The notes beneath the pieces were generated by a model. That model made no database searches and had not been told where the DNA came from. It saw only the letters and a list, made by a program, of their open reading frames with translations. Below, piece by piece: positions 1 through 36,849 of a stretch of 36,849 nt of DNA. This DNA comes from a virus (taxonomy: Duplodnaviria > Heunggongvirae > Uroviricota > Caudoviricetes), in the IMG/VR virus record IMGVR_UViG_2529292835_000026, positions 1 through 36,849 of that record; one strand, 5' to 3'. Numbering within the stretch: the stretch's first letter is position 1; each line of letters begins with the position of its first letter. Both the position numbers and the translations under genes were made by a program.

Positions 1-483
1 ATGACGAAGAAAAAAGCACATAAACCTGGTTCAGCGACCATCGCGCTTAACAAGCGCGCCCGTCACGAATACTTTATCGAAGAAGAGTTCGAAGCGGGAC
101 TTGCCCTGCAAGGCTGGGAGGTTAAATCCCTGCGCGCAGGAAAAGCCAATATCAGCGACAGCTACGTCCTTCTGCGTGACGGAGAGGCATTTCTGTTTGG
201 CGCTAACATCACGCCAATGGCCGTGGCCTCCACGCATGTGGTGTGCGATCCTACCCGTACCCGCAAGTTACTTCTCAACCAGCGCGAACTGGACTCATTG
301 TACGGTCGCGTCAATCGAGAAGGCTATACCGTAGTGGCGCTCTCCCTGTACTGGAAAAATGCCTGGTGCAAAGTGAAAATCGGCGTCGCCAAAGGTAAAA
401 AACAGCACGATAAACGTTCAGATATCAAAGAACGCGAATGGCAGGTGGATAAAGCACGTATCATGAAAAACGCCCACCGTTAA
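1..483 (+). CDS. smpB: SsrA-binding protein SmpB, complete 160 aa
   Basis: Full-length ORF whose translation I recognise as enterobacterial SmpB; sits directly upstream of the tmRNA gene as in the canonical locus. Confidence 0.95.
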
Positions 484-697
484 ACCTGCACTCCAATTAT
501 TGACCAGTTCCTCACCGCGCCTCCCTCTCCGGCGGCGCGAATGAACATCTTATTGGCTATCACATCCGACACAAATGTTGCCATCCCATTGCTTAATCGA
601 ATAAAAATCAGGCTACATGGGTGCTAAATCTTTAACGATAACGCCATTGAGGCTGGTCATGGCGCTCATAAATCTGGTATACTTACCTTTACACATT

Positions 698-1060
698 GGG
701 GCTGATTCTGGATTCGACGGGATTTGCGAAACCCAAGGTGCATGCCGAGGGGCGGTTGGCCTCGTAAAAAGCCGCAAAAAATAGTCGCAAACGACGAAAA
801 CTACGCTTTAGCAGCTTAATAACCTGCTTAGAGCCCTCTCTCCCTAGCCTCCGCTCTTAGGACGGGGATCAAGAGAGGTCAAACCCAAAAGAGATCGCGT
901 GGAAGCCCTGCCTGGGGTTGAAGCGTTAAAACTTAATCAGGCTAGTTTGTTAGTGGCGTGTCCGTCCGCAGCTGGCAAGCGAATGTAAAGACTGACTAAG
1001 CATGTAGTACCGAGGATGTAGGAATTTCGGACGCGGGTTCAACTCCCGCCAGCTCCACCA
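698..1060 (+). ncRNA. ssrA: tmRNA (SsrA), 363 nt
   Basis: Starts GGGGCTGATTCTGGATTCGACGGG, contains the tag reading frame GCAAACGACGAAAACTACGCTTTAGCAGCTTAA (ANDENYALAA*), ends GGTTCAACTCCCGCCAGCTCCACCA. Confidence 0.95.
1016..1060. repeat. attL core: 45-bp direct repeat, 3' end of ssrA
   Basis: ATGTAGGAATTTCGGACGCGGGTTCAACTCCCGCCAGCTCCACCA repeated exactly at 36244-36288; flanking sequence diverges on both sides. Confidence 0.9.
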
Positions 1061-1070
1061 AATAAATCAA

Positions 1071-1103
1071 GGGGTTACGTGAAAGCGTAGCCCCTTTTTC
1101 TTT
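1071..1103 (+). terminator. Rho-independent terminator downstream of ssrA
   Basis: GGGGTTACG / CGTAGCCCC stem (one G-U pair), loop TGAAAG, followed by TTTTTCTTT. Confidence 0.6.
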
Positions 1104-1118
1104 GGTAGTGGCGGCAAA

Positions 1119-1157
1119 ATGGCGACAAACTTTTGCGTCTATCTTGCCTGTCGCCAT
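1119..1157. promoter_or_regulatory. Inverted repeat ATGGCGACA ... TGTCGCCAT, candidate operator or att-arm protein-binding site
   Basis: Perfect 9-bp arms (1119-1127 and 1149-1157) about 30 bp upstream of the 1184 start codon. Confidence 0.3.
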
Positions 1158-1183
1158 CTTGAAATCATGCAAAGAGGTTTCAC

Positions 1184-1666
1184 ATGGAAGAACTTCACTT
1201 TGTTTACATCAATGCAAATGGTCGTATCGGTGTTCACTCTATACAGGGCATCAGTTATAGCGAAAATCATATACAGGGCATTTGTAAGAACACCGATCGA
1301 ATAAAAACCTTCCGAAAAGACCGCATTCTTAAACAGTACGATTCACCAGAACAAGCCATTCAGGAATGCGCGTCATTCCTCCCCGAAAACTACTCACATC
1401 TCACTAAGCAGTCTGGTCCGAAAAAAAATACATTCGATGTGTGTTTCACCGGATTTAAGAAAGCAGATAAAGAAAGATTGGTTGATAAGGCGAATGAACA
1501 AGGATTAACGGTAAGAACCTCTGTAACCCAAAGCCTTCAGATGCTCTGTTGCGGTTACAATGCAGGCCCATCAAAAGTATCGGCAGCCAGGATGAAAGGC
1601 ACAATCATCATAGATGAGCCTGGCTTTATACATTTTCTTGAAACGGGTGAGATCCCAGATGAATAA
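1184..1666 (+). CDS. Small WYL-domain + BRCT-domain protein (160 aa), prophage accessory gene
   Basis: AAGAGG Shine-Dalgarno 8 nt upstream. N-terminus ends with the WYL-domain signature IKTFRKDRI; C-terminus (VCFTGF...GPSKVSAARMKGTIIIDEPGFIHFLE) has BRCT-like pattern resembling the LigA BRCT domain. Confidence 0.6.
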   Translation: MEELHFVYINANGRIGVHSIQGISYSENHIQGICKNTDRIKTFRKDRILKQYDSPEQAIQECASFLPENYSHLTKQSGPKKNTFDVCFTGFKKADKERLVDKANEQGLTVRTSVTQSLQMLCCGYNAGPSKVSAARMKGTIIIDEPGFIHFLETGEIPDE

Positions 1667-1669
1667 AAC

Positions 1670-1694
1670 CCTGCCGTAGCAGGTTCTCTTTCTC
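1670..1694. terminator. Bidirectional terminator between convergent genes
   Basis: CCTGC-CGTA-GCAGG hairpin followed by TTCTCTTTCTC on plus; on minus it is followed by GTTTTATTC. Lies between the stop codons of the 1184-1666 gene and ogr. Confidence 0.5.
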
Positions 1695-1911
1695 AAAAAT
1701 TCATATGCCCCTGACCACCTGGCAATGGATGTGGAGGAGCAGTAGCAATCAGTGCGGGTGTCACAATAAACCGGACCACTGTTTCATGGGTAACAAAAGT
1801 GCTCCCGCAGTTAATATTTTGGCACTGGCAGTAACGCTCTTTGGTGCTTTCAGTTACTTGAAAACTGCTCCTTGTGTGTGCCGCATGACCACACTTTGGA
1901 CAATTCATCAT
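1693..1911 (-). CDS. ogr: Ogr/Delta zinc-finger late transcription activator
   Basis: MNCPKCGHAAH...KERYCQCQNINCGSTF...PHPLPGGQ matches the P2 Ogr C4 zinc-finger layout; start placed at the internal Met pair, not the longer ORF start. Confidence 0.85.
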   Translation of the reverse strand: MMNCPKCGHAAHTRSSFQVTESTKERYCQCQNINCGSTFVTHETVVRFIVTPALIATAPPHPLPGGQGHMNF

Positions 1912-1979
1912 ATCCAGATCCCTACCTTTGCTATCAGAATCATTGTAATGATACACAAAATACCAATATTGAGAACCTT

Positions 1980-3080
1980 TTATTCCATTTCAAGATCATC
2001 AATCTTCACTTCGAGTTCAATACTGGTTGTAAAACCGTTATCCGGGCTGACGGTATGTGTCAGAGTCGTAATGGTCCATTCCGCATCATCTATCGGCTGT
2101 TTAAAACCACTGACTTTCACTGGCATTTCCGTGTAGAGATCTGCCCGACCTTCCGCCAGTTGTAGCGAGAATGACGCAACGCCGCGTTGCAGGCGTTCCC
2201 ACTGCATTTTCGCTGCCCGTTCAGCGTTGCTCCGGTTGGCATAAGTGCGATTAAGTACCAGCACGTTTTCATCCGTACCCACCAGGTAATCGCCCTGCTT
2301 CGCTTCCGGCTCTTTCTTCTGATTCTTAGTCCTGCGCTTACGCTTCACCGTTGTGCTTTCTTTCTTCGCGGGTTCGCGGGTATGCAACCAACTGGCAATT
2401 ACGCCCGTATAGGCTCCGCGATCTGCCAGGGTAAAGCGGTGACTGTCGCCGTCCTTACGTGTGATAGTGATCACCGGTAGTGGTTTACCGCTGGCACTTT
2501 TACCCTGTCCCTGCCGGATGAATAACAGATTGCCATTTTTCACCGACGCAATAGCACCGTACTGGCGCGCCAGCCGCATCAAAAAACTGCCGTCACTCTC
2601 ATTAGTCTGGTCTATATGCTCCACGGGTTTATCCGACAAGTCTTTAGCCAGTGCCATCTTCAGTTTGTGCCGCGCGGCTATTTCCTTCACCACTTCCCCG
2701 ACCGTGGTCTTGTGCCACGACTTTTCACGGCGGGTATTCAGCGTTTCCCGAAAATCAGCACTTCGCGCCCGGATAGTCAGGCGGTCCGGTGCGCCAGTGT
2801 GTTCAATCTCGTCCACCGTGAATGCCCCTTTCGGGAAAAGCGGCTGCCCCTTCCAACCCAGCGCCAGCGTAATGACCGCACCACGGCGCGGCAGCACGAT
2901 TTTTCCGTCAGCGTCGTCCAGCTCCAGATCAAGCTGGTCCGCTTCAAAGCCCCGGTTATCCGTCAGCGTAAGCCCCATCAGGCGGTTGTCCAGCACAGTA
3001 GTGATATCCCTGCCCTCAATACTGATGCTGAATGCGGGAGTTTTGTTGCCCTTATTAAGCAGTTCAGAGCTGAAATTCAC
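1980..3080 (-). CDS. D: P2 gpD-like tail protein (late control D)
   Basis: 366-aa ORF in the gpD position after U; start overlaps the U stop. Confidence 0.85.
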   Translation of the reverse strand: MNFSSELLNKGNKTPAFSISIEGRDITTVLDNRLMGLTLTDNRGFEADQLDLELDDADGKIVLPRRGAVITLALGWKGQPLFPKGAFTVDEIEHTGAPDRLTIRARSADFRETLNTRREKSWHKTTVGEVVKEIAARHKLKMALAKDLSDKPVEHIDQTNESDGSFLMRLARQYGAIASVKNGNLLFIRQGQGKSASGKPLPVITITRKDGDSHRFTLADRGAYTGVIASWLHTREPAKKESTTVKRKRRTKNQKKEPEAKQGDYLVGTDENVLVLNRTYANRSNAERAAKMQWERLQRGVASFSLQLAEGRADLYTEMPVKVSGFKQPIDDAEWTITTLTHTVSPDNGFTTSIELEVKIDDLEME

Positions 3081-3562
3081 GACAGCAGCCCTCCCACCGT
3101 TTTACTGATATCGCTTAAAGCAGATGTTGCCGTTTCCTGCAGATTATTCAGTTGCGCACTGAGATCACCGAACATATCGGACAGGGATTCATCCACTCGT
3201 TTGAGCGACAGGGGGAACTCAATCCGGCGCGGCATACCGTCGCGGAAAAACTCCGTTTTAGTCTGATTCAGTCCCTCAATCACATACATGCCGTAAATCG
3301 TGCCGCTGCCTTCAATCAGGGGCCATGCTTTCCCCTGTTCTGCCATCTGCTCCAGTGCCAGCAACGACAGCCTGCCGCCTGTTATCTCCGGCATAAGAAC
3401 GCCAGAAAGCGTCAGCATGTCGTTATCCGGTCCCAGAAACTGCGTTGACGGGCGTCGGTTAACCCGGCTGTTTGCCGCATGTCGCCAGCTGCGTTGATAC
3501 TGCAGTTCCTGATACGGAACGGTGCGCAGCATAAACACGTACAATCCCAGCACCATCATCAT
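3077..3562 (-). CDS. U: P2 gpU-like tail protein
   Basis: 161-aa ORF between T and D, overlapping stop/start junctions typical of the P2 tail operon. Confidence 0.85.
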   Translation of the reverse strand: MMMVLGLYVFMLRTVPYQELQYQRSWRHAANSRVNRRPSTQFLGPDNDMLTLSGVLMPEITGGRLSLLALEQMAEQGKAWPLIEGSGTIYGMYVIEGLNQTKTEFFRDGMPRRIEFPLSLKRVDESLSDMFGDLSAQLNNLQETATSALSDISKTVGGLLS

Positions 3563-6500
3563 GCGTCGTATCCCCCCTGATCGCTGTAGTTACTCCTGGC
3601 TTTTGCCTTCAGCCTGCGTTCACGTTCATCAAGCTGGCGTGCCACCTCCCGCGCAATATCCTGCGCACTTTGTCCTGGCTGCGTCTGAATGATGATCTGC
3701 GTCGGTGCCTCAATCCGTTGAACGAGCGGCACAGTGGCTGCGCGACTCACAATTGCTTCTCCACCTTTCGCGGGAAGTGCCAAAGGGTGCAACGGTGGAA
3801 GCTCTGCTGGCGCGGCAGCAACGCCCATCATTCCGGCAACAACGGCAGCCAGTGCAGCTGTATTTCTCCGGCTGGTCACATTTGCCGGGCCGTTAACAAT
3901 TTCCGGCCCGTTTTCACCGACGATGCCAAACTGCCCGCGCGGGATATACCCGCCGCTGTCATACAACCCCGCAAAGCCATATCCCCATGACGGAAAACCA
4001 CCCGATGTCATCATCACTTTACCGTCTGCATTCACCGTCGCAGGTTGCTGACGCGTCACGCTTTCCGGCAGTTTTGCCTTTGCGGCTTCTTTACTGACAA
4101 TGCCGAGTTTTTCCAGCAACCAGGATACGCCGGATTTGAGGGAGTCCAGCGGATGCATAACCATATTCAGCCCTTCCGCCAGCGCCTCCCCGAATCGTCG
4201 CCCCATTTCCGCTGCGCTCTGCAGTTCGGCAGAAGTCGACTTAACGGGTGTCAGCAGATCAGTAAACCAGCCCCACAACGCCTGCACTTTATCGCCAATC
4301 CACTGGAACACAGGCTTAAGTGGTTCGAACGCGGCACTGACGGGACCTGCCGCTGCTTTGAATCCCTCCACCACACCACCGAGAAACGCGGTGATGGGTT
4401 GCCAGTATTTCCAGACAACCAGCGCCACACCCGCCAGTGCAGTAACCACAAGACCTATCGGACTGAGCAGAGCACCTAACAGACCAGACACGGCATACAG
4501 GGCAACGCGCAGCATCGCCAGTGGACCAGATGCCAGTACTCGCAGCACCGTGCCTGCGGCGGCCAGTCCACCGCGCAGTACCGCCAGAGGATTCATAAAC
4601 ATCACAGCAACAGCACGTAAACCGGATAATCCAGACCGCAAAAGTGCAACCGGCGCACCTGCTACAGTTTTCAGGACATTTCCCGTCAGTGATGCCGTGC
4701 GGCGCAAAGACGACAACGGCGCAGTAAGTAAACCTGCGGCGTTGCCCGATGAAGCAAGCCCGCGTCGCAGCAGTGCCAGTGGTGCGCCAGCCAGCCAGGA
4801 CAACGCGCTGCTGGTTCGAGTTACTGCTGCCGTAACGGAAGATAACGTTTTGATACCCAACACAGAGAATCCCAGACGGATCACTGCCAGCGGCCCCAGC
4901 ACTGCAGCCAGCGCCACCGCTAAGGTGCCGAGGCCGACGGTAACCGCAGCCACAACAGCCGATGCTTTCATCAGTGTGCCTGTCAGTTCCGGGTTAGCTT
5001 CCACCCAGCGACGCAACGCCCCCGTGACGCTTTTCACCGTGTACAGAATATCCATCAGCGGCTGGCGCAGCGTTTCGCCCAGGCTGCTGAAGGTGTTCTG
5101 CGCTCCGGTTTTGGCCAGCAACCACTGCGCAGAAAGTGAATCCTTGTTAATGTCGGATTCTTTCTGCATGGAGCCGAGCGCATCATTGCCCGCTGTCAGT
5201 TTTAACTGACGCTGCAGTTCCGGCAGGTTGTTTGCCAGTTTCGCCGCGTCATCGCCAAACTCTTTACCAAACAACATAGTCATGGCAGACAGGCGCTTGT
5301 CCTGCGGCAGCGCGTTTACCTTCTCCAGCACGCGCTGGATGGTTCCCATCGCATCCTTCGTCATCTGCTTTTCAATCACTTCAGGATTGAGTTTCAGCAG
5401 ATTCATCCCTTCAAAGAAACTCTTGCTTTGCATGGTGGCAATGGACAATTCACGCACCATCGCGTTTGCTGCACTGGCTGCAACCTCTGGCGCAGCGCCC
5501 AGTGTCAGGAAGGTGGAACCCAGCGCCGCCGCTTTACGATAATCCAGACGGTCAGCCACACCGCCCAGACGTTGCATCACATCAATGATGTCTGCCCCTT
5601 TCGACATGGCGTTATCATCCAGATAGTTCAGCGCATCACCGAGCTGTTCAATATTGCGGGTGGGGATTTTGTAGAGCTGGGCGATTTTCCCCAGACTTTC
5701 TGACAGTTCATCCGCTGGCAGCTCAAAGGCTGTTGCCGCCTTTGCTGCCGTACTGGCGAAGGCCAGCAGGTCACGTTTCTGATCTTCCCAGCTGTCGTCA
5801 GGGTTTGCGACGTTCATGCGCGCACCACCTTCAACCAGTGCAGCGAAGTCCACCGCACCGTTTTCCATCGGCAACTGTTCGCTGGCAGCCTTGATGGCAT
5901 CCTGCATTTCATAAAAACGTGCAGTGCGGTTGCCATTATCGTCACGCAGACCATTGACCTGCTTTGCCACACCTTTCATGGCATCTTCCATGCTGGTATA
6001 GCTTTTTACTGCCGCCATCACTGGCGCACCCATTGCCAGCCCTGCAGCCGTGGTGGTGGCTCCGGCACCTGCAATACGATCACGCACCTCCAGCGAACGG
6101 GCATAACTGGCACGCGCTGCATTCATCCTGCGCTGAGCTTCCCCCAGTCGCTTCAGCCGCGCCTCCTGTTTCGAAAGTTCCTGGTTATAACGTGATGTTT
6201 CACGGGCTAAACGGGCAGTTGCTCCCGCATCGTCTTTCGCAGAAATTCCCGCCCGGTACAGTTCAGCACGCACAAGCGCCGTCTGCTGCTGCAGCTTTTT
6301 CTTGCGTTCTTCCAGGCGCTGAACAGCCAGCCGTTGACGGCCCAGAGCAACAACCTGACGTTGCGAAGGCGGCCCCATCGCTCCCAGTTCCTGACTGAGC
6401 AAATTTGCACGCTGGCGGGCATAGTTCAGACTGTCGCCTAATTTCTGATTTTCTGCCTGCAGCTTTCGGAAGCTGTCCAGACTGCTCCCGGCCTGATCAA

Positions 6501-6636
6501 GCTGCTTTATTGCATCGCGGGATTTTTTGACAGCAGCAGCCAGTTCTCTTGAACTGGCCTGCGCAGATCGAAATGGGCGGGTGAGCTTGTCAACCGCATT
6601 AAGAATGACCTGCAGACGCAGGTTGTTATCACTCAT
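3559..6636 (-). CDS. T: Tail tape measure protein (gpT-like), 1025 aa
   Basis: Long Ala/Leu/Gln-rich coiled-coil N-terminus plus hydrophobic Gly/Ala-rich central segments; positioned after E/E'. Confidence 0.9.
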   Translation of the reverse strand: MSDNNLRLQVILNAVDKLTRPFRSAQASSRELAAAVKKSRDAIKQLDQAGSSLDSFRKLQAENQKLGDSLNYARQRANLLSQELGAMGPPSQRQVVALGRQRLAVQRLEERKKKLQQQTALVRAELYRAGISAKDDAGATARLARETSRYNQELSKQEARLKRLGEAQRRMNAARASYARSLEVRDRIAGAGATTTAAGLAMGAPVMAAVKSYTSMEDAMKGVAKQVNGLRDDNGNRTARFYEMQDAIKAASEQLPMENGAVDFAALVEGGARMNVANPDDSWEDQKRDLLAFASTAAKAATAFELPADELSESLGKIAQLYKIPTRNIEQLGDALNYLDDNAMSKGADIIDVMQRLGGVADRLDYRKAAALGSTFLTLGAAPEVAASAANAMVRELSIATMQSKSFFEGMNLLKLNPEVIEKQMTKDAMGTIQRVLEKVNALPQDKRLSAMTMLFGKEFGDDAAKLANNLPELQRQLKLTAGNDALGSMQKESDINKDSLSAQWLLAKTGAQNTFSSLGETLRQPLMDILYTVKSVTGALRRWVEANPELTGTLMKASAVVAAVTVGLGTLAVALAAVLGPLAVIRLGFSVLGIKTLSSVTAAVTRTSSALSWLAGAPLALLRRGLASSGNAAGLLTAPLSSLRRTASLTGNVLKTVAGAPVALLRSGLSGLRAVAVMFMNPLAVLRGGLAAAGTVLRVLASGPLAMLRVALYAVSGLLGALLSPIGLVVTALAGVALVVWKYWQPITAFLGGVVEGFKAAAGPVSAAFEPLKPVFQWIGDKVQALWGWFTDLLTPVKSTSAELQSAAEMGRRFGEALAEGLNMVMHPLDSLKSGVSWLLEKLGIVSKEAAKAKLPESVTRQQPATVNADGKVMMTSGGFPSWGYGFAGLYDSGGYIPRGQFGIVGENGPEIVNGPANVTSRRNTAALAAVVAGMMGVAAAPAELPPLHPLALPAKGGEAIVSRAATVPLVQRIEAPTQIIIQTQPGQSAQDIAREVARQLDERERRLKAKARSNYSDQGGYDA

Positions 6637-7065
6637 CGTTGGCCCCGCTTCTCTGAATCGCTTTATACCGCCATTCCAGCACTTCGGTCAGCGGCATAAC
6701 GTCAGTAACGGATGGCGGCCAGTGAAAAATGGTGGCGATATCTGCCACCAGATCGTCAACCGTCAGGCTGTCGGTAAACCGGCAAGCACCGACTTCTTCA
6801 ACAAAAAAGTGACAACCTCAACCGACATGGCAGTGAGATCTGCCGGGTCCATCTCTGCAATTTCCTGTGCAGTCAGTGCCGGACTGGAGATGCGGGGGAT
6901 CACGGTCATCATCGCGTTTACATCCATATCCATAATGGCCTGCAGGCGTGTACCGCGCAGCGCACCGGACTGCGGTTTACGCAGCACAATTTCGGTGATT
7001 TCTGTTTTACCGCGCTTGATGGGGGTATCCAGTTGAATGGTCTTTTCAGTCTGCTTATCACTCAT
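6629..7065 (-). CDS. gpE+E' fusion made by programmed -1 frameshift
   Basis: Slippery TTTTTTG at 6802-6808 (minus strand). The -1 frame is open for 47 codons from the slip site to a TGA at 6629-6631, which overlaps the T start codon (GATGAGTGA). Confidence 0.75.
6763..7065 (-). CDS. E: Tail assembly chaperone gpE
   Basis: 100-aa ORF upstream of T; contains the TTTTTTG slippery heptamer near its 3' end. Confidence 0.85.
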   Translation of the reverse strand: MSDKQTEKTIQLDTPIKRGKTEITEIVLRKPQSGALRGTRLQAIMDMDVNAMMTVIPRISSPALTAQEIAEMDPADLTAMSVEVVTFLLKKSVLAGLPTA

Positions 7066-7119
7066 TTTTCTGTCCTGTAAATTGGGTTCTGGCGCGGCAT
7101 TCCGCGCCGTTCAGATACA

Positions 7120-7635
7120 TCAGAGGCCGAGGGCGTTGCGGTGCGCTTCCATCAGGTCCACACCGTCCACAATTTCCACCATGTTGATAAGGTCCACTTC
7201 ATAGAGCACCTCACCATTGATAGTCAGCTTCGCGTAACTGTTGGTACTGGTCACTTTGGTGGTGTTGCTTTCGCCCGTCTTCCACTCGCCGGAGTCCACT
7301 TCTTTGTGACGTCCACGCACCACAAGCTCCACGGCCTGTACTTCCCCGGTATCATCACGCTGGATAGAGCCGGTAAAGCGCAACTGGATGCCATCCACCG
7401 TGGCTTTGCCCATCTGTTTAAACAGCAGCAGTTCAGTACCACCAATGGAAAATTCTGTGTCCAGAGCACTGTCATCAAGCCCCAGATCCACATCCACTGC
7501 ACCCGGCATTCCGCCGCCGCGATACTTCTCATATTTGCGGGTGAATTTCGGCAGCGTCAGCGACTCTACGATCCCCTGCCAGTTGTTCCCGTCGTTAAAC
7601 AGGTTCAGATGTTTTAATTTGCGTGGTAAAGCCAT
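7120..7635 (-). CDS. FII: Tail tube protein (gpFII-like)
   Basis: 171-aa ORF directly downstream of the sheath gene. Confidence 0.9.
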   Translation of the reverse strand: MALPRKLKHLNLFNDGNNWQGIVESLTLPKFTRKYEKYRGGGMPGAVDVDLGLDDSALDTEFSIGGTELLLFKQMGKATVDGIQLRFTGSIQRDDTGEVQAVELVVRGRHKEVDSGEWKTGESNTTKVTSTNSYAKLTINGEVLYEVDLINMVEIVDGVDLMEAHRNALGL

Positions 7636-7644
7636 GTTGTCCCC

Positions 7645-8817
7645 TTACGCGCTGACCTGGCTGGCAAAATTCACCAGGTACTGATCGGTGATGCGCTGGC
7701 GCAGCATCAGATTTTCAAGTGGCGGCACTGGCGTGTAGTCATAGTCGATGGTGAGTTTTCCGGCTTTCAGCGTGTCTTTGTCGTTCACCGACTCATCCAG
7801 CCAGCAATCACCACCAATGAGATAGCCCTGACTGACCAGGCTGCGCATTTTGGCGCGGATACCTTCGATAATGTCGCGGGCCAGCGACGGGTTAAGCGGT
7901 TTATCCACTGCCCACATGTGCGCTTCTGCCATTGTGTCCGTCAGCACCTGCGCCGTGCGGGTGTAGTTTTCGAAGGCAAAGAGCGGGTCATCACTCAGGC
8001 AGCGGGAACCCCAGAAGCGGAAACCGTCTTTACGCACAAGCGTGGTGACGTCGTTCTGGTTCAGCAGACCTGCATCGGTTGCCGGGTCCTGCAGATCCCA
8101 GAACACATCTGCAGAAATTCCGGTGACACCGTTCACGCCCACGTTGGACAGGCTTTTGTGCCACCCGGTCTGCTCATCAATTTTGGCACGCAGACCAAGC
8201 GCACGGGCGGTGGCATATGCCGTTGCTTCGGCATTCAGCACCGTGTCCCAGCCAGTAAAGTCGGGCCAGATCAGCATTCCTTCGCGCTGGCTGAAGTTTT
8301 CACGGTAAGTGATCGCCTCCTGTACCGTCTTGCAGCCATACGCTGACAGGTAAGCAAACCCACGCAGGCTTTGCGCCACGCTCAGCAACTCAGTCGCAAC
8401 GGCTTTGTTATCGTGACCTGGCACGCCGAGAATGCGCGGTTTAACGCCGAGCTGTGACTGGGCAGATAGCAGGGCTTTCATGCCTGTTTTTTTACCTTCA
8501 GCAGTCACAGCGCCGATGATATTGGTCGTGGTTTCGTCTTCCGTTTCACCCTGCGGCACACGCACAACAACGGTCACGGGTTTTGCCTGGTCAGCGATGG
8601 CATCCAGCGAACGGGCCAGAGTACCGGACTCACCCGCTTTACCGCTGGCAGTCAGCACATCAGTGATCAGCACGGGTTTATTAAGAGGAAACATTTTTGC
8701 ATCGGCATCATCGCCCGTGCAGACCATACCCACGATGGCGGTGCTCACCGTGGTAATGGATCGGGTGCCTTCGTTGACTTCAACAACGCGCACCCCGTGG
8801 TGGTAATCCTGAGCCAT
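7645..8817 (-). CDS. FI: Contractile tail sheath protein (gpFI-like)
   Basis: 390-aa ORF at the head of the FI-FII-E-T-U-D operon. Confidence 0.9.
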
Positions 8818-8892
8818 AAGGCAGTCTCTCCGGTAGTAGAGGGGGTCTGCCTATGTTCTGGTTGATACGAGCAGGATGCACGTTATGTGGTT

Positions 8893-8910
8893 TGTATGAA
8901 AAATGGCACA
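8893..8910. promoter_or_regulatory. Candidate Ogr-dependent late promoter element (TGT-N12-ACA) upstream of FI
   Basis: TGTATGAAAAATGGCACA about 85 bp upstream of the FI start; shares TGTATGA...GGCACA with the dyad upstream of V. Confidence 0.5.
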
Positions 8911-8949
8911 ACGGCGGATACAGGAATCCCCGCAGACGCGGGGATGTAT

Positions 8950-9384
8950 TCAGACTTCTGGTGATAAAGGCCAGACTATATCCGGGGCATCACTTACATT
9001 AATATTTTCAAGTAACTCAAGATAATCCAGCATCGCATTAAATCTGGTTGTCTCCATTTCGTTCAGCCTGCCAAGCTGTAATTTTGATGGCCATTGTTTT
9101 TCATTAATCAGGTTGTTAGCCTCATTAATGCGCATCTGTTTCATCATTTCTGCCTGTTCCACCTGTTCCTCATGGGTCAATGGTGGACGTTCTTCCCATG
9201 ATGGCTGGTTATCAGTGCCTGCAACCATTTTGTACCCTTCCCGATAACCAAGATAAAACTCCTGATAGACTGCATCACTTACCTCAATACAGTCATCCGG
9301 CCACGCATCGAGAGCATCGTAATAATCAGATTTCAGTTCACTGTTATAAAATGCATTTCTTGATGGACTGTAAAAATAACTCAT
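8950..9384 (-). CDS. Tail fiber assembly protein (Tfa/gpG-like)
   Basis: Start ATG overlaps the H stop (ATGA) with GGAGGGGG Shine-Dalgarno; C-terminus ...SDAPDIVWPLSPEV resembles the Tfa C-terminal motif. Confidence 0.8.
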   Translation of the reverse strand: MSYFYSPSRNAFYNSELKSDYYDALDAWPDDCIEVSDAVYQEFYLGYREGYKMVAGTDNQPSWEERPPLTHEEQVEQAEMMKQMRINEANNLINEKQWPSKLQLGRLNEMETTRFNAMLDYLELLENINVSDAPDIVWPLSPEV

Positions 9385-11114
9385 CAGACCCCCTCCGCAA
9401 TAAACCCAATATTCCATCCACCGTTATCTCCGGTGATGCTCAGAGTAAAGCCAGTTGCAGTAATAGCTGTAATGGCGACACCCTCAACACTCCCACCGTG
9501 TGACGAACGGAAAACGGGGATCACGTACCAGCACTGACGGGCAAATGGTGTCGGAAAATTCACCTGATACTCTTTATTCACCACACCAGTTGCCCCGGAA
9601 AAATAACTGTTAAAAAACTGCTTCAGCACACCGCCAGTTATTCGGTGATGATTGCTGCCAAATGAAAATTCATCTTCACAAACACCCCGACGCCATAGTG
9701 TTGTATTGTCTTTAACCGTATCAGAGCCGCTGAAACGGTGATACATTTCCCCTGCTCCGGTGATGAAAATCTGCGCGCGTCTGTTCTTGTTATACGCAGC
9801 CTGAAAACCTGCACCATTCGATGGCACTTCATCTGCATTACCTGAATATGCAAGAAACTGTGAAACCTCACCCATTTCGTAGTTATTATTGCTACCGATT
9901 CCGTATGCTCCCTGTTGCAGAGCACTTTCAGCCTTATCAACCGTCGGTTTAAGTCCCAGATTCTGAATAAACAAAGTCGGGTCAGGAATATCAGCACCAT
10001 TGCGGTCCTTTGCCAGTCTCGCGCTGGCGTTGTCCATCGCAATTTTTACCGCTTTCAATGTCGCCGCAACATTTTCTGACACGCTGTTTACCTCGTTCCC
10101 CAGTTGCACCATTCCTTTAACACTCACTGATGCTTCTGGATAATGTGCACTGGTGAACACCTGATTCCACGGTGTTTCATCATCGGCAATTTTCGATAAC
10201 ATGCTGAATCGACAGTACATCTTGCCATCATTAGCGACATAAATTTGTGCACGTCGATTGTCGTTGTAACAGGCCTGGAAACCAGCACCATGTGTTGGCA
10301 CTTCTGGATAGCCGACAGCTGTACCATAAGCAAAAAATTGCGATTTGGTTCCCATGGTTTTCAGATAAGCCAGGCCAATTCCATAATCTCCTGGCTGAAT
10401 CGCTGATGCAGCTTTATCAACAGTCGTTTTCAATCCCAGATTCTGAACAAACAGTGCCGGATTGGGAATATCAGAACCATTGCGGTCTTTTGCCAGTCTG
10501 GCGCTGGCATTATCCATCGCTATTTTCACTGCTTTTGGCGTTGCAGCGACTGTTTCATCATTGCTTTCCACACCGCTATACAGACGTACAAATCCCTTTT
10601 CTGTCAAAGACGCAGAAGGATGGCGGCGCGATTGCTCATGAATTTCTATTTGTTGATCTACATAATGACGGGTTGCCAGCACGACAGCAGGGTCGATTTT
10701 CAGGGTGATATTGTCCGTGCTGCTGGTAATCAGCACCATGCGCACGGTCTGGGTGCGCCCGCTGCCTTCAGCCAGTTGCGGCTTATAGCTTTCCGGGCAG
10801 TTGCCCACGGCAATCAATGCCCCGGACTCATCAAACAAGCCCACTTCACGTATCCACCAACCGCCCTCGTTTTCAGGGATCACCTGTTCGGCAATAATCT
10901 GACTGCTGTTCTGCGGGTCGATATAGAGCATATTCAGCGCAGCCCGGCGTTTCTCATTTACCAGTGCAGTCTGCTTTGAGTCTGGCGTTGGCAATACTCC
11001 GCCGCCATCGCCGACCGCCATATGGGTAATTTTTAGCGGCACACCGAGCGCGGCGGCGCTGGCAAGTTTCGCCGCGCCAATATCCGTCAGCAGGGTATAA
11101 AATTTTGTGCTCAT
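9384..11114 (-). CDS. H: Tail fiber protein (gpH-like), 576 aa
   Basis: N-terminus MSTKFYTLLTDIGAAKLA...HMAVGDGGG...AESYKP-type motifs match the P2 gpH N-terminal domain; variable C-terminus. Confidence 0.9.
   Translation of the reverse strand: MSTKFYTLLTDIGAAKLASAAALGVPLKITHMAVGDGGGVLPTPDSKQTALVNEKRRAALNMLYIDPQNSSQIIAEQVIPENEGGWWIREVGLFDESGALIAVGNCPESYKPQLAEGSGRTQTVRMVLITSSTDNITLKIDPAVVLATRHYVDQQIEIHEQSRRHPSASLTEKGFVRLYSGVESNDETVAATPKAVKIAMDNASARLAKDRNGSDIPNPALFVQNLGLKTTVDKAASAIQPGDYGIGLAYLKTMGTKSQFFAYGTAVGYPEVPTHGAGFQACYNDNRRAQIYVANDGKMYCRFSMLSKIADDETPWNQVFTSAHYPEASVSVKGMVQLGNEVNSVSENVAATLKAVKIAMDNASARLAKDRNGADIPDPTLFIQNLGLKPTVDKAESALQQGAYGIGSNNNYEMGEVSQFLAYSGNADEVPSNGAGFQAAYNKNRRAQIFITGAGEMYHRFSGSDTVKDNTTLWRRGVCEDEFSFGSNHHRITGGVLKQFFNSYFSGATGVVNKEYQVNFPTPFARQCWYVIPVFRSSHGGSVEGVAITAITATGFTLSITGDNGGWNIGFIAEGV
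9723..10121. repeat. Tail-fiber internal tandem repeat, copy 2
   Basis: Encodes ...ATLKAVKIAMDNASARLAKDRNGADIP...NRRAQIF...MYHRFS, about 60-70% identical at DNA level to the copy 480 bp upstream. Confidence 0.7.
10203..10601. repeat. Tail-fiber internal tandem repeat, copy 1
   Basis: Encodes ...ATPKAVKIAMDNASARLAKDRNGSDIP...NRRAQIY...MYCRFS; about 133-aa module duplicated in frame. Confidence 0.7.
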
Positions 11115-11716
11115 GGATTCACTCTCATTGTGTCAATAACATGGACCGCCCCGCCTTCATGCGCGGTGCCGCCAGAAATAATTGTTTCGTTGATATACGG
11201 ATAGATCGTGATTTCTTCGCCAAGATAGCTGGCGGCTCCCACCCAATGCGGGCCGCTGGTCTGCAGGTTGATGGACATGCCGATCATGTGACGGCTGCAT
11301 GGTTTGGCATCGCTTATCAGTCGCTCAAGTTCCAGATAGGTATCTTCAGTGATGCCCTGGTCCTGCACGCCGATATCCAGACGAAACGTGCCCGGTGTCT
11401 CTCCGGTCTGCCACCACTCAATAATGCGGATCAGAAAGCCGAACGGCTCCACCACCCGCCGCACGGCACTGGTGGTCCCTTTATGCTGATGAATATAAAA
11501 AGCATCCTTCACCACCTGGCGCTTGACACTTTCTGTCCAGTCCTCGTCCCAGCGATCCACAGAGAACGCCCAGGCGAGATAAGGCAGGAAACTGACCGGA
11601 CAGGTCGCCGGATTCCACAAGTCACGAAGCGGCACCTGCAGATCAGAAATCCCGCTGCAGGTTTGCGCCAGTCGGCGCTCCAGTGGTGTTGAACCCGGTG
11701 GCAGCAGACTATTCAT
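11111..11716 (-). CDS. I: Baseplate protein gpI-like
   Basis: 201-aa ORF between J and H, overlapping junctions. Confidence 0.85.
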   Translation of the reverse strand: MNSLLPPGSTPLERRLAQTCSGISDLQVPLRDLWNPATCPVSFLPYLAWAFSVDRWDEDWTESVKRQVVKDAFYIHQHKGTTSAVRRVVEPFGFLIRIIEWWQTGETPGTFRLDIGVQDQGITEDTYLELERLISDAKPCSRHMIGMSINLQTSGPHWVGAASYLGEEITIYPYINETIISGGTAHEGGAVHVIDTMRVNP

Positions 11717-12617
11717 CCGTTCCTCCGTTGGTTACGCTCCACTGCGTACATGATGCCGCCTGTGTTTTGTTCAGGACCACATCCGCCAGAGGAGAAGCCA
11801 GCTCTACACGCTGCACTCCCTCAACATGAAGGGCGGCAAAGATGGCGCTACGGCGAATATCCCGACCAAGACGCGTCTGACTGGCGATGTACTTCTGCAG
11901 GCTGGCTTTTGCCGCTGCCATTACCGGCTCTGCTTCCGGTCCCGGATAGAGAAAAATAGTGGCTTCCACGCGGTACGGGATGATTTCTGCGCTGCGAACC
12001 GTCAGACGGTCAGCCACCGGGCGGACGTTCTCACTGTTCAGGGCTTTCTCCACCACATCCAGCAGGTCTTTTTCTGCAGTTCCATCGCCTTCGCGGCTAA
12101 GGACAGTCAGCACCACCTCTGCAGGTGCCGGGCTGGTTGCACTGGCATCCGCCACCCGACCGTCGGCGCTTCGGGCATGAAATTCATAAGCTGCAGTTGG
12201 CCCCGCAACAGAAAGCCCTTCAAAGGCTGCAGGCACACGCAGGCGTAACGCTTCATCGCTTTCCATCACAGCCGCAACGGGTGGCACTGCGTCATTATCA
12301 GCAGGCGTCACCGTCAGGCGTTTCACGTTGTAGTTGGCAGCGAGCTGGTCAAGATCGCCGCCCATCGCGTAAGCCCCCATCACAGCATGCGCGGCTTCGT
12401 TAATGCGCTGGCGCAGAAGCAACTCACGGTAAGCGTTCTCCTGAAGCAATTTGGTGACGGGTTCAGATTCCAGTTCCAGCGTGCGGATCACTGCTTCCTG
12501 CTCATCTTTCGGATGAAGCGCAACAAATTCGGCCTTGCGTTCGGCAAGCAGCGTCTCAAAGTCCGGCACATCCACAATCTGCGGCGCAGGCAACTGCGAA
12601 AGGTCAATCACTGCCAT
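11709..12617 (-). CDS. J: Baseplate protein gpJ-like
   Basis: Start set at MAVIDLSQLPAP by alignment to the P2 gpJ N-terminus; C-terminus ...GRDIRRSAIFAALHVEGVQRVEL... is conserved. Confidence 0.85.
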   Translation of the reverse strand: MAVIDLSQLPAPQIVDVPDFETLLAERKAEFVALHPKDEQEAVIRTLELESEPVTKLLQENAYRELLLRQRINEAAHAVMGAYAMGGDLDQLAANYNVKRLTVTPADNDAVPPVAAVMESDEALRLRVPAAFEGLSVAGPTAAYEFHARSADGRVADASATSPAPAEVVLTVLSREGDGTAEKDLLDVVEKALNSENVRPVADRLTVRSAEIIPYRVEATIFLYPGPEAEPVMAAAKASLQKYIASQTRLGRDIRRSAIFAALHVEGVQRVELASPLADVVLNKTQAASCTQWSVTNGGTDE

Positions 12618-12963
12618 TCTCTGCTCCTGTTGATACGGAAAGGGAAACAGGTACACCGTTATTCCGCCGCCCGGTCAGCTCCACCACCATAGAACCGTCA
12701 AAGTTGCTGTTGATGGTGATGGAATCCAGCGTCAGCCGTGGCTCCCAGCGACTCAGCGCCACATACACTGCCGACATGACCTGCAGGCGTAATGCCGGAT
12801 TTTGTGGCTGATCTATTAAAACCGACAGGAGGGAACCATATTCCCGGCGGGCAATGCGGCTACCCTGCGGTGTCAGCAGAATGTCCCGCACCGACTGGCG
12901 CAGATGATCAATATCAGTAATGACTTTGCCGCTGGTATTGTTCATCCCGCTATAAAGCGTCAT
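12604..12963 (-). CDS. W: Baseplate protein gpW-like
   Basis: 119-aa ORF with ...REYGSLLSVLIDQPQNPALRLQ... matching gpW. Confidence 0.85.
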   Translation of the reverse strand: MTLYSGMNNTSGKVITDIDHLRQSVRDILLTPQGSRIARREYGSLLSVLIDQPQNPALRLQVMSAVYVALSRWEPRLTLDSITINSNFDGSMVVELTGRRNNGVPVSLSVSTGAENGSD

Positions 12964-13538
12964 ACCGGGCCTCCGGTTGTATCGCCGCCTTTCAGGACAC
13001 CAGTATGCTGATGCGCATCAACCACAATCCCGTTAGAACTCATCGCACCGCCGCCCTGGGTAACGCCCCCATTGATCACTACTTCGCTGTTAATTCGCGT
13101 GCGGTCAGCCTCCAGCACAAACTCACTGGTTTTCATGGTGATATTGTCAGCGGCCTCAATGACCATTGATTTGATGCCCCTGACATACCAGCGCCCGGTG
13201 GCGGGTTCGTATTCAAACCAGCTACCGTCAGGATGTTCTGTCACGCAGGCGTCCGCCGACGTCGACGGTGGTGCGAACTGATTCGAATAGACAGCGGGCA
13301 GCGCAAAGGCAGTCTCCAGATTACCGCCCAGACTCAGCAGCACCACCTGCTCACCTTCCGATGGTCGCCACCATGTGCGGGCATTACCGGCACGCAGCGT
13401 CAGCCAACTGATCCAGTTAGTTTCAAGGTCGCCCGTTTTCACCCGGCAAAGCCAGTTCTCCCGGTCCACTTCGGTGACTACACCAGTGCGGATCAGATTG
13501 GTGATAAGGCGCATGATTTCGGTTAATTGTGCGTTCAT
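12960..13538 (-). CDS. V: Baseplate spike protein gpV-like
   Basis: Start set at MNAQLTEIMRLITNLIRTG by alignment to the P2 gpV N-terminus; the longer ORF 5' extension would overlap the promoter dyad. Confidence 0.85.
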   Translation of the reverse strand: MNAQLTEIMRLITNLIRTGVVTEVDRENWLCRVKTGDLETNWISWLTLRAGNARTWWRPSEGEQVVLLSLGGNLETAFALPAVYSNQFAPPSTSADACVTEHPDGSWFEYEPATGRWYVRGIKSMVIEAADNITMKTSEFVLEADRTRINSEVVINGGVTQGGGAMSSNGIVVDAHQHTGVLKGGDTTGGPV

Positions 13539-13585
13539 GCTGACAATATTGTTTCTTAAACTGAGTGATTGCATCGAAGTGGTTT

Positions 13586-13603
13586 TGTATGATTGCAGGC
13601 ACA
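13586..13603. promoter_or_regulatory. Candidate Ogr-dependent late promoter element (TGT-N12-ACA) upstream of V
   Basis: TGTATGATTGCAGGCACA about 57 bp upstream of the V start codon. Confidence 0.5.
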
Positions 13604-13626
13604 AGTTGTAACTAAGGAGGCGATTG

Positions 13627-14064
13627 ATGAAATCTTGGAAAAACCGAGGATTTAAAAAAAGGGTTCTTGAATATGTTTACTGTTTCTCCGCTGCTCCATT
13701 TTTAGCCATGTTCTACACGTTGTCAGAAAACCAGCTGACAATGTTTATAATTTTCTTCACTGTGAGTTTTTATCTCACTCTGATGGCATCCGTTTTTTTA
13801 ACAAAACGAGGATTTAACAAAGTATTCAAAGAATTCTTTAATTTATTATGGAACTATGAAACGGCCTTCGTTTTTTGCTATGGCCTTTATACTTATCTTT
13901 ATAGAATTGATGGGCAGAAAACTTTATCAAACCTCCTTACCATTATGTTTTCAGCTCACCCATGGACACTTATTTTCGGCATCGGACTCTTGGTTTTCAC
14001 AGTAATTTTCAGGTTTGCTCTGAGTGTTGCTGACTTGCTAGTTGAAGTTAAGTCAGATATATAA
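13627..14064 (+). CDS. Small polytopic membrane protein (about 145 aa), moron between V and S
   Basis: AAGGAGG 6 nt upstream of ATG at 13627 (the ORF track begins 3 nt earlier at a TTG); AT-rich; about four hydrophobic helices; opposite strand to the flanking late genes. Confidence 0.7.
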   Translation: MKSWKNRGFKKRVLEYVYCFSAAPFLAMFYTLSENQLTMFIIFFTVSFYLTLMASVFLTKRGFNKVFKEFFNLLWNYETAFVFCYGLYTYLYRIDGQKTLSNLLTIMFSAHPWTLIFGIGLLVFTVIFRFALSVADLLVEVKSDI

Positions 14065-14088
14065 TGAAACAATACAACCATAGAATTT

Positions 14089-14538
14089 TTAGCTATTTAC
14101 CAGCCAATCACATAATATATCCTTGGTGAAATCTAAAACATCTTTGTTGCTTCCTAACAATTTCCGCTCTGCATAACGGACCTCAGGTCCTTTGCGACTG
14201 ACGCGATCACGCAAGCCGTAATGGTGAACGCGTGCAATGCGCTGCACCTTACCTTCAAACTGTACGCTGGCAGAATCAGCGCTGGCGGCAGTTTTCAGGT
14301 ATTTTGTGGTACGAAGCTTTGTAAACATCTGGCGTTTGATGCGCCCCTTTTTACTGCGTGCTGTTACCCGTCGCGGTTCATAGCTGCTGCCGTCAGGGTT
14401 GCGCTGCATCCTGATATTCTGCTGCTGTGTCCGGCGCAGTTCCTGCGCCAGCTGACGCATCATGCGAATTCTTGCGGCTGGCTCCAGATTCGCCAGCAAG
14501 GCACTCAGCCAGTCGTCCACTTTCTGCAGTTCAGCCAC
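14089..14538 (-). CDS. S: Tail completion protein gpS-like
   Basis: 149-aa basic ORF downstream of R. Confidence 0.85.
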   Translation of the reverse strand: MAELQKVDDWLSALLANLEPAARIRMMRQLAQELRRTQQQNIRMQRNPDGSSYEPRRVTARSKKGRIKRQMFTKLRTTKYLKTAASADSASVQFEGKVQRIARVHHYGLRDRVSRKGPEVRYAERKLLGSNKDVLDFTKDILCDWLVNS

Positions 14539-14983
14539 GTTTCACCGTCCACATTTCTTCAGGTTCATCGGGTTCCGTTATCGCTTCAACGCTCGACACA
14601 CTTCCGTCAGTGCTGACCAGCACACGTTCCGTCAGTTGCAGGTTCAAGCTGATATCACAGACATCGTTGCGCAGAATATCCACCTCAAAGGTGAATAGTT
14701 TTTCCCGTAACGCCGGGTTATTGATGGCATCGGGCTGGTTATCCCTCAGCCACAGCAAAACCGGGGCCATCAACAGATTCTGGTCGCCGCTGAAATCCTC
14801 AATCACCGCGTTCAGGGTGTAACGGTACTCCCACGACATGGAGCTGGCCCCCGTGGCAACCAGCGAACCGTTATCCACAAACAGATGCAGTTTGTCCGGG
14901 TTATTGCGGACATAAGGCACCGCTTTATTGAGGGCGTGGCGCAGGGATTGTGGTTTGTTCACTGTTTCGCTCCTGACAGGCAA
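14531..14983 (-). CDS. R: Tail completion protein gpR-like
   Basis: ...LHLFVDNGSLVA...YRYTLNAVIEDFSGD...LLWLRDNQPD... aligns with P2 gpR. Confidence 0.85.
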   Translation of the reverse strand: MPVRSETVNKPQSLRHALNKAVPYVRNNPDKLHLFVDNGSLVATGASSMSWEYRYTLNAVIEDFSGDQNLLMAPVLLWLRDNQPDAINNPALREKLFTFEVDILRNDVCDISLNLQLTERVLVSTDGSVSSVEAITEPDEPEEMWTVKRG

Positions 14984-15215
14984 TAATCATGTCCACTTTG
15001 TCTGCACAGACCGCCCAGGCGGCCTCCGTTTCATCCAGCAACGCGTTCAGATCACCGTTAGTGCGCAGCGCTGTCTGATCCAGCCGACACGGCGTCACTC
15101 GCGGACAACCACTGACGGTAAGCTGCACCTCCGGTGAGTGCCGGACGTTCCCGCAGCCGGATAATGTCAGCAGGCAAAGGAATATCAGCCCAGCGGCGTA
15201 AATCCTCGTTCTCAC
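14925..15215 (-). CDS. Outer-membrane spanin lipoprotein (LysC/Rz1-like), embedded in lysB
   Basis: Signal peptide with lipobox LTLSGC; ORF lies in an alternative frame inside the LysB gene, the classic Rz/Rz1 arrangement. Confidence 0.7.
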   Translation of the reverse strand: MRTRIYAAGLIFLCLLTLSGCGNVRHSPEVQLTVSGCPRVTPCRLDQTALRTNGDLNALLDETEAAWAVCADKVDMIIACQERNSEQTTIPAPRPQ

Positions 15216-15486
15216 GTTTCAGTTCCTCGATCCGGTGTTGTCGTTGTCTCAGCAGCGCGCTGGTCTGTTCTGATTCGGCATAGAGCCGCGCCTGCTCCCG
15301 GTTATTGGTTTCAGTCAGAATGGACAGGCTGATAAGCTGGCTGTTGCTCTTTGCCAGTGCCTGGCTTTTGCTCTGCAGCTCGTCTGCCTGCGTGCTAATG
15401 GTCTGGCTGGCATCAGCCAGCCGCCACGCCTGCCAGCCCAGCGCCGCCAGTAATAACGCCAGCACAACCAGCAGCAACCGGTTCAT
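15058..15486 (-). CDS. Inner-membrane spanin (LysB/Rz-like)
   Basis: N-terminal signal anchor MNRLLLVVLALLLAALGW followed by a coiled-coil-rich periplasmic domain. Confidence 0.75.
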   Translation of the reverse strand: MNRLLLVVLALLLAALGWQAWRLADASQTISTQADELQSKSQALAKSNSQLISLSILTETNNREQARLYAESEQTSALLRQRQHRIEELKRENEDLRRWADIPLPADIIRLRERPALTGGAAYRQWLSASDAVSAGSDSAAH

Positions 15487-15860
15487 GCTGCTACCTGTTG
15501 CGCCATCTGATTACGGGTGATCCAGAAGGCAATAACGGTCAGTAGATAAAAGACCAGGGTAATAGCCCACCCCGTCCAGGCGAGACTTACGACAATCAGC
15601 AATCGCATCACCCAGCTGATAAATACGTTTTCTTTTCGGGTTATTGTCTTCAGCAAAGATGCCCTCAACTCCTGCCAGAGCGGGCCATTCTTAATTAACG
15701 CAGCCAGTGCTACCGGAATTACCGCCCATGTCAGCAGACAGGCTACCCAGACACCGGACGCTGCCAGTACCGGAAAAATCCCCTGCGGATACACCATTGC
15801 TTCGATTAACAGCCCCATCCATAACATCAGAAACAGCCCGCTGATTACTTTCTTTTTCAT
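15483..15860 (-). CDS. LysA-like lysis membrane protein
   Basis: Multi-pass hydrophobic ORF; start set at MKKKVISGLF, 1 nt after the endolysin stop. Confidence 0.65.
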   Translation of the reverse strand: MKKKVISGLFLMLWMGLLIEAMVYPQGIFPVLAASGVWVACLLTWAVIPVALAALIKNGPLWQELRASLLKTITRKENVFISWVMRLLIVVSLAWTGWAITLVFYLLTVIAFWITRNQMAQQVAA

Positions 15861-15861
15861 T

Positions 15862-16374
15862 TCAGTTTGCTCCCTGTAAACACCAGGCCATCTCCCGCGC
15901 ACGGCGGTTATCCAGCCCCTGATTAAACACACCTTTCACATAAACCCAGCGCGGCAACTGTCGGCACGCATCCGCCCAGCGCCGCTGATTGAGCAATTTC
16001 ACCAGCGTGGAGCTGCAGGCATTGCCTGTCCCCACGTTGAAGGCAAACGACACCACCGAGTCATACACCTTTTGTGGCGGCTGTTGCTTCACACATCTTT
16101 CCAGCGCCCGCTCCACACGCAGCACGTTGGAGATCAGCCCTTCCGCTGCCTGTCGTTCCGTAATGGTTTTGCCTGGAATGACGCCAGATGTATTACCAAT
16201 GCCGTCGGTCCAGACACCCGCGCTGCACTGATACGGCTGCAGACGACAGCCTTCGTAATCGGCAATCAGTTTCAGCCCCTCCACGGAGGTGTGAAGCTGC
16301 TGAAACCCCGGCAGCGTGGCAGCAATAGCCAGCACGGCCCCGACAAGGCAGCGTTTAACGATTGATGGATTCAT
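15862..16374 (-). CDS. Endolysin (gpK position), possibly signal-arrest-release type
   Basis: Sits in the P2 K position between holin and lysA; weakly hydrophobic Gly/Ala-rich N-terminus (CLVGAVLAIAATLPGF) followed by a soluble catalytic domain. Confidence 0.75.
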   Translation of the reverse strand: MNPSIVKRCLVGAVLAIAATLPGFQQLHTSVEGLKLIADYEGCRLQPYQCSAGVWTDGIGNTSGVIPGKTITERQAAEGLISNVLRVERALERCVKQQPPQKVYDSVVSFAFNVGTGNACSSTLVKLLNQRRWADACRQLPRWVYVKGVFNQGLDNRRAREMAWCLQGAN

Positions 16375-16570
16375 AGTCCTCCCGCGAGATCTGCCCGTCG
16401 CGCAGAAGCTGGTAGGCTTTGTGTTTGTAGTACCAGTTGATAGCCAGCATCAGCACACCAATCATCAGGCCGCCCAGCGTTGAGGCATCCTTGATGGACA
16501 AATCGCCCAGCCAGGCCAGCACGACGGCGATGCAATACGTGATAAAGGCGCTGATTCGCTCAAGCGTCAT
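16355..16570 (-). CDS. Putative holin (gpY position), 71 aa
   Basis: Two predicted transmembrane helices and a charged C-terminus; sits between X and the endolysin. Confidence 0.6.
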   Translation of the reverse strand: MTLERISAFITYCIAVVLAWLGDLSIKDASTLGGLMIGVLMLAINWYYKHKAYQLLRDGQISREDYESINR

Positions 16571-16573
16571 AAT

Positions 16574-16777
16574 TCAGTCCCATAGCTGGACGGTCTGCAC
16601 GGTGGTGGTGGTCGGAATGTCCGGCAGCTCCACCTGCAGCCCGTGAGGTAAAAAGGGGCCGTATTCGGCAAGCCCCGGATTTGCCTTCAGTACCTGCTCC
16701 GTGACACCCTGCGTGCGCCCGTAATGACGCCAGCAAAGTGCGTCCACCGTGTCATACTGATGCGCACGCACTTTCAT
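16574..16777 (-). CDS. X: Tail protein gpX-like
   Basis: 67-aa ORF in the gpX position after L. Confidence 0.8.
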   Translation of the reverse strand: MKVRAHQYDTVDALCWRHYGRTQGVTEQVLKANPGLAEYGPFLPHGLQVELPDIPTTTTVQTVQLWD

Positions 16778-17304
16778 CAGATAAGCTCCACTGTGCAGTG
16801 CGGCGCATCCTGCACCCGGCTGATGGCCCTGCGGGCGTCACGCCATAAATCACCGCTTGCTTCCGCCAGTTCCTCGCCCCGCTTCGCACCGGATGCCGTG
16901 GCGTCATAGTCCTGGTAACGTTCGTTGAGCATGGCGCGTGCCCAGCAGTAAACCGCGTTGAAATAGTGCTGAACGCGCTCACTTTTGCCGTCCAGCTGTT
17001 CCGCCGGAACCTCTGCCAGCGAGGCATACCCCAGCATCTGCTGGCATCTGCGAAACTCATACAGCTCTGCGTTGACCTCCGAAATTGCCGACAGCGCAAC
17101 CTGCTTTAAACGCGGCTGCGTCACCGTACCGTCAGTGCGCATCACACTGCGGAACTCCGACAGATCCACATCAGGCCAGAACGGCGTATTCCTGATGATT
17201 TCCGCCTGTTCCGGAGCCTGTTCTGGCGCAACAAACTTCATGCTGCTTTCTCCTGAGATAGAGGGCGGTGGACGGGGTTTTGATGTGGCAGTGCCTTTCG
17301 CCAC
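16777..17304 (-). CDS. L: Head completion protein gpL-like
   Basis: 175-aa ORF downstream of M. Confidence 0.85.
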   Translation of the reverse strand: MAKGTATSKPRPPPSISGESSMKFVAPEQAPEQAEIIRNTPFWPDVDLSEFRSVMRTDGTVTQPRLKQVALSAISEVNAELYEFRRCQQMLGYASLAEVPAEQLDGKSERVQHYFNAVYCWARAMLNERYQDYDATASGAKRGEELAEASGDLWRDARRAISRVQDAPHCTVELI

Positions 17305-17336
17305 CCCGTGCCGCCCGTGCGCGGGGGCACGTTCTG

Positions 17337-17987
17337 TCAGCGGCTGTCATTGCGCAGTCTGCGCTCCAGCTGCTGTTTGTCTTTTTTCACGCCACAGCGG
17401 GGATCGAGCTGTAACGCATGGTTGAGATGATTAAGGGCGGAAGCCGGATTACTTTCACTCAGGACAGCGCCAATCGCTTTATGCAGACGCGCCCGTGACT
17501 GGTCCGGCATGTCCAGACCGTCTGTTAGCTCCAGCGTCTGCAGCAACAGATCGACATCAAAGCCGGTAGTGGCAAGCATTGCGCTCTGTGCCGCGTCTGC
17601 CATTTCCTCTGCCAGCACGGTTTGCACATTGCGGTTACCCAGCGGCATCACCCAGCCATGACGCAGGGCATGACGCCCGATCTCCAGCGCCCCGGCATAA
17701 TCTCCGGCATCAATGCGCCACAGCATCACGTACATCAGCACGTCATCCTGTTGAGCGCCTCCGGCAGCCAGAACACCCTCTGCCCAGGCGGCGTATTTCG
17801 GCAGCAGCTCCACCTTGATTTCCGCTTTTTTGACCGTGGACTGAACGCCCTTGAGACGGCGGCGATCTTCCGCCAGTTGCAGCAGCATCAGGTCATAGCC
17901 CGACGCGTGGCGAACGCTGCCGCCCTCACGGGCGGCCTGTTCAGCCTGAACGCGCAGGCGATGCTGCCGTGCGGGACTCAGGCTCAT
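17337..17987 (-). CDS. M: Terminase endonuclease (small) subunit gpM-like
   Basis: 216-aa ORF between N and L. Confidence 0.85.
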   Translation of the reverse strand: MSLSPARQHRLRVQAEQAAREGGSVRHASGYDLMLLQLAEDRRRLKGVQSTVKKAEIKVELLPKYAAWAEGVLAAGGAQQDDVLMYVMLWRIDAGDYAGALEIGRHALRHGWVMPLGNRNVQTVLAEEMADAAQSAMLATTGFDVDLLLQTLELTDGLDMPDQSRARLHKAIGAVLSESNPASALNHLNHALQLDPRCGVKKDKQQLERRLRNDSR

Positions 17988-17990
17988 GAA

Positions 17991-19049
17991 TTACGCTCCG
18001 GTTTCTGCTGCGGCGGCGCTAAAATCGCCAATCTGGATGTTTTCCACCAGTGCAGCGCAGCGGTAGTCCTCAACCACATAGGCTTCGTTAACGGATTCAA
18101 AGTTTTCAATCCGGTCACGTTTCGGGTTGTCGATAACTGAACGGCGGCGGGTGTCTTCCTGCCAGTAGATGGACAGGTTATCCAGACGGGTGATCAGCAG
18201 TGCATTCGGCGGGAAGAACGGCGCACGCACGGCCTGCAGGCCACCCATGCGTTTCTGACTGATGATCATATCGGCAGCCAGTTTTTCACTGTTTTCCTGC
18301 TCTTTGTTGACCAGCGGGAAATACTTGTCAGACAGCAGTTCACGACCGCAAATCACCACCAGATCGTCATCGTCCTGGTAGACCACGTCGATAAGCTCAT
18401 TGACGGCATCCATCACCACAGCGTCCAGGTTGGCATATTCGCCACCTTTACCGACTTTCACCGCGCCCGGTGTGGTTTCACCGCCCGTGGTGGTGCTGCC
18501 CATGACGTGATCCGGTGCATCCTCACGGATTTTCTGCAGCCAGCCTTTGTTCACATCCTGCAGCAGCGGGTTTTCGCTACGGTTGGAGGTTTTCGCACGC
18601 TTCACGCCGTTAAAGCCGATCATGATGCGGTCCAGTGCCTGACGTTTCACGATGGCGTTACGGATACGCACCTGGAAATCCTGAAACTTCGCCCACAGGT
18701 CCAGCTTCGCGTAGGTCAGCACCGTGTCAAAGTTGGTCTGTTCGCATTTGTATTCCACATCGACCATCAGCGTCGGATCGACAGGTTCTCGCTCTTTCGC
18801 GGTGGTATCAGTGGTTCCGGCAATGGTGCTGCCAACACCCAGCCCCAGCAACTGACCAGACTGCTCAGTCACTGGCGTGACGTTAATCAGCGTCAGGAAA
18901 GAGGCGGACTGCTGGATCTGGTCTTCCAGCGTCTGCTGCACGGACGGCTCTACGGTGAACTTGCTGGACAGTTCTTCAACTGCCACACCGTTCAGACGCG
19001 CCAGCTGCTGCAGGTAAGCGTTAAAAGCAAAGCGGGTATTCTTCTTCAT
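17991..19049 (-). CDS. N: Major capsid protein gpN-like
   Basis: 352-aa ORF downstream of the scaffold gene. Confidence 0.9.
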   Translation of the reverse strand: MKKNTRFAFNAYLQQLARLNGVAVEELSSKFTVEPSVQQTLEDQIQQSASFLTLINVTPVTEQSGQLLGLGVGSTIAGTTDTTAKEREPVDPTLMVDVEYKCEQTNFDTVLTYAKLDLWAKFQDFQVRIRNAIVKRQALDRIMIGFNGVKRAKTSNRSENPLLQDVNKGWLQKIREDAPDHVMGSTTTGGETTPGAVKVGKGGEYANLDAVVMDAVNELIDVVYQDDDDLVVICGRELLSDKYFPLVNKEQENSEKLAADMIISQKRMGGLQAVRAPFFPPNALLITRLDNLSIYWQEDTRRRSVIDNPKRDRIENFESVNEAYVVEDYRCAALVENIQIGDFSAAAAETGA

Positions 19050-19065
19050 CGGGTTTTGTGCTCCG

Positions 19066-19899
19066 TCAGCAATTGGTCAGAATGTCAGCGGGGGCGTTAC
19101 CGCCTGTTGCACGCTGGCGGTAGTCCTGGCGGCTGTCTTCATGACTCAGCTTATTCACCAGTTCGTTAAAGGCGGTCTGCTGTGCCTGCAGGGCAGTCTC
19201 CAGCTCAGACAGGCGTTCTTCCTGCTCAGACAGGGATTTTTCGGTGCGCGCACTCAGGTTCTGCTGCTCAGTGGCGACCAGTTCCACGGCCTTATGCACA
19301 TCAGAGAACCGGGCGTCATCGGACTGCTCTTTTTTGGTGAACAGCGCCGTGACACGGGCAAACAGGGACGGTTTGTCATCCTGGATTTCTTCCAGTTCGA
19401 TCACCGTTTCCTCTGCAGCGGTAAAAAGATTGGCGGGATTCTGCTTGCGGTTTGCCAGCGGGTTATGGGCTGCACTGGCGCTGAATGTCAGCATTTCAGT
19501 GCCCAGACTGGCAGGGGCATCAGTGGCAGCCAGGCCGACCAGGGAGGCTTTGCCCGTATCAGCAAACTTCGGGCTGACTTCCATAGAGGTGAATAATTTC
19601 TGGCCTTTTTTCACCAGTTCCACCAGGGACTCCGTTGGCTCAACGTCGGCATACAGCGCCATCTTGCCTGCCAGCGGGCCTTCCGTGATTTCTTCAGCAA
19701 ACAGCGCCGTCACCTTGCCGTAACGGTTAAAGGTGCTGTCCGGGAGATAAGACTTGATGTGCTCAAGGTTAATCAGCGCGGTATACACCGCCGGGTTGTA
19801 GCTGGCTGCCATCTGTTCCAGCCATTCACGCTGGATTTCGCGTCCGTCGGTGGTGGCACCTTCCACCCCGATGCGAAAACGCTTTGCTTTCACTGTCAT
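19066..19899 (-). CDS. O: Capsid scaffolding protein gpO-like
   Basis: N-terminus ...FRIGVEGATTDGREI...INLEH... matches gpO; divergent from P. Confidence 0.9.
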   Translation of the reverse strand: MTVKAKRFRIGVEGATTDGREIQREWLEQMAASYNPAVYTALINLEHIKSYLPDSTFNRYGKVTALFAEEITEGPLAGKMALYADVEPTESLVELVKKGQKLFTSMEVSPKFADTGKASLVGLAATDAPASLGTEMLTFSASAAHNPLANRKQNPANLFTAAEETVIELEEIQDDKPSLFARVTALFTKKEQSDDARFSDVHKAVELVATEQQNLSARTEKSLSEQEERLSELETALQAQQTAFNELVNKLSHEDSRQDYRQRATGGNAPADILTNC

Positions 19900-19977
19900 G
19901 AGCCGTGCTCCGTTAGAAATAACTTACTGGAGCCTTATGGTTGCGGTGATGGGGGTAGTGAAACAATGCGCGGTATT

Positions 19978-19995
19978 TGTACCGACAACCACACA
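19978..19995. promoter_or_regulatory. Candidate Ogr-binding dyad (TGT-N12-ACA) in the O/P divergent promoter region
   Basis: TGTACCGACAACCACACA, 55 bp upstream of the P start and 87 bp upstream of the O start. Confidence 0.4.
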
Positions 19996-20041
19996 AACCG
20001 CAGGCGGGGAAAGCCTTCATTCAAGGCTGTAGGTTTGTGCC

Positions 20042-21808
20042 ATGAACACCACACTGACCCCCGCAGATCTCGATCCCCGTCGGCAGGCCATGCTGCTGTA
20101 CTTTCAGGGATACCGCGTAGCCCGCATTGCTGAAATGCTGGGCGAGAAAGTTGCAACCGTTCACAGCTGGAAAAAACGCGACAAGTGGGGTGACTATGGG
20201 CCGCTGGATCAGATGCAGCTCACCACCGCCGCACGCTACTGCCAGCTCATTATGAAGGAGCACAAAGAAGGGAAAGATTTCAAAGAGATTGACCTGCTGG
20301 CGCGCCAGTCGGAACGCCACGCGCGGATCGGCAAGTTTAACAATGGCGGTAACGAAGCCGACTTAAACCCTAACGTCGCCAACCGCAACAAAGGCCCACG
20401 CCGTCAGCCGGAAAAGAACGTTTTCACCGATGAACAAATTGAGAAGCTGGAAGAAATTTTCCATTCCTCCATGTTCAACTACCAGCGCCACTGGTGGGAA
20501 GCCGGAAAAACCAACCGCATCCGCAACCTGCTGAAGTCTCGCCAGATCGGCGCGACCTTCTATTTTGCCCGTGAAGCCCTGATTGACGCCCTGCTGACCG
20601 GACGTAACCAGATTTTCCTTTCCGCCAGCAAGGCACAGGCCCACGTCTTTAAGCAGTACATCATCGACTTCGCCAAAGAAGTGGAGGTGGAGCTGAAAGG
20701 CGATCCGATGGTGCTTCCTAACGGGGCCACGCTTTACTTCCTCGGCACCAATGCCCGCACGGCCCAGAGTTATCACGGCAACCTGTATCTGGATGAATAT
20801 TTCTGGATCCCAAAATTCCAGGAGTTGCGCAAAGTGGCTTCCGGTATGGCTATTCACAAGAAATGGCGGCAGACCTATTTTTCCACACCATCCAGTCTGA
20901 CCCACAGTGCTTATCCGTTCTGGTCCGGTGCGCTGTTCAACCGTGGGCGCAACAAAGCTGACAAGGTGGACATCGACCTGTCCCACAGCAATCTGGCCCC
21001 CGGCCTGCTGTGCGCAGACGGGCAATACCGCCAGATAGTCACCGTGGAAGATGCGGTGCGCGGCGGCTGTAACCTGTTCGACCTTGACCAGTTGCGCATG
21101 GAGTACAGCCCGGACGAATACCAGAACCTGCTGATGTGCGAGTTTGTTGACGATCTCGCGTCCGTGTTCCCGCTCAGCGAGCTGCAGGCGTGCATGGTGG
21201 ACAGCTGGGAAGTCTGGACCGACTTTCATGCACTGGCTCTGCGCCCGTTTGGCTGGCGCGAAGTGTGGATCGGTTATGACCCGGCAAAAGGTACGCAGAA
21301 CGGCGACAGCGCCGGGTGCGTGGTGGTGGCACCGCCAGCCGTGCCTGGTGGTAAGTTCCGCATTCTTGAGCGTCACCAGTGGCGCGGGATGGACTTCCGC
21401 GCCCAGGCTGACGCCATCAAAAAACTGACCGAGCAGTACAACGTGACCTACATCGGCATCGACTCGACCGGCGTCGGCCACGGGGTTTACGAGAACGTGA
21501 AAGCGTTTTTTCCAGCCGTCCGGGAGTTTGTCTACAACCCCAACGTTAAAAACGCTCTGGTACTCAAGGCCTACGACATTATCAGCCACCGCCGTCTGGA
21601 GTTTGACGCCGGGCACACCGACATTGCGCAGTCATTCATGGCAATCCGTCGCGCCACCACCGCCAGTGGCAACCGCCCAACCTATGAAGCCAGCCGCAGC
21701 GAAGAAGCCAGCCACGCCGATCTGGCCTGGGCAACAATGCACGCACTGTTTAACGAACCGCTGCAGGGCGAGTCCGCCAATACCAGCAATATTGTGGAGA
21801 TTTTTTGA
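20042..21808 (+). CDS. P: Terminase ATPase (large) subunit gpP-like
   Basis: 588-aa ORF divergent from O, in the P2 gpP position. Confidence 0.9.
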   Translation: MNTTLTPADLDPRRQAMLLYFQGYRVARIAEMLGEKVATVHSWKKRDKWGDYGPLDQMQLTTAARYCQLIMKEHKEGKDFKEIDLLARQSERHARIGKFNNGGNEADLNPNVANRNKGPRRQPEKNVFTDEQIEKLEEIFHSSMFNYQRHWWEAGKTNRIRNLLKSRQIGATFYFAREALIDALLTGRNQIFLSASKAQAHVFKQYIIDFAKEVEVELKGDPMVLPNGATLYFLGTNARTAQSYHGNLYLDEYFWIPKFQELRKVASGMAIHKKWRQTYFSTPSSLTHSAYPFWSGALFNRGRNKADKVDIDLSHSNLAPGLLCADGQYRQIVTVEDAVRGGCNLFDLDQLRMEYSPDEYQNLLMCEFVDDLASVFPLSELQACMVDSWEVWTDFHALALRPFGWREVWIGYDPAKGTQNGDSAGCVVVAPPAVPGGKFRILERHQWRGMDFRAQADAIKKLTEQYNVTYIGIDSTGVGHGVYENVKAFFPAVREFVYNPNVKNALVLKAYDIISHRRLEFDAGHTDIAQSFMAIRRATTASGNRPTYEASRSEEASHADLAWATMHALFNEPLQGESANTSNIVEIF

Positions 21809-22836
21809 TGGGAAAGAGTAAGAAGAACCGCGCTGCGTCGACGAAACAGATTCAGCATAAAAGCCAGACTTCAGCCGAAGCATTCAGCTTCGGTGATCCC
21901 GTTCCTGTTCTGGACCGCCGCGAATTGCTGGACTATGTGGAATGCGTACAGATGGATCGCTGGTATGAGCCGCCCGTCAGCTTTGACGGACTGGCACGAA
22001 CCTTCCGCGCCGCCGTGCATCACAGCTCACCGATTGCGGTGAAATGCAACATTCTGACCAGCACCTACATCCCTCACCCGCTGCTCAGCCAGCAGGCTTT
22101 TTCACGTTTTGTGCAGGACTATCTGGTATTCGGTAACGCCTACCTGGAGAAACGCACGAATCGATTCGGTGAAGTTATCGCCCTTGAGCCTGCGCTGGCA
22201 AAATACACCCGACGCGGATTAGATCTGGATACCTACTGGTTTGTGCAATACGGCATGACTACGCAGCCGTATCAGTTCACGAAAGGCAGCATCTTTCATC
22301 TGATGGAACCGGATATCAACCAGGAGATCTACGGCCTGCCCGGTTATCTTTCTGCCATTCCGTCAGCCCTGCTCAACGAGTCCGCCACGCTGTTCCGCCG
22401 CAAGTATTACATTAACGGCAGTCATGCAGGCTTCATCATGTACATGACCGATGCAGCGCAGAACCAGGAGGATGTGAACAACCTCCGCAATGCGATGAAA
22501 AGCGCCAAAGGTCCAGGCAACTTCCGCAACCTGTTTATGTACTCACCTAACGGCAAAAAGGATGGTCTTCAGATTATCCCGTTGTCAGAAGTCGCGGCGA
22601 AGGATGAATTTCTGAATATCAAAAATGTCAGCCGCGACGACATGATGGCTGCGCACCGCGTGCCGCCGCAAATGATGGGGATTATGCCTAATAATGTTGG
22701 AGGGTTTGGGGATGTAGAGAAAGCTAGTAAGGTTTTTGTTATAAATGAACTGATACCTTTACAAAAACGGTTACAAGAACTAAATTATTGGATAGATGAA
22801 GATATAATCCAATTTGAAGATTATAGTTTAACTTAA
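21808..22836 (+). CDS. Q: Portal protein gpQ-like
   Basis: ATG overlaps the P stop codon (TGATG); the ORF track starts 3 nt earlier at a TTG. Confidence 0.9.
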   Translation: MGKSKKNRAASTKQIQHKSQTSAEAFSFGDPVPVLDRRELLDYVECVQMDRWYEPPVSFDGLARTFRAAVHHSSPIAVKCNILTSTYIPHPLLSQQAFSRFVQDYLVFGNAYLEKRTNRFGEVIALEPALAKYTRRGLDLDTYWFVQYGMTTQPYQFTKGSIFHLMEPDINQEIYGLPGYLSAIPSALLNESATLFRRKYYINGSHAGFIMYMTDAAQNQEDVNNLRNAMKSAKGPGNFRNLFMYSPNGKKDGLQIIPLSEVAAKDEFLNIKNVSRDDMMAAHRVPPQMMGIMPNNVGGFGDVEKASKVFVINELIPLQKRLQELNYWIDEDIIQFEDYSLT

Positions 22837-22849
22837 ATAATGATAACAC

Positions 22850-22868
22850 AGGGCCTAGAATCGGCCCT
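22850..22868. terminator. Hairpin between convergent Q and HNH genes (non-canonical terminator)
   Basis: AGGGCC-TAGAATC-GGCCCT stem-loop; no U-tract on either strand. Confidence 0.3.
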
Positions 22869-22873
22869 AAAAA

Positions 22874-23545
22874 TTAAAAACCAAGCTCATCTCTGATTCT
22901 TGGGAATTTTTTCATTACTCGAATATCAGTTAATAAATGCCAACGCCAAAAAACAGAAAATGGATATGATACATTACACATTGGCTTTAGCTTATTCTTG
23001 GCCTCTTGGATTTCTTGTTCTGTGCTTCGATCACTGACAAGTTTCATTCTCCAACCAGTAAAGTAAAACAATTCATCTTGTAACTTCTCTGAGAGATTTG
23101 CTCTTGTAATGCCCCTCAACCCCGTACTCGAAGAGTTAAAACACTTATCTAATAATTTGACTGTATTTAAAACCTTTCTACTTGGTCTTTTTCTTCTTGG
23201 GTATACTTGAACACCACTCGTTATAGCGTTCCCTGCGAGATGAACAATCTCACTGAAAACATCAACATCACTCTTTGTGCAATCAAGTAAGTTTTCAAAA
23301 GAATCACTTTTAATACTATTGCATCGACTGCAAGCTAAAAATAGATTGTTCCAATCATATTTGAGCTCATCAAGATCACGATGTGGAATAAAATGTTCTA
23401 TCTCTGGATCCATAAGATTACCTTGCTCACAGAGATAACATTTTCCATGAAATATTTCGTCTAAAGCATTTACAACTGTTTTATGGTTATATACTTTTCT
23501 CGACAAGCATTGAGGTGCAGGAATATTTCTAGTAACATTAAACAT
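22874..23545 (-). CDS. HNH endonuclease, Septu PtuB-like
   Basis: HGKCYLCE ... EIEHFIPH ... NNLFLACSRCNSIKS = HNH motif; overlaps the upstream ATPase gene by 8 nt; AT-rich. Confidence 0.75.
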   Translation of the reverse strand: MFNVTRNIPAPQCLSRKVYNHKTVVNALDEIFHGKCYLCEQGNLMDPEIEHFIPHRDLDELKYDWNNLFLACSRCNSIKSDSFENLLDCTKSDVDVFSEIVHLAGNAITSGVQVYPRRKRPSRKVLNTVKLLDKCFNSSSTGLRGITRANLSEKLQDELFYFTGWRMKLVSDRSTEQEIQEAKNKLKPMCNVSYPFSVFWRWHLLTDIRVMKKFPRIRDELGF

Positions 23546-24791
23546 CGTCTTCCCTTTCGCTATAATCTAAATATTTACTCTTAGCGATCATAAAAGCTGC
23601 TTTTGAACTTTTATCAAGAAAATCAATACTCTTCTGTAACGTTTTCATTATAGAATGAAATCTATCGTCGAAGACATTATTTTCTACTAAAGTCATTAAT
23701 TCTTTAACTAATGCATTTAGCTTATCCGAAGATACATCCTCACCCAACAATCCCTTTATAATTGCTGTGTAAGAATACAATGATAAATCACCCATCTGAT
23801 CCAATGTTGAGAGATTAAATATAATCGCATCAGATACTGATTGGATTACGAAAGGTGAATGCGTAGAAACAATAAATTGTATTTGCGGAAAAGATGATGA
23901 AAAAAAACTAAATACTTTCTTTTGCAATGTTACATGAAGATGAGCATCAATTTCATCAATAAGTACTATCCCTGTCATATCATGTTTTCTGATTTTATCA
24001 AGCTCTGCTTTTATCAATAAATCAGTATAAATAGAAAGAATTGATGAAAAACCAGATGACAACTTATCAAGTCCAAATGGTTCCTTATTATTTTGTAAAA
24101 GATAGATTTTCAACTTGTCGAGATCAAAATCCATTCTAATACTTTCATCTTCAAAAAGTTCTTTTAAGTCATCATTAATACTCTCAATAATATCAAAGGC
24201 TCTTTTATAGTCATCATCCTTGCCCACTCCCTTACTGACTAAAGCATAATTCCACAATGTAACTATGTATCTTTCAAAATACATACCAGCATCAATCTTA
24301 GAATTATTTCTCTGTGCGTTCCCATACTCAGTTAACAACAAATCGAGGCTGCTAATCTTACCATCATTTTTTATTTTCGCTTCTCGAATAGCAGGAAATA
24401 ATCTTATAATTGATTTTTTCTTTTTTGCAGCAACCCTGAAATCAACCACATCATTAAAAGTAATATCAAAGCTCTCAAATTCTTTTAATTTTTCTTTCAG
24501 TCTCTCAATTTCTTCGTTTAAATAGCTATAATTACCATCCCCTCTATTTGAATACTTTAAGTTTTCTTGACTGGAATTCAATTCCTTTTGTAGCTGCTCC
24601 TTAGTATAAGGATCATGTGAATTAATCGATTTTTCTATAAACTCATAAATATTCTCGATCAACCTAGTTTTACCAGAGCCATTATCTCCTGATATTATTA
24701 GATTCTTACCATCAAGATTTAATGTGTAAGGCTCATCGTTCCTTTTAAAGAAGATAGTTTCGATGAAATGTCGCATTATTCCTCCCGTCAT
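23538..24791 (-). CDS. ABC/SMC-type ATPase, Septu PtuA-like
   Basis: Walker A GDNGSGKT, ABC signature LSSGFSS, Walker B VLIDEIDAHLH, H-loop STHSP. Alternative start at 24776 (MRHF...) has a GGGAGGA Shine-Dalgarno. Confidence 0.75.
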   Translation of the reverse strand: MTGGIMRHFIETIFFKRNDEPYTLNLDGKNLIISGDNGSGKTRLIENIYEFIEKSINSHDPYTKEQLQKELNSSQENLKYSNRGDGNYSYLNEEIERLKEKLKEFESFDITFNDVVDFRVAAKKKKSIIRLFPAIREAKIKNDGKISSLDLLLTEYGNAQRNNSKIDAGMYFERYIVTLWNYALVSKGVGKDDDYKRAFDIIESINDDLKELFEDESIRMDFDLDKLKIYLLQNNKEPFGLDKLSSGFSSILSIYTDLLIKAELDKIRKHDMTGIVLIDEIDAHLHVTLQKKVFSFFSSSFPQIQFIVSTHSPFVIQSVSDAIIFNLSTLDQMGDLSLYSYTAIIKGLLGEDVSSDKLNALVKELMTLVENNVFDDRFHSIMKTLQKSIDFLDKSSKAAFMIAKSKYLDYSEREDDV

Positions 24792-24866
24792 ACTTAATAG
24801 CTTTTAGATAATATGACATTACATGTTAGATTTCATCCGTTTTGTGAACATATCCACTGCCGCGCG

Positions 24867-24885
24867 CTCGTATCCCCGCCACGCC
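24867..24885. other. Candidate cohesive-end (cos) site
   Basis: Minus strand reads GGCGTGGCGGGGATACGAG; the first 13 nt equal the start of the 186-type cos sequence as I recall it (GGCGTGGCGGGGAAAGCAT). Position between the Tum-like module and Q fits P2/186 genome order. Confidence 0.4.
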
Positions 24886-25083
24886 TGCCCGCTTTATGTA
24901 GTGGTTTTCATGCGCCTGCATGACATAAGCAAAAGCCCGCCACTCCTGGCAGGCCTCAGCAAAAACGATCCTCTAACGATCATGCGATCTCATTCGTCAT
25001 AGTCATGCACAGCCAAGGGAAGCGTAAATCCGTATCTGAATGACCGCTGAAAAGCTAATCATACGGGTTTACAAAGATGAAAG

Positions 25084-25123
25084 TCCGCTGTGAGCGAAAA
25101 GCGGATATTTCCATTGTTTTATC
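25084..25123. terminator. Hairpin with T-rich tail in the cos/divergent-promoter region
   Basis: TCCGCT-GTGAGCGAAA-AGCGGA followed by TATTTCCATTGTTTTATC. Confidence 0.3.
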
Positions 25124-25228
25124 TTGATCTAGTAAAAACAATACCCTCTTTACAAACAAAAATAATGAGTTACTATTTGCAGCACCTTTTAACCCAAAGG
25201 TTTATAATTAAAAAGGAATGGCATACCG

Positions 25229-25882
25229 ATGAATAAATACAAACTTTTCGCACAGCTATCAAGATATTCATTTGAAGCGCAGATTGATGATTTCGAAAAA
25301 TATATCCTAGGAGCAGGCGGCCAAAACAGAGTTGACTTATCGGAATTAAAAAAAGCATATGAAGATGAAAAAAAGAATGCTCCTGACGATTATATTAATT
25401 ACTTAGAAGACTATTATTCAGAGCAATATGATTTCTTAGTTAACATACAACCAAATATTTTTAATAAATCTGCTTTGGTATCTTTATACTCATGCTTAGA
25501 GCACAACCTAAACGACTATTGCAATATATGTCAAAGGATTGTAAACACCAATATATCAGTAACCGATTTTAATGGTGATGGCATCCACAAAGCAAAAAGA
25601 TATTTAACAAAATTAATGGATATAAACTTTGGCCTGTCACAAGAGTGGCGATTCATGACAGAGTTTAACAAAGTAAGGAATTGCATAGTTCATGCTAATG
25701 GAGACATTAAAAAAATGAGCACAGCTGTAGCCTTAAAAGATATCATTGATAAAACACCTACTCTTTCATTAAACAATGAAAATAATATAATAATCTCCTT
25801 AAATTATTTAAAAGATACTATCACAAAAATTAGAAAACTCTTTCAATGGTTATATACACATCTGGATCAATCATCGAAATGA
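25229..25882 (+). CDS. Uncharacterised 217-aa protein with HEPN-like R-x4-H motif (candidate defence/abortive-infection RNase)
   Basis: AAGGAA upstream of ATG; very AT-rich; motif EFNKVRNCIVHANGD fits the HEPN R-x4-6-H signature; no other recognisable domain. Confidence 0.5.
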   Translation: MNKYKLFAQLSRYSFEAQIDDFEKYILGAGGQNRVDLSELKKAYEDEKKNAPDDYINYLEDYYSEQYDFLVNIQPNIFNKSALVSLYSCLEHNLNDYCNICQRIVNTNISVTDFNGDGIHKAKRYLTKLMDINFGLSQEWRFMTEFNKVRNCIVHANGDIKKMSTAVALKDIIDKTPTLSLNNENNIIISLNYLKDTITKIRKLFQWLYTHLDQSSK

Positions 25883-25982
25883 ATACGATAACATCTCAGT
25901 TTGTTATTGGTCTATTTTTGAAAACAGCTATCGATGATATTAGTCTGTTCTTCGTCAATTAATATGCAATCCGTTCATGACA

Positions 25983-26004
25983 CAGGGCTGCTGTTACAGC
26001 CCTG
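25983..26004. other. Perfect 8-bp-stem hairpin between convergent cargo genes
   Basis: CAGGGCTG-CTGTTA-CAGCCCTG; no U-tract; sits in a short GC-normal patch between two AT-rich genes. Confidence 0.3.
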
Positions 26005-26134
26005 ACAACCTTAGACTTCAATCGATTCAGAGATCTCTAACGCATCATCACCCGTTGAACTCACAGCGATAAGTAGACGCTGGCGGCAATAACACAGAAG
26101 TGTAGCGGGAATTTGAACCACATAATTTGGTTTG

Positions 26135-27001
26135 TTAGATGGCTTTGCTTCGATATTCAATTTCTAAAATCGCCTTTGTCATTGCCGCAATAGTTATAGC
26201 TTCTACCATAGTCAATTCAGGCTTGTTCAAGCTTCCGTGTCCAGCAGTAGGTAATTTGTTACGTAAATCATAAATATCTTTAACAGCATCAATAAGATTC
26301 TTAGGTAATTTTGACATTTTTTCGAACTGTTTAAAAAAACCACCCAATGACTCATTTGCCACATTCGGGTTTTGAGTGATTTCCTTAGCCATAGTTTCTA
26401 AAACATTAGAGGCTGCGTGCAGTGCACCTGCCGGATCATTATTATCCAAGCAATTATTCATTCTATCTATTTGCTGAACGATATTTGGGTGCAATCTCTT
26501 TAAGTAATCACTAGCCAATTCTTCATTGAAATTTTTGACACTTTCAAAAACATCGCAATCTAAATAAAATTTAGGATTGACTGACATCCATGTATATTTC
26601 CAATCATTTTCTAAATTATCTTTTTCCGCAATCCGCCTGCCAGTGTCCTGATCTATCTCATCAACATATTTACACATATAATCGGCGTAGTAGTGTAAAT
26701 ATCTAAATGATATTTCTGGGCAAAAATTACTAACTGATGCAAGGCCGCCATATTCTTTTGTAGTAACTGTAGGGACTTCTTCATCACATAAAGATGAGAA
26801 AGTGGTTCTTTCCCAAAATTCGCCCAACTCTTTTTCTTTCCTAGTTGCCATACCAGCTATCATATTGATGCTTGAGAGCAAAACTACACTCTGATAGTAT
26901 CGAGGACATCTGTATGAACTAGCATATGGGCATATTGATGATGCTTTACGATTAATACGCTCTTTTTCCCACCAATTTTTATCAGGAATAATTCTTTGCA
27001 T
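26135..27001 (-). CDS. Uncharacterised 288-aa protein, candidate defence cargo
   Basis: Long AT-rich ORF convergent with the 217-aa gene; Cys-rich N-terminus (CPYASSYRCPRYY); no family recognised by eye; no clear Shine-Dalgarno at the first ATG. Confidence 0.5.
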   Translation of the reverse strand: MQRIIPDKNWWEKERINRKASSICPYASSYRCPRYYQSVVLLSSINMIAGMATRKEKELGEFWERTTFSSLCDEEVPTVTTKEYGGLASVSNFCPEISFRYLHYYADYMCKYVDEIDQDTGRRIAEKDNLENDWKYTWMSVNPKFYLDCDVFESVKNFNEELASDYLKRLHPNIVQQIDRMNNCLDNNDPAGALHAASNVLETMAKEITQNPNVANESLGGFFKQFEKMSKLPKNLIDAVKDIYDLRNKLPTAGHGSLNKPELTMVEAITIAAMTKAILEIEYRSKAI

Positions 27002-27439
27002 AATTTAGCTACTATCTCACGAGTGAATGAATGTTTAGCCTTCTGCACAGTTTATCAGTTCCGGCATGCCTACTGCTACCCCACTGATTCAACTTCAAGT
27101 TATGAGTTAAAGCGATTCGGTTTCGCTAGATGACACACTAGTGTTAATTTATGGATAAAAATTTATCACTTAAAATTAACTAATGCCTGTTGCGACCAAA
27201 AGTGTGCTGGAATATTATTTTCGTCTGGCCTATTATCAAGCTAATTATCCAAATTAGAGTTACTCTCATTCATCAGCAACAAATAAATACACCTGTTCAC
27301 TTTCTCAAAGTGTTCCTGTTTTATTTTTAAAGCAAACAACGCCGCCTATTCGTCCGAATGTACAACAAACATCAGGTTCTGACACAAAGTGGACGATCAC
27401 TTATCAAAATGACCGCCCACCTTACACCTCATTTCACTC

Positions 27440-27484
27440 GTTGCCCAAACTCCCCCCAACAGGATAAATCCTCTTGGGGGCAAC
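27440..27484. other. Extended G/C-rich stem-loop just downstream of the DinI-like gene
   Basis: CCCCCCAA ... TTGGGGG with inner AGGAT/ATCCT pairing, flanked by GTTGCCC/GGGCAAC; no clear U-tract. Confidence 0.3.
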
Positions 27485-27489
27485 GTTTC

Positions 27490-27723
27490 TTAATGCAGCC
27501 AGCTGTCGTCTTCCCACACCTTCTGCATAATTTTCAGCACTTGTTTTCTTTCTTCGTCCAGTTGCAGTCCGGTCAGTTCCACACCGTTAGAGCTACCTTT
27601 GCGGATACGAATTACCGTTTTGGGATACAGGGGGCGCAGATTGCGGTAAAGCTCGGATTCAAGGGCATCCAGGGTAGACTGGCTAATCTTCTGCTCTTTA
27701 TCGATCATTATTTCAATGCGCAT
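27490..27723 (-). CDS. DinI-family protein
   Basis: MRIEIMIDK...LDALESELYRNLRPLYP...VIRIRKGSSNGVEL...ERKQVLKIMQKVWEDDSW aligns with DinI; GAGGTGA Shine-Dalgarno before the internal Met used as start. Confidence 0.8.
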   Translation of the reverse strand: MRIEIMIDKEQKISQSTLDALESELYRNLRPLYPKTVIRIRKGSSNGVELTGLQLDEERKQVLKIMQKVWEDDSWLH

Positions 27724-27733
27724 AAAAGTCACC

Positions 27734-27922
27734 TCAGCTGATGACATCCATTGAGCGGTTGTATTCGTGGGTTCTGATTTTTGCCATGAGTTCATCAGTC
27801 AATTCAGAAACCCACTGCAGAGCCAGCCCCTTCTCTTCATCACTACACTCACTAGCCGCTACAAGCTTAAGAAAAAAATCAATGCGCTGGAGCTTCAAAG
27901 ACTCCAAAAAATAGTCCTGCAT
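27734..27922 (-). CDS. Small LexA-regulated ORF (62 aa), candidate Tum-like antirepressor component
   Basis: AGGAGG upstream of ATG at 27922; LexA box 45-60 bp upstream; directly followed by the DinI-like gene. The longer ORF start would include the LexA box. Confidence 0.45.
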   Translation of the reverse strand: MQDYFLESLKLQRIDFFLKLVAASECSDEEKGLALQWVSELTDELMAKIRTHEYNRSMDVIS

Positions 27923-27965
27923 CTTTCCTCCTATAACACCACGAGCAATACTGTATACATGACCA

Positions 27966-27981
27966 CTGTTTATATTTACAG
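27966..27981. promoter_or_regulatory. LexA (SOS) box
   Basis: CTGTTTATATTTACAG = CTGT-N8-ACAG with AT-rich spacer, embedded in cCACTGTTTATATTTACAGTAt. Confidence 0.75.
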
Positions 27982-28075
27982 TATATAATAATCTTACTGA
28001 TGTAAAACGTTTTTTTACGTTCATCAGCCTGATATGCCTGGTATTATTAAGAGCACGAATTGTTAATCCGCGTAA

Positions 28076-30490
28076 TTAATACAGGTTCCGCCACTTATCA
28101 TCTTCCTGTAAACGCTGATTCCGATAGAAGATACGCAGGCCAGCCCCTGACGGAATACTGCCTCCGCGAAGGAGTAAATCGACCTCTTTCTCGCTGCCAT
28201 CAAATCCTCTGGACTTCAGTTCATAGACGAGCTGCTGTCGCTGATGGTCTGTAATTCGCTGTTTGTAGTCTTTGCGCCGTTTCGGTTTCACCTGGCGTAA
28301 CCTTGCAGCCAGTTCCCGACGCTCTTTTTTGCTCATACTGTGCAGATAATCGTGCAACTCCTTGTCATCCTGGCGGGTAATGTCAGTTCTGGTGTCCCCA
28401 TCAGCTGATTTATCTTTCTCCTGTTGGTTCAAATTTTCAGCAAGGGGACAGTTATTGCCACGAGTCCAAGGGGCGCAAGCGCCCTTGTCGGCTGCCGCCT
28501 CCTGAACGTCAACGGCCTTACGAACCATTTTCCACTTCACTGCATGAGTGCAGATCTTGCCCTCTGCAATGGGTGACCAGATGCCATAAATACGAATACC
28601 GTGATCGCCATAGGCGGTCGGCTCTTCGTTGATTTCATAAGCAGTTCTGATGAGGTGATATTTGCGGGGAACCAGTACGCCGCCCTGCTTCATGATGTAG
28701 GTGGCAAAACAACCAGCATCAGCAGCAGCCAGGATTGCATCAAGGCGCGGGTTATCCAGTACCGGCGCACCTGCTTTTTTGTCCCCCTGCTGCCTTGCCG
28801 CCTGACCAGCCAGCAATCGCAGTTCACGGTAAGCCTGACGCCCCGGAATGCCAAAGAAGCGGAATTGCTGAACACGATGCAGAGACGCCCAAGCATTAAC
28901 GTATTCAGCGTTATCACGCAGGGATTTACCCGTTTCCTTGCTGATCTCGCCAGCCAGACCACGCCCGTCAATGTTCTTACTGATGTATTTCGCGATGTAG
29001 CTTGTTGGCGTACCTTTGCGCGGGTTTATCAGCTCGGACTTAAAGCGTGGTCCCGTGTTATTACCCAGCTCCTCGCGGTCTTCACGAATGGCAAACTTAC
29101 GCAACAAAGCAGTAATGGCGCGGCGATCTTTTTTGCGCATAAAACACAACAGGTGCCAGTGAACTGTACCGTCGTGATGCGGCTCAGCCACCCGCACGCC
29201 ATACCAGCGCAACCCGGCTTTGTGCATCGCCTTACGAAATGCAGCAAACATACCGACCAGATAATCACTGCTTTGTCTTACCGTCGCATTTGTCCAGGTT
29301 GGGTTGGGCCTGCCGTTATTTAGCGTGGAATGGAAACGTGACGGACAGGTGATGGTGTAGAAAACGGCGCAGTCACCGCGCATTTCCGCGATAAGCTCCA
29401 GACCTTTAACACAGGCCATCATCTCATTGCGGCGATGCGCAGGGTTGCTGCTGCTGGCGTTTACCACATCCTCCATGTCCAGCGTGTCGCCGTCTTCGTT
29501 CACCAGTTCATGAGAACGGAAAAACTCCAGCGACTTACGGCGCTGCTCACGTTTATGCATCACGGCTTCATAGCTGACATAAGGAGATGCTTTTTTGCTA
29601 ACCAGGCAGACAGCGCGCAACTGCTCTTCCCGCCATTCGCAACGCATCTTCCATAATTTCCGATACCACCAGTCGGCGCACAACATACGCGCCAGCGAAC
29701 CCGGAATGAGTTCATAGGGCACGGGTTTACGGCGGTTTCTTTTCCGACGGAGTTGCTCAAACGCAGGCGGGATAACATCCAGACGCAGGGTTTCCGCTGC
29801 CACCTTTTCCCACGTCTTGCGGATTTCTTCTGGCTTAACGTCATCGGTGGCATACAAATCACCACAAGCGGCATCAAGGCACATGCTCATATGCGCAGCA
29901 ACAAGGGTAGACAGACGCTTCACCTGATCCTGACTCATTTCAGGCAGGATCAGCAGGCCGTCCAGCCCTTCATGGCTTGCCATAAAGCGAAAAGAAGTGG
30001 ATAGCTGACAGTCGCGTACATGCTCCAGTCGTTCCAGACATGGCTTAATCGTCTCACGCAAATAGCGGGAATAAGCCTTTGGCCTGCCCAGGCTGCTGAA
30101 GTATTCAATACGTTGCATCAGCGGCTTGCTGATATGGGAAGGCTGGGCATTGACGTCCGCCAGAATGACCATATCTGGATTAAAACGCTGCTGCTCATGC
30201 GCCAGCTTTGCCCGGCTAATGAGTTTATCCTGCTCCATTTCGCGTTGGACAGGATCACGGGATTCATTAAAGAAATAACGCTCCCAGACCTGATCACTCA
30301 GTGCCTCGCGGCGCAGTTGTTCCAGCTCGTTATCGACAGCGTACAGAGTGATCAGGTTTGAAAGCGCAGAAACCGGCGCAACTTCCGCCGGGTCCAGATA
30401 AGGGTTAATGGCCTTTTTCGGGCTGTTCCATGAGAATGCTGCGGCGACCTCGTTAAAGCCGCTGCAGTTGTTCATATCAGCATGGCTCAT
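28076..30490 (-). CDS. A: Replication initiation endonuclease gpA-like (rolling circle)
   Basis: ...[19 protein letters not shown]... and ...[12 protein letters not shown]... match conserved P2 gpA motifs; 804 aa. Confidence 0.9.
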
Positions 30491-31345
30491 GCACGCACTC
30501 CGTACACGGCAGAACTATCCACTCCACGCGAAGGATCAAATCCCACCCAGCAGCGCGGCCCGGAAACAGCGATGATTTCTGTTGCAGATTTACTCTCACC
30601 AGCTGCTACGCCGATGCTGCGTTTTGCCTTGATGTAGTGGTGAGTAAAATTGCGATACAGCGAACGGATCAGGGATGTGTCACTGTTAGAAACAATGACC
30701 GGATGTCCTTCTGATGACCGATGTTCAAGAACGGATGCCAGGTGATACTGGTCATCTTCAGTGAAACCATCAGTGTGATAGCCGGAAAACGTACCGTCAT
30801 ACGGCGGATCGCAATACACCACATCCCCCACCTGCAGCATCGCCAGCGTTTCATCAAAGCTCGCGCAGATAAACGTTGCCCGCTTGGCTTTCTCTGCAAA
30901 TGCGCGAATTTCTTTTTCAGGGAAATACGGATTTTTATAATTACCGTAGGGAATATTGAAATGCCCGCTCTTGTTATAGCGACATAAACCACGGTAACCG
31001 TGACGATTGAGATACAGGAAATATACCGCTTTCATGAAATCAGTAATTTCAGTTGAGTAATTAAACTCCTGCCTTATGTTGTAATAAGCCACCTCCCTGT
31101 TTGCGATCTCAAATAAAACTCTGGCGCGAGATATAAACGATTCACAATCAGCGGCAACCTTTTTATAGAGGTTGATTAAATCAGGATTAATATCCGCAAC
31201 CAGATAACTGGGATAATCCGTCTCCATCATCACAGCACAGGAACCCGCGAAAGGTTCAACCAGTCGCGGGCCAGCAGGAAGATGTTTTTTTCAGTTCTGA
31301 CATTATGGCAGTTTTATTTCCCGCCCATTTCAGGATGGTGCTCAT
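30487..31345 (-). pseudogene. dam: Dam-family DNA adenine methyltransferase, frameshifted at an A7 tract
   Basis: N-terminal frame MSTILKWAGNKTAIMSELKK stops 8 codons after the A-run at 31285-31291; the +1 frame continues HLPAGPRLVEPFAGSCAV... into the downstream ORF with ...DPPY...; together collinear with Dam. GGAGGTG Shine-Dalgarno precedes ATG 31345. Confidence 0.7.
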
Positions 31346-31569
31346 ACAGCACCTCCGTTGTAATGTTTGCCTTTCAGCTCTGCGATTTCCTGACAGGTAA
31401 TGCAAAGCTGCACACCCGGAATGGCACGGCGGCGGGCTGGCGGAATTGGCGCTTCACACTCAATGCAAAGCACGCGGGACACGCCCGGCGTTTTGGCACG
31501 GGCAGCATGGATATGACGCTGGCGTTCTTCTTCAACGCGCTGCTGTACGAGATCCATTGCATCAGCCAT
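31342..31569 (-). CDS. TraR/DksA-family C4 zinc-finger protein
   Basis: CIECEAPIP...CITCQEIAELKG spacing typical of the TraR/DksA C-terminal zinc finger; stop overlaps the dam start. Confidence 0.75.
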   Translation of the reverse strand: MADAMDLVQQRVEEERQRHIHAARAKTPGVSRVLCIECEAPIPPARRRAIPGVQLCITCQEIAELKGKHYNGGAV

Positions 31570-31808
31570 TAGTGGATCTCCTGCGCTTCGTTCTGGATTG
31601 CTTCAGCAGTCACACGAAGCAGTTCTGCCGCTTCGACGTGGTTTAGCTGGCGGGATGTGATATGACACGCCAGGCTATCAAGGCGAGCTGCCATTGCTTC
31701 AGCCCTTGCCCGGCGTTCTTCCAGACGAGCCTCTGTCAGTAAAATATTAAGCCCTGCGTCATCCGGTCCGGTTTTGGTCGTGAGGGTTTCAATATTACGC
31801 ATAATCAA
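31569..31808 (-). CDS. Hypothetical early-operon protein (79 aa)
   Basis: ORF with overlapping stop/start to the downstream gene; no motif recognised. Confidence 0.5.
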   Translation of the reverse strand: MIMRNIETLTTKTGPDDAGLNILLTEARLEERRARAEAMAARLDSLACHITSRQLNHVEAAELLRVTAEAIQNEAQEIH

Positions 31809-31869
31809 TTCTCCTGAATTTAGATAAAGGGATACCCGGCGGGTTTACGCCATTAATTTCATTAGTTGG

Positions 31870-32211
31870 TTAATTCGGCATGGTTAGCCGTCTGGGAAAT
31901 AAGCTCACCACTGCACGAAAATGATTCATTGCTTTAATCAACTCCCGCTTTTCGTCAGTGGTCAGCTCATTAATGCTGATGCTATGACGTTCAGCTGGAA
32001 TTTTTGCCATAAAGAATATAGCAGCCAGTGCCCGTTTATTTTGTTCGTTATTGATATCCCGTGGATCACGCATATCTTTAATAAACCGCTCAAGCTCTGA
32101 CTCAATATTCAGGCCAAATACTTTCGCCCTTAACTCCGCAATGTGATTAAGTCCATTCAGGCGTTCACCGGGGCTTAATGGAACAGTCGCCGCAGCGCTT
32201 TCAATAGCCAT
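31870..32211 (-). CDS. Hypothetical early-operon protein (113 aa)
   Basis: ORF in the early operon; no motif recognised. Confidence 0.5.
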   Translation of the reverse strand: MAIESAAATVPLSPGERLNGLNHIAELRAKVFGLNIESELERFIKDMRDPRDINNEQNKRALAAIFFMAKIPAERHSISINELTTDEKRELIKAMNHFRAVVSLFPRRLTMPN

Positions 32212-32293
32212 TTATGCATCCCCACAACACATCTACTAAAAAATTTTTGATATGATCCATTACCAACATATTGATAGCTAGAAGGAATCATCA

Positions 32294-32542
32294 ATGTTGA
32301 ACCCGGTTGAAAGAGAGCGTATAGAGCAACTTGAAAACGAGATCTCCAGTCTTCGCGATGAGGTTGCTGTTCAACGAATTCTTGTTTCAGGTCTGATCCA
32401 CTCCTTATTTCGAACTGACTCAGCAAATCAATCAGCATTTTTTGAGCTCCTCCGCGAAGAATTAAACAAACTTCCTTTAGGTTCGGTTAAACAACAAGAA
32501 TTCACTCATCTGATACAGACACTGATAGATCGTTACCGATAA
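32294..32542 (+). CDS. Small helical protein (82 aa) on the opposite strand inside the early operon
   Basis: AT-rich; GAAGGAA upstream; sequence LENEISSLRDEVAVQRI looks coiled-coil-like. Confidence 0.4.
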   Translation: MLNPVERERIEQLENEISSLRDEVAVQRILVSGLIHSLFRTDSANQSAFFELLREELNKLPLGSVKQQEFTHLIQTLIDRYR

Positions 32543-32757
32543 ATATTTCGCCGATAACGTTCAAGAGGTGATGTCTTTATACGCATCACTTCTTGTACTT
32601 TTTCACCACGTATAAAGGTTCCATCCTTTAGCGTGAAAAAGTAGCTACCATCGCCCGACAACGACGGATAGCAACAGAGCAAATCATCTTCAGGTACTGA
32701 ATAATTCTCCCCTCTGTAACGAAAGTGATAAACCACTTCATTTTCTGCCGCATACAT
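32533..32757 (-). CDS. Hypothetical small protein (74 aa)
   Basis: GGAG Shine-Dalgarno upstream; 3' end overlaps the 3' end of the plus-strand 82-aa gene by 10 nt. Confidence 0.4.
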   Translation of the reverse strand: MYAAENEVVYHFRYRGENYSVPEDDLLCCYPSLSGDGSYFFTLKDGTFIRGEKVQEVMRIKTSPLERYRRNIYR

Positions 32758-32931
32758 TTGGACTTTCTCCGTTTCCTCGTGATCAATTCAGACAGCAATT
32801 CATCTTGTGAACGGCACGGATGCCAGCGTTTACCATCCTCACCCATGATCCAGCCGTGACCGTAGTGCATTGCCGGGCTTTGTTTTACCAGCAGCGATGC
32901 AAATGATGGTTCTTTCGTCAGCATAAGCACC

Positions 32932-33441
32932 TCACAGCAAACCGAATGAAGCACCGAGGCCAGTCACGGTATCAACTGCACTCGCCATCGCAGGATTAGC
33001 CTGTAAACGGGCCTGCAATGAAACAGCCGCCAGCGCCATCAGTCGTGTTACAGAGTTAATGCTGCTGATAGCATCACGACGACCGGCACAGGTTTTTACA
33101 TCGCCAGATACCGCACCTGCAGCAACACGCCCGATCTCTGCGGTTGCACTCATGACGTAATGTGGCAGTTTCTCTTTTGCCACCTCATTAATCGGTACAC
33201 ATGGCAGACAATGAATCTGTGCCAGAAAACCATCTACCAGCGTTGAATCTTCAGTCAGATCGGTAAGCAGCCAGATTTCTGGTGCGGTTAATAAATGAGG
33301 CTGAGCTGGGTTCAGCTTGTTCCGCAGAATCTGCACATTCATGCCTGCACGTTCTGCCAGTTGCACCAGGTTGTGACGCAGTGCAAAAGCCCTACAGGCT
33401 TCATCGAAATGCGGATGTTTGGAAATCTTGTAATCAAACAT
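32932..33441 (-). CDS. 186 CII-like early regulator (169 aa) or B-like early protein
   Basis: Second gene of the rightward early operon after the Apl/Cox-like gene; helix-turn-helix-like segment [19 protein letters not shown]; length equals 186 CII (169 aa). Confidence 0.5.
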
Positions 33442-33473
33442 GGTGCCCCCTTAGAAAGTTCCCATAATTGAAC

Positions 33474-33716
33474 TTACTTACCAACAATGACGCGGAAGTT
33501 GGAATGACCGAGGGATTCACGGACCTGATCAGTTTTGTACATCAGATAACGAAGGCTTACGCGGCCTTTATTTTTTTCTTTCTTGACCATGTACTTAGCA
33601 AGTTGACCATGGTGAATTTTTTGGTAAACAGAGCCACGGGAAATGCCCTCCCACTCTGCGAACTCTGCAGGCGTAGCCATCTCTTTTGGTACACGAATTG
33701 AAATATCAGTACTCAT
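33474..33716 (-). CDS. Apl/Cox-like excisionase / early repressor (80 aa)
   Basis: First gene divergent from the repressor gene; small basic DNA-binding-like protein. Confidence 0.6.
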   Translation of the reverse strand: MSTDISIRVPKEMATPAEFAEWEGISRGSVYQKIHHGQLAKYMVKKEKNKGRVSLRYLMYKTDQVRESLGHSNFRVIVGK

Positions 33717-33802
33717 AGTGCAGTATCTCTTACTTTGTGTGCGTGTTAGTTCGTTTTAGCTCGTCTCTTTAACTCTCATATCAAGAGACATGAAGACATT
33801 AC

Positions 33803-33817
33803 GATCTTGATTCAAGA
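33803..33817. promoter_or_regulatory. Candidate operator palindrome in the cI/apl divergent promoter region
   Basis: ATCTTGA-T-TCAAGAT perfect inverted repeat 21 bp upstream of the repressor ATG; a TCAAGAG half-site lies about 25 bp further upstream. Confidence 0.4.
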
Positions 33818-33837
33818 TTGTCAAATGGAGATTACCA

Positions 33838-34470
33838 ATGTTAAACATCAGAATGGGTTCCGATACGGGAGGTAAGGCAGCTATTGAGAGGCTGCTTGAG
33901 GCTTATGGATTCACAACTAAGCAGGCATTAAGCGAGCACCTGAATGTCTCAAAAAGTACTATGGCAAACAGAGTGTTACGTGACAGTTTTCCTGCTGACT
34001 GGATAATTCAGTGTGCACTAGAAACCGGTGTTTCGTTACTTTGGTTAGCCACAGGACAGGGAAGCATGAAAGAAGGATACGAGCCTGAGAAAAGATCTCA
34101 TAACGAGAACAAACAAGCAATTAAACCGTTATCCAAACTCATAACTCCATCTATTCCTAAAGGAACCTTGGAAAATGGACAACTCAGTATTGATGAAGAG
34201 ATTTTCCTAGACCACAGCATATTACCTGCAGATTATGAAGAATCGATGTTCTTAGAAACCCCTACTGATTGTTATCTCATCGATAAATCAGTTAAACAAG
34301 TCAGCAATGGATTCTGGCTTATCAATATTGATGGAATGATTATTATTGCAAAAATCATGCGGATTCCCGGCAATAAGATTGTAGTAAATCAAGATGAAGC
34401 ATCTTTCGAGTGCTCTGCTGATGATGTGGAAGTTATTGGGCGTGCAGTCAAAGTAATAAAGAGTATCTAA
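33838..34470 (+). CDS. Immunity repressor (186 CI-like)
   Basis: N-terminal helix-turn-helix (TTKQALSEHLNVSKSTMANRV); located immediately upstream of int and divergent from the early operon. Confidence 0.8.
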   Translation: MLNIRMGSDTGGKAAIERLLEAYGFTTKQALSEHLNVSKSTMANRVLRDSFPADWIIQCALETGVSLLWLATGQGSMKEGYEPEKRSHNENKQAIKPLSKLITPSIPKGTLENGQLSIDEEIFLDHSILPADYEESMFLETPTDCYLIDKSVKQVSNGFWLINIDGMIIIAKIMRIPGNKIVVNQDEASFECSADDVEVIGRAVKVIKSI

Positions 34471-34472
34471 AC

Positions 34473-35489
34473 ATGACTGTCAGAAAACAGCCAAACGGTA
34501 AATGGTTGTGCGAGTGCTATCCCAATGGACGCAATGGCAAGCGCGTGCGTAAGCAATTTGCTACGAAAGGCGAAGCCATTGCTTTTGAAAGCTTCACAAT
34601 GGAAGAAGTGAACAAAAAACCATGGCTGGGGGAAAAGGAAGATCGGCGACACCTATCAGAATTAATTGAGCAGTGGTATTCCCTGTATGGTCAAACACTC
34701 GCAGACCCCAAGCGCCTCATGGCGAAACTTAGAATTATCTGTAATGGTCTAGGCGATCCCATCGCTTCAGAACTGACAGCCGGTGACTTTACGAAATACC
34801 GCGAAGCACGGTTAAAAGGGGAAGTACGAAATGAAGATGGCACGTTTATGTCGCCCGTTAAGCCCCGCACGGTAAACCTTGAACAGCGCAATCTATCATC
34901 TGTTTTTGGTACACTGAAAAAGTTGGGCCACTGGTCAGCCTCCAACCCGCTTGCTGGGCTGCCAACATTTAAAATTGCTGAGAGTGAATTGGCGTTCCTG
35001 ACCCCGGAAGAAATTAAACGTCTGCTGGATGCCTGCGCCGATTCTCAAAGCTCCAGCCTGCTTTTGATTGCAAAAATATGCCTGGCCACCGGCGCACGCT
35101 GGAGCGAAGCCGAAAACCTGCAGAGTCATCAGGTATCAAAATACCGTATCACTTATACCAAGACCAAAGGCAAGAAAAACCGAACTGTGCCTATTTCTAA
35201 GGATTTATATGAAGAACTGCCTAAGAATAGGGGGAAGTTATTCACCCCATGCAGAAAAGCCTTTGAGCGTGCAGTAAAGCGGGCTGGTATCGATCTGCCA
35301 GAGGGTCAATGTACTCACGTTCTGCGTCATACATTCGCTAGCCATTTTATGATGAATGGTGGAAACATATTGGTTTTGCGGGATATCCTAGGACATTCAG
35401 ATATAAAAATGACCATGGTCTATGCACACTTCGCCCCAGACCATTTAGAAGATGCCGTAACTAAAAATCCTTTATTTAATTTGAGGTAA
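34473..35489 (+). CDS. int: Tyrosine integrase (P2 Int-like)
   Basis: C-terminal catalytic motifs ...HVLRHTFASHFMMNGG...LGHSDIKMTMVYAHF (R...HxxR...Y). Confidence 0.9.
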   Translation: MTVRKQPNGKWLCECYPNGRNGKRVRKQFATKGEAIAFESFTMEEVNKKPWLGEKEDRRHLSELIEQWYSLYGQTLADPKRLMAKLRIICNGLGDPIASELTAGDFTKYREARLKGEVRNEDGTFMSPVKPRTVNLEQRNLSSVFGTLKKLGHWSASNPLAGLPTFKIAESELAFLTPEEIKRLLDACADSQSSSLLLIAKICLATGARWSEAENLQSHQVSKYRITYTKTKGKKNRTVPISKDLYEELPKNRGKLFTPCRKAFERAVKRAGIDLPEGQCTHVLRHTFASHFMMNGGNILVLRDILGHSDIKMTMVYAHFAPDHLEDAVTKNPLFNLR

Positions 35490-35499
35490 GTAGTAATTT

Positions 35500-36168
35500 A
35501 TGAATAGCGAACTAGAGTTACTTATAAAAATATTATTCCCTTCCCTATCTGCCATTATATCCTTATTAGGGCTTAAAACAGGGTGGACTTATAAAAAAGA
35601 CAAACTATTCACATCACGTAAAAACATTAGCGAATTTTCATATCAGATGTATAAAAGCAGTGAAGATCCGACCTTCAAAAAACTGGCGGAAGATTACGGC
35701 ATTGCTGCATTAACCAAAGATAACACATTGACAAAAAAACAAAGATTAATATTACTCAACACAACAAACCCCGTTAGCGATATAGATAATTATTCCAAAT
35801 GTCAAAGTCTAATTTCCATTACCACCCATAAAGAAATATTCGCATGGAATAAAAAAAGATATAAATACAGCATATATAGAAAATTAATAAAAATCATAAC
35901 AACTCTAATTTACTTCATGAGCAGTCTCATCGTAGCACTTCCTTTCAGTTATTCTGTTGTAGTAAGTGCTAAGATGATGGAGAAGATAAACCATCTAACT
36001 ACTTGGCAATACTTTGGTTTAAGCAGCTATTTTGTGGTATCGGGAGTAGCAATATGCTTTATCTGCCTAGATAAGCTCTCCAAGATTAAGATCGCCGAGA
36101 GATTAATCGTTTCGAATAGGCGTTTAGGCGACAAATGCAGTGGCGGCACTTTGGCGGCAGAAAGTTAA
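35500..36168 (+). CDS. Membrane protein (222 aa), cargo between int and attR
   Basis: Very AT-rich; GAGGT upstream; three hydrophobic helices (N-terminal and two C-terminal); no family recognised. Confidence 0.6.
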   Translation: MNSELELLIKILFPSLSAIISLLGLKTGWTYKKDKLFTSRKNISEFSYQMYKSSEDPTFKKLAEDYGIAALTKDNTLTKKQRLILLNTTNPVSDIDNYSKCQSLISITTHKEIFAWNKKRYKYSIYRKLIKIITTLIYFMSSLIVALPFSYSVVVSAKMMEKINHLTTWQYFGLSSYFVVSGVAICFICLDKLSKIKIAERLIVSNRRLGDKCSGGTLAAES

Positions 36169-36243
36169 AAACCCATAAAACGGACAGACACCGTATAAAT
36201 CTAACCAACTGAAAATCAAAGCAAATCATTGTTTTTACAGACA

Positions 36244-36288
36244 TTGAAATGCTATGTAGGAATTTCGGACGCGGGTTCAACTCCCGCC
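36244..36288. repeat. attR core: 45-bp direct repeat, displaced ssrA 3' end
   Basis: Identical to 1016-1060. Confidence 0.9.
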
Positions 36289-36322
36289 AGCTCCACCACT
36301 TTTTAGTTGTTTGAAGTTCAAT

Positions 36323-36357
36323 GAAGTCTACTAAGCCCACACAGCACAAGCTCTGCG
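36323..36357 (+). terminator. Rho-independent terminator downstream of attR
   Basis: AAGCCCACACAG / CTCTGCGGGCTT imperfect stem followed by TTTTTT. Confidence 0.5.
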
Positions 36358-36463
36358 GGCTTTTTTACGTCTATTGTCGTCCAGTGAGAATTGCTGAGAA
36401 CTACGAGTTATGGCACCCTGAATGGGACCCACTAAGAAGGGTCCAAAAACCGAGGGTCCCAAA

Positions 36464-36849
<386 letters not shown>

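Follow-up and report, generated by a model that had tools for sequence, protein, structure and literature searches.

To our knowledge, WYL domains that act as single-stranded DNA (ssDNA) sensors in defense or DNA-damage responses have always been parts of transcription factors. The WYL domains of CapW and DriD bind ssDNA, and in CapW the contacts are made by S144, R164, R168 and R184 (PMC11662680). Among BRCT domains, the isolated BRCT of Rfc1 prefers a 5′-phosphate end with a 3′ single-strand overhang (PMC9293009). Makarova et al. (2014) mention the combination of the two domains with a single word when listing WYL fusions, giving no genomic context, phage link, membrane fusions or function (PMC4012209). 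Literature searches on WYL with BRCT in prophages, on BRCT in P2-like phages and on BRCT together with defense and repressors found no functional study; the initial annotation had not recognized the fusion as a described phage function, and in the literature searched only the architecture is listed.

The window, that is, the whole stretch of 36,849 nucleotides that was analyzed (IMG/VR record IMGVR_UViG_2529292835_000026), carries at positions 1184-1666 of the plus strand an ATG-initiated coding sequence for a 160-aa WYL-BRCT protein, located, as initially described, between the ssrA attachment core and ogr. A Shine-Dalgarno sequence, AGAGG (1173-1177, +), was read directly from the sequence; it ends 6 nt 5′ of the ATG and provides a good ribosome-binding site, and the block AGAGGT...TCACATGGAAGA around it is kept in the aligned loci of relatives. 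The gene begins 124 nt past the tmRNA gene (698-1060), whose 3′ end, the ssrA 3′ end at 1030-1060 (+), forms the left prophage junction. These 31 nt recur exactly at 36268-36298 (+), a repeat for which the chance expectation is 0, and the two copies are therefore the att cores, left and right, of a prophage of about 35 kb belonging to the 186/P2 family. Downstream of the WYL-BRCT gene come ogr (1693-1956, -) and then gpD, and a bidirectional hairpin terminator at 1670-1683, detected on both strands, is common to the WYL-BRCT gene (+) and ogr (-). P2 was said to have no gene at this place, and its ogr-attP interval indeed holds only a terminator, an Int arm site, an IHF site and the core. Another E. 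coli prophage has an unrelated 237-aa membrane protein in the slot occupied here by the WYL-BRCT gene, and for this reason we regard it as a cargo slot.

The open reading frame at 1184-1666 is a real, well-conserved prophage gene. Homologs form hundreds of clusters, roughly 200-900 for the family; a database search gave 122 at E ≤ 1e-3, and the closest cluster, with 424 member sequences, is 98% identical. The gene is present in 171 of 5,426 complete E. coli genomes, and matches to it occur in only 28 of 50,697 phage records. Absence or disruption in close relatives, with no change in phenotype, had been named in advance as evidence that would speak against the initial reading; 50 of the 51 close copies in IMG/VR are intact. 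Judging from a pN/pS of about 0.15 among 23 alleles, the gene is under purifying selection.

The N-terminal domain (residues 3-52; 1190-1339, +) is a WYL-like Sm/SH3 β-barrel with the five strands that define the WYL fold (PF13280), and it includes the sequence IKTFRKDRI (residues 40-48; 1301-1327, +), which corresponds to the FRxDRI hallmark of WYL domains. Within this motif T42 is invariant among relatives, at least 90% of which also keep F43, R44 and D46. The motif aligns with VRNFRLDRV of PafBC, whose WYL motif is the sole PDB sequence match obtained with a profile of the N-terminal domain. When aligned to the PafBC segment WYFEAYC...FRLDRV, the W-Y-L of strand 3 is replaced by N-H-I in the window protein (family consensus E-[HY]-[IL]), and FRxDRI is present as TFRKDRI. 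Pfam WYL gives no match to the window protein itself even at E ≤ 10, so that the curated threshold is not reached; the same model matches 16 of 59 close relatives (best 1.5e-5) and 23 of 58 long relatives (best 1.2e-8), and a PF13280 match is precomputed for one homolog. Fold, motif and family-level Pfam matches together back the WYL-like N-terminus proposed from the sequence. The two ssDNA-contacting arginines that flank the WYL motif of CapW are not conserved in the window protein, where the motif reads E-N-H-I-Q, and the ligand of this barrel may therefore differ; R44 and R47 are candidate counterparts of the last CapW contact.

The C-terminal domain (residues 84-157; 1433-1654, +) is a BRCT domain of the LigA/RFC1 class. 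It has the β-α-β-β-α-β-α fold of PF00533 and the residues of a phosphate pocket, namely S/T-G after strand 1 and a lysine on helix 2. One half of this pocket is formed by T89-G90 (codons 1448-1453, +), which are invariant in 59 relatives and line up with the TG of the T. filiformis LigA and yeast Rfc1 BRCT domains; the pocket lysine, K131 (codon 1574-1576, +), is likewise invariant among relatives and lines up with the GSK of LigA and the GPKK of Rfc1. At least 90% of the 59 relatives also keep K96. In the human RFC1 BRCT, the residues reportedly described by Kobayashi and colleagues in 2010 are T415, G416, R423 and K458. Pfam BRCT scores the window protein at 19.5 bits (E = 1.2e-3), below its cut-off of 21.3, and matches 50 of the 59 relatives at E ≤ 1 (best 2.1e-6). 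A PDB search with the family profile returned the LigA and RFC1 BRCT domains at 6e-5, and a structural search of BFVD returned only LigA BRCT domains and unnamed members of the family. The BRCT domain suggested for the C-terminus is thus correct at the level of the fold, with a sequence-level signal that is weak but present.

For the protein as a whole, the Pfam check proposed in the initial annotation supports both domains at the family level, and the window protein itself falls under the threshold for each. The AlphaFold2 models, with pLDDT values of 91.9 and 91.8, show the barrel and the BRCT domain. No further domain was found, in agreement with the claim of a compact fusion: neither Pfam nor the AlphaFold2 model gave an HTH or catalytic domain in the window protein, and it has no predicted transmembrane (TM) segment or effector domain. 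We are highly confident that the locus is a lysogeny-module accessory gene of the 186/P2 family, and that its 160-aa product is made up solely of an N-terminal Sm barrel of the WYL type and a C-terminal LigA/RFC1-class BRCT domain with an intact phosphate pocket, joined by a short helical linker and devoid of HTH and catalytic domains.

Databases label the family otherwise: PHROG 2561 reads 'DNA ligase', RefSeq phage records read 'DNA ligase' or 'putative exonuclease', an exonuclease being the annotation in phage Cartapus, and JGI gives 'NAD-dependent DNA ligase'. Together with a BRCT domain that is closest in sequence to that of LigA, these labels would make the protein an exonuclease, a DNA ligase or a subunit of one or, in a variant of the same reading, a decoy titrating host LigA away from nicks. 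The matches, however, are confined to BRCT tails and lie far under the cut-offs. LigA models are matched only at about 550-664, which is the BRCT domain, with 11-20 bits against cut-offs of 369-1051; the DEDDh exonuclease model PRK06063 is matched only at 229-307 of 331, again the BRCT tail, with 26 bits against 389; and across LigA and DEDDh-exonuclease models only the last 80-100 or so positions are matched, with 13-26 bits. Adenylation, OB, Zn-finger, HhH and DEDDh domains were not found in the 160-aa window protein, and the remainder outside the BRCT domain is the WYL barrel. A ligase or exonuclease identity was rejected on this domain content. Nothing speaks specifically for the decoy variant, E. 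coli LigA itself being only weakly matched (E 0.12-0.13). This reading is very improbable in our judgment, and the widespread 'DNA ligase' and 'exonuclease' annotations of the family are wrong; 'WYL-BRCT domain protein' is the label it should carry.

Upstream of the gene, a phage-supplied intrinsic terminator (1069-1096, +; 12-bp stem, 4-nt loop and T-run) replaces the ssrA terminator and stands between the WYL-BRCT gene and every upstream promoter; it is kept in Klebsiella, Yersinia and alternative-cargo prophages. Beyond it lie two putative integrase arm-type sites in tandem, TGGCGGCA and TGGCGACA (1109-1127, +), whose starts are 11 nt apart. This block is kept in all aligned relatives, an Int arm site occupies the corresponding position in P2, and a tandem TGGCGGCA pair with the same spacing is found at the other att arm (36141-36159, +). 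In the window, TGGCGRCA sites number 13 against 3.6 expected, and 5 of them are no more than about 130 nt away from an att core.

An inverted repeat had been reported at 1119-1157 and assigned to the promoter region of the gene. The repeat exists and is slightly longer, with arms at 1115-1127 and 1149-1161 that are complementary at 12 of 13 positions and 21 nt apart. Its left arm is the second site of the tandem pair, and a third copy of TGGCGACA, inverted (1149-1156, -), forms the right arm of the repeat spanning 1115-1161. The promoter-region role did not hold up: the arms are copies of the putative TGGCGRCA integrase arm-type site, which is also present next to the second att core, and the orthologous loci of Klebsiella and Yersinia do not keep the right arm. 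The repeat was accordingly rejected as an operator or promoter element. These same observations weigh against a WYL transcription factor of the CapW, BrxR, PafBC or DriD kind that would regulate ogr or neighboring genes through the repeat, a reading to which the WYL fold and the presence of a repeat just upstream would otherwise lend themselves. The protein has, moreover, neither wHTH nor WCX: no HTH match was obtained, and the chain in the model opens with β-strand 1 of the barrel at residue 3. We give such a transcription factor a nearly negligible probability.

Between the terminator and the ATG, no sigma-70 promoter was found at 9/12 or 8/12 matches in the E. coli and Klebsiella versions, and inspection by eye found no Ogr-type TGT-N12-ACA late-promoter element upstream of the WYL-BRCT gene. 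In this lineage the gene has moved to the far side of attP, behind a strong ssrA-type terminator, and its expression would need read-through or an atypical promoter.

The WYL-BRCT gene owes its place beside att to a derived arrangement; most relatives have it between the repressor gene and int. The order cI, WYL-BRCT gene, int recurs in relatives from many genera, and a repressor gene directly precedes the WYL-BRCT gene, in the same orientation, in Y. ruckeri, Mannheimia, Vibrio, Xenorhabdus, Pectobacterium, Rahnella, Acerihabitans and a lambdoid Cro/CI(S24) locus. Among the 34 loci with a nearby upstream ORF, the WYL-BRCT gene follows a repressor-type HTH protein in 18 and, in 4 more, a Flk-like membrane protein that itself comes after a repressor. 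This synteny supports co-transcription with the repressor in most relatives, and the repressors that the genes accompany are of four unrelated types. In the window, the gene lies across attP from the repressor operon, behind the terminator.

Such adjacency to the repressor gene, often at a distance of 3-26 nt, is also a point in favor of a sensor of DNA damage or induction, in which the WYL domain would sense damage-derived ssDNA and the protein would modulate the repressor or excision as an antirepressor or co-factor. WYL regulators such as DriD, PafBC and CapW sense ssDNA after DNA damage (PMC11662680), and the 186-type CI of this prophage has no S24 self-cleavage domain. Nevertheless, the WYL-BRCT protein has no HTH or other output domain, and the four repressor types include a self-cleaving S24 CI that needs no additional sensor. 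The frequent fusion to TM segments, the occurrence outside immunity regions and the separation from cI in this lineage also argue against a damage or induction sensor, which we consider distinctly unlikely.

The genomes of P2-family phages enter the cell as linear molecules with cohesive, 5′-phosphorylated ends. This would suit a factor dedicated to the phage's own DNA, which would bind its nicks, gaps or ends and either protect them from host nucleases and defense or aid circularization and the establishment of lysogeny; the predicted ligands, ssDNA plus a 5′-phosphate end, and the linkage of the gene to int and attP point in the same direction. Placement in the repressor operon, however, means constitutive expression in the lysogen and not expression early in infection. 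A conversion gene would account for the TM-anchored variants and the variable, cargo-like position better than a core function would, and P2, 186 and many relatives do without the gene, as the small share of matching phage records also indicates. A role on the phage's own DNA therefore appears unlikely to us, if a little less so than damage sensing.

Association with membrane proteins recurs throughout the family. Of 58 long relatives, 38 have predicted TM helices fused to the protein, N-terminally in 35 and C-terminally in 3, and so do about a quarter of the top relatives. One of the TM-fused homologs, of 311 aa, is encoded 3′ of an S24 CI. Flk-like membrane partners (phrog_5825/6521) are encoded in Serratia, Burkholderia and two other loci. 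In this prophage, the last gene of the cI-int operon is orf222 (35500-36168, +; phrog_21256), which encodes a predicted 3-TM membrane protein with no Pfam match. In the circular phage it adjoins the WYL-BRCT gene across attP; as the putative sensor and its membrane neighbor straddle attP, integration separates them to the two ends of the prophage, each with a different transcription unit upstream. In four other loci, a homolog of orf222 with 34-37% identity is encoded immediately 3′ of the WYL-BRCT gene. All lineages of the orf222 family that were found adjoin a WYL-BRCT gene, and orf222 was kept as a facultative candidate partner for that reason. It was rejected as an obligate one: only 29 E. 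coli genomes carry it, against the 171 with the WYL-BRCT gene, it has no match among phage records and it is absent from phages MLG42 and Cartapus; any partner would thus be facultative. Membrane proteins are frequent in prophage cargo, which makes adjacency alone weak evidence.

Neighbors of a defense type were found at some loci. At one locus, tentatively taken by its sequence to be the Pseudomaricurvus locus L139, the WYL-BRCT gene comes after that of a protein matched by Pfam AbiGi; at another, within a mobile island, it adjoins Mrr as well as a DNA methylase, and the gene thus also occurs outside prophage immunity regions. Pfam was mostly blank on the neighbors searched, namely Cartapus gp33 (annotated 'RES'), the 471-aa, 428-aa and 279-aa neighbors and the alternative 237-aa cargo protein, and the WYL-BRCT protein is not a listed defense gene in PADLOC v2.

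The initial annotation had suggested that the protein may sense or regulate DNA damage, superinfection or anti-defense. This is compatible with the evidence, and genomic context, as read from the sequences, favors the superinfection or exclusion branch of this guess. We tentatively propose, as a plausible reading that we would stop short of calling probable, that the protein is a lysogen-expressed sensor or binder of ssDNA and 5′-phosphate DNA junctions with a role in Rex-like exclusion. As the analogy with CapW and DriD suggests, ssDNA would lie in the WYL barrel, and, as the analogy with the isolated Rfc1 BRCT domain suggests, the BRCT pocket would take up the 5′-phosphate at a nick, gap or recessed end. 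Junctions of this kind would mark incoming or replicating phage DNA, among them resected ends, annealed cos ends prior to ligation and intermediates that are gapped or of the rolling-circle type. The bound protein would either directly block the processing of such junctions or relay a signal to a membrane protein, which would then abort the infection, as in the case of lambda RexA/RexB. The membrane part would be fused to the sensor in many relatives and encoded by a neighboring gene in others, with orf222 as the candidate in this prophage. Points against the proposal are that the window protein has neither effector domain nor TM segment, that orf222 is at most facultative, that two CapW arginines are not conserved, that the gene lies outside the repressor operon with no promoter detected, and that PADLOC v2 does not list the protein.

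A bolder extension of the exclusion proposal, which we hold to be rather doubtful, is that these genes represent a widespread and unrecognized class of exclusion or abortive-infection systems of repressor operons, in which the WYL-BRCT protein would sense the ssDNA/5′-phosphate junctions of invading DNA and the effectors, TM-helix, Flk-like or orf222-like, would be interchangeable. What the family presents is a WYL sensor fold joined to a BRCT domain of the 5′-phosphate-binding type, without a DNA-operator domain, carried by temperate phages beside the repressor. If this module reads ssDNA and 5′-phosphate junctions, it would constitute a minimal and tractable reader of 'foreign or damaged DNA'. 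In that case the gene would also be a new type of lysogenic-conversion (exclusion) gene across Proteobacteria, and its membrane-fused relatives would be single-chain sensor-effector systems.

Compared with the wHTH-WYL-WCX regulators CapW, BrxR, PafBC and DriD, the window protein lacks the HTH, the WCX dimerization domain and the W of the WYL motif and, relative to CapW, the two motif-flanking arginines; a BRCT domain takes the place of DNA-operator binding as output. The BRCT domains of LigA and of Rfc1/RFC p140 are the closest sequence relatives of its C-terminal domain and share the conserved TG...K pocket, but the domain sits here after a WYL domain and not on a ligase or clamp loader. A terminal BRCT domain of the same type is found in the PADLOC candidate PDC-S48, whose profile is matched by relatives at 322-406 with E-values down to 1.9e-13; its first 320 or so positions are unmatched and it has no WYL domain. 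Membership in PDC-S48 was rejected, as only positions 335-406 of the 411 in the profile are matched by the window protein, and the same holds for relatives. The comparison with lambda RexA/RexB is one of functional analogy only: the two systems share no sequence or fold kinship, and the window copy has no TM segment and lies outside the repressor operon. Like RexA/RexB, however, the relatives are encoded immediately 3′ of the prophage repressor on the same strand, and they combine a predicted cytoplasmic nucleic-acid-binding part with a membrane part, either fused or adjacent.

The window opens with smpB (1-483) and the tmRNA gene ssrA (698-1060), whose last 31 nt (1030-1060) form an att core that recurs as an exact copy at 36268-36298, where none is expected by chance; this repeat therefore delimits a prophage of ~35 kb inserted in ssrA. 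The prophage is a member of the 186/P2 family, with a 186-type CI (33838-34470), Int (34473-35489) and the CII and Apl genes at its right end, and Ogr (1693-1956, minus strand) and gpD at its left end. The 160-aa ORF that the initial annotation had placed between the ssrA core and ogr is present at 1184-1666 on the plus strand, starting with an ATG that is preceded, 6 nt 5′, by the ribosome-binding sequence AGAGG, as read from the sequence. It was also right that P2 has no gene here: its ogr-attP interval contains a terminator, Int arm and IHF sites and the core, and nothing else. The G+C content of the WYL-BRCT gene (41.6%) lies below that of gpD (53.7%) and the prophage mean (49.5%) and resembles that of cI (39.8%) and int (46.4%). 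A long ORF at 1705-2136 (plus strand) runs antisense to ogr; its counterpart in the Yersinia phage MLG42 (L001 4523-4777) is annotated as an 84-aa hypothetical protein, with no ogr annotated there, and is probably a mis-annotated ogr locus. Elsewhere, a very low-G+C island (30-35%, 23538-27001) separates the structural genes from the replication gene and resembles the cargo/defence hotspot found in P2-like phages (old/tin position); it contains a 416-aa AAA_21/AAA_15 (AbiEii/OLD-type) ATPase (23538-24791, minus strand, phrog_9802) and two ORFs without hits (25229-25882, plus; 26135-27001, minus).

The protein consists of an N-terminal WYL-like domain (residues 3-52) with the barrel fold and a C-terminal BRCT domain (residues 84-157) of the LigA/Rfc1 type with invariant phosphate-pocket residues. 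When the window protein is searched alone against Pfam, BRCT is matched only below the cut-off (E=1.2e-3, 19.5 vs 21.3 bits) and WYL is not found. The two-domain reading holds at the level of the family, through Pfam matches, structural models and PDB matches of both domains. Pfam detects BRCT in 50 and WYL in 16 of 59 aligned relatives, and the corresponding counts among the longer relatives are 47/58 and 23/58 (best WYL 1.2e-8), while CRISPR-associated WYL models and the DRT "RTasWYL" model of PADLOC match the N-domain of relatives. The alignment-based AlphaFold model has a mean pLDDT of 91.9, and a separate model of residues 1-66 reaches 91.8. Searched alone against the PDB, the latter retrieves WYL domains as 7 of its 11 top matches (PafBC 6.8, CapW-ssDNA 6.5, BrxR 6.2 and 6.1, DriD 5.8/5.8/5.7, CapW 5.8), with Hfq/Lsm proteins ranking behind them. 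The sole match of the N-domain profile to PDB sequences (E=1) falls on the PafBC WYL motif, aligning WYFEAYCHSKAGVRNFRLDRV with EYIQGIC...LKTFRKDRI, which indicates that the FRxDRI hallmark is conserved in the family: T42 is invariant and F43, R44 and D46 are conserved to at least 90%, the eponymous W-Y-L being replaced by N-H-I in the window protein. In the case of the BRCT domain, the best matches of the family profile to PDB sequences are the LigA and Rfc1 BRCTs (6e-5); T89, G90, F91, L99 and K131 are invariant among the 59 relatives, K96 is nearly so, and T89-G90 and K131 coincide in HMM alignments with the TG and K of LigA/Rfc1, the residues of the BRCT phosphate pocket. A near-invariant ETGE(I/L/V)P(D/E) motif closes the BRCT domain family-wide (window residues 152-158; T154 and G155 at least 90%), even in relatives with further domains after it.

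PHROG 2561, named "DNA ligase", covers the protein end to end (1e-76), and NCBIfam matches are limited to the BRCT tails of LigA and DEDDh exonuclease, far under their cut-offs. The database labels "DNA ligase" and "putative exonuclease" are incorrect, since no catalytic domain is present and only BRCT tails are matched; a ligase, an exonuclease or a LigA decoy is very improbable. A WYL transcription factor is more improbable still, with HTH and WCX domains both absent from the protein.

The gene is real and under purifying selection. Its product matches 122 protein clusters at E≤1e-3, the nearest at 98% identity with 424 member sequences, and an exhaustive profile search yields 209 representative clusters below 1e-30 and 889 below 1e-10. 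The full gene occurs in 171 of 5426 complete E. coli genomes, 50 of 51 close IMG/VR copies are intact, and pN/pS is 0.15 among 23 distinct alleles and 0.23 against the Klebsiella orthologue, with pS near saturation at 0.85. Homologues are carried by P2-like Yersinia, Vibrio, Burkholderia and Mannheimia phages and by one Pseudomonas phage; many gammaproteobacterial genomes also contain one, as do some from Alphaproteobacteria, Desulfuromonadales, Myxococcales and Verrucomicrobiota.

The att core is followed directly by a strong, phage-borne terminator (1069-1096; 12-bp stem and T-run) that stands in for ssrA's own and restores ssrA termination after integration; it is conserved in every relative aligned, including Klebsiella and Yersinia. 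It is followed by two TGGCGRCA octamers starting at 1109 and 1120, 11 nt apart, and a third, inverted, at 1149-1156; an identically spaced pair (starts 36141 and 36152; 36141-36159) lies beside the other core. The octamer occurs 13 times in the window against 3.6 expected, five copies adjoining the two cores, and the matching position in P2 carries an annotated Int arm site, so these are probably integrase arm-type sites. The inverted repeat that had been assigned to the promoter region does exist (1115-1127/1149-1161, 12/13 complementary), but its arms coincide with the octamers, making it a product of arm-type sites 2 and 3; the left arm is kept even in a prophage with different cargo, and in the orthologous Klebsiella and Yersinia loci the right arm shows no conservation. 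We read it as belonging to the recombination site and not as an operator. No sigma-70-like promoter was found between terminator and ATG at 9/12 or 8/12 matches (8/12 in the E. coli and Klebsiella versions), and in the circular phage the terminator also stands between the cI-int-orf222 operon and the gene. Transcription of the window copy could come from an atypical promoter or from read-through of ssrA, which is highly expressed. A hairpin at 1670-1683 serves as terminator in both directions, for this gene and for ogr.

The most informative result of the analysis is the placement of the gene in distant relatives, where it lies away from att, as the same-strand gene immediately following the prophage repressor. 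It follows CI after 8 nt in Y. ruckeri and after 3 nt in Mannheimia PHL101, the repressor in Vibrio PV94 and CI in several IMG/VR phages; the order is CI-gene-int in Xenorhabdus and one metagenomic phage and CI-gene-two ORFs-int in Pectobacterium, and in a lambdoid locus a CI (S24) divergent from Cro precedes a form fused to transmembrane (TM) helices. Among 34 loci with a same-strand upstream ORF at most 400 nt away, this ORF encodes a repressor-type HTH protein in 18 (186-type CI, XRE/HTH_3 or S24 CI) and, in 4 more, a Flk-like membrane protein that itself follows a repressor. The derived order of the window, cI-int-(cargo)-attP-gene, is also that of MLG42 and of the Escherichia phage Cartapus. 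A DNA-damage or induction sensor working on the adjacent repressor would fit such synteny, yet this is unlikely: the protein has no output domain, the gene accompanies four unrelated repressor types, one of them self-cleaving, relatives include TM fusions, and some contexts are non-prophage, one of them an island that also has Mrr and a methylase.

Association with membrane proteins, by fusion or adjacency, is recurrent as well. Of the 150 top-ranking representative clusters, 58 exceed the two-domain core in length, and TM helices are predicted (Kyte-Doolittle, 19-residue window, threshold 1.6) in the extension of 38 of these, N-terminally in 35 (1-5 helices, then a low-complexity linker) and C-terminally in 3; basic residues after the last helix put the module on the cytoplasmic side. 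In other fusions there are one or two additional modules or soluble domains (phrog_36782 type). Stand-alone genes often adjoin a membrane-protein gene: homologous Flk-like proteins of 210-270 aa (phrog_5825/6521; L015 3317-3955, L003 3215-3964, L020 5169-5975, L110 4288-4962), whose N-terminal region is Flk_N/Ant-like and whose C-terminus is a TM anchor, are encoded between the repressor and the WYL-BRCT gene in Serratia, Burkholderia and two further loci.

The candidate partner in the window is orf222 (35500-36168, plus strand; 222 aa, three predicted TM segments, G+C 34.5%, phrog_21256), for which neither a Pfam match nor a record in the phage collection was found. As the final gene of the cI-int operon ahead of attR, it neighbours the WYL-BRCT gene across attP in the circular phage. 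Homologues with 34-37% identity lie directly downstream of a WYL-BRCT gene in two IMG/VR phages, Rahnella and Acerihabitans; all orf222-family lineages found adjoin one, and 3/3 E. coli orf222 prophages checked carry one. The converse fails, orf222 occurring in only 29 E. coli genomes vs 171 with the WYL-BRCT gene, and its int-attP slot holds a 401-aa ORF in Cartapus (gp33, L118 2008-3213; "putative RES protein, NAD+ binding domain", no Pfam match at E≤0.01) and none in MLG42, so partners are facultative and interchangeable. This slot is a second variable cargo position. The att-ogr slot is likewise a cargo slot, because a different ssrA-integrated P2-like prophage (E. coli 23-AB02114, L007 3674-4387) encodes there an unrelated 237-aa protein, for which a single TM segment is predicted and neither Pfam nor PHROG gives a match. 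On an IMG/VR contig (L068 1220-5369), a P4-type primase-helicase gene (Zn-ribbon, Toprim, D5) lies ~1.4 kb upstream of the WYL-BRCT position, where the ORF as called is shortened to 125 aa and the tblastn match nevertheless spans residues 1-160; a satellite may have inserted here in tandem, using the same site.

Genes that share a transcript with a prophage repressor typically encode exclusion functions, as in the case of lambda rexAB and the conversion genes of P2. WYL domains of CapW and DriD bind ssDNA (PMC11662680), and the isolated Rfc1 BRCT prefers 5′-phosphorylated ends with a 3′ single-strand overhang (PMC9293009). By analogy, we tentatively favor a reading in which the protein would recognize ssDNA/5′-P junctions of invading or replicating DNA and either block them directly or pass a signal to a membrane effector, with Rex-like exclusion as the outcome. 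Against exclusion count the lack of an effector in the window copy, the absence of the CapW arginines beside the WYL motif and the displacement of the window gene from the repressor operon. Handling or protection of the phage's own DNA ends, or a counter-defence role, would draw on the same predicted DNA-binding properties and seems rather doubtful.

The WYL and BRCT folds each belong to a known family, and Makarova et al. 2014 (PMC4012209) name their combination once, within a list; our literature search found no paper on its function, phage context or membrane-fused forms. The protein is not among the models of PADLOC v2, and PDC-S48 shares with it only the BRCT. We regard the product as a putative WYL sensor used outside a transcription factor and the gene as a candidate prophage conversion gene, not categorically new, and of interest for its large family, its consistent context signal and a prediction open to simple phage and DNA-binding assays.

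Follow-up and report, generated by a model that had tools for sequence, protein, structure and literature searches.

A small predicted membrane-protein gene carried as an exchangeable cassette in the S-V (orf30) slot of a P2-like prophage

The stretch of DNA analysed here, referred to as the window, comprises 36,849 nucleotides of a tailed-phage genome (IMG/VR record IMGVR_UViG_2529292835_000026) and contains, between the minus-strand late genes V and S, an AT-rich plus-strand open reading frame (ORF) encoding a small predicted membrane protein (Table 1). A first-pass annotation made from the sequence alone had described the gene in these terms, and its account of both the gene and its setting was borne out: the ORF has a GC content of 34.7% and carries an AAGGAGG ribosome-binding site, and the flanking genes match the Pfam families Phage_base_V and Phage_tail_S. 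The contrast in composition is marked, with a GC content at third codon positions of 37% in the ORF and overall values of 56.3% for V, 52.0% for S and 49.5% for the whole window, and it extends over a trough of 32-39% GC at approximately 13500-14200. The ORF and S are convergent and are separated by 24 nt. The same coding sequence is present in RefSeq/PGAP as WP_024169309.1, a 'hypothetical protein' of E. coli 120899, the chromosome of which matches the window at 99.9% over the queried region 13000-14600 (1,601 bp); ETEC-2265 is, like strain 120899, a natural lysogen.

Table 1. Features of the S-V region (positions are those of the window)
Feature	Coordinates	Strand	Evidence
gpV baseplate spike gene, left anchor of the slot	12960..13538	-	Pfam Phage_base_V, 4.9e-18; Apex motif
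AT-rich exchangeable cassette (PV region, ORF and S 3' tail)	13539..14160 (approximate)		Homology breaks
Weak candidate sigma-70 promoter, GTGATT-17 nt-TATGAT	13565..13593	+	PWM score 9.2
TGT-N12-ACA dyad, Ogr/late-activator site of PV	13586..13603		Sequence; equivalent P2 site annotation
Shine-Dalgarno element AAGGAGG	13614..13620	+	6 nt 5' of the ORF ATG
CDS, 145-aa predicted polytopic inner-membrane protein	13627..14064 (including stop)	+	ATG 13627, TAA 14064
Variable AT-rich S 3' end, moving with the cassette	14089..14160	-	GC contrast; co-variation with cargo
gpS tail-completion gene, right anchor of the slot	14089..14538	-	Pfam Phage_tail_S, 1.9e-39

At the base composition of the ORF, the chance of a 146-codon open frame is about 2e-5 (hand calculation). 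The indels that separate its homologues are of whole codons, non-synonymous differences lie far below synonymous ones and GGAGG or GAGG elements comparable to that of the ORF are found 5' of the homologues; this conservation identifies the ORF as a real gene. A terminator-like hairpin within it (13717-13744) was considered and set aside, being no more than is expected by chance, and an Rfam scan of 13300-14300 returned no RNA family.

The arrangement corresponds to a known accessory locus. The P2 reference record gives the order S, a putative terminator of the O operon, an oppositely oriented Orf30, a PV 'activator binding site' and V, with the start of V transcription annotated at the V ATG. 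The ORF shares with orf30 its position between S and PV/V, its variability as a non-core gene and its low GC content, and is thus cargo of the S-V 'orf30' accessory slot in a P2-like prophage. The orf30, Z/fun and tin-old regions have been listed as loci of horizontal gene transfer in P2-like phages (PMC3091744), with the variability of the orf30 locus credited to Nilsson and Haggard-Ljungquist (as cited in PMC3091744, 2010), and phage R18C carries yet another ORF in this slot (PMC6823313). The papers devoted to hotspots in these phages cover the gpA-gpQ (old/tin), Z/fun and int-proximal sites, not S-V (PMC9122126, PMC9519451, bioRxiv 10.1101/2024.10.15.618418, PMC13586616). The window itself carries Septu in its gpQ-gpA hotspot. 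The first-pass annotation had read the gene as an insertion into the junction between V and S; it is indeed accessory, but the site is not an unusual one, since it is the known orf30 locus and P2 displays the same opposite-strand layout. What is new is therefore an uncharacterised family of cargo, whereas the slot that holds it was already known.

It had also been proposed that the gene was accommodated without damage to late transcription, and this holds, as the PV dyad is complete and its distance from V is preserved. The centre of the dyad lies 56.5 nt from the V ATG, compared with 55.5 nt in P2, and its end lies 23 nt before the ORF ATG. The TGT-N12-ACA dyad is kept in 12/12 related loci with an intact V gene (ten that bear the family, one without an insert and one holding different cargo), with 55.5-57.5 nt between its centre and the V ATG; in 10/10 family-bearing loci of this set the cargo ATG lies only 16-26 nt past the dyad. 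With such spacing, the 5' UTR and promoter of the cargo must overlap PV. A consensus promoter scan found nothing on the plus strand. A weak sigma-70 candidate, the -10 element of which overlaps the left half of the dyad, has a position-weight-matrix score of 9.2, a value reached about 1.3 times per kilobase by chance; its position recurs in four loci (L004, L005, L006 and L008) and is absent from more distant ones. Terminator scans of the interval between the ORF and S gave no intrinsic terminator on either strand, and late O-operon transcripts should consequently read antisense through the cargo.

The content of the slot varies greatly among close relatives. Records approximately 94% identical in V and S have an S-V gap of only 68 bp in 500465-1, 4LV2017 and many Klebsiella prophages, and Cartapus, with the same identity in V and S, has a different opposite-strand ORF of 176 aa in the slot; a profile comparison of this protein, Cartapus gp14, with the ORF protein indicated that the two are unrelated. 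The V/S backbone was found in 1,047 of 5,426 complete E. coli genomes, just six of which hold the insert. Its absence from P2 and from the prophages approximately 94% identical in V and S, together with this low frequency, supports the earlier designation of the gene as a moron rather than a conserved member of the tail operon. In a sample of 48 slots, taken as evenly spaced E. coli hits having both flanks, 30 were empty and 18 held other cargo. The other cargo includes, on the plus strand, DUF6216 (in the E. coli B/BL21 lineage) and FRG genes, on the minus strand a TIR_2 gene, and further DUF5677 and hypothetical proteins. Since FRG and TIR proteins are soluble, the slot imposes neither a membrane location nor a superinfection-exclusion (Sie) function on what it carries.

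Few relatives of the ORF protein could be found. When 1.84 billion cluster representatives were searched exhaustively with HMMER, nine proteins were recovered at E <= 1e-3, and word-indexed searches of 5.8 billion sequences gave two clusters, rising to 12 once a profile was used. The named hosts are E. coli, E. albertii, Citrobacter, Enterobacter, Cronobacter and Pectobacterium, and every entry is a 'hypothetical protein'. By these searches, the family has few members, is uncharacterised and occurs in Enterobacterales only. A scan of GTDB representative genomes produced pattern matches, none of which was confirmed as a relative, and a tblastn search of 50,697 phage records produced no match. 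The query had no match in Pfam or NCBIfam, in which its relatives had only scattered single-member matches at E > 1e-3; in PHROGs nothing fell below E = 0.03, the PADLOC-DB 2.0 defence HMMs yielded no family at E <= 10 and the best match in a sequence-profile search of the PDB had E = 0.33. Judged by these sequence comparisons, the ORF protein stands outside all of the described families with which it was compared, namely Orf30, DUF6216, RexB, LysA, YmfE, the PADLOC models, Pfam and NCBIfam.

Two motifs are conserved in the family, KExFNxLWNxETAxVFCYG (residues 68-86) and TVIFRxxLSxA(D/E)LL (residues 125-138). Lys68, Trp75, Asn76, Phe83, Leu122 and Arg129 are invariant in the alignments, and Asn72 and Tyr85 are invariant or nearly so, Asn72 being without exception in the 11-sequence alignment and Tyr85 in the 13-sequence set. 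The genes of the homologues are AT-rich as well, with GC contents of 31-38%. The V-S interval holds an opposite-strand homologue in Citrobacter, in 11 of 13 IMG/VR loci and in several metagenome loci, and this homologue is the single gene of the cassette at every slot-resident locus. Along this series, the identity of the ORF drops from 86% to about 28% while that of V drops from 87% to about 65%. A distant branch in Pectobacterium brasiliense is found elsewhere, in a non-P2 island, adjoining an AlpA-family regulator gene and a gene for an H-NS N-terminal domain, a placement that fits a mobile, host-directed accessory gene.

Comparison with an insert-free relative shows that homology is lost immediately upstream of the V ATG and is regained inside S. 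The last 22 or so codons of S are variable, and its last 75 nt have a GC content of 35%, compared with 56% for the remainder of the gene; the tail of S is likewise variable and AT-rich in Cartapus, with its different cargo. In an alignment with the locus of the Citrobacter homologue, identity is 88-98% over approximately 13500-14160 and 75-88% in the flanks, and dS is lower for the ORF (0.14) than for V (0.81) or S (0.56). The plateau of identity and the low dS of the ORF indicate that the cassette was common to the two backbones more recently than their divergence. Together with the cargo, the mobile unit thus takes in the PV region and the 3' tail of S, and it has been exchanged horizontally between backbones. 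The picture of a one-off insertion conveyed by the first-pass annotation has accordingly to be given up, as the family is found repeatedly in the slot on backbones that have diverged, and moves between them as a cassette.

The selective history of the family also bears on its role. The ORF was intact in all 18 related loci examined, and dN/dS across the family is 0.11-0.35 at dS values of up to about 1.9; the closest pair of homologues has a dN/dS of 0.53, with changes concentrated in TM1-TM2, which could reflect relaxed constraint. A group of prophage remnants (L015/L016 and L029-L035) keeps codons 1-18 of V, the former PV region and an intact homologue of 156-162 aa. In these elements the remainder of V is gone, as are the tail genes down to a D fragment and the genes for the capsid and for lysis, and little or nothing of S is left. 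To the left of the gene lies the D fragment, where upstream sequence exists, and to the right a truncated terminase gene followed by the portal gene; in L030 the gene stands alone with integrase genes on either side, and three further loci (L036, L037 and L039) have other deletions. The left junction is common to the remnants and the right junctions differ. The flank from -300 to -141 is 50-71% identical among the remnants and is unrelated to that of the intact prophage L014.

The copies of the gene in these remnants have dS values of 0.29-0.84 and dN/dS values of 0.15-0.35, and their nucleotide identity is 79-88%, compared with 50-71% in the adjacent flank. The dyad provides an internal control: once V has gone the late-activator site is no longer needed, and its TGT and ACA halves are lost in five of five remnant types (intact in 0/5). 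The family is therefore under purifying selection and stays intact where the surrounding virion genes are lost. An intact and selected ORF in remnants without virion genes must be kept for something besides making or releasing virions, and this retention favours a host-beneficial role at the level of the lysogen, as far as can be read from sequence, over a virion function.

The protein was described in the first-pass annotation as a four-helix membrane protein, which is likely from the hydropathy and the AlphaFold model, although a form with three transmembrane (TM) segments is also possible. In the ORF protein, strongly hydrophobic segments span residues 36-59 and 106-141 and weaker ones residues 13-33 and 70-92; averaged over the family, the strong segments fall at approximately 18-28, 39-55 and 114-132, with a weaker, aromatic and polar one at approximately 77-88. 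Lysine and arginine residues average 4.5 at the N-terminus, 3.6 in the loop after TM2 and 0.4 in the short TM1-TM2 loop, a distribution from which the positive-inside rule predicts a cytoplasmic N-terminus and a cytoplasmic TM2-TM3 loop. AlphaFold prediction with 13 sequences (pLDDT 70.9, pTM 0.60) gave helices at residues 6-28, 34-60, 64-94, 100-110 and 112-143; with three sequences the pLDDT was 47 and the model was unusable. The most likely topology suggested by the model is a four-helix bundle with both termini inside, and an alternative with three TM segments and an interfacial helix 3 is also compatible with the prediction. The inner-membrane location is itself a prediction from hydropathy, the positive-inside rule and the AlphaFold2 helices, which together give three or four TM segments. 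Fold searches returned only generic helical bundles.

Taken together, these data make it very probable that the ORF belongs to an accessory cassette with a membrane function exerted at the level of the host. The best explanation overall, to which we assign a probability of roughly 0.45, is that it is an orf30-slot cassette encoding a membrane protein that protects the lysogen, probably through superinfection exclusion; the specific exclusion mechanism, proposed by analogy, is slightly more tentative. In the lysogen, with the late operons off, a promoter that overlaps PV would drive plus-strand expression of the ORF, and H-NS would probably modulate this expression, given the GC content of 35%. 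During late lytic growth, occupancy of PV by the activator and RNA polymerase would probably shut the ORF off, and antisense read-through from the O operon may add to this effect. The protein would act at the inner membrane to the benefit of the lysogen, as a single-gene exclusion factor that blocks genome entry or the formation of an inner-membrane channel by incoming phages, or that alternatively targets a membrane component that phages use. The first-pass annotation had named superinfection exclusion or abortive infection as typical of small membrane proteins in such a slot, a reading that is plausible by analogy. Counted against the explanation are the negative comparisons with known Sie, abortive-infection and defence proteins, the purely generic fold matches, the rarity of the family, which is unlike that of a broadly useful defence, the dN/dS of 0.53 in the closest pair, the soluble cargo found in some slots, the lack of a convincing promoter and the Pectobacterium branch outside the P2 slot. 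A wider proposition, that the family is a new single-gene inner-membrane Sie family and the S-V slot an overlooked defence hotspot of P2-like phages, with cargo silenced by H-NS in the lysogen and off under late transcription, is at present doubtful.

The evidence for selection at the host level would fit equally well another membrane function in lysogenic conversion, such as immunity to a pore-forming bacteriocin or tailocin, tolerance of envelope stress or service as an accessory subunit of a host transporter. The immunity proteins of pore-forming colicins are small inner-membrane proteins with three or four TM segments, whose genes lie within an operon in the reverse orientation, and the ORF resembles them in size, predicted topology and placement. 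The conserved polar residues Lys68, Asn72, Trp75, Asn76, Glu78 and Arg129 also suggest a specific interaction site and not a mere anchor. On the other hand, no match to immunity or transporter families was obtained in Pfam or NCBIfam, no partner toxin gene adjoins the ORF and the neighbouring hotspots of this prophage family are mostly anti-phage (PMC9122126, PMC9519451), as the Septu system in the window illustrates, so that a function of this kind seems rather unlikely. A less probable possibility still is an abortive-infection or otherwise toxic effector resembling RexB of phage lambda, which would depolarize or permeabilize the inner membrane and kill the cell before phage release. The protein resembles RexB in size and predicted topology, and low GC content with probable silencing by H-NS would suit a potentially toxic gene (bioRxiv 10.64898/2026.09.05.749240), but hhalign gave a probability of 0.2% for homology to RexB, the single-gene cassette of all slot-resident loci offers no RexA-like sensor partner and the soluble loops are not long enough for the detection of a phage cue. 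Superinfection exclusion is ranked above such an effector for the related reason that a stand-alone 145-residue bundle with minimal soluble loops is suited to little cytoplasmic sensing.

A function in the lytic cycle, in the timing of lysis as an antiholin-like protein or in tail assembly as a helper encoded on the other strand by chance, was also considered, since lysis and tail genes adjoin the ORF and P2 LysA, a multi-TM protein, has a similar length of about 141 aa. LysA is, however, unrelated to the ORF protein (hhalign probability 0.2%), and a LysA-like ORF is already present at 15483-15932. The ORF lies outside the lysis cassette on the opposite strand, runs antisense to the late transcripts, is missing from the complete phage genomes that are the closest relatives, and is kept in remnants incapable of producing virions or of lysis; a place in the tail or lysis programme is very improbable and was rejected on the grounds of its variability, its antisense strand, the LysA result and its retention in remnants. 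Hardly any credence can be given to the notion that the ORF is a fortuitous or decaying frame in non-functional AT-rich filler that hitch-hikes with the prophage. Rarity, the lack of known domains and the dN/dS of the closest pair could be cited in its favour, but the improbability of the open frame, its integrity at every locus examined, the low dN/dS across the family, the invariant motifs and the better conservation of the ORF than of the flanking remnant DNA largely refute it.

P2-like prophages, more than 1,500 of which have been catalogued (PMC13586616), are among the commonest in E. coli, and many new defence systems were discovered in their old/tin and Z/fun hotspots. About four in ten of the sampled backbone slots at S-V hold cargo, including TIR, FRG and several membrane proteins, and the present family offers a cheap and well defined candidate for envelope-level phage resistance or other lysogenic conversion, as well as a test case for divergent cargo genes that share a late promoter region. 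Its retention in remnants, together with the TIR, FRG and membrane cargo of the slot, makes it a reasonable candidate for experiment; there is little in it to surprise a P2 specialist, and if the gene has no phenotype it will be one more hypothetical moron.

The S-V slot resembles the P2 hotspots old/tin (gpA-gpQ) and Z/fun in being a short, AT-rich locus of high turnover between conserved genes (PMC9122126, PMC9519451, bioRxiv 10.1101/2024.10.15.618418), and differs from these defence hotspots in that its cargo here is a single gene with a putative defence role. RexB of phage lambda, a four-TM inner-membrane protein of 144 aa that needs RexA, is close to it in length and is likewise prophage-encoded, but is unrelated in sequence and works with a partner, whereas the ORF forms a single-gene cassette. 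HK97 gp15, P22 SieA and T4 Imm are inner-membrane superinfection-exclusion proteins. Kunado/YmfE of the e14 prophage is reported as an H-NS-silenced membrane protein that is likely to act in superinfection exclusion (bioRxiv 10.64898/2026.09.05.749240). The ORF shares with this group a small, stand-alone, AT-rich and prophage-borne gene and a product that is predicted to be polytopic and would be expected to act in the lysogen; the likeness to HK97 gp15, P22 SieA and T4 Imm is one of description, and a comparison of the ORF protein with YmfE/Kunado gave an hhalign probability of 0.4%.

The closest parallels in position are other occupants of the slot. P2 orf30 has the identical location on the opposite strand, a similarly low GC content (34%, compared with 35% for the ORF) and a predicted membrane product, but Orf30 is a protein of 261 aa with three hydrophobic segments, in contrast to the predicted four-helix bundle of 145 aa, and hhalign gave a probability of 0.2% for homology between the two. 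The DUF6216 gene of the P2-like remnant in E. coli B/BL21 occupies the same slot in the same orientation, as verified in a BL21 derivative, has a GC content of 33% and encodes a multi-TM protein, which with 268 aa and three hydrophobic segments differs from the ORF protein and belongs to a different family (hhalign 1.4%). In BL21, this gene is reported to be bound by H-NS, as shown by a ChIP peak, and to be released from repression in an hns stpA double mutant (bioRxiv 10.64898/2026.09.05.749240); by analogy, it may serve as the best available model for the regulation of the ORF cassette.

The slot between tail genes S and V that houses the membrane-protein gene is a variable cargo site of this prophage backbone. 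In E. coli, about 18 of the 48 slots sampled were occupied, and the varied single-gene cargo includes TIR- and FRG-domain proteins; examples from E. coli chromosomes are genes for DUF6216 (L022), TIR_2 (L023), FRG (L024) and DUF5677 (H94) proteins, of which the TIR gene shares the strand of the late genes and the other three face the opposite way. One metagenome prophage (L040, 3570-5960) carries what is probably a multi-gene version of the slot, in which a homologue of the membrane-protein gene is accompanied by about 2.4 kb of extra sequence before S.

The gene also persists in a lineage of degraded P2-like remnants from metagenome and IMG/VR contigs (L029-L035, L015 and L016), in which all that is left is V codons 1-18, the former region of the V late promoter (PV), the gene for the membrane protein, a shortened terminase gene and the portal gene, followed by a cargo hotspot in the two contigs that reach far enough (L015 and L016). 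In these remnants the TGT-N12-ACA activator dyad of PV has decayed; in contrast, blocks including TTATGGCAT and TATATATG are kept upstream of the ORF and may represent the cargo's own promoter. Outside any P2 context, a distant homologue was found in Pectobacterium brasiliense (L019, L020 and L021, at about 7270-8460), on an island that also holds an AlpA-family regulator. This homologue lies about 490 bp downstream of a gene for a 79-81-aa protein consisting of an H-NS N-terminal domain only, possibly an H-NS antagonist, which may bear on the derepression of such AT-rich genes.

Further accessory genes of the window are listed in the table. The gpQ-gpA (old/tin) hotspot, an AT-rich region (31-34% GC) directly past the portal gene, contains a complete Septu defence system identified with PADLOC, together with 217-aa and 288-aa ORFs that have no Pfam match and may be extra defence cargo. 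The 149-aa hydrophobic ORF of the lysis cassette is presumably a candidate LysA-type protein of this phage. The 222-aa ORF, for which neither Pfam nor PADLOC gave a match, occupies the int-att position, a minor defence hotspot of P2 (PMC13586616).

Accessory features of the window and their database matches
Feature	Position	Strand	Location	Match
160-aa ORF	1184-1666	+	43% GC stretch near gpD end of prophage	PADLOC, weak, candidate system PDC-S48, limited to the C-terminal part, 1.7e-07
149-aa ORF	15483-15932	-	lysis cassette, between endolysin and Rz-like genes	
Septu system	22874-24791	-	gpQ-gpA hotspot	
PtuB, 223-aa HNH protein	22874-23545	-	Septu	PADLOC, 2e-82
PtuA, 417-aa ORF	23538-24791	-	Septu	PADLOC, 7e-122
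217-aa AT-rich ORF	25229-25882	+	gpQ-gpA hotspot	PADLOC, weak, DRT-associated HEPN model, 5e-05
288-aa AT-rich ORF	26135-27001	-	gpQ-gpA hotspot	
222-aa ORF, 32% GC	35500-36168	+	directly downstream of integrase (34473-35489)	

Where V is intact, the distance from the centre of the PV dyad to the V start codon is 55.5-57.5 nt in all 12 loci compared (13538-13603 in the window and the equivalent sites among L001-L017). This spacing implies a V mRNA with little or no leader, in line with the P2 annotation, which puts the start of V transcription at the V ATG.

What the first reader, a model, noticed from the sequence alone, without database searches (positions are those of the whole stretch)
22874..24791. 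Septu-like ATPase + HNH nuclease operon between portal gene and cos
Two overlapping AT-rich genes encode an ABC/SMC-type ATPase (Walker A, signature, Walker B and H-loop all present) followed by an HNH endonuclease. This is the architecture of Septu (PtuA-PtuB), a known anti-phage system. No reverse transcriptase or msr/msd-like element is nearby, so it is not the retron-associated variant. The ATPase (412-417 aa) is shorter than the PtuA proteins I recall, so it may be a divergent subtype. Unusually the pair sits on the Q side of the candidate cos rather than the A side.
Basis: partly seen in the sequence, partly recalled or inferred. Interest (0 to 1): 0.6.

Follow-up and report, generated by a model that had tools for sequence, protein, structure and literature searches.

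The report
Septu defence operon in P2-like prophage
The two genes are a stand-alone Septu anti-phage system (PtuA ATPase plus PtuB HNH nuclease) carried as cargo next to the packaging site of a P2-like prophage of E. coli, a correct but ordinary finding because both the system and its position are typical of this phage lineage.

Summary
Two AT-rich minus-strand genes overlap by 8 nt: ptuA at 23538-24776 (412 aa; the 417-aa start is probably too long) and ptuB at 22874-23545 (223 aa). They lie between the portal gene Q and the cos site (24867-24885) of an intact 35.2-kb P2-like prophage in ssrA.

- **Classification:** PADLOC gives full-length hits to PtuA1 (E 7e-122) and PtuB1 (E 2e-82). AlphaFold models match only solved PtuA and PtuB chains at the top of the PDB ranking. 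All ATPase and HNH catalytic residues are invariant, and dN/dS is about 0.08.
- **Not the retron form:** there is no reverse transcriptase and no retron RNA match.
- **Length:** about 410 aa is normal for a large enterobacterial PtuA subfamily that has its own PADLOC model, although it shares only 14-17% identity with solved PtuAs.
- **Position:** the Q side of cos is not unusual. In 72 of 74 related phages, 0.5-3.5 kb of hypervariable defence cargo sits there, and homologous Septu pairs occupy the same slot in Salmonella and E. coli.
- **Prior record:** this exact protein pair is already listed in the Rousset 2022 P2-hotspot tables.

This is a known system in a known hotspot. This subtype has not been tested experimentally, and its target (DNA or tRNA-Tyr) is unknown.

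The parts
23538..24776 (-). ptuA: ABC/SMC-type ATPase of Septu, 412 aa. An alternative upstream ATG at 24791 would give 417 aa.
   Evidence: ORF. PADLOC PtuA1 PDLC00268, E 7e-122, model positions 1-409 of 411. Pfam AAA_21, AAA_15 and SMC_N. Invariant Walker A, signature, Walker B and H-loop. The AF2 model (pLDDT 82.6) has solved PtuA chains as all of its top 50 PDB matches. dN/dS 0.085-0.10.
22874..23545 (-). ptuB: HNH nuclease of Septu, 223 aa. Its start overlaps the ptuA stop by 8 nt.
   Evidence: ORF. PADLOC PtuB1 PDLC00331, E 2e-82, model positions 1-220 of 222. Pfam HNH. Invariant CxxC...EH...N...CxRCN..K core. A family profile hits solved PtuB chains at E 6e-6. The AF2 model (pLDDT 93.1) matches only PtuB chains in its top 10, over the full length. 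dN/dS 0.07-0.08.
24781..24785 (-). Shine-Dalgarno GGAGG, 4 nt upstream of the ptuA ATG at 24776
   Evidence: Read from the sequence. Conserved in the 92%-identical Salmonella cassette.
24808..24836 (-). Candidate sigma-70 promoter of ptuAB (ATGAAA-17-TATTAT), inside the cassette-specific spacer between cos and ptuA
   Evidence: Consensus scan, 9 of 12 matches. The number of such sites in the region is not above the shuffled expectation. Both hexamers are retained in the 92%- and 75%-identical cassettes. Function is inferred.
22849..22869 (-). GC-rich hairpin followed by a T-rich tail, 4 nt after the ptuB stop. Candidate terminator between the convergent ptuB and Q.
   Evidence: Terminator-like scan; sequence.
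24867..24885 (.). cos cohesive-end sequence of the prophage (reverse complement GGCGTGGCGGGGATACGAG)
   Evidence: Aligned to the P2 cosR/cosL junction. The core is identical in Fels-2 and many P2-like phages.
24861..25008 (.). Conserved cos island that separates two variable cargo slots (22841-24857 and 25010-27480)
   Evidence: Covered by 80-89 of 92 related loci, while both flanks drop to fewer than 20. Conservation on the ptuA side ends 6 nt beyond the 19-nt cos.
21808..22836 (+). Portal gene Q, convergent with ptuB. It forms the left border of the cargo slot.
   Evidence: RefSeq 'phage portal protein'; ORF.

Best explanation
This is a stand-alone (type I) Septu anti-phage system carried as a self-contained cargo cassette by a P2-like (Fels-2/PSP3-like) prophage. 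It sits in the variable slot between the portal gene and cos.

Shown here: the gene pair, its family membership, intact catalytic residues, purifying selection, its cassette nature and its position.

Inferred from characterised relatives: the two genes are transcribed from their own promoter in the about 85-bp cassette-specific spacer next to cos, and are translationally coupled. PtuA dimers assemble into a higher oligomer (6:2 PtuA:PtuB in E. coli Septu). The three-helix C-terminal extensions of a PtuA dimer clamp the helical C-terminal domain of one PtuB. ATP bound to PtuA keeps the HNH nuclease silent. Infection by a competing phage releases the nuclease, which cuts nucleic acid and stops phage multiplication, protecting the lysogen and so the prophage.

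The substrate is not known for this subtype. [quoted passage not shown]
For: - **Profile matches:** full-length PADLOC matches to PtuA1 (E 7e-122) and PtuB1 (E 2e-82). All 25 listed PtuA-query hits but one are PtuA models.
- **Operon structure:** the genes are adjacent, co-directional and overlap by 8 nt.
- **Catalytic residues:** ATPase and HNH residues are invariant in 43 and 32 homologues respectively.
- **Structure:** the top 50 PDB neighbours of the PtuA model are all PtuA chains, including E. coli Septu 8eea, 8ee4 and 8sux. The top 10 neighbours of the PtuB model are all PtuB chains aligned over the full length, and then E jumps from 3e-3 to 0.16. The PtuA model ends in three helices (356-370, 376-387, 394-416). 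PtuB has a helical C-terminal half. Both match the PtuA-CTE/PtuB-CTD nine-helix bundle described in PMC12819146.
- **Signature motif:** it reads LSSGF, with a hydrophobic residue where retron PtuA has Gln. Stand-alone Septu has Leu at that position (PMC12819146).
- **Selection:** dN/dS is 0.07-0.10.
- **Conserved pair:** the same two-gene pair, always ATPase plus a 223-aa HNH protein and always about 90 bp from cos and convergent with the portal gene, is found at 92%, 75% and 51% identity in Salmonella, Enterobacter and E. coli.
- **Defence slot:** in relatives the same slot carries PD-T7-1, a retron I-C RT-Toprim and PDC-S06 (near full-length PADLOC matches), plus AbiU-like, PDC-S49-like, NsnA-like and OLD/AriA-like proteins.
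- **Independent assortment:** L060 has the same A-side genes with a different Q-side cargo. Rousset Table S5A lists the same Septu pair with different A-side genes.
- **Mechanism in the literature:** PMC12640716 (6:2 complex, ATP inhibition, DNA nicking), PMC13096335 (tRNA-Tyr cleavage; Walker A/B and HNH mutants lose defence), PMC11555353.
Against: - No experiment exists for this subfamily.
- It shares only 14-17% identity with any PtuA whose structure or activity is known.
- Sequence similarity to solved PtuAs covers only the C-terminal half of the ATPase.
- A single-sequence PDB search with PtuB found nothing.
- TM-scores for PtuA are only about 0.5, which is expected for a flexible multi-domain protein but is not a tight match.
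- The promoter call is no better than chance.
- Substrate, trigger and oligomeric state are all extrapolated from relatives that differ among themselves.
Confidence: 0.9

Rival explanations
1. The HNH protein is a packaging accessory of the phage, like the HNH endonucleases that work with terminase and portal in HK97-like cos phages, and the ATPase assists it. Its position next to portal, terminase and cos would then be functional.
For: An HNH gene lies immediately beside the portal and terminase genes, and the operon starts 91 bp from cos. The cos-to-ptuA spacing is the same in all Septu-bearing relatives.
Against: None of 80 phages with 94-96% identical portal proteins has a PtuA or PtuB homologue, so the pair cannot be needed for packaging. 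The slot is hypervariable and filled with unrelated defence genes. P2 itself has nothing there. The genes are on the opposite strand from P and Q and have foreign GC content (0.31-0.35 against 0.57). The HNH protein matches PtuB over its full length, including the PtuA-binding helical domain.
Confidence: 0.02
2. It is the effector remnant of a type I-A retron (retron-Septu, such as Ec78 or Ec83) that has lost its reverse transcriptase and ncRNA.
For: The best PDB sequence and fold hits include many retron I-A PtuA and PtuB chains. NCBIfam retron Ec78 PtuA and PtuB models give partial hits.
Against: No RT gene lies within 20 kb, and the cassette has only about 85 bp of non-coding DNA. There are no retron RNA matches. 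The NCBIfam scores are 86 against a cut-off of 500 and 24 against a cut-off of 150. PtuA is 412 aa against 542-552 aa for retron PtuAs, which carry an N-terminal extension and a helical flap for RT and msDNA binding (PMC12819146). The two-gene form is conserved under purifying selection in several genera.
Confidence: 0.02
3. It is a different ABC-ATPase plus nuclease defence pair (PARIS AriAB, AbiL, an OLD or Gabija relative, HEC-01) mislabelled by cross-hitting ATPase profiles.
For: ABC ATPases of these systems cross-hit. AriA chains appear in the PDB sequence search at E 1e-4. An ATPase_I-A model appears among the PADLOC hits.
Against: The best PtuA model scores 406 bits over the full length. 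The only non-PtuA model among the 25 listed hits (ATPase_I-A) scores 90 bits, and AriA appears only in the PDB sequence search at E 1e-4 and about 24 bits. The partner is an HNH protein with a full-length PtuB match, not a TOPRIM/DUF4435 protein (AriB, OLD, GajA) or a helicase.
Confidence: 0.03
4. It is an inactive or decaying cargo remnant with no current function.
For: It is rare: 5 of 5426 complete E. coli genomes carry this DNA. In Enterobacter wuhouensis the pair sits in a degraded prophage.
Against: Both ORFs are intact, all catalytic residues are invariant, dN/dS is 0.07-0.10, and the pair survives intact even where the surrounding prophage has decayed.
Confidence: 0.04

Closest known systems
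Stand-alone Septu type I (PtuA-PtuB; Doron et al. 2018; E. coli ATCC 25922 Septu, PDB 8EEA/8EE4/8SUX)
   Same: A two-gene operon of an ABC ATPase and an HNH nuclease. Full-length PADLOC PtuA1 and PtuB1 hits. Same folds, including the C-terminal helical extension of PtuA and the helical C-terminal domain of PtuB. A hydrophobic residue at the signature-motif position where retron PtuA has Gln (PMC12819146).
   Different: PtuA is 412 aa against 465 aa and shares only about 14-15% identity. Sequence similarity is detectable only around the signature, Walker B and H-loop region. Activity, trigger and oligomer have not been tested for this subfamily.
Septu EcB88 (E. coli JBBDAGI-19-0041; PMC13096335)
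   Same: A stand-alone E. coli PtuAB. The HNH His-to-Asn spacing is 16 residues in both (H75/N91 there, H51/N67 here).
   Different: The EcB88 proteins are longer: Walker A K43 to Walker B D316 is 273 residues, against K41 to D279 (238 residues) here. EcB88 cleaves the tRNA-Tyr variable loop. Whether this pair does so is unknown, and I did not have the EcB88 sequences to align.
Sister Septu subtype in the same P2-like slot (P0048/P0170; 407 aa + 223 aa)
   Same: Same architecture, the same position about 90 bp from cos, and convergent with the portal gene.
   Different: Only 51-52% amino-acid identity, no 8-nt overlap (5-nt gap), and a different upstream spacer. It is more widespread in draft assemblies (indexed in 811 blocks of the collection) but occurs in only 8 of 5426 complete E. 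coli genomes.
Septu in the Rousset 2022 P2 hotspot (Table S5B, system 105)
   Same: An AAA_21/AAA_15/SMC_N ATPase plus an HNH protein in the gpA-gpQ hotspot, labelled Septu by those authors.
   Different: A distant subtype. The two are alignable only over the 88-residue signature-to-H-loop stretch (39% identity) and the HNH core (32% identity).
Retron type I-A (Ec78/Eco7, Ec83/Eco4) PtuAB
   Same: Homologous ATPase and HNH effectors. These are the closest solved structures by Foldseek E-value.
   Different: Here there is no RT and no ncRNA, and PtuA lacks the roughly 130-140 extra residues of retron PtuAs. NCBIfam equivalog cut-offs are missed by a wide margin.
P2 old/tin lysogenic-conversion genes
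   Same: Prophage-borne exclusion genes next to cos, expressed from their own promoter. Old also has an ABC-type ATPase.
   Different: old and tin lie on the A side of cos. Old is a single ATPase-TOPRIM polypeptide, not an ATPase plus a separate HNH protein.

Membership tests
Septu type I (PtuA + PtuB) | PtuA: ABC/AAA_15-AAA_21 ATPase matching a PtuA profile | tested here: met
   PADLOC PDLC00268, E 7e-122, 406 bits, residues 6-413 on model positions 1-409 of 411. Pfam AAA_21, AAA_15 and SMC_N above their cut-offs.
Septu type I (PtuA + PtuB) | PtuB: HNH nuclease matching a PtuB profile | tested here: met
   PADLOC PDLC00331, E 2e-82, residues 1-219 on model positions 1-220 of 222. Pfam HNH at 32 bits against a cut-off of 21. 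A family profile hits solved PtuB chains at E 6e-6.
Septu type I (PtuA + PtuB) | The two genes are adjacent and co-directional (one operon), with no further obligatory gene | tested here: met
   8-nt overlap on the minus strand. The same pair alone is conserved in four genomic backgrounds, and the neighbouring genes vary.
Septu type I (PtuA + PtuB) | Intact Walker A/B, signature and H-loop in PtuA, and an intact beta-beta-alpha-Me HNH site in PtuB (both needed for defence in EcB88, PMC13096335) | tested here: met
   Invariant columns in 43 PtuA and 32 PtuB homologues; positions.
Septu type I (PtuA + PtuB) | PtuA and PtuB folds, including the PtuA C-terminal helical extension and the PtuB helical C-terminal domain that form the interface | tested here: met
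   AF2 models. In Foldseek against the PDB, PtuA chains fill ranks 1-50 and PtuB chains fill ranks 1-10 with 218-274 aligned columns. The interface itself was not modelled.
Septu type I (PtuA + PtuB) | PtuA-PtuB hetero-oligomer (6:2 in E. coli Septu) with an ATP-inhibited nuclease | not testable with these tools
   Needs co-purification, cryo-EM and nuclease assays. Known only for E. coli Septu (PMC12640716, citing Li et al. 2024).
Septu type I (PtuA + PtuB) | Protection against phage infection | not testable with these tools
   Needs plaque assays. I found no report for this subfamily.
Retron type I-A (retron-Septu, Septu type II) | Reverse transcriptase gene adjacent to ptuAB | tested here: not met
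   No RT among the 53 annotated features within +/-20 kb. The flanking genes are the portal gene and a HEPN protein.
Retron type I-A (retron-Septu, Septu type II) | msr/msd non-coding RNA | tested here: inconclusive
   No Rfam match other than tmRNA, and only about 85 bp of non-coding DNA lies upstream of ptuA. Rfam coverage of retron ncRNAs is incomplete.
Retron type I-A (retron-Septu, Septu type II) | NCBIfam equivalog scores for retron Ec78 PtuA and PtuB | tested here: not met
   86 bits against a cut-off of 500, and 24 bits against a cut-off of 150.
PARIS (AriA-AriB), OLD and Gabija-type ATPase-TOPRIM systems | TOPRIM/DUF4435 nuclease partner or fusion | tested here: not met
   The partner is an HNH protein. 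No TOPRIM or DUF4435 hit in Pfam or PADLOC. AriA matches only at E 1e-4.
Phage packaging HNH (HK97 gp74-like) | Conserved core gene next to terminase and portal in related phages | tested here: not met
   Absent from 80 phages with 94-96% identical portal proteins and absent from P2.

The most novel reading that the evidence does not exclude
The compact, roughly 410-aa PtuA subfamily is found again and again exactly about 90 bp from cos in P2-like phages. It could be a functionally distinct Septu branch with a trigger or substrate different from both characterised stand-alone Septus (plasmid-DNA nicking; tRNA-Tyr cleavage). Its fixed linkage to cos could reflect more than cassette history, for example expression or sensing tied to the genome end. 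Separately, the 'gpA-gpQ hotspot' of the literature is really two independently assorting slots split by a 148-bp cos island. The exchange borders lie 6 nt from the cos cut on one side and inside the last 25 or so codons of the portal gene on the other.
Probability: 0.08. Interest if true: 0.45.

Novelty: already known. Interest (0 to 1): 0.15.

Why it matters
It matters little beyond good annotation. It confirms that this ETEC prophage arms its host with a Septu system, and probably with one or two HEPN proteins on the other side of cos.

Two modest points may be useful:

- The P2-type cos hotspot is bipartite in the Fels-2/PSP3-like lineage, with sharply defined exchange borders. Anyone mining or engineering these cassettes should split the interval at cos.
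- The compact 410-aa Septu subfamily is common in Enterobacteriaceae but has no experimental characterisation. It is a reasonable candidate for asking what decides DNA versus tRNA targeting among PtuAB systems.

Tried and rejected
- **Genome-contig scan:** a scan with the single PtuA protein found no relative. That collection holds one genome per species and the single-protein mode finds only close relatives. I used the look-up of encoding contigs on homologues instead.
- **PDB search with PtuB:** the single-sequence search found nothing. A 32-sequence profile then hit PtuB chains.
- **Septu in close relatives:** none of the 80 IMG/VR loci with near-identical portal genes contains PtuA or PtuB, so they served only to characterise the slot.
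- **Rousset 2022 supplements:** I searched them for the window's PtuA, PtuB and 288-aa sequences as curated systems and found none in the held text, which is truncated. The accession numbers are present in Table S5A.
- **Promoter evidence:** the consensus scan gives as many sites as shuffled sequence, so the promoter assignment rests only on position and on conservation in two related cassettes.
- **Alternatives considered and rejected:** a packaging HNH, a retron remnant, PARIS/OLD/Gabija-type systems and a pseudogenised remnant (see rival explanations).
- **PADLOC on two other low-GC ORFs:** the ORFs at 13624-14064 and 35500-36168 gave nothing meaningful.
Full report
**Context.** The window is an intact P2-like prophage of enterotoxigenic E. 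coli.
- The 2.1 kb around the finding is 100% identical to five complete E. coli genomes, including ETEC-2265 (NZ_CP023346), and is absent from the other 5421.
- The RefSeq annotation shows the usual P2 order: tail genes, lysis genes, capsid genes, terminase P, portal Q, then a variable region, a DinI-like gene, replication gene A, dam, the regulators and int.
- A perfect 45-nt direct repeat (1016-1060 and 36254-36298) bounds a 35.2-kb element. The left copy is the 3' end of the tmRNA gene at 698-1060, so the prophage is inserted in ssrA.

**The observation.**
- Two minus-strand ORFs lie at 23538-24791 (417 aa) and 22874-23545 (223 aa). They overlap by 8 nt.
- The second ATG at 24776 is the more likely ptuA start. 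It has a GGAGG Shine-Dalgarno sequence 4 nt upstream, it is the RefSeq start, and homologues begin at the aligned position. PtuA is therefore 412 aa.
- GC content is 0.31 and 0.35, against 0.57 for the terminase gene.
- Walker A, signature, Walker B/D-loop and H-loop are present and invariant in 43 homologues. The HNH core (CxxC, EIEH, N, CxRCN..K) is invariant in 32 homologues.
- Orthologues at 92% and 75% identity give dN/dS of 0.07-0.10 for both genes. These are real genes under selection.

**Where cos is.**
- Aligning the circularised P2 cosR/cosL junction to the window places the 19-nt cohesive-end sequence at 24867-24885.
- That core and its right flank are 94-100% identical to Fels-2, RE-2010, SopE-phi, many Klebsiella P2-like phages and P2-type remnants in laboratory E. 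coli.
The ptuA start is 91 bp from cos.

**What it is.**
- PADLOC gives PtuA1 (PDLC00268) at E 7e-122 over model positions 1-409 of 411, and PtuB1 (PDLC00331) at E 2e-82 over positions 1-220 of 222.
- Pfam gives AAA_21, AAA_15 and SMC_N for PtuA, and HNH for PtuB.
- PHROGs has full-length families of unknown function for both proteins.
- Sequence search of the PDB links the signature-to-H-loop half of PtuA to retron I-A PtuAs and to E. coli Septu PtuA 8EE4 (E 1e-10 to 4e-14).
- PtuB alone finds nothing in the PDB, but a 32-sequence profile finds PtuB chains at E 6e-6.
- AlphaFold models built on family alignments are confident: pLDDT 82.6 for PtuA and 93.1 for PtuB.
- In Foldseek against the PDB, ranks 1-50 for PtuA are all PtuA chains, including E. 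coli Septu 8EEA, 8EE4 and 8SUX.
- Ranks 1-10 for PtuB are all PtuB chains aligned over the full length. The E-value then jumps from 3e-3 to 0.16.
- The PtuA model ends in three helices, and PtuB has a helical C-terminal half. This matches the published interface, in which two PtuA C-terminal extensions and the PtuB C-terminal domain form a nine-helix bundle (PMC12819146).

**Not the retron form.**
- No RT is annotated within 20 kb, and there are no retron RNA matches.
- Only about 85 bp of non-coding DNA lies upstream of ptuA.
- The NCBIfam retron-Ec78 PtuA and PtuB models score 86 against a cut-off of 500 and 24 against a cut-off of 150.
- PtuA lacks the 130-140 extra residues of retron PtuAs.

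**Is it unusually short?** No.
- The homology search returns 1633 proteins at E<=1e-10. The full-length ones are almost all 407-415 aa and come from Salmonella, Enterobacter, Klebsiella, Citrobacter, Serratia, E. coli and others.
- PADLOC's best model is 411 positions long.
- The subfamily is nevertheless far from every PtuA that has been studied (14-17% identity). It is uncharacterised, but it is not unrecognised.

**Is the Q side of cos unusual?** No.
- I fetched 80 IMG/VR contigs whose portal protein is 94-96% identical to the window's, and located cos in 74 of them.
- The Q-stop-to-cos distance is 518-3497 bp in 72 of them. It is about 160 bp, as in P2 (167 bp from cos to the Q stop), in only two. 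The window's distance is 2031 bp.
- The ORFs in that interval fall into 71 clusters. All the large ones are on the same strand as ptuAB.
- Nine of the ten representatives tested hit defence families. Three matches are near full length: PD-T7-1 (E 1e-196), retron I-C RT-Toprim (E 2e-217) and PDC-S06 (E 8e-266). The other six are weaker or partial: two AbiU-like proteins, PDC-S49-like, NsnA-like, a helicase and an OLD/AriA-like ATPase.
- Fels-2 and RE-2010 have a 554-565-aa gene in the same place; in RE-2010 it is annotated 'abortive infection protein'.
- Homologous Septu pairs occupy this very slot in Salmonella houtenae (92% identity). They also do so in a widespread E. coli sister type (51% identity; indexed in 811 blocks of the collection, but only 8 of 5426 complete genomes). 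They also do so in a decayed prophage of Enterobacter wuhouensis (75% identity). In each case the cos core lies about 90 bp upstream of ptuA.

**Anatomy of the hotspot.**
- Mapping all related loci onto the window shows homology fading within the last 50 nt or so of Q (about 22790-22840).
- A variable slot follows at 22841-24857, then a conserved island at 24861-25008 containing cos.
- A second variable slot follows at 25010-27480, and homology resumes at the DinI-like gene.
- On the ptuA side, conservation stops 6 nt beyond the cohesive-end sequence. The spacer to ptuA is cassette-specific and carries a candidate ATGAAA-17-TATTAT promoter that is retained in the 92% and 75% versions.
- The two slots assort independently. 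L060 has the window's A-side genes with a different Q-side cargo. Rousset's Table S5A lists the same Septu pair with different A-side genes.

**Prior knowledge.**
- Rousset et al. 2022 (PMC9122126) defined the P2 hotspot as the whole gpA-gpQ interval adjacent to cos. The 2026 survey PMC13586616 uses the same definition.
- Rousset's Table S5A contains this exact pair (WP_001404036 + WP_024169310) ten times, described by domains only. In one entry it appears with the window's other hotspot proteins, WP_001404037 and WP_001404039.
- Table S5B labels another subtype (system 105) as Septu. It lists the window's 217-aa protein as system 108, 'HEPN_RiboL-PSP, likely a RNAse'.
- In the held (truncated) text I did not find the window's pair labelled as Septu.

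**Mechanism.**
- Shown here: family membership, intact active sites, the operon and cassette structure, and purifying selection.
[quoted passage not shown] 2024).
- Septu EcB88 needs its Walker A/B and HNH residues and cleaves the tRNA-Tyr variable loop on infection (PMC13096335).
- PtuAB targets vary among homologues (PMC11555353).
- The window's signature motif is LSSGF, with Phe where retron PtuA has Gln and stand-alone Septu has Leu (PMC12819146). This fits the stand-alone, ATP-binding and weakly hydrolysing type.
- I commit to a Septu-type, ATP-gated HNH nuclease that blocks competing phages in the lysogen (about 0.9). The substrate is undecided.

**Verdict.** The features that made it look special, a short ATPase and the Q-side position, are normal for this subfamily and this phage lineage. 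It is a known kind of system in a known hotspot, and the exact proteins are already catalogued. Interest is low.

Noticed in passing
window 24861-25008, with flanks 22841-24857 and 25010-27480: The published 'gpA-gpQ hotspot' is two separate variable slots here, split by a 148-bp conserved cos island. Conservation ends only 6 nt beyond the 19-nt cohesive end on the Q side. The two slots carry independently assorting cargo.
   Followed up: yes
window about 22760-22836 (3' end of portal gene Q): The last 25 or so residues of the portal protein are hypervariable among phages that are otherwise 94-96% identical. They keep a pattern (LQKR.-E.N-W....I-F--Y-L) and co-vary with the cargo cassette: loci with the same cargo share the same tail. 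The low GC of the cassette reaches into the end of Q. The exchange border therefore lies inside the portal gene.
   Followed up: partly
window 25229-25882 (+): A 217-aa low-GC ORF on the A side of cos carries an R-x4-H motif (RNCIVH) and a weak PADLOC RTasHEPN hit (E 5e-5). It is identical to system 108, 'HEPN_RiboL-PSP, likely a RNAse', in Rousset 2022 Table S5B. It is probably a second, independent defence gene.
   Followed up: partly
window 26135-27001 (-): A 288-aa low-GC ORF, convergent with the HEPN gene, has a sub-threshold Pfam Abi_C hit (E 0.0017, residues 227-279, motif RNKLPTAGHG) and no PHROG or NCBIfam family. It co-occurs with the 217-aa gene in L060. It may be an Abi-like HEPN protein.
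   Followed up: partly
window 698-1060, 1016-1060 and 36254-36298: A complete tmRNA gene (296 bits) sits at the left edge. A perfect 45-nt direct repeat of its 3' end is found 35,238 bp away. These are the attL and attR of the prophage, inserted in ssrA. A second integrase gene follows just beyond the window in ETEC-2265.
   Followed up: partly
window 35500-36168 (+): A 222-aa low-GC ORF (GC about 0.38) lies between int and attR. It has hydrophobic N- and C-terminal segments. It gives a full-length hit to phrog_21256 (unknown function) and no defence-family hit. The position matches the minor 'integrase-att' cargo site mentioned in PMC13586616.
   Followed up: partly
window 13624-14064 (+): A 146-aa ORF with several hydrophobic segments lies on the opposite strand inside the tail/baseplate gene block, in a GC dip (0.42). 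It is annotated hypothetical in RefSeq and has no PADLOC or PHROG hit. It is a moron at the position between the baseplate V gene and the tail-completion genes.
   Followed up: partly
window 9895-10133 and 10375-10613: A 239-nt direct repeat (70% identity, 480 nt apart) lies in the low-GC tail-fibre and tail-fibre-assembly region.
   Followed up: no
L091-L093 (Enterobacter wuhouensis and related metagenome contigs): The 75%-identical Septu pair and its adjacent cos core survive intact next to a truncated portal gene and an ogr remnant, beside an ars operon. The defence cassette has outlived the prophage that carried it.
   Followed up: partly

What the first reader, a model, noticed from the sequence alone, without database searches (positions are those of the whole stretch)
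25229..25882. Orphan HEPN-motif protein in the cos-flanking hotspot
A 217-aa AT-rich ORF sits just past the candidate cos site and diverges from the Septu-like operon. It carries VRNCIVHANGD, which fits the HEPN R-x4-6-H catalytic signature, and I recognise no other domain. HEPN proteins recur as toxic RNases in abortive-infection systems, and this position is the tin/old-type cargo slot of P2-like phages. It has no obvious partner gene, so it could be a single-gene defence system or a toxin with a missed small antitoxin.
Basis: partly seen in the sequence, partly recalled or inferred. Interest (0 to 1): 0.75.

Follow-up and report, generated by a model that had tools for sequence, protein, structure and literature searches.

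The report
Solo HEPN nuclease gene in P2 hotspot
A small, AT-rich gene beside the packaging site of a P2-like prophage encodes a predicted HEPN-type RNA-cutting enzyme from a large, untested family, and is most likely a stand-alone anti-phage suicide switch, which is a plausible but unsurprising finding for this hotspot.

Summary
The window is an E. coli P2-like prophage. The gene lies in the known gpA-gpQ, cos-adjacent defence hotspot. It is divergent from a bona fide Septu pair (PtuA/PtuB).

The R-x4-H motif alone is weak evidence, since 32% of shuffles of this protein contain one. The HEPN call still holds on three grounds:
- **Family conservation.** A profile search finds 3,867 clusters of mostly 205-235-aa proteins. 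Among 152 representatives, R150 is kept in 152, N151 in 150, H155 in 151 and the upstream E91 in 147.
- **Profile matches.** Relatives hit PADLOC RTasHEPN, and more weakly Pfam RiboL-PSP-HEPN.

The protein itself passes no curated family threshold. It is not HepS, PD-T4-2B, a HepT/MntA toxin, Tin or Old.

Homologues travel alone in other P2 slots, lambdoid prophage ends, an ICE, plasmids and type I R-M operons. Nothing outside the ORF is conserved, so there is no conserved antitoxin.

Verdict: a new member of a known kind. Function is untested.

The parts
25229..25882 (+). 217-aa ORF. It has an N-terminal helical extension (about aa 1-70) and a HEPN core (about aa 70-215) that carries a small beta-hairpin insert (aa 179-189).
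25676..25693 (+). Codons for R150-N151-C-I-V-H155, the predicted HEPN catalytic motif (R-N-x3-H).
   Evidence: R is kept in 152/152, N in 150/152 and H in 151/152 cluster representatives. R150 and H155 are invariant in alignments A1 and A2, and N151 is invariant in A1 and nearly so in A2.
25499..25501 (+). Codon for E91, the conserved upstream acidic residue expected in HEPN active sites.
   Evidence: E is kept in 147/152 representatives. The feature is described in PMC3710099.
25149..25176 (+). Sigma-70-like promoter (TTTACA-16-TACTAT), about 50 nt upstream of the ATG. This is a consensus match only.
   Evidence: The number of such sites in the region is no higher than in shuffles. The segment is conserved in the Enterobacter locus L012.
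25113..25142 (.). 30-nt palindrome (15 + 15 nt, 80% complementary) abutting the -35 hexamer. It may be an operator. Its function is unknown.
   Evidence: Largely conserved in Enterobacter L012.
25213..25218 (+). AAGGAA ribosome-binding site, 10 nt before the ATG.
   Evidence: Read. Conserved in L012.
24861..25011 (.). Conserved P2-type cos region, with the core GGCGTGGCGGGGA at 24873-24885 on the - strand. It separates this gene from the Septu pair.
26135..27001 (-). Convergent neighbour of 288 aa. It has a Cys-rich N-terminal domain and a C-terminal HEPN (Abi_C-like) domain with R247...H255. I judge it an adjacent independent module, not a proven partner.
25983..26004 (.). GC-rich hairpin (CAGGGCTG-ctgtta-CAGCCCTG) between the two convergent genes. 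It has no T-run, so it is not a canonical intrinsic terminator.
   Evidence: Read. Not reported by the terminator scan.

Best explanation
The gene encodes a stand-alone HEPN-superfamily ribonuclease, carried as a self-contained cargo gene (a 'moron') in the cos-adjacent gpA-gpQ defence hotspot of a P2-like prophage.

**Shown**
- The ORF is a conserved protein-coding gene belonging to a very large family of proteins of about 215 aa.
- The family's most conserved features are R150-N151-x3-H155 and E91.
- The predicted fold is closest to HEPN domains.
- The gene moves between mobile elements as a single ORF.

**Inferred**
- Like other HEPN enzymes, it acts as a homo-oligomer. Two R-N-x3-H motifs would form a composite, metal-independent RNase site.
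- It is expressed from its own promoter in the lysogen and held inactive. No antitoxin travels with it, so this would have to be auto-inhibition.
- A cue from an infecting phage, or loss of a host function, switches it on. It then cleaves cellular RNA (tRNA anticodon loops are the best precedent; mRNA or rRNA are also possible). That stops translation and aborts the infection, protecting sister lysogens.
- The N-terminal helical extension of about 70 aa is the likeliest oligomerisation or sensor element.
For: **Family and motif**
- 3,867 clusters at E<=1e-3 and 1,574 at E<=1e-10, mostly full-length matches of 205-235 aa.
- Conservation counts for R150, N151, H155, E91, W140 and C98.

**Fold**
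- Model with pLDDT 88.7.

**Profiles**
- PADLOC RTasHEPN at 5e-5 for the window protein, and hit by 56/63 relatives, best 1e-10.
- Pfam HEPN_RiboL-PSP hit by 13/63 relatives, best 3e-7.

**Solo mobility**
- Alone, on the opposite strand, in the P2 Z/fun slot of Morganella.
- In the P2 V-S slot of an IMG/VR contig.
- At lambdoid prophage ends in Salmonella and Enterobacter.
- In a Pantoea ICE.
- On plasmids and in a Bacillus phage.
- Nucleotide homology is confined to the ORF.

**Defence-type company**
- Embedded in type I R-M operons.
- Beside GmrSD, HNH, a restriction endonuclease and Abi_C genes.

**Independence from Septu**
- PtuAB is replaced by a P-loop NTPase in O25b:H4 while this gene is kept.

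**Hotspot and precedent**
- The hotspot is documented in PMC9122126 and PMC9519451.
- HepS sets the precedent for a solo, auto-inhibited prophage HEPN anticodon nuclease (PMC13043305).
Against: - There is no experimental evidence of any kind for this protein or for any close relative.
- The protein reaches no curated threshold. It gives no Pfam HEPN hit even at E 10. The PADLOC hit covers only 43 of 148 profile positions.
- Foldseek against the PDB found nothing significant.
- I could not inspect the model's coordinates, so the placement of R150 and H155 in a cleft or at a dimer interface is unverified.
- In E. coli the gene is never found without the 288-aa HEPN neighbour.
- The gene is rare: 9 of 5,426 complete E. 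coli genomes.
Confidence: 0.6

Rival explanations
1. Two-gene module. The 217-aa HEPN protein and the convergent 288-aa Cys-rich/HEPN (Abi_C-like) protein work together, for example as sensor plus effector or as a hetero-oligomeric RNase. The cargo unit would then be the pair.
For: - Every E. coli or P2-like copy at >=96% identity has the 288-aa gene 253 nt downstream.
- The pair persists while the module on the other side of cos changes.
- Distant family members also lie next to Abi_C genes in Bacillus toyonensis (44 nt apart, same strand) and in Priestia megaterium.
- HEPN enzymes need two HEPN domains to form one site (PMC3710099).
Against: - The genes are convergent, so they are not an operon.
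- Homologues of the 217-aa gene at 61-81% identity in Enterobacter, Salmonella, Morganella, Pantoea and an IMG/VR phage have no 288-aa homologue within 6 kb.
- Homologues of the 288-aa gene in Salmonella, Pectobacterium, Vibrio, Pseudomonas and Rac-like E. coli prophages have other neighbours and no member of the 217-aa family.
- Homology to the Rac-type loci starts at 25899, just after the 217-aa stop codon. That implies a junction between two cassettes.
Confidence: 0.13
2. Toxin of a toxin-antitoxin pair whose antitoxin was missed. The antitoxin would be a small ORF or an antisense or adjacent RNA in 24900-25230 or 25883-26134.
For: - HEPN toxins are commonly paired with antitoxins (HepT/MntA, RnlA/RnlB, LsoA).
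- The upstream region holds a hairpin (25084-25105) and a 30-nt palindrome, both conserved in Enterobacter.
- Small ORFs exist on both strands.
Against: - Across genera, homology begins within 24 nt of the ATG and ends no more than 58 nt past the stop. Only the 81%-identical Enterobacter locus shares 146 nt upstream and 80 nt downstream. No flanking ORF or RNA is therefore conserved.
- Rfam gives no hit in 22000-28500 at E<=1.
- There is no MNT or nucleotidyltransferase neighbour.
- In type I R-M operons the gene sits tightly between hsd genes.
Confidence: 0.07
3. A guard of another immune system acting in trans (PrrC-like logic). The RNase would be held silent by a host or prophage complex, such as an R-M enzyme or Septu, and fire when a phage inhibits that complex.
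For: - Distant family members are inserted inside type I R-M operons: HsdR-HsdS-[HEPN]-HsdM with overlapping stop and start codons, and PUA-like-[HEPN]-HsdM. This mirrors prrC in the prr locus (PMC3710099).
- A Septu pair lies 437 nt away across cos.
Against: - No R-M genes lie in this hotspot.
- Septu is swapped out in O25b:H4.
- Close homologues sit in slots with no defence neighbour.
- The protein lacks the ABC ATPase domain of PrrC.
Confidence: 0.1
4. Not a defence gene. It could be an RNA-binding or RNA-processing HEPN protein that serves the prophage or host in some other way, or a selfish addiction element.
For: - HEPN domains also occur in non-defence roles such as MtlR, sacsin and Las1 (PMC3710099).
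- No phenotype is known.
- Location in a hotspot is only circumstantial evidence.
Against: - The catalytic-type motif is essentially invariant, which argues against a purely binding role.
- The distribution is almost wholly on mobile elements and next to nucleases or R-M genes.
Confidence: 0.1

Closest known systems
HepS (Gifsy-1 'HEPN Solo' abortive-infection protein, Salmonella; PMC13043305, PDB 9oik)
   Same: - Single prophage-encoded HEPN protein of almost the same size (218 vs 217 aa), with an R-N-x3-H motif.
- No partner or antitoxin gene.
- Carried in an accessory slot of a temperate phage.
   Different: - No detectable sequence relationship. A profile of the family finds no HepS chain in the PDB at E<=10.
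- The motif lies at residue 100 in HepS and at 150 here, so the domain layout differs.
- Trigger (siphovirus tail tip), tetramer and tRNA targets are known for HepS and unknown here.
RiboL-PSP-HEPN (Pfam PF18735; Anantharaman et al. 2013), including PD-T4-2B as named in UniRef
   Same: - Nearest curated HEPN family. 13/63 relatives give hits (best 3e-7).
- UniRef labels 97-98%-identical proteins 'RiboL-PSP-HEPN domain-containing'.
- Conserved R-x4-H.
   Different: - The window protein and its close relatives give no PF18735 hit even at E 10. The relatives scored individually reach 17-22 bits against the 28.4-bit cut-off.
- No L-PSP fusion or ParB operon was seen in any context.
- No PADLOC PD-T4-2 hit and no GNAT partner.
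PADLOC RTasHEPN (HEPN partner of defence-associated reverse transcriptases). This is probably the UG22-associated cluster of PMC9226505, which is my inference.
   Same: Best profile match: 5e-5 for the window protein, and hit by 56/63 relatives with a best E-value of 1e-10.
   Different: - No reverse transcriptase lies next to the gene here or in any context examined.
- The match covers only the motif region, 43 of 148 profile positions.
PrrC / R-M-embedded HEPN anticodon nucleases
   Same: Distant members of the family are embedded in type I R-M operons, as prrC is. The predicted RNase chemistry is the same.
   Different: The protein has no ABC-ATPase domain, and no R-M genes lie in this locus.
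HepT/MntA (HEPN-MNT) type VII toxin-antitoxin toxins
   Different: There is no MNT antitoxin gene. Sequence identity is 6-11%. This protein has an extra 70-aa N-terminal extension and a beta-hairpin insert.
P2 tin/old and other cargo of the gpA-gpQ hotspot (PMC9122126, PMC9519451)
   Same: Same genomic slot and the same logic of a lysogen-expressed exclusion gene. Table S5 of PMC9122126 lists this very arrangement (WP_001404037 + ...) as 'hypothetical'.
   Different: Not homologous to Tin or Old. tblastn against 50,697 phage records, the collection in which I would expect the P2 reference to sit, finds only one Bacillus phage. As far as I could find, the gene has not been tested.

Membership tests
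HEPN superfamily | R-x4-6-H motif with a polar residue (N/D/H) immediately after R, conserved across the family | tested here: met
   R150-N151-x3-H155. R is kept in 152/152, N in 150/152 and H in 151/152 cluster representatives. R150 and H155 are invariant in A1 and A2; N151 is invariant in A1 and nearly so in A2.
HEPN superfamily | Second conserved acidic residue upstream of the motif | tested here: met
   E91 is kept in 147/152 representatives. It is not in the textbook E-x3-[KR] form; here the sequence is E-H-N-L-N.
HEPN superfamily | Four-helix up-and-down bundle of about 100-120 aa, with inserts allowed | tested here: met
HEPN superfamily | R and H lining a composite cleft at a dimer interface; metal-independent RNase activity | not testable with these tools
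   Model coordinates could not be read and no multimer prediction was available. There is no biochemistry.
Pfam PF18735 HEPN_RiboL-PSP | Score at or above the gathering cut-off (28.4 bits) | tested here: not met
   No hit at E<=10 for the window protein or for P0005, P0012 and P0024. Relatives P0034 and P0035 reach 17.4 and 21.7 bits. 13/63 relatives hit at E<=0.01.
Pfam PF18735 HEPN_RiboL-PSP | Fusion to endoRNase L-PSP or an operon with ParB (Anantharaman 2013, Table 1) | tested here: not met
   Seen in none of the roughly 20 contexts examined.
PADLOC DRT / RTasHEPN | HEPN gene adjacent to a UG/Abi reverse transcriptase | tested here: not met
   The HMM hit is partial (aa 122-164; 5e-5). No RT domain appears in the neighbours in the window or in related loci.
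HepS family | Sequence homology to STM14_3211 / PDB 9oik | tested here: not met
HepS family | Solo HEPN on a prophage with no conserved partner | tested here: met
   This is a functional analogy only.
HepT/MntA type VII TA | Adjacent MNT (nucleotidyltransferase) antitoxin gene | tested here: not met
   No such ORF flanks the gene.
PD-T4-2 | Match to PD-T4-2B and an adjacent PD-T4-2A gene | tested here: not met
   PADLOC gave no PD-T4-2 hit for the protein at E<=1. PD-T4-2 was not among the 15 PADLOC families hit at E<=0.01 by the 63 relatives.
Septu (PtuA/PtuB) | Belongs to the PtuAB operon | tested here: not met
   The gene is divergent from the operon and separated from it by cos. PtuAB is replaced by a P-loop NTPase in O25b:H4 while this gene is retained.
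PrrC-like R-M-embedded anticodon nuclease | N-terminal ABC ATPase, and a location inside a type I R-M locus | tested here: not met
   There is no ATPase domain and no hsd genes in the window. Two distant family members are inside hsd operons.

The most novel reading that the evidence does not exclude
This gene is the E. coli representative of a very large, uncharacterised family (at least 3,800 clusters at 50% identity, not captured by Pfam) of minimal stand-alone HEPN immune RNases. The same 215-aa protein would work either as free cargo in phage, ICE and plasmid hotspots or wired into type I R-M operons as a second-line guard. It would sense its trigger through its own N-terminal helical extension, as a PrrC/HepS-like anticodon nuclease without any ATPase or partner. 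A weaker variant of this reading is that it recurrently teams up with Abi_C-type HEPN proteins (E. coli, Bacillus, Priestia) as a two-HEPN system.
Probability: 0.3. Interest if true: 0.6.

Novelty: new member of a known kind. Interest (0 to 1): 0.4.

Why it matters
If the gene does confer phage resistance, it would add another experimentally tractable solo HEPN abortive-infection protein from E. coli. It would also give a functional handle on thousands of unannotated proteins of about 215 aa. These proteins are spread across bacteria on prophages, plasmids, an ICE and inside R-M operons, and current Pfam and defence-finder models miss them or label them only marginally.

The finding also shows that this particular P2 hotspot carries three separate candidate or known defence modules around cos: Septu, this HEPN gene, and a Cys-rich Abi_C-like HEPN gene.

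It does not challenge current concepts. HEPN RNases in P2 hotspots are expected.

Tried and rejected
- **Sequence search against the PDB.** A single-sequence search found nothing, and so did the family profile.
- **Foldseek against the PDB.** No significant match, E>0.3. The afdb50 library was unavailable.
- **Curated libraries.** NCBIfam and PHROGs gave no hits. The Pfam hits to Med15_fungi and FG-GAP are sub-threshold noise.
- **Rac-like prophage neighbour.** I tested whether the 208-aa ORF beside the 288-aa homologue in Rac-like prophages is a diverged copy of the 217-aa gene. It is not.
- **Pectobacterium and Salmonella neighbours.** The convergent 213-aa ORF in Pectobacterium and the DUF4145 neighbour in Salmonella do not belong to the family.
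- **The two window HEPN proteins.** They are not detectably related to each other.
- **The search for related loci.** The diverse alignment A2 failed for lack of a conserved stretch. The closer alignment A1 gave few distant loci.
- **HepS sequence.** I tried to retrieve it from the LT2 Gifsy-1 record for a direct comparison. The candidate ORF STM2620 has no R-x4-6-H and is clearly a different protein. The HepS comparison therefore rests.
- **Non-coding RNA.** An Rfam scan of 22000-28500 found none.
- **Literature.** A search for the protein accession found no paper text. The supplements of the DefensePredictor paper do not list it.

Full report
**1. The observation**

The ORF is exactly as described: 25229-25882, + strand, ATG start, 217 aa. 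An AAGGAA ribosome-binding site lies 10 nt upstream. GC content is 30.1% for the ORF against 49.5% for the window. The gene sits in a low-GC block from about 22.5 to 27.5 kb.

VRNCIVHANGD is at aa 149-159, and R150...H155 is the only R-x4-6-H in the protein. On its own that motif is weak evidence. 32% of shuffles of this protein contain R-x4-6-H, and 6.5% contain the stricter R-[NDH]-x3-5-H.

**2. The setting**

The window is 100% identical to P2-like prophages in several ETEC genomes. Pfam confirms portal gpQ (21805-22836), replication protein gpA (28076-30490), and gpV, gpS and gpR.

Between gpQ and gpA the order is as follows:
- PtuB (22874-23545, -) and PtuA (23538-24791, -), at PADLOC 2e-82 and 7e-122. 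This is a genuine Septu pair.
- A conserved cos segment (24861-25011) with a unique core GGCGTGGCGGGGA at 24873-24885.
- The 217-aa gene (+).
- A convergent 288-aa gene (26135-27001, -).
- A DinI-like gene, then a small ORF, then gpA.

This gpA-gpQ interval is the published P2 defence hotspot that holds tin and old in P2 itself (PMC9122126; PMC9519451). Table S5 of PMC9122126 lists this very arrangement (WP_001404037 + WP_001404038 + DinI + ... + AAA_21 + ...), with the gene called 'hypothetical'. I found no sign that it was tested.

**3. Is it a HEPN protein?**

Curated libraries are silent on the window protein. Pfam, NCBIfam and PHROGs give nothing meaningful. The only direct hit is PADLOC RTasHEPN, at 5e-5 over aa 122-164.

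The word-indexed protein search found only 32 clusters, all enteric except one from Bacillus. A profile of these (A1), searched against 1.84 billion representatives, found 3,867 clusters at E<=1e-3 and 1,574 at E<=1e-10. Nearly all are full-length matches to proteins of 205-235 aa.

In 63 diverse members at 20-35% identity, the invariant columns are W140, R150 and H155. S81, Y87, E91, C98, N151 and G158 are at least 90% conserved. Over 152 cluster representatives the counts are R 152, N 150, H 151, E91 147, W140 148 and C98 144. This is the HEPN signature defined by Anantharaman et al. 2013: R-x4-6-H, a polar residue after R, and an upstream acidic residue (PMC3710099).

Of the 63 members, 56 hit PADLOC RTasHEPN (best 1e-10) and 13 hit Pfam HEPN_RiboL-PSP (best 3e-7). 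UniRef names two 97-98%-identical proteins 'RiboL-PSP-HEPN domain-containing'.

An AlphaFold2 model built on A1 is confident, with pLDDT 88.7 and pTM 0.83. It is all-helical apart from a small hairpin at aa 179-189.

Truncated relatives and the PADLOC profile indicate a HEPN core at about aa 70-215, preceded by a family-specific helical extension of about 70 aa.

I conclude the HEPN assignment is sound, at about 0.9. The family is a peripheral relative of RiboL-PSP-HEPN that Pfam does not capture.

**4. Orphan or partnered?**

In fact the convergent 288-aa neighbour is itself a HEPN protein:
- It has a weak Pfam Abi_C hit at 0.0017.
- A 97%-identical relative carries a precomputed PF14355 hit.
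- Its C-terminus aligns to a Bacillus Abi_C protein at 5e-5.
- Its N-terminal half has invariant Cys and His residues.

In E. coli the 217-aa gene is rare, occurring in 9 of 5,426 complete genomes. It is always followed by the 288-aa gene. The pair persists when PtuAB is replaced by a P-loop NTPase.

The wider picture separates the two genes. Homologues of the 217-aa gene at 61-81% identity occur without any 288-aa homologue within 6 kb:
- In Enterobacter and Salmonella, at lambdoid prophage ends.
- In Morganella, in the P2 Z/fun slot between tail sheath and tail-fibre assembly, alone on the opposite strand.
- In an IMG/VR P2-like contig, in the V-S slot.
- In a Pantoea ICE.
- A tblastn of the 288-aa protein over all these loci confirms its absence.

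Homologues of the 288-aa gene in Salmonella, Pectobacterium, Vibrio, Pseudomonas and Rac-like E. coli prophages have other neighbours and no member of the 217-aa family.

Homology to the Rac-type loci begins at 25899, 17 nt past the 217-aa stop codon. That marks a cassette junction.

Between genera, nucleotide homology to the 217-aa locus starts within 24 nt of the ATG and ends no more than 58 nt after the stop. Only the 81%-identical Enterobacter locus shares 146 nt upstream and 80 nt downstream. No flanking small ORF or RNA is therefore conserved. Rfam finds nothing.

The shared upstream piece contains a hairpin, a 30-nt palindrome, a sigma-70-like promoter and the ribosome-binding site.

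**5. Contexts of distant relatives**

- Inside type I R-M operons: HsdR-HsdS-[HEPN]-HsdM with overlapping stop and start codons, and PUA-like-[HEPN]-HsdM.
- Next to GmrSD in a planctomycete.
- Next to HNH and Abi_C genes in Priestia megaterium.
- Directly downstream of an Abi_C gene beside an integrase in Bacillus toyonensis.
- Between an HNH gene and the small terminase in Bacillus phage vB_BteM-A9Y.
- On plasmids of many genera.

No single partner recurs. The company is that of defence islands and mobile-element cargo.

**6. Mechanism (inferred)**

The protein is most likely a solo HEPN RNase made in the lysogen from its own promoter. It would oligomerise so that two R-N-x3-H motifs, together with E91, form a metal-independent RNase site. 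It would be kept latent by auto-inhibition and activated by a phage cue, shutting down translation and aborting the infection.

The closest functional precedent is HepS of Gifsy-1. HepS is a 218-aa solo HEPN protein with R100-N101-x3-H105. It forms a tetramer, is auto-inhibited, is opened by siphovirus tail-tip protein, and cleaves tRNA anticodon loops (PMC13043305).

The R-M-embedded relatives suggest that some members follow PrrC-like guard logic (PMC3710099).

My confidence in the solo-defence-RNase reading is about 0.6. The rivals are:
- A two-HEPN module with the neighbour, 0.13.
- A guard acting in trans, 0.10.
- A non-defence role, 0.10.
- A toxin with a missed antitoxin, 0.07.

**7. 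Novelty and verdict**

The slot and the protein superfamily are well known. Solo HEPN defence proteins already have a precedent in HepS, and single-protein HEPN-containing systems such as DS-11 have been validated in E. coli.

The new points are these:
- This catalogued 'hypothetical' gene belongs to a very large, unannotated HEPN family.
- It travels as a single gene.
- Its neighbour is a second, unrelated HEPN gene.

That makes it a new member of a known kind. It is worth cloning but not surprising, and I score interest at 0.4. Nothing here demonstrates function.

Noticed in passing
window 26135-27001 (-): The 288-aa neighbour combines a Cys-rich N-terminal domain with a C-terminal HEPN/Abi_C-like domain. 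C24, C32, C94, C149 and H171 are invariant across 23 homologues, which may indicate a metal site. The candidate motif is R247-x7-H255, a wider spacing than the canonical R-x4-6-H. It is uncharacterised and matches no PADLOC system (only PDC-S32 at E 0.008).
   Followed up: partly
L011 5136-6750; L018 5068-7810; window 25229-27001: Members of the 217-aa HEPN family lie beside Abi_C-domain genes in three places: Bacillus toyonensis (44 nt apart, same strand), Priestia megaterium (HNH-HEPN-119aa-Abi_C) and E. coli. This could be defence-island clustering or a real two-HEPN association. The sample is too small to decide.
   Followed up: partly
L038 2417-6105; L039 2659-6265: Distant family members are inserted within type I R-M operons. 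One sits between hsdS and hsdM with overlapping stop and start codons. The other sits between a PUA-like gene and hsdM. This recalls prrC.
   Followed up: no
window 25084-25142: A hairpin (25084-25105) and a 30-nt palindrome (25113-25142) lie immediately upstream of the promoter-like site of the 217-aa gene. Both are conserved in the 81%-identical Enterobacter locus. They could form an operator. No regulator was identified.
   Followed up: partly
window 13624-14064 (+): A low-GC (36%) 146-aa ORF lies on the opposite strand between baseplate gpV (12960-13604) and tail gpS (14089-14538). It has no Pfam or PADLOC hit. In IMG/VR contig L023 a 67-69%-identical homologue of the 217-aa HEPN gene occupies what appears, from reading the flanking N-terminal sequences, to be this same V-S slot. 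This suggests a third cargo site in P2-like phages.
   Followed up: partly
window 35500-36168 (+): A 222-aa ORF in a 32%-GC segment lies directly after the prophage integrase (34473-35489). It has no Pfam hit and only very weak PADLOC matches (Cas2_II at 0.007, 1TM-TIR at 0.012). It may be cargo at the attachment-site end.
   Followed up: no
L024 6001-6652 (NZ_CP015088 / IMGVR_UViG_2718218398_000001): In this 29.5-kb record the 217-aa gene is split into two reading frames at codon 78. This is a frameshift or a sequencing error.
   Followed up: no
L003 4350-7105 (E. coli EC261, Rac-like prophage): A 96.5%-identical copy of the 288-aa gene is annotated as two CDSs, so it may be disrupted. It lies beside a zeta-toxin family gene and a 208-aa hypothetical gene. 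Homology to the window begins at 25899.
   Followed up: partly
L002 4287-5939 (E. coli O25b:H4): On the gpQ side of cos, the Septu pair is replaced by a single 550-aa P-loop NTPase-fold gene while the right-hand cargo is unchanged. The two sides of cos exchange independently.
   Followed up: no

Follow-up and report, generated by a model that had tools for sequence, protein, structure and literature searches.

Introduction

HEPN proteins of the AbiJ type carry swappable N-terminal domains (AbiJ-NTD1 to 5) and were proposed to combine a sensor or antitoxin with a suicide RNase toxin (Anantharaman et al. 2013, PMC3710099). HepS, a single HEPN-domain protein of 218 residues from the Gifsy-1 prophage (PDB 9oik), senses a siphovirus tail-tip protein and cuts tRNA anticodon loops, and it sets a precedent for one prophage-encoded single-HEPN protein that both senses and kills (PMC13043305). 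In P2-like prophages, the cos-proximal hotspot between gpA and gpQ holds old and tin in P2 itself, and diverse defence systems have been demonstrated there, according to the description of this hotspot in Rousset et al. 2022 (PMC9122126).

Here we analysed a window of 36,849 nucleotides (IMG/VR record IMGVR_UViG_2529292835_000026), which represents an Escherichia coli P2-like prophage, and within it a gene for a 288-aa protein. We consider it probable that this gene is a self-contained, mobile single-gene cassette for a two-domain abortive-infection-type protein, in which an N-terminal sensor or regulator domain is joined to a HEPN RNase effector.

Results

The 288-aa gene lies in the gpA-gpQ slot of a P2-like prophage

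The gene occupies 26135..27001 on the minus strand (ATG start, stop codon included) and encodes an N-terminal four-cysteine domain followed by a C-terminal HEPN domain. Its start codon matches the N-termini of the homologues in an alignment of 21 homologues. A 2.5-kb region of the prophage is 100% identical in five ETEC genomes, where the product is annotated as hypothetical protein WP_016569949. In these genomes RefSeq records genes for capsid, terminase, portal, HNH endonuclease, AAA ATPase, two hypothetical proteins, a DinI-like protein and a replication endonuclease. This gene order places the AT-rich island of the window (22.5-27.5 kb) between the portal gene on one side and the replication gene on the other. 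Within it, the 288-aa gene is found between the portal gene (21805-22836) and the DinI/Tum-like genes with the replication endonuclease. It is co-directional with, and downstream of, the SOS-type tum/DinI module, with a terminator-like hairpin in the stretch between it and the DinI-like gene.

An initial annotation of this DNA had described the gene as a long AT-rich ORF near cos and the Tum/DinI module, set apart from the phage backbone by about 490 bp of AT-rich non-coding DNA. Both points held up. The GC content of the gene is 0.354 compared to ~0.55 for the phage backbone, and the gap to the DinI-like gene (27002-27489) measures 488 bp with a GC content of 0.393. The slot corresponds to the P2 gpA-gpQ cos-proximal hotspot as this is described in Rousset et al. 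2022 (PMC9122126), and the gene has the two characteristics of cargo there, namely its location between A and Q and its variable presence among P2-like prophages. Table S5A of that work contains the same arrangement in NZ_CP025910, with the 288-aa gene and the convergent 217-aa gene next to it both labelled 'hypothetical'; the arrangement does not appear among the systems cloned and tested in the parts of that article available to us (PMC9122126).

The gene moves with its own non-coding flanks

A 1.49-kb cassette at 25899-27387 is 96% identical in Rac-type prophages. The homology begins at 25899, which gives a downstream non-coding part at 25899..26134 (minus strand) that contains an 8-bp hairpin, and it stops at 27387, which gives an upstream non-coding part at 27002..27387 (minus strand).

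The perfect 8-bp hairpin (CAGGGCTG-ctgtta-CAGCCCTG, 25983-26004) lies between the 288-aa gene and the 217-aa gene, and had been noted in the initial annotation together with the tail-to-tail arrangement of the two genes (217-aa ORF at 25229-25882, plus strand), both of which we confirmed. Its folding energy is -15.2 to -16.5 kcal/mol, with z values of -2.6 and -1.9 relative to shuffled sequences. The stem is stable, yet neither strand has a T-run after it and the terminator scan did not list it, and we did not accept it as a classical intrinsic terminator; it may act as an RNA 3' end or stabiliser. The Rac-type copies, in which the 217-aa gene is missing, retain the hairpin. This indicates that it is part of the 288-aa gene's own cassette.

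Presumably the gene also has a promoter of its own within 27002..27387. The best sigma-70-like match upstream of the gene has its -35 element at 27239 and its -10 element ending at 27211-27212. Sigma-70-like sites upstream of the gene were no more frequent than in shuffled sequence, and the promoter assignment is therefore tentative.

The C-terminal domain is a HEPN domain with a conserved predicted RNase site

The C-terminal domain spans aa 171-288 (26138..26491, minus strand). A fold search returned HEPN structures, including 5yep, 7ae2 and 8xdj, and the domain forms the four-helix up-down bundle of this fold; a sequence search of the 288-aa protein against solved structures in the PDB gave no match. 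The second HEPN helix (190-209) carries the acidic Ex3[KR] motif as E202-T-M-A-K206 (26384..26398, minus strand), in which E202 and K206 are invariant among 38 full-length proteins. The predicted RNase active-site motif, R247-N248-KLPTAG-H255-G256 (26234..26263, minus strand), spans the end of HEPN helix 3 and the loop that comes after it. In the same 38 proteins R247, H255 and G256 are invariant and N248 is conserved in at least 90%. The RNase-site positions and residue types of HEPN domains, with a canonical range of Rx4-6H, were defined previously (PMC3710099). The site here agrees with that definition in position and residue type, with the sole difference that the R-to-H spacer is 7 residues, one over the range. 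On this conservation we predict RNase activity for the HEPN domain.

The LRNKLPTAGHG segment, in which this motif lies, had been read earlier as reminiscent of Abi-type C-terminal regions. That resemblance was borne out by the HEPN fold and, below threshold, by a match to Pfam Abi_C (PF14355) at aa 227-279 (E 0.0017, 18.9 bits) that stays under the gathering cut-off of 24 bits. Scores of the relatives were similar, with 20.7 bits for the 97%-identical homologue P0001 and only 4 of 21 reaching E 0.01; precomputed tables flag PF14355 for the homologues P0001 and P0239. Given a score under the cut-off and so few relatives at E 0.01, the profile evidence makes the protein a neighbour of the Abi_C family and no clear member. 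PADLOC returned one weak match for the whole protein, to PDC-S32 (E 0.008), in the HEPN part.

The N-terminal domain contains four invariant cysteines

The N-terminal domain comprises aa 1-165 (26507..27001, minus strand), has an alpha/beta structure, and contains the motifs CP-x6-CPRY, SNFCPE, DEID and DC. In the alignment of 21 homologues, an N-terminal block of ~165 aa is common to all, and the C-terminal block of ~115 aa is swapped in Pseudomonas variants and nearly missing in short forms. The description of the N-terminus as Cys-rich was overstated, as the whole protein contains 7 cysteines in 288 aa, yet it pointed to a real feature: four of them are invariant across 128 homologues (codons on the minus strand: C24, 26930-26932; C32, 26906-26908; C94, 26720-26722; C149, 26555-26557). 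The complete set of invariant N-domain residues in these 128 sequences is C24, C32, R34, S38, W63, E74, C94, P95, E96, D117 and C149. The four cysteines may hold a Zn or Fe-S centre.

Remote-homology search and structure prediction had been proposed as a check on the gene, and both proved informative. While they gave a HEPN fold for the C-terminus, the AF2 model of the N-domain built on a deep alignment was confident (pLDDT 92.8, pTM 0.85) and unmatched: no fold relatives were found in the PDB or BFVD, and no matches in Pfam (E up to 1), NCBIfam, PHROGs or PADLOC. Readings of the domain as a PD-(D/E)xK or Cas4-like Fe-S nuclease were rejected, as they lacked structural support.

When 1.84 billion representative proteins were searched exhaustively with a profile, 657 clusters at 50% identity, from many phyla, fell into the N-domain family, 547 of them below E 1e-10. 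Nearly all matches are confined to profile positions 1-160; the proteins range from 154 to 819 aa in length. Mean pairwise identity is 52.7% for the N-domain compared to 60.8% for the HEPN domain, a slightly faster divergence of the former. The N-domain is still far more conserved than is typical for domains that bind phage proteins directly. This suggests that a conserved ligand or signal is at least as likely a cue as a phage protein. With 11 residues invariant across phyla, E74, E96 and D117 among them, the domain might also be an enzyme in its own right or a module that binds a ligand.

The N-domain is fused to other immune effectors elsewhere

Among 150 family representatives, the Pfam domains found C-terminal of the N-domain were TIR_2 (19), TIR (11), CAP12/Pycsar-type TIR (5), DpnII/MboI REase (3) and PLD (2), with SEFIR, Schlafen/AlbA_2, protein kinase with TPR repeats and GGDEF as further partners; one bona fide Abi_C domain (2e-14) was present, and no Pfam family covered the N-domain in any of the 150. 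In about a quarter of the family members a hydrophobic, TM-like segment directly follows the N-domain. The commonest form of the family is a protein of 170-220 aa, and many members consist of the N-domain and a short tail. The initial annotation had passed over this N-terminal domain, a widespread, uncatalogued module swapped among immune effectors, which we regard as the most interesting part of the protein.

A PADLOC census of the family yielded PDC-S66, PDC-S35, PDC-S05, bSEFIR, ThsB and a REase model. When ten architecturally diverse representatives were scanned individually, all matches fell on the C-terminal effector part. The PDC-S35, S66, S05 and bSEFIR models were accordingly rejected as carriers of the N-domain, as only effector halves were matched. 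Module swapping was observed in the other direction as well: a Rhodococcus plasmid protein has only the HEPN half in common with the 288-aa protein (39% identity, ...RNtePTAGHG...) behind an unrelated N-terminus. A constant module combined with many alternative, well-known immune effectors suggests that the N-domain is an input module, either sensor or regulator.

The gene is rare and occurs in several mobile contexts

Of 5,426 complete E. coli genomes, 24 contain the gene, and the mobile contexts in which it occurs are of five kinds or more. This agrees with the earlier view of it as variable cargo and not backbone. It was absent from 50,697 deposited phage genomes. The E. coli copies reside in P2-type prophages (10 records), Rac-like lambdoid prophages (8), an integrative island (1) and plasmids (6). 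In the Rac-like prophages the gene is flanked by replication genes on one side and a zeta-toxin/hok region on the other. The Rac-type copies all appear to be inactivated: the annotation is split in 8 of 8, and in two of them a nonsense codon was verified at position 115. This suggests that the gene is dispensable in these prophages. The integrative-island copy is flanked by Gabija-like genes and a DUF4297+ATPase pair. Plasmids with the gene include a P1-like phage-plasmid, and some copies adjoin type I toxins.

Orthologues in other genera were likewise found in mobile or defence-related surroundings. The Salmonella orthologue belongs to a myovirus prophage, where it adjoins tail-fibre genes and genes for a GT4-conflict glycosyltransferase and a DUF4145 protein; the Pectobacterium orthologue is in an integrase-bounded island; the Vibrio orthologue adjoins DUF2971 and ParDE genes. 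Short forms of the N-domain adjoin ApeA, HicB and Phd/PIN genes. At the 43 N-domain family loci from a genome scan that used a narrower N-domain alignment (Deltaproteobacteria, Acidobacteriota, Verrucomicrobiota, Nitrospirota and others), the nearby genes include integrases and transposases, with no recurrent neighbour among them. The neighbour census revealed no strong enrichment of known defence systems near distant family members.

Genes next to the cassette in the P2-like prophage

The 217-aa ORF at 25229-25882 encodes a protein with a canonical R-N-x3-H motif (VRNCIVH) and a weak RTasHEPN match (5e-5), named RiboL-PSP-HEPN domain-containing protein in UniRef. All 10 P2-type E. coli records have the two genes side by side in convergent orientation. 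A tblastn search of the 288-aa loci detected a 217-aa homologue in the P2-type locus only. Conversely, 217-aa homologues without the 288-aa gene were found at the end of a lambdoid prophage, in a Morganella P2-like phage between sheath and tail-fibre genes, and in an Enterobacter prophage. The suggestion in the initial annotation that these are two independent genes is thus supported; its other suggestion, that they form a convergently transcribed pair, is not, and the two genes do not co-occur across genomes.

Further along the island, at 22874-24791, is a complete Septu pair (ORFs 23538-24791 and 22874-23545; PADLOC PtuA, E 7e-122, and PtuB, E 2e-82). Table S5A of Rousset et al. lists the Septu pair also with other cargo (PMC9122126). 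The 288-aa gene was rejected as an obligate Septu component, as PtuA and PtuB form a complete system by themselves and the 288-aa gene is also found where Septu is missing.

Tandem Repeats Finder detected no repeat array near the 288-aa gene; the one repeat that it listed, of 19 bp, is a chance repeat within the coding sequence. No Rfam family matched in 24700-27600. These results argue against an RNA antitoxin, and we rejected a type III toxin-antitoxin arrangement of the ToxIN, AbiF or AbiV-like kind.

Discussion

In the mechanism that we favour, the N-domain would keep the HEPN RNase silent until an infection cue arrives. The HEPN domain would be the effector, a metal-independent endoribonuclease that, by analogy with other HEPN RNases, would probably work as a dimer or higher oligomer. 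Its cleavage of tRNA, rRNA or mRNA would stop translation and thereby the infecting phage. We infer anti-phage defence as the selected function of the gene, and a sensing role for the N-domain, from sequence and genomic context.

It could be argued that the 288-aa gene and the convergent 217-aa gene make up one system linked by their common hairpin, for instance as toxin and regulator or as a pair of HEPN subunits. Two HEPN-type products encoded side by side in every P2-type record would fit such an arrangement. We nevertheless regard it as very improbable, as the 288-aa gene does without a 217-aa homologue in Rac-type prophages, the NCTC9064 island and the Salmonella, Pectobacterium and Vibrio loci (tblastn), no similar-sized hypothetical gene is annotated beside its plasmid copies, the 217-aa homologues stand alone at three other prophage sites, and the hairpin moves with the 288-aa cassette. 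An ordinary phage function, whether structural, metabolic or in lysogeny control, conserved in P2-like phages is no more credible. The position downstream of, and in the same direction as, the SOS-type tum/DinI module would suit such a function, but the terminator-like hairpin between the gene and its DinI-like neighbour speaks against it, as do the small number of P2-type records with the gene (10 in 5,426 E. coli genomes), the gene's absence from the deposited phage genomes, its occurrence outside phages, and its AT-rich, foreign DNA.

A further reading takes the gene as an addiction or stabilisation module, or as a weapon between elements: a toxin with a cis-inhibitory domain that serves the element and not host immunity. 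HEPN toxins are common in toxin-antitoxin systems (PMC3710099), and the fold matches 5yep, 7ae2 and 8xdj point in that direction; short N-domain forms adjoin toxin-antitoxin genes and plasmid copies adjoin type I toxins, and the recurrent nonsense alleles would suit a costly toxin. We believe this to be unlikely, as neither a separate antitoxin gene nor an RNA repeat array accompanies the gene, which sits in a validated defence hotspot, and the N-domain partners (TIR, SEFIR, REase, PLD and membrane tails) are those of the immune repertoire and not classical toxins of toxin-antitoxin systems. Alternatively, the N-domain could be an active enzyme or nucleic-acid binder, such as a metal-dependent nuclease or an Fe-S DNA/RNA-binding domain, with the HEPN domain as an accessory. 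The invariance of E74, E96, D114, D117 and R34 alongside the four cysteines across phyla would be expected of such a domain, many family members have little beyond it, and HEPN domains without catalytic activity exist (PMC3710099). Against this reading, the HEPN site is strictly conserved and all alternative partners are of an effector kind, which points to the N-domain as an input module, and we judge the enzyme reading to be rather improbable.

A broader proposal goes beyond the two-domain defence cassette that we prefer. The N-domain might be a new metal-binding fold (Zn or Fe-S, bound by its four cysteines) that serves as the common input module of a large, broadly distributed and unrecognised family of single-protein immune sensors, and that passes one conserved cue (a small molecule, a nucleic-acid feature or a redox/metal signal, and not a variable phage protein) to HEPN, TIR, SEFIR, REase, PLD, kinase or membrane-tail outputs. 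We offer this tentatively, as a possibility that is more doubtful than not. If the cassette defends against phages, it is a compact, single-gene addition to the repertoire of the P2 hotspot and, more importantly, would expose an uncatalogued sensor domain that precedes TIR, SEFIR, HEPN, nuclease and membrane effectors in hundreds of clusters from many phyla. The ligand of this domain, and the choice of its four cysteines between zinc and an iron-sulfur cluster, would show what sets off an entire family of single-protein immune switches. At present no model of the N-domain exists in Pfam, PADLOC or DefenseFinder. The family is also a natural experiment in sensor-effector swapping, with one sensor joined to several effectors, and one HEPN subtype joined to another N-domain.

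Of the described systems, the AbiJ family has the same layout and logic, with an N-domain of ~140-165 aa followed by a C-terminal HEPN domain with R-N...H-G, as in the 288-aa protein, for whose C-terminus Abi_C is the nearest Pfam model. AbiJ N-domains also occur joined to TIR, REase, HKD/PLD and kinase domains (PMC3710099), like the N-domain described here. The differences are that the present N-domain has no Pfam match, that the Abi_C score is sub-threshold, and that the R-to-H spacer is 7; the N-domain here has four invariant cysteines, whereas cysteines are nowhere mentioned in the AbiJ-NTD paper (PMC3710099). The N-domain may nevertheless equal AbiJ-NTD1 or NTD2. HepS has no counterpart of the four-cysteine N-domain and no detectable sequence relationship to the 288-aa protein. 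RnlA/LsoA, HEPN-MNT, AbiV and AbiF need a separate protein or RNA antitoxin, whereas the 288-aa gene has no conserved neighbour, repeat array or known RNA family nearby. The single-gene TIR/SEFIR systems and PADLOC candidates (bSEFIR, ThsB-like TIR, PDC-S35, PDC-S66 and PDC-S05) carry the same effector domains that are C-terminal in relatives of the N-domain, but their models cover the effector halves and none covers the N-domain. P2 old/tin and other gpA-gpQ cargo share the locus with the 288-aa gene, while their proteins are unrelated.

Our literature search found no report on WP_016569949, on Abi_C in the P2 hotspot or on a Cys-containing sensor domain of TIR/HEPN proteins, and no experimental report on any member of the 288-aa family or the N-domain family. 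The kind of system, an N-terminal sensor with an Abi-type HEPN domain as P2 hotspot cargo, is already known. What appears to be new is the N-domain family itself, uncatalogued in the libraries searched and without a relative among solved or viral structures, with its four invariant cysteines and its broad set of immune effectors.

Exchange of the N-terminal domain and HEPN halves

The two halves of the 288-aa protein (window 26135-27001) each occurred with other partners. In a set of Pseudomonas variants of ~300 aa (P0034-P0038 and P0042), the N-terminal, four-cysteine domain (N-domain) was retained at ~40% identity, and an unrelated C-terminal segment of ~130 aa stood in place of the HEPN half. 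This segment gave no Pfam match and may be an unknown effector. On the Rhodococcus qingshengii plasmid pCP3 (L066, 3524-4360), a 278-aa protein carried the same HEPN subtype as the 288-aa protein (39% identity, RNtePTAGHG) preceded by a ~160-aa N-terminal domain, unrelated to the N-domain and also without a Pfam match; its gene adjoins an ArdC-like gene. This protein is the reciprocal domain swap, with the same HEPN subtype joined to another N-terminus. The N-domain was also found internally in two large proteins: P0185 (754 aa), between a kinase (31-240) and TPR repeats (582-740), with the N-domain at 264-444; and P0121 (819 aa), where it spans 252-443 after an N-terminal region of ~250 aa and is followed by a SEFIR/TIR domain (425-563).

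Copies in Rac-type prophages and on plasmids

The 1.49-kb cassette carrying the 288-aa gene was present as an insertion, 96% identical, in Rac-type lambdoid prophages, where it adjoins a zeta-toxin gene and hokD. The gene copy lies at 7239-8105 in the Rac-like prophages of both E. coli ARS-C301 (L002) and ETEC4088 (L003), and six further genomes bring the total to eight. In the two copies that were translated (L002 and L003), codon 115 is changed from GAA to TAA within the invariant DEID motif; in the annotation, the gene is split identically in all eight genomes. The Rac-type copies look like a single inherited pseudogene allele. A homologue with 61% identity was located on the E. coli plasmid pAPEC201602 (L064, 5978-6856), a P1-like phage-plasmid, next to an IS3 element, and similar copies occurred on five other E. 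coli plasmids of ~45-100 kb.

Neighbouring genes and upstream DNA

The convergent 217-aa gene (25229-25882, + strand) encodes a HEPN protein too; the product contains the motif VRNCIVH and is named RiboL-PSP-HEPN in UniRef. This gene is an independent moron. Homologues with 63-81% identity stood alone at other prophage sites, such as the end of a lambdoid prophage in Salmonella diarizonae (L059) and, in a P2-like phage of Morganella (L061), the position flanked by sheath and tail-fibre-assembly genes.

The cos-proximal end of the hotspot that holds the 288-aa gene is occupied by a complete Septu system (22874-24791, - strand), whose overlapping genes matched PtuA (ATPase, 417 aa, E 7e-122) and PtuB (HNH nuclease, 223 aa, E 2e-82) in PADLOC. 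Elsewhere, within the tail and baseplate gene block, a second AT-rich insertion (13624-14064, + strand, GC 0.36) may be another moron; its 146-aa ORF, on the strand opposite to its neighbours, has several hydrophobic, TM-like segments.

Immediately 3' of the DinI-like stop codon lies a GC-rich nested hairpin (~27441-27486, - strand, CGTTGCCCCCAA...TTGGGGGGAGTTTGGGCAACG), outside the cassette common to the window and the Rac-type prophages. It is probably a terminator that shields the cassette from read-through. The sole LexA-box-like match in the window, the palindrome CTGTTTATATTTACAG (27966-27981), lies immediately upstream of the Tum-like ORF, a placement suggestive of an SOS-inducible tum/DinI operon of the 186 type whose transcription runs toward the 288-aa gene.

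Follow-up and report, generated by a model that had tools for sequence, protein, structure and literature searches.

A two-gene module downstream of replication gene A

The locus described here lies in a window of 36.8 kb (36,849 nt, the whole stretch of viral DNA that was analyzed), and the region is 100% identical to several human ETEC chromosomes, e.g., ETEC-2265. At the identical ETEC locus, RefSeq annotates a P2-family prophage with intact structural, lysis, replication, and integration genes. Replication gene A (28076–30490, minus strand; Pfam Phage_GPA, E = 1.4e-127), a rolling-circle endonuclease gene of the P2 gpA/186 A type that RefSeq names "replication endonuclease", is followed directly on the same strand by a 153-nt intergenic region, a 62-aa ORF, and a DinI-family ORF, in this order. 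This order after gene A is that of phage 186, PSP3, and Fels-2, and the 2 ORFs have the position of a 186 Tum-type module, that is to say, of a separate transcription unit right after gene A. The annotation of PSP3 divides the corresponding region into tumA ("similar to 5' end 186 tum; UV induction of prophage") and tumB. Following this annotation, we designate the 62-aa ORF the tumA-type gene and the DinI ORF the tumB-type gene.

The tumA-type gene (27734–27922, minus strand) starts with an ATG at 27922, which is preceded by the Shine-Dalgarno sequence AGGAGGA (27926–27932), and ends with a TGA (27734–27736). No Pfam family matched its 62-aa product, which falls into PHROG class 698 ("unknown function") and is a "hypothetical protein" in the RefSeq annotation of the identical ETEC locus. 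An AlphaFold2 model of the protein is a two-helix hairpin with a mean pLDDT of 88; a sequence search for solved structures related to TumA returned none.

The tumB-type gene (27490–27723, minus strand; ATG at 27723, stop codon at 27490–27492) begins after an intergenic gap of 10 nt and encodes a 77-aa protein, for which RefSeq gives "DinI-like family protein". The protein matches the Pfam DinI family (PF06183) over profile positions 1–63 of 63 with an E value of 5.6e-22 and a score of 78.3 bits (cut-off 24.2), and matches the E. coli DinI structure (PDB 1GHH; E = 2e-5). The likeness to E. coli DinI, which extends to family and fold, includes an acidic C-terminal helix motif that reads WEDDSW here and WESADDW in E. 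coli DinI. By contrast with E. coli DinI, the protein is phage-borne and its gene is predicted to be co-transcribed with an antirepressor gene; RecA binding is suggested by its family membership. The sequence-only reading of this DNA had described a 62-aa ORF with a strong Shine-Dalgarno sequence, followed immediately by a DinI-family gene in a different frame and lying downstream of A at the site of 186 tum, and this description holds in each of its parts.

In both ORFs, third codon positions take most of the differences between relatives (for example, 21 of 33); therefore, both ORFs are protein-coding, and the substitution pattern points evidently to purifying selection. The Shine-Dalgarno sequence of the DinI ORF, GAGGTG (27730–27735), overlaps the TGA of the tumA-type gene. 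A six-pair hairpin followed by TTTTAT (27728–27745, minus strand) spans this stop codon and the DinI Shine-Dalgarno sequence. The hairpin is predicted in the window, in Fels-2, and in DuoHS (the E. coli HS prophage described below), an analogous pairing with a different sequence is predicted in 2 other phages, and none is predicted in the rest; it could, on the weak evidence of this folding pattern, be a translational-coupling or attenuation element. Rfam families were searched for between 27300 and 28200, and none was found.

On the 3' side of the DinI stop codon, a G+C-rich hairpin (27454–27480, minus strand; predicted fold −24.4 kcal/mol, z −2.3) is a possible terminator of the SOS transcript; it is without a strong U-tract and was not called by the terminator scanner. 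The DinI stop codon is the exact limit of the identity to Fels-2 and DuoHS, and variable cargo begins beyond it. Between the DinI and portal genes, this variable region contains a Septu anti-phage defence system (22874–24791, minus strand), composed of the AAA ATPase PtuA (23538–24791; PADLOC PDLC00268, E = 7e-122) and the HNH nuclease PtuB (22874–23545; PDLC00331, E = 2e-82), both on the minus strand. Two further cargo ORFs of 217 aa (25229–25882, plus strand) and 288 aa (26135–27001, minus strand) gave faint matches only (PADLOC RTasHEPN, E = 5e-5; Pfam Abi_C, E = 0.0017, below threshold) and may be uncharacterised defence genes. Elsewhere in the window, a 222-aa ORF (35500–36168, plus strand) on the 3' side of the prophage integrase appears hydrophobic by eye and had no match in PADLOC, the sole library tried, and a second integrase-domain gene, which starts at 36422 near the end of the window, may belong to an adjacent integrated element.

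Overlapping SOS boxes and a putative promoter

SOS box 1 (CTGTAAATATAAACAG; 27966–27981, minus strand; as a 20-mer, TACTGTAAATATAAACAGTG at 27964–27983) spans 44–59 nt upstream of the ATG of the 62-aa ORF and agrees at 17 of 20 positions with the SOS box consensus, which we take to be TACTGTATATATATACAGTA; it is the near-consensus box that had been read from the sequence at the outset. The sequence CTGTTTATATTTACAG at 27966–27981 is the single perfect CTGT-N8-ACAG in the window. This bare motif is not significant alone, being expected 0.51 times per window and found at least once in 38 of 100 shuffles. The match could on this count be a chance AT-rich palindrome in an ordinary constitutive promoter, a reading that we consider extremely improbable on 5 grounds: (i) the extended pattern TACTGT-W8-ACAGT occurred 0 times in the 100 shuffles; (ii) the position of box 1 is kept across genera, whereas its flanks diverge; (iii) the box is equivalent to the annotated LexA site of the 186 promoter p95; (iv) the double operator to which it belongs is common to colicin genes; and (v) induction of the orthologous prophage DuoHS needs cleavable LexA (described below). 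A LexA box precedes the tumA-type gene in all 9 of the phage loci compared, which represent several Peduoviridae genera, and was judged present in 17 of 20 divergent genomic loci (described below).

SOS box 2 (GTGGTCATGTATACAG; 27951–27966, minus strand) is a weaker, putative LexA site that shares one base with box 1. As a 20-mer it agrees with the consensus at 14 of 20 positions, compared with 15–16 in relatives, and it lies at an equal offset in 6 of 6 Fels-2-type loci, in which CAGTGG and TACAG are invariant. By contrast, a single box is found in 186, PSP3, ESSI-2, and other TumA subfamilies. The 2 overlapping 16-mers, CTG-N10-CAG and then GTG-N10-CAG, have the arrangement of the colicin-type double operator. 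The operator of the module is thus a colicin-type double overlapping SOS box, which by analogy may be occupied by 2 LexA dimers. The operators of colicin genes on Col plasmids have the same 31-nt CTGT-N8-ACAGTGG-N8-ACAG arrangement, which aligns base for base (2 promoters compared). The 56-nt operator region of Fels-2 has matches of 80–95% in more than 1,100 plasmids, most of which are mobilizable; in the 2 plasmids inspected, the matching operator lies just upstream of a colicin gene. In colicin genes, the binding of 2 LexA dimers causes tight repression and confines expression to few cells (PMC2994835). The likeness is confined to the operator: the spacing from the −35 hexamer to the operator differs, and here a prophage switch rather than a toxin gene would be controlled. 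Because both operator halves are constrained by LexA, the likeness may be convergent.

A consensus promoter scan of the locus called no sigma-70 site; therefore, the promoter was assigned by analogy with 186 p95 and by conservation. The putative −35 hexamer TTTACA (28001–28006, minus strand) is invariant in 6 of 6 Fels-2-type loci, and the putative −10 region TATACTGT (27978–27985, minus strand; TATACT or TACTGT), which overlaps SOS box 1, is kept in all of them. In these 6 loci, the spacer diverges in sequence but not in length, TTTACA being always separated from TATACT by 15 nt (from TACTGT by 17 nt). The annotated p95 of 186 is TTCACA-N18-TACTGT, in which the LexA site has the −10 hexamer TACTGT as its left arm, and the arrangement here is the same. 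We infer a p95-like promoter at TTTACA/TATACTGT, and its predicted overlap with the putative LexA operator is that of a 186 Tum-type module. Between the stop codon of gene A and the promoter of tumA, an inverted repeat was recognized by eye, CTGATGAACGT...ACGTTTTACATCAG (27997–28027, minus strand). The repeat overlaps the putative −35 hexamer and might serve as a terminator for the A transcript or as an insulator of the SOS promoter.

Relation of the two genes to phage 186 Tum

The DinI ORF is directly alignable to 186 Tum, the C-terminal part of which had been described as DinI-like in the sequence-only reading: the 77-aa protein aligns to Tum residues 71–145 with 41% identity (E = 3e-24). 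It is 76.6% identical to PSP3 TumB and covers only positions 72–148 of 151 in PHROG 189. These alignments place the Tum C-terminal half in a protein of its own.

The homology of the 62-aa protein to the N-terminal (antirepressor) part of Tum is at the profile level. BLASTP gave no alignment of the 62-aa protein with 186 Tum or PSP3 TumA, nor did it match PSP3 TumA with the N-terminal half of 186 Tum. A profile search of 1.84 billion representative proteins yielded 86 clusters of small stand-alone proteins, as judged by length and match position, and no TumA-DinI fusion was apparent among these clusters from lengths and match positions alone. A family profile built from 38 divergent members of this search placed residues 5–46 of the window protein on Tum residues 5–46 in hhalign (probability 95%, E = 3.4e-8). 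In addition, the family member P0152 forms a bridge, as it matches both the window ORF (52% identity, E = 8e-17) and Tum residues 5–51 (38% identity, E = 2e-11). Because of the profile match and this bridge, the 62-aa protein is a remote but real homologue of the N-terminal half of Tum, present here as a separate protein. The match of the window TumA family to PSP3 TumA was weak (hhalign E = 0.0026, probability 12%); the latter is a member of another subfamily, which is 186-like and has a single box.

The locus resembles 186 tum in that (i) the module lies directly after A, (ii) it is preceded by a putative counterpart of the annotated p95 promoter with its LexA site, and (iii) the DinI-like portion is C-terminal or downstream. 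It differs in that (i) 2 ORFs in different frames take the place of the single, fused 146-aa Tum polypeptide of 186, which has internal starts; (ii) 186 has a single SOS box, whereas here 2 boxes overlap; (iii) the operon of 186 continues downstream into orf97, whereas the present genes are followed by variable defence cargo; and (iv) the identity is low, namely 41% in the DinI half and detectable by profile only in the N-terminal half. The start codons of the 2 ORFs are 199 nt apart, which places them in different frames, as first read; in PSP3, the split tumA and tumB share a frame and are separated by a stop codon. The start-to-start offset in relatives is 199, 200, or 201 nt. Because the relative frame thus differs among relatives, a conserved frameshift fusion is impossible.

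Reading back from the DinI ATG, the same frame contains no stop for 24 codons, which is estimated to occur by accident with a chance of about 0.3. A 186-like fusion produced by programmed frameshifting or readthrough was considered unlikely and rejected, as no slippery site was seen and the relative frame is unconserved.

The homologies support the view that the 62-aa ORF and the DinI ORF represent the function of 186 tum divided into 2 genes, the locus being a split tumA/tumB variant. A split of tum in two has been described for Fels-2 and PSP3 (Lemire et al. 2011, PMC3121763). The sequence-only reading had offered a split Tum and an antirepressor plus a RecA modulator as 2 possibilities; these turn out to be the same thing, as PSP3 annotates such a pair as tumA and tumB. 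A comparable combination exists in the Gifsy and Fels-1 prophages (GfoA, GftA, and FsoA), in which a LexA-repressed operon encodes a small antirepressor and a DinI homologue. There, binding inactivates the repressor, and the antirepressors can act in trans on other prophages (PMC3121763). In these systems, by contrast, dinI comes first, and the prophages are lambdoid with unrelated repressors; on these features, rather than on a direct comparison with TumA, they were set apart from the present locus.

Orthologous modules, presumed repressor target, and the proposed switch

The DNA of the promoter, the operator, and both genes is approximately 97% identical to that of Fels-2 (STM2728 and STM2726.1) and of DuoHS, the prophage of E. 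coli HS, and many Peduoviridae of Klebsiella, Escherichia, and Salmonella match the module at this level, too. Fels-2 and DuoHS differ from this locus in the cargo on the 3' side of the DinI stop codon and in the CI immunity type. A 671-bp segment comprising the module matches 1,125 of 5,426 complete E. coli genomes, BL21 included; among the matches listed, the 62-aa gene is always annotated only as "hypothetical protein". In DuoHS, the 62-aa gene between gpA and the DinI-like gene is ECHS_RS04495, the product of which is identical to that of the window ORF at 61 of 62 residues, and the window promoter, operator, and both genes align to those of DuoHS almost without differences. Deletion of tum or a lexA(Ind-) allele each abolishes mitomycin-induced lysis and virion foci of DuoHS (Phollow study, PMC12055606), and the supplement of that study gives ECHS_RS04495 as the locus tag of tum (PMC12055606). 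The claim that such a prophage is SOS-inducible by the LexA route, which the sequence-only reading had made as a prediction, is thereby confirmed in a near-identical module. In Salmonella, every surviving lexA-null isolate had lost Fels-2, according to the summary of Bunny et al. 2002 in PMC12626290. The module is thus already known: it is the split tumA/tumB of Fels-2-type prophages, genetically characterised in near-identical orthologues, and the locus is the LexA-controlled tumA (antirepressor) and tumB (DinI-like) module of a Fels-2-like P2/186-family (Peduoviridae) prophage in an E. coli chromosome.

Which of the 2 proteins is the inducer was considered from the distribution of the genes. 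With an alignment of 10 sequences, 20 divergent loci were collected from species-representative genomes; since the search pattern excluded the subfamily of the window, these 20 loci are biased to one divergent subfamily. Of the 20, 19 have a gpA match upstream of the tumA-type gene, whereas 2 have a DinI gene downstream and 18 lack one; the 2 ESSI-2-type phages examined also have a tumA-type gene without a DinI partner. Because tumA-type genes occur without DinI in these loci and phages, TumA, not DinI, is the conserved core.

This distribution, in which tumA-type genes retain the LexA box and the position after gpA without DinI, speaks against the reading that the DinI-like TumB is the real inducer, acting through RecA or CI, with the 62-aa ORF as an accessory or leader peptide. 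Such a role for TumB could be argued from the facts that the DinI half is the part that databases recognise, that modulation of SOS induction is the role given to truncated C-terminal Tum products in the 186 annotation, and that the 2 genes are tightly coupled by the 10-nt gap and the hairpin over the DinI Shine-Dalgarno sequence. By way of translational coupling, the deletion of tum in DuoHS might in principle also disturb the DinI gene that follows. However, the DuoHS gene that was deleted as tum is the 62-aa ORF rather than the DinI gene; the product annotated as inhibiting CI in 186 is the full-length one, N-terminal half included; and the antirepressor activity of PSP3 resides in the upstream gene, as reported in the form of a personal communication (PMC3121763). 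We therefore consider an inducing role of TumB very unlikely and regard TumA as the inducer.

The presumed target of TumA is the CI immunity repressor (33838–34470, plus strand; Pfam Phage_CI_repr and Phage_CI_C), which has the same 2 domains as 186 CI and is 32% identical to it (E = 4e-36). In Pfam, no further match to this CI was found at E ≤ 0.01. Because only the 2 domains of 186 CI match, no self-cleavage (peptidase) domain was detected, and by its domains and homology the presumed cognate repressor is of the 186 type and predicted not to cleave itself, in agreement with the sequence-only reading, which had set induction through LexA against autocleavage of the repressor. 186 CI is inactivated by binding, not by cleavage (PMC3121763). 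The window CI is 41% identical to DuoHS CI and 60% identical to Fels-2 CI; hence, the action of TumA on the window CI is extrapolated.

This divergence of CI bears on another reading, namely that the module is an SOS-regulated accessory cassette that aids the host or modulates the host SOS response, the prophage being induced otherwise or never, as might follow from a defect in the prophage or from a mismatch between TumA and this CI. The CI is very unlike its counterparts in the phages that served to test the module, the early-operon gene of the Fil family is annotated as a pseudogene, and some related prophages have decayed boxes or a truncated tumA (L019, L024, L027, and L030). Set against these observations, the ORFs, the boxes, and the promoter hexamers are all intact and under purifying selection, the occurrence of an identical TumA with at least 5 CI types argues for a broad rather than a lost specificity, and the prophage genes at the identical ETEC locus are, as noted above, annotated as intact. 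We judge the accessory-cassette reading to be unlikely and prefer a functional induction switch.

The Fil-family (cell-division inhibitor) gene is a truncated pseudogene according to RefSeq (18793–18948 in locus L004, corresponding to approximately 32793–32948 of the window). Among related prophages (loci in GTDB genomes), the box region is replaced in L019, a box has a 1-nt deletion in L024, and CTG is changed to CTT in L027; tumA is truncated or frameshifted in L025, L027, and L030. These decayed switches may represent domestication by loss of inducibility.

The best explanation of the locus, which we hold to be highly probable, is an SOS induction operon in which a LexA-controlled TumA antirepressor and a TumB accessory protein serve a Fels-2-like prophage. 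In the lysogen, LexA would hold the double SOS operator over the −10/start region of the p95-like promoter. Upon DNA damage, RecA would be activated, LexA would cleave itself, and the promoter would fire. One short transcript would then give the 62-aa helical hairpin TumA and the 77-aa, DinI-like TumB. TumA would bind the 186-type CI and free the lytic promoter, so that excision and lytic growth proceed without CI cleavage. TumB, an accessory and not the trigger, probably modulates RecA filament activity and may tune the SOS signal.

Beyond the sequence-only reading, the analysis revealed the double SOS box, the dispensable DinI partner, and the contrast between a near-invariant TumA and a variable CI. 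Fels-2-type TumA is at least 98% identical among phages whose CIs are 40–60% identical to that of the window, and across those phages the N-terminal DNA-binding domains of CI are 57–80% identical, compared with 27–58% for the C-terminal domains; the identical TumA with at least 5 CI types was found in apparently complete phage records. Because TumA is near-invariant while the C-terminal domains of CI vary more than the N-terminal ones, TumA may recognise the N-terminal domain. A tentative proposal, which we consider possible but doubtful, is that TumA is a broad-spectrum antirepressor, maybe recognising the CI N-terminal domain, and that the double operator makes induction late and confined to a small subpopulation. 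In the literature searched, neither a broad-spectrum TumA nor a colicin-like timing of induction is stated. In Klebsiella phage 4LV2017 (NC_047818, 2903–3844; L036), which encodes an identical TumA, the CI appears to have 2 tandem N-terminal helix-turn-helix domains ahead of its C-terminal domain; a tblastn comparison of CI with the phage record gave 2 matching places.

The result is an annotation link, not a discovery, for a module that is under-annotated in databases. Because the database labels lack a function, the useful outcome is the assignment of the 62-aa family as TumA, the antirepressor half of Tum. Modest leads on induction timing and on cross-talk between prophages come from the double operator and from the pairing of an invariant TumA with variable CIs. 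If the tentative proposal is true, induction would, as for colicins, be late and confined to a small subpopulation, and an induced prophage could bring about the cross-induction of heteroimmune P2-like prophages or satellites that share its cell. Exposure to SOS-inducing agents, among them fluoroquinolones and mitomycin C, is predicted to mobilise the prophage together with its Septu cargo; LexA would mediate this effect, and the repressor would stay uncleaved.

Follow-up and report, generated by a model that had tools for sequence, protein, structure and literature searches.

The dam gene of the P2/186-like Escherichia coli prophage analysed here is split by one extra A, in a tract of seven where intact relatives have six. 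Comparison of the sequences makes it very probable that this is a genuine inactivating +1 frameshift, restricted to one lineage and inherited vertically, and that dam is an ordinary pseudogene in this prophage and not a programmed switch. In the course of events that we propose, replication slippage within the Lys-Lys codons 19-20 would have turned the A6 of dam into A7 in a single sublineage of an E. coli prophage that is common and resides at ssrA, and vertical inheritance would have followed. The preliminary description of this DNA had offered three readings of the split gene, namely a recent inactivating mutation, a sequencing or assembly error and slipped-strand phase variation; the evidence favoured the first and did not support the other two.

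Organization of the split dam gene and its prophage

The window, by which we mean the whole stretch of 36,849 nucleotides that was analysed, holds a P2/186-like E. coli prophage lying beside ssrA (tmRNA at 698-1060). Its early operon is encoded on the minus strand in the order cII, fil, DUF5347, DUF2732, TraR/DksA zinc-finger gene, dam and gpA. The TraR/DksA-type zinc-finger gene (31342..31569, minus strand) lies upstream of dam, and its stop codon overlaps the dam start (ATGA, 31342-31345). Downstream, the gene of the 804-aa gpA-type replication endonuclease (28076..30490, minus strand) has its ATG overlapping the dam stop (ATGA, 30487-30490). The prophage variable region, which adjoins the portal gene, carries a Septu anti-phage defence pair at 22874-24791 on the minus strand, composed of PtuA (23538-24791, 7e-122) and PtuB (22874-23545, 2e-82). 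Two further, unassigned genes come after the Septu pair (25229-25882 and 26135-27001), the second with a faint Abi_C match.

Translation of the minus strand from the dam ATG at 31345 gives a frame of 29 codons (31259..31345), which reads MSTILKWAGNKTAIMSELKKTSSCWPATG (starting with MSTILKWAGNK) and is closed by a TGA at 31256-31258. Within this frame lies the A7 homopolymer (31285-31291, minus strand; T7 on the plus strand), where the extra A causes the frameshift. In intact relatives the tract codes for Lys-Lys as AAA AAA, corresponding to codons 19-20 of dam. The rest of the gene (30487..31284, minus strand) is in the +1 frame, which opens right at the A tract, after a stop codon, with KKHLPAGPRLVEPFAGSCAV and extends through DPPY (motif IV) to the stop at 30487-30489. 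The segment of this frame with motif I is HLPAGPRLVEPFAGS. Such a layout, with a 29-codon frame carrying LKWAGNK and with PFAGS and DPPY in the +1 frame, had been described beforehand and proved accurate in every detail. The claim that one fewer A would restore a single frame was equally borne out: removal of one A gave a single 285-aa dam frame, and E. coli 120899, the nearest relative, has A6 and is otherwise identical to the window over 161 bases at the tract.

The longest dam ORF with a start codon past the frameshift (30487..31233, minus strand) encodes 248 aa from a GTG; counted from the next ATG it encodes 247 aa, which is the form of the truncated dam ORF called in public assemblies. 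The 248-aa ORF matched PF02086 at positions 37-253 only, with profile positions 1-36 absent, and this Pfam profile comparison revealed that the N-terminal LKWAGNK segment and motif I are lost from it. Because A7 splits dam, leaving no single ORF in which motif I (FxGxG) and motif IV (DPPY) stand behind one start, and because the remnant covers just profile positions 37-253, the window copy was classified as a pseudogene of the Dam family, defined here by TIGR00571 and PF02086 (D12 class N6-adenine methyltransferases).

The restored (A6) protein aligned with PF02086 over positions 1-253 of 253 (256.8 bits for a cut-off of 22, 3e-76) and with TIGR00571 dam over positions 1-266 of 267 (322 bits for a cut-off of 114.85, 3e-96). 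Its residues 4-263 aligned with the E. coli Dam structures (PDB 2G1P/2ORE/4GOL) at 5.6e-73. The restored protein and E. coli Dam have in common LKWAGxK, EPFxGxG, the LYLNRxGYxGLCRYN…P loop and DPPY. Of the residues by which E. coli Dam contacts DNA in its structure, K9, Y119, L122, R124, P134 and Y138 have identical counterparts in the restored protein, and N120 and R137 do not. From this close match to E. coli Dam, the restored protein would be predicted to have GATC specificity and to catalyse methyl transfer. The restored protein reached 286.2 bits against the 441 cut-off of the chromosomal-Dam equivalog NF008152, and this score below the cut-off indicated a phage paralogue of Dam and not the chromosomal dam. 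The exact 285-aa sequence (P0001) was found on 129 public contigs. At 90% identity it clusters in a group of 4,038 sequences, among them one with the name "retron EC67 DNA adenine methylase." A literature search on P2-like prophage Dam gave nothing relevant.

The extra A in relatives and sibling assemblies

We have read the tract lengths from assembled sequences, so that a mixture of lengths within a culture is possible. The prophage of E. coli 120899, in which dam is annotated as intact, is 99.92% identical to the window over 36.6 kb; what separates the two is the extra A, a gpA repeat whose copy number differs by 18 bp, and eleven substitutions. The hexanucleotide repeat GAGTCC of gpA (28462-28467, minus strand) has one copy in the window and four copies in E. 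coli 120899; the repeat codes for (Thr-Arg)n, which results in replication endonucleases of 804 and 810 aa, respectively. Contigs encoding the 804-aa gpA were spread over 56 index blocks of the public collection.

The window has eleven private T>G changes (positions 1669, 3214, 12376, 13068, 16306, 19517, 19544, 20059, 26633, 31435 and 34820), nine of them preceded by GG and two by CG, with four being non-synonymous. Proteins with these changes were present on a single public contig, AQEA01000051.1, and the sibling assembly that contains locus L008 (AQDL01, in this accession series) likewise shows a private change of the T>G type, at 32841. Judging from their sequence context, the eleven changes look like the Illumina systematic error GGT>GGG (PMC3295828). 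A mutT mutator is a less likely source, since all the changes follow GG or CG, the sibling has such a change of its own, and the variant proteins come from a single assembly.

Given this noisy T>G background, an artefact had to be weighed for the extra A too, in which case the true tract would be A6 and dam would be intact. The error-like signature of the window speaks for this reading. However, the exact A7 28-mer was recovered in five loci (L003, L004, L005, L006 and L008, from GCA_049980605.1, GCA_049982325.1, SRR11281062, SRR11281128 and GCA_000354995.2), all of which share with the window both A7 and the gpA deletion and none of which has its T>G changes. The other assemblies bearing A7 thus number at least five and come from at least two projects; they include Logan assemblies of SRA runs and WGS records of the JAAP series, together with one of the AQ series dating from around 2013. 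Moreover, the truncated 247-aa Dam is present on at least 24 public contigs, and A6 strains from the same collections do assemble as A6. The occurrence of A7 in siblings free of the T>G noise supported that it is a heritable allele of the lineage. A sequencing or assembly error is accordingly most improbable, and annotations ought to treat the frameshift as genuine instead of "correcting" it.

Another locus, L007, encodes the 804-aa gpA as the A7 prophage does and is identical to it over 8.4 kb, yet it has A6. The presence of A6 on an otherwise identical prophage is indicative of a recent A6-to-A7 change within that prophage lineage. Together with the sharing of A7 by at least five other assemblies, this agreed with the recent inactivating mutation that had been among the readings first offered.

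From window position 36302 on, the integrase-bearing island that borders the A7 prophage varies from one assembly to another. The neighbour in L004 is a P4-like satellite with Ogr/Psu genes, and that of the window and L003 is another integrase island. The two neighbouring islands could have resulted either from phage transfer, from tandem island turnover at ssrA, or from a second A7 origin.

Tract length in the population, phase variation and recoding

We have searched for the tract with queries of 86, 55 and 53 bases, the 55-mers representing the two main dam haplotypes. The window's 86-mer with A7 had no counterpart among the 1,118 matching records of E. coli complete genomes; the matches listed spanned 85 bases each, which corresponds to A6. 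A6 was present in ~99.6% of the ~1,138 complete E. coli genomes carrying this dam gene, and A7, on another haplotype than that of the window, in four of them; one more record perhaps has A7 as well. The A7 records, retrieved in the 55-mer search, were ETEC4089, ETEC1702, A37 and M2. They have the same tract and the same +1 A as the window, but with CAC and not CAT after the tract, and constitute an allele and a lineage independent from the window's. The annotation read for ETEC4089 labels its dam as a "frameshifted" pseudogene (PGAP), so that an equivalent allele is already recognised in RefSeq. A5 was found on neither main haplotype among the complete E. coli genomes searched, and IMG/VR had 0 copies of A7 versus at least 120 of A6. 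The comparison of tract length in related prophages, which the preliminary description had called for, thus gave a nearly universal A6, with A7 in the sibling lineage and rarely elsewhere.

At the protein level, the 29-aa peptides of the A7 type were present on 86 contigs in all (~82 of them from four other dam alleles), and the 37-aa peptides of the A5 type comprised 14 variants in a 15-billion-protein collection. Some of these peptides may stem from homopolymer errors, as occur in draft or long-read assemblies. Across Enterobacterales genera, Lys-Lys gives way to IK, MK, KE, LQ, AK or still other pairs, and where KK is kept its codons are sometimes AAAAAG; as the dipeptide is variable among homologues, the homopolymer is not maintained. 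The best 80 IMG/VR loci were used for haplotypes and not for frequencies, considering that tblastn ranks full-length matches first and favours intact genes. Four of them have CTA AAA AAA and not CTG AAA AAA, that is, an in-frame A7 due to a synonymous Leu change, which should be more slippage-prone than A6. In L047 and L048 (Pantoea sp. FN060301 and Enterobacter nematophilus), the match lengths of the dam homologue were not multiples of three, suggestive of independent frameshifts elsewhere in the gene.

These data bear on slipped-strand phase variation, in which the A tract would be a contingency locus working as a high-frequency on/off switch of the prophage Dam. Such a locus would be compatible with the recurrence of +1 (A7) and -1 (A5) alleles on several dam alleles, with the existence of otherwise identical prophages carrying A6 and A7, and with the four IMG/VR relatives whose in-frame A7 would be more slippery. 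The off-states, however, amounted to ~0.4% of the complete E. coli genomes and to 0 of at least 120 copies in IMG/VR, and no A8, A9 or A3 version of the window's dam allele was found in the 15-billion-protein collection. In addition, the Lys-Lys tract is not kept in other genera, A7 is a stable trait of its lineage, being constant in the five sibling assemblies, and E. coli is proficient in mismatch repair. The functional tract has 6 nt, and the variable tracts in a systematic study of Neisseria had 8 or more, with A/T tracts dominating the weak candidates (PMC5084427). In sum, the tract displayed neither the common length polymorphism nor the repeat length (it has 6-7 nt) nor the repeat upkeep in homologues that characterize contingency loci, and phase variation was considered very unlikely. 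Its behaviour fits that of a hot spot at which slippage is weak, in a gene that can be dispensed with, and not that of a programmed switch.

We have also considered that the A7 allele might still yield full-length Dam through recoding, either by transcriptional slippage, producing an mRNA minus one A, or by tRNA-Lys slipping into the +1 frame on the ribosome at AAA-AAA-A. The A run would allow perfect re-pairing of tRNA-Lys in the +1 frame, and the 12-codon shift window, which goes from the +1-frame stop (cTGA) to the 0-frame stop, begins at the tract. Frameshift "pseudo-pseudogenes" rescued by transcription are also known, but for longer runs: productive slippage in bacteria was associated with A/T runs of 9, sometimes 8, with homologues keeping both the run and the two-ORF layout (PMC1088944). 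Here, the run has 7 nt and the homologues of the window dam have A6 and one ORF. The E. coli RNA polymerase requires at least 7 T, and more than 7 in the case of A, for slippage (PMC6260861), whereas the sense strand here has 7 A. Sequence inspection past the tract also revealed no evident element that would stimulate +1 ribosomal slippage, be it a rare codon, a stop codon or a motif resembling Shine-Dalgarno. Full-length Dam from the A7 allele is thus hardly to be expected, and its programmed recoding is unlikely; low-level leakiness is possible. A -1 ribosomal frameshift on A-AAA-AAA was discarded, since it enters the third frame and meets a stop after 38 codons, and only +1 or -2 restores dam.

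Predicted consequences of the dam frameshift and comparison with known systems

With dam as an inactivated pseudogene, translation from its true start would halt after 29 codons. Proteins of 246-248 aa that re-initiation might yield would be devoid of the N-terminal DNA-contact lysine and of AdoMet motif I, and should be inactive for this reason. In E. coli, GATC is already methylated by the host Dam, with which the prophage dam is probably redundant; the loss would therefore be probably near neutral in the lysogen, and both host and prophage DNA should keep their GATC methylation unchanged. The effect on the epigenetic state of the host that had been anticipated is unlikely, since the host already has E. 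coli Dam, to which the enzyme is closely homologous. The occurrence of A7 and A5 on several dam alleles stands against the reading as an ordinary pseudogene, as this recurrence would also be predicted by phase variation.

The overlap of the dam stop with the gpA start (ATGA, 30487-30490) suggests that gpA translation may be coupled to that of dam. The early stop in dam could then lower gpA translation or permit Rho-dependent polarity, barring re-initiation, for which a candidate cluster (GTG-ATG-ATG) lies 22 nt past the premature dam stop. If this coupling gives polarity, prophage replication could be slightly crippled. One may conceive that A6 is a low-rate reversible switch, with the prophage Dam being repeatedly turned off (A7/A5) and on again across E. 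coli lineages and its state tuning the post-induction replication capacity via the gpA coupling, a proposal to which we give very little credence. As a lineage-restricted pseudogene, the A7 allele carries little weight, being one more frameshift in a prophage accessory gene that doubles a host function. The short A tract is nonetheless a recurrent break point in a widespread phage dam family, and annotation pipelines will meet more such cases.

The P2/186-like (Fels-2-type) prophages and the retron-phage Ec67 have the same gene order as the window, from cII, fil, DUF5347, DUF2732 and TraR/DksA to dam and gpA, and the phage records RE2010, 4LV2017 and Cartapus share with it 95-97% DNA identity. 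The dam gene of these prophages and of Ec67 has A6 and is intact, in contrast with the A7 of the window. E. coli Dam also differs from the window copy in that the latter is split by the frameshift. The resemblance to the phasevarions of Haemophilus, Neisseria and Helicobacter resides in a methyltransferase ORF that is likewise broken at a simple repeat. Phasevarion methyltransferases carry long repeats, either arrays of tetra- or pentanucleotides or runs of one base of at least 8 nt, the length of which is often polymorphic between and within strains, whereas the tract of the window has 6-7 nt, is nearly monomorphic and is not conserved.

Follow-up and report, generated by a model that had tools for sequence, protein, structure and literature searches.

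Familiar examples of the inner-membrane exclusion and abortive-infection proteins associated with prophages are T4 Imm, P22 SieA, HK97 gp15 and lambda RexB. Another line of comparison is provided by the genes residing between int and the attachment site. In the curated record of phage 186 the lysogenic pL operon comprises cI, int and Orf69, with a predicted terminator beyond attP, an annotation which constitutes a documented precedent for a gene occupying the int-attP slot within the lysogenic transcript. A 2026 survey of P2-like prophages describes the int-att interval as an 'atypical' minor defence hotspot, accounting for 3% of the P2 defence systems (PMC13586616), and GAPS1, a single-protein PD-(D/E)xK defence, has been validated by experiment (bioRxiv 10.1101/2023.03.28.534373).

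The window analysed here, that is the whole stretch of 36,849 nucleotides, contains a 35 kb P2-like prophage of the Fels-2/186 type, inserted in ssrA and bounded by 45-nt repeats, and is matched by the prophage gene map of E. coli ETEC-2265 (NZ_CP023346), which includes the gene of interest, ORF222. With this gene a new protein family is encountered at a type of locus that is already known from recent descriptions; the position and architecture of ORF222 suggest a possible role in exclusion or lysogenic conversion. Like Imm, SieA, gp15 and RexB, its product is predicted to be a small, alpha-helical protein of the inner membrane, is encoded next to the immunity and integration module and is presumably made in the lysogen; unlike them, it would expose next to nothing to the periplasm and would have a conserved cytoplasmic domain of ~100 aa inserted between the first and second transmembrane helices (TM1 and TM2).

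The prophage and its lysogenic transcript

The P2/186 gene set spans the window, and ORF222 lies inside the element between int and attR, the position expected of hotspot cargo. The early region is organised as in 186, with cII and an apl-like gene, then cI, int and ORF222 on the other strand. The integrase, composed of an Int_N and a Phage_integrase domain, shares 92-95% identity with its counterparts in Fels-2, SopEPhi, RE-2010 and Cartapus, and for Fels-2 and SopEPhi integration in ssrA is known (PMC3448106). The initial annotation described a 222-aa reading frame of very low GC located 10 bp after the integrase stop codon and followed by attR, and all these elements are present: ORF222 starts with ATG after a 10 bp gap from the int stop (35489), its GC content is 34.5% (GC3 36%), int having 46% and the prophage 49.5%, and attR, 85 bp downstream of the gene, forms one copy of a 45-nt exact direct repeat (1016-1060 and 36254-36298). 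Besides tmRNA, no RNA was detected in the window by Rfam. The coordinates of the relevant features are collected in Table 1.

The genes cI, int and ORF222 are arranged on one strand with gaps of only 2 and 10 bp. This spacing, together with the organisation of the 186 operon, suggests that the lysogenic promoter drives a transcript common to cI, int and ORF222, in which case the latter would be produced continuously at a low level in lysogens. The transcript would end at the native ssrA terminator past attR, its likely 3' end since this is the only terminator-like site downstream. The strong phage-borne terminator just across the att core would close the lysogenic operon after ORF222 in the circular phage, and in the lysogen would end ssrA. 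A consensus promoter scan found no promoter for ORF222, and we therefore infer both its membership of the operon and its expression in the lysogen; the antisense promoter-like match at 35818-35789 returned by the scan is below shuffled expectation. The sole Shine-Dalgarno-like element, GAGG, precedes the start codon by 13 nt, such that translation may be weak or coupled to that of int. H-NS may silence AT-rich cargo.

The co-orientation and tight spacing with cI and int could also be taken to indicate that ORF222 serves the phage itself, for example in the timing of induction or lysis or as an anchor for a lysogeny function, or that it interferes with a satellite of the P4/CP4-57 type sharing the ssrA site; both here and in most homologous loci, attR is immediately followed by an island with an integrase of the P4/CP4-57 type. 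Yet many fully syntenic phages with the same int dispense with ORF222, including the viable Fels-2, RE-2010, Cartapus and MLG42, the gene occurs in none of 50,697 deposited phage genomes, and copies of the family are also found outside prophages, so that we consider such a role quite improbable.

Table 1. Features of the prophage, the ORF222 cassette and other loci (window coordinates)
Feature	Coordinates	Strand	Remarks
attL core	1016..1060	+	3' end of intact tmRNA gene 698-1060
Strong phage-borne terminator	1069..1106 (or 1069-1096)	+	12-bp stem; just across att core
160-aa ORF between attL and ogr	1184-1666	+	weak C-terminal likeness to DEDDh exonucleases; PADLOC candidate PDC-S48
146-aa ORF, 36% GC	13624-14064	+ (opposite strand)	between baseplate gene V and tail-completion gene; P2 orf30 moron position
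PtuB/HNH	22874-23545	-	E 4e-81
PtuA	23538-24791	-	E 7e-122
Uncharacterised ORF, Septu block	25229-25882	+	weak RTasHEPN match, 5e-05
Uncharacterised ORF, Septu block	26135-27001	-	
186-type CI repressor	33838..34470	+	first gene of same-strand cI-int-ORF222 string; 2-bp gap to int
Fels-2-type tyrosine integrase (int)	34473..35489	+	338 aa; 92% identical to Fels-2 Int
Low-GC cassette, 670 bp	35471..36140	.	blastn boundaries; absent in empty-slot sister phages, replaced by other cargo elsewhere
ORF222 cargo gene	35500..36168	+	222 aa, predicted three-pass inner-membrane protein; RefSeq WP_001083625.1, 'hypothetical protein'; phrog_21256
TM1	35512..35580	+	residues about 5-27; short acidic N-terminus, predicted periplasmic
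Conserved cytoplasmic domain	35581..35880	+	residues 28-127; predicted
TM2 / periplasmic loop / TM3	35881..36078	+	residues 128-150 / 151-170 (short, unconserved) / 171-193
Cytoplasmic C-terminal helix	36079..36165	+	AE.LI motif, then lineage-specific tail
attR core	36254..36298	+	displaced copy of last 45 nt of ssrA
Native ssrA terminator	36348..36372 (or 36348-36362)	+	beyond attR; sole terminator-like site after ORF222

Cargo of the int-att interval and distribution of the family

In blastn comparisons the homology with sister phages ends at about 35470-35482, around the int stop, and restarts at 36141, 28 bp before the ORF222 stop. The last nine codons of ORF222 run into the conserved attP arm, which explains why the protein has a lineage-specific C-terminal tail. 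From the int stop to the att core there are 136 bp in phages with an empty slot, as against 783 bp here. The slot is empty in Fels-2, where only about 156 bp follow int in the record, and likewise in Yersinia phage MLG42.

The content of the slot was surveyed in 80 IMG/VR contigs carrying an int of at least 89% identity, plus several phage records. Seventeen contigs had an empty slot, and at least six unrelated cargo families were found besides that of ORF222. These comprise a soluble family of ~400 aa (14 contigs, including RE-2010 gp01 and Cartapus gp33), a family of ~330-364 aa with N-terminal transmembrane helices (13 contigs), a family of ~510 aa identified as GapS1 (9 contigs; NF047931, 3e-128), a transposase of the IS5 type, a 585-aa reading frame on the opposite strand identified as a dCTP-deaminase defence protein (PDLC02373, 2.6e-146, with 2.3e-144 for a second dCTP-deaminase match in the interval), and a 387-aa protein with two transmembrane helices. 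The ORF222 family itself occupies the slot in 2 survey contigs, and a dedicated scan yielded 22 further loci. Everything but the IS has a GC content of 0.30-0.35. In Siccibacter colletis the dCTP deaminase adjoins an ORF222 homologue within the int-att interval, and an identical cassette is found together with either of two cI immunity types.

Like the GapS1 and dCTP-deaminase genes, ORF222 is a single-gene, low-GC cassette swapped in and out of the same slot, and it begins within about 10 bp of the int stop on the int strand. It differs from them in being a small membrane protein rather than a soluble nuclease or deaminase, and has no kinship with them in sequence or fold. Phage 186 Orf69 resembles ORF222 in lying between int and attP with a terminator across attP, but it is an 83-aa soluble repeat peptide, and kinship was rejected as BLASTP gave no alignment at E <= 100. 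Likewise rejected was a relationship to the slot's other family of membrane cargo, which consists of three transmembrane helices and a soluble domain (hhalign probability 3.9%).

On the sequence evidence, it is well supported that ORF222 is accessory ('moron') cargo of an int-attP diversity hotspot. The initial annotation called the interval a classic moron site; the swappable low-GC cassette in a diversity hotspot agrees with the substance of this view, but 'classic' is too strong a word for a minor, atypical hotspot (PMC13586616). Since the slot carries only 3% of the P2 defence systems, the argument for a defence function from location is a weak one. As a conserved three-pass membrane protein encoded by a swappable cassette, placed directly behind cI and int in a slot that also houses validated defence genes, ORF222 may well act against incoming phages at the inner membrane of the lysogen.

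Two observations on other cargo may be added. The soluble ~400-aa family (for example contig L013 3527-4732, and contigs L061 and L063) is the commonest uncharacterised cargo of the slot; it has no match in Pfam, NCBIfam or PADLOC, its Cartapus member gp33 is annotated as 'putative RES protein, NAD+ binding', and we regard it as another defence candidate. The IMG/VR contig L037 (6321-8324) harbours two cargo units after int, in the order of a 328-aa protein with three transmembrane helices, a fragment ending in an integrase C-terminal peptide (EDAVTKNPL...), and an ORF222 homologue, an arrangement suggesting that cassettes were acquired in tandem or one within another, through recombination at the 3' end of int.

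As far as curated libraries are concerned, the original statement that no family could be recognised for ORF222 is correct. Among the PHROGs, however, PHROG 21256 (function unknown) includes the protein over its full length (E 6.6e-155, 514 bits; residues 1-222, profile positions 1-222), and the profile of this family matches 59 of the 62 family members tested. The literature yielded nothing on either the PHROG identifier or WP_001083625.1. Homologues with an intact reading frame of 207-222 aa are present in E. coli, Siccibacter, Cronobacter, Klebsiella and metagenome contigs, and comparison with ORF222 gives saturated synonymous differences (pS 0.75-0.84) with a pN of only 0.19-0.45, and hence a pN/pS of roughly 0.25-0.6. 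Given intact homologues and low pN at saturated synonymous sites, ORF222 is not merely a fortuitous reading frame.

Among 5.8 billion proteins, a word-indexed search retrieved 22 clusters of relatives, all enterobacterial, and a full HMM search of 1.84 billion representative proteins retrieved only 76 relatives at E <= 1e-3, nearly all of them 196-250 aa long and of common architecture. Of 5426 complete E. coli genomes, 29 carry the cassette at >=99% identity, ETEC, STEC and poultry isolates among them, and a 53%-identical allele in two more brings the family total to 31 of 5426, a rarity that counts against the defence reading. No copy was found among 72,556 plasmids, and two scans of GTDB genome contigs returned nothing.

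The cassette proteins have diverged far more than the adjoining integrase, being only 47-53% identical where the neighbouring int is 91-95% identical; in the same pairs dN is 0.22-0.49 for ORF222 and 0.03-0.05 for int, and synonymous sites are saturated in ORF222 only. As far as sequence comparison can indicate, the contrast fits either an exchange of old alleles or fast evolution, with purifying selection on the protein. Members of the family also occupy other positions. In a second lineage of 186-like prophages a 31%-identical protein is encoded after cI in the lysogenic string, one copy follows flhA in an island which also carries an OLD-type ATPase, and solo chromosomal genes occur in Klebsiella quasipneumoniae (a cluster of 245 sequences). 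Similarly, a 40%-identical homologue (contig L044, 6356-7645) follows an intact ssrA at a distance of 281 bp in an enterobacterial chromosome of ~36% GC, with neither an integrase nor a second att copy at the locus, which indicates that the family is linked to ssrA independently of the phage; this homologue could be an island remnant or the source of the gene captured by the phage. The solo and island copies imply that a gene of this family works, or at least persists, alone.

The phage-free copies, fixed in K. quasipneumoniae and adjacent to ssrA in another enterobacterium, together with the pathogenic and poultry carriers, are also what might be expected of a lysogenic-conversion or host-physiology factor affecting, for example, envelope stress, transport, tolerance of colicins or antibiotics, or colonisation. 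Against this stand the lack of a signal peptide, enzyme motif, transporter fold or link to a virulence locus, and the circumstance that the known genes of the int-att slot are defence genes, and we deem a host factor of this type improbable.

Predicted topology and candidate function

The three transmembrane segments originally claimed for ORF222 reappear as three hydrophobic stretches in a Kyte-Doolittle scan (residues ~5-27, 128-155 and 171-193, with 19-residue means up to 2.1) and as long helices in an AlphaFold2 model based on a 62-sequence alignment (pLDDT 92, pTM 0.80), which supersedes an earlier, poor model from 19 close sequences (pLDDT 66). In the model, helix 2-54 comprises TM1 running on into the cytoplasm and is followed by a compact head (57-116) of three short helices and a beta-hairpin, by TM2 (124-146) with a subsequent loop of ~17 residues containing two short helices, and by a long helix (168-214) made of TM3 and its cytoplasmic extension.

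The cytoplasmic domain contains, in order, the motifs SEF, GYAAL.GD and QR..LL, the beta-hairpin, and F.WK..R....YR. It is the most conserved part of the protein (mean top-residue frequency 0.43), whereas the TM2-TM3 loop is neutral and the least conserved (0.18). Near-invariant in the family are W116, R127, Y138 and A199, the latter belonging to the AE.LI motif and 92% conserved; a catalytic-looking constellation of residues is not evident in the family. Averaged over the 62 sequences, the cytoplasmic domain has a net charge of +6 (18.4 K+R against 12.1 D+E), and applying the positive-inside rule to this family-wide bias predicts an N-out/C-in topology with almost all of the structured mass in the cytoplasm. 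The basic helical domain of ~100 residues and the C-terminal helix would accordingly face the cytoplasm, with ~17 unconserved residues exposed to the periplasm, and long continuous helices would join the cytoplasmic domain to the membrane helices.

Topology prediction and a search for remote homologues had been proposed initially as checks, homology to a known housekeeping membrane protein counting against a phage-related role. The former yields three helices in the N-out/C-in orientation with a positive-inside bias across 62 sequences, and in the latter no relative was found in Pfam, NCBIfam, PADLOC, PDB or BFVD, nor, with PHROGs included, any homology to a known defence, exclusion or abortive-infection protein. 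When ORF222 and all 62 family members were compared with Pfam, NCBIfam, PADLOC and PHROGs, only the unannotated phrog_21256 matched. No relatives were found in PDB or BFVD, the best BFVD match being not better than E 0.27, and a PDB sequence-profile search gave designed helical proteins and noise only. The PADLOC comparison produced isolated weak matches to Cas2_II (0.0073) and 1TM-TIR (0.012), each in one of the 62 members, and an assignment of ORF222 to the 1TM-TIR type was rejected as a chance match.

Proteins of the TolQ/ExbB type measure ~220-240 aa and have an N-out TM1, a cytoplasmic loop of ~100 aa, a TM2-TM3 hairpin and a cytoplasmic C-terminus, and ORF222 resembles TolQ and ExbB in size, and MotA, TolQ and ExbB in its predicted topology of three helices, the first two separated by a large cytoplasmic loop. 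One might thus imagine a stator mimic disturbing the Tol- or TonB-dependent entry of phages or colicins, and ExbB (6tyi_A) appears in the Foldseek list; but with neither a MotA_ExbB domain in Pfam nor an ExbB-like fold in the fold searches, ORF222 was rejected as a member of the TolQ/ExbB family, and the mimic is disfavoured as very improbable.

The reading we prefer, albeit tentatively and with slightly less than even confidence, is that ORF222 is a single-gene anti-phage protein of the lysogen's inner membrane, a sensor and effector combined, acting in a manner resembling abortive infection. During infection the cytoplasmic domain would sense some component of the phage or of the host on the cytoplasmic surface of the membrane, whereupon the helices, perhaps as an oligomer, would compromise the membrane or otherwise halt the infection. 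A cytoplasm-facing sensor joined to a membrane effector is favoured because the conserved mass is cytoplasmic, the helical link is rigid, and the periplasmic exposure is minimal and unconserved.

The same cassette, hotspot and 186-operon context also accommodates strict superinfection exclusion, in which ORF222 in the inner membrane would block the passage of the incoming genome and leave the cell unharmed. As a small and presumably lysogen-expressed inner-membrane protein it resembles T4 Imm, P22 SieA and HK97 gp15, and both the narrow taxonomic range and the fast divergence relative to int fit the tracking of particular phages. However, only about 4 + 17 residues are periplasmic, the loop is the least conserved and the conserved mass cytoplasmic, and no annotated exclusion protein was matched in PHROGs, PADLOC or Pfam. 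On the predicted topology a classical, periplasm-facing exclusion protein is less likely, although a variant might bind, from the cytoplasmic side, tape-measure or pilot proteins or the host inner-membrane channel which they use; this block of genome passage from the inside is the main rival of the preferred reading, though we rate it as rather unlikely.

A more specific version of the sensor-effector proposal, which we consider possible but doubtful, is that ORF222 founds a new family of membrane-embedded single-protein anti-phage sensor-effectors without detectable fold relatives. Here the cytoplasmic head between TM1 and the TM2-TM3 hairpin would gate an oligomeric membrane lesion or block genome translocation from inside, and the 670-bp cassette would spread via the int-att slot of ssrA-targeting P2-like phages, occasionally being domesticated as a solo gene.

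Should ORF222 protect against phages, a compact, 0.67-kb single-gene membrane defence with an unrecognised fold would be added to the catalogue, and the little-studied int-att slot of ssrA-targeting P2-like prophages, in which the present sample contains two families of validated defence genes and three or more uncharacterised families, would be a productive place to look. Moreover, since the temperate phage that bears the gene resides in ETEC, STEC and poultry strains of E. coli, a protective ORF222 could affect host range in phage therapy. Without a phage phenotype, ORF222 would be an ordinary hypothetical moron.

Other loci in the window

Several further loci deserve mention. A complete Septu system occupies the gpA-portal (tin/old) hotspot at 22874-24791 (-), surrounded by a low-GC block (22500-28000) which also contains two uncharacterised reading frames (Table 1). 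The 146-aa reading frame in the tail region has no match in Pfam or PADLOC. In the circular phage the 160-aa reading frame near attL and ORF222 would share a strand and flank attP, separated by the strong terminator (1069-1096); the Cartapus homologue of the 160-aa frame is annotated as 'putative exonuclease'. Finally, the CP4-57/P4-type integrase past attR (36464-36849), which is intact in ETEC-2265, is interrupted here, the identity breaking at 36625, and the reading frame at 36691-36801 (-) we take to resemble the C-terminus of an IS21-family IstB ATPase.
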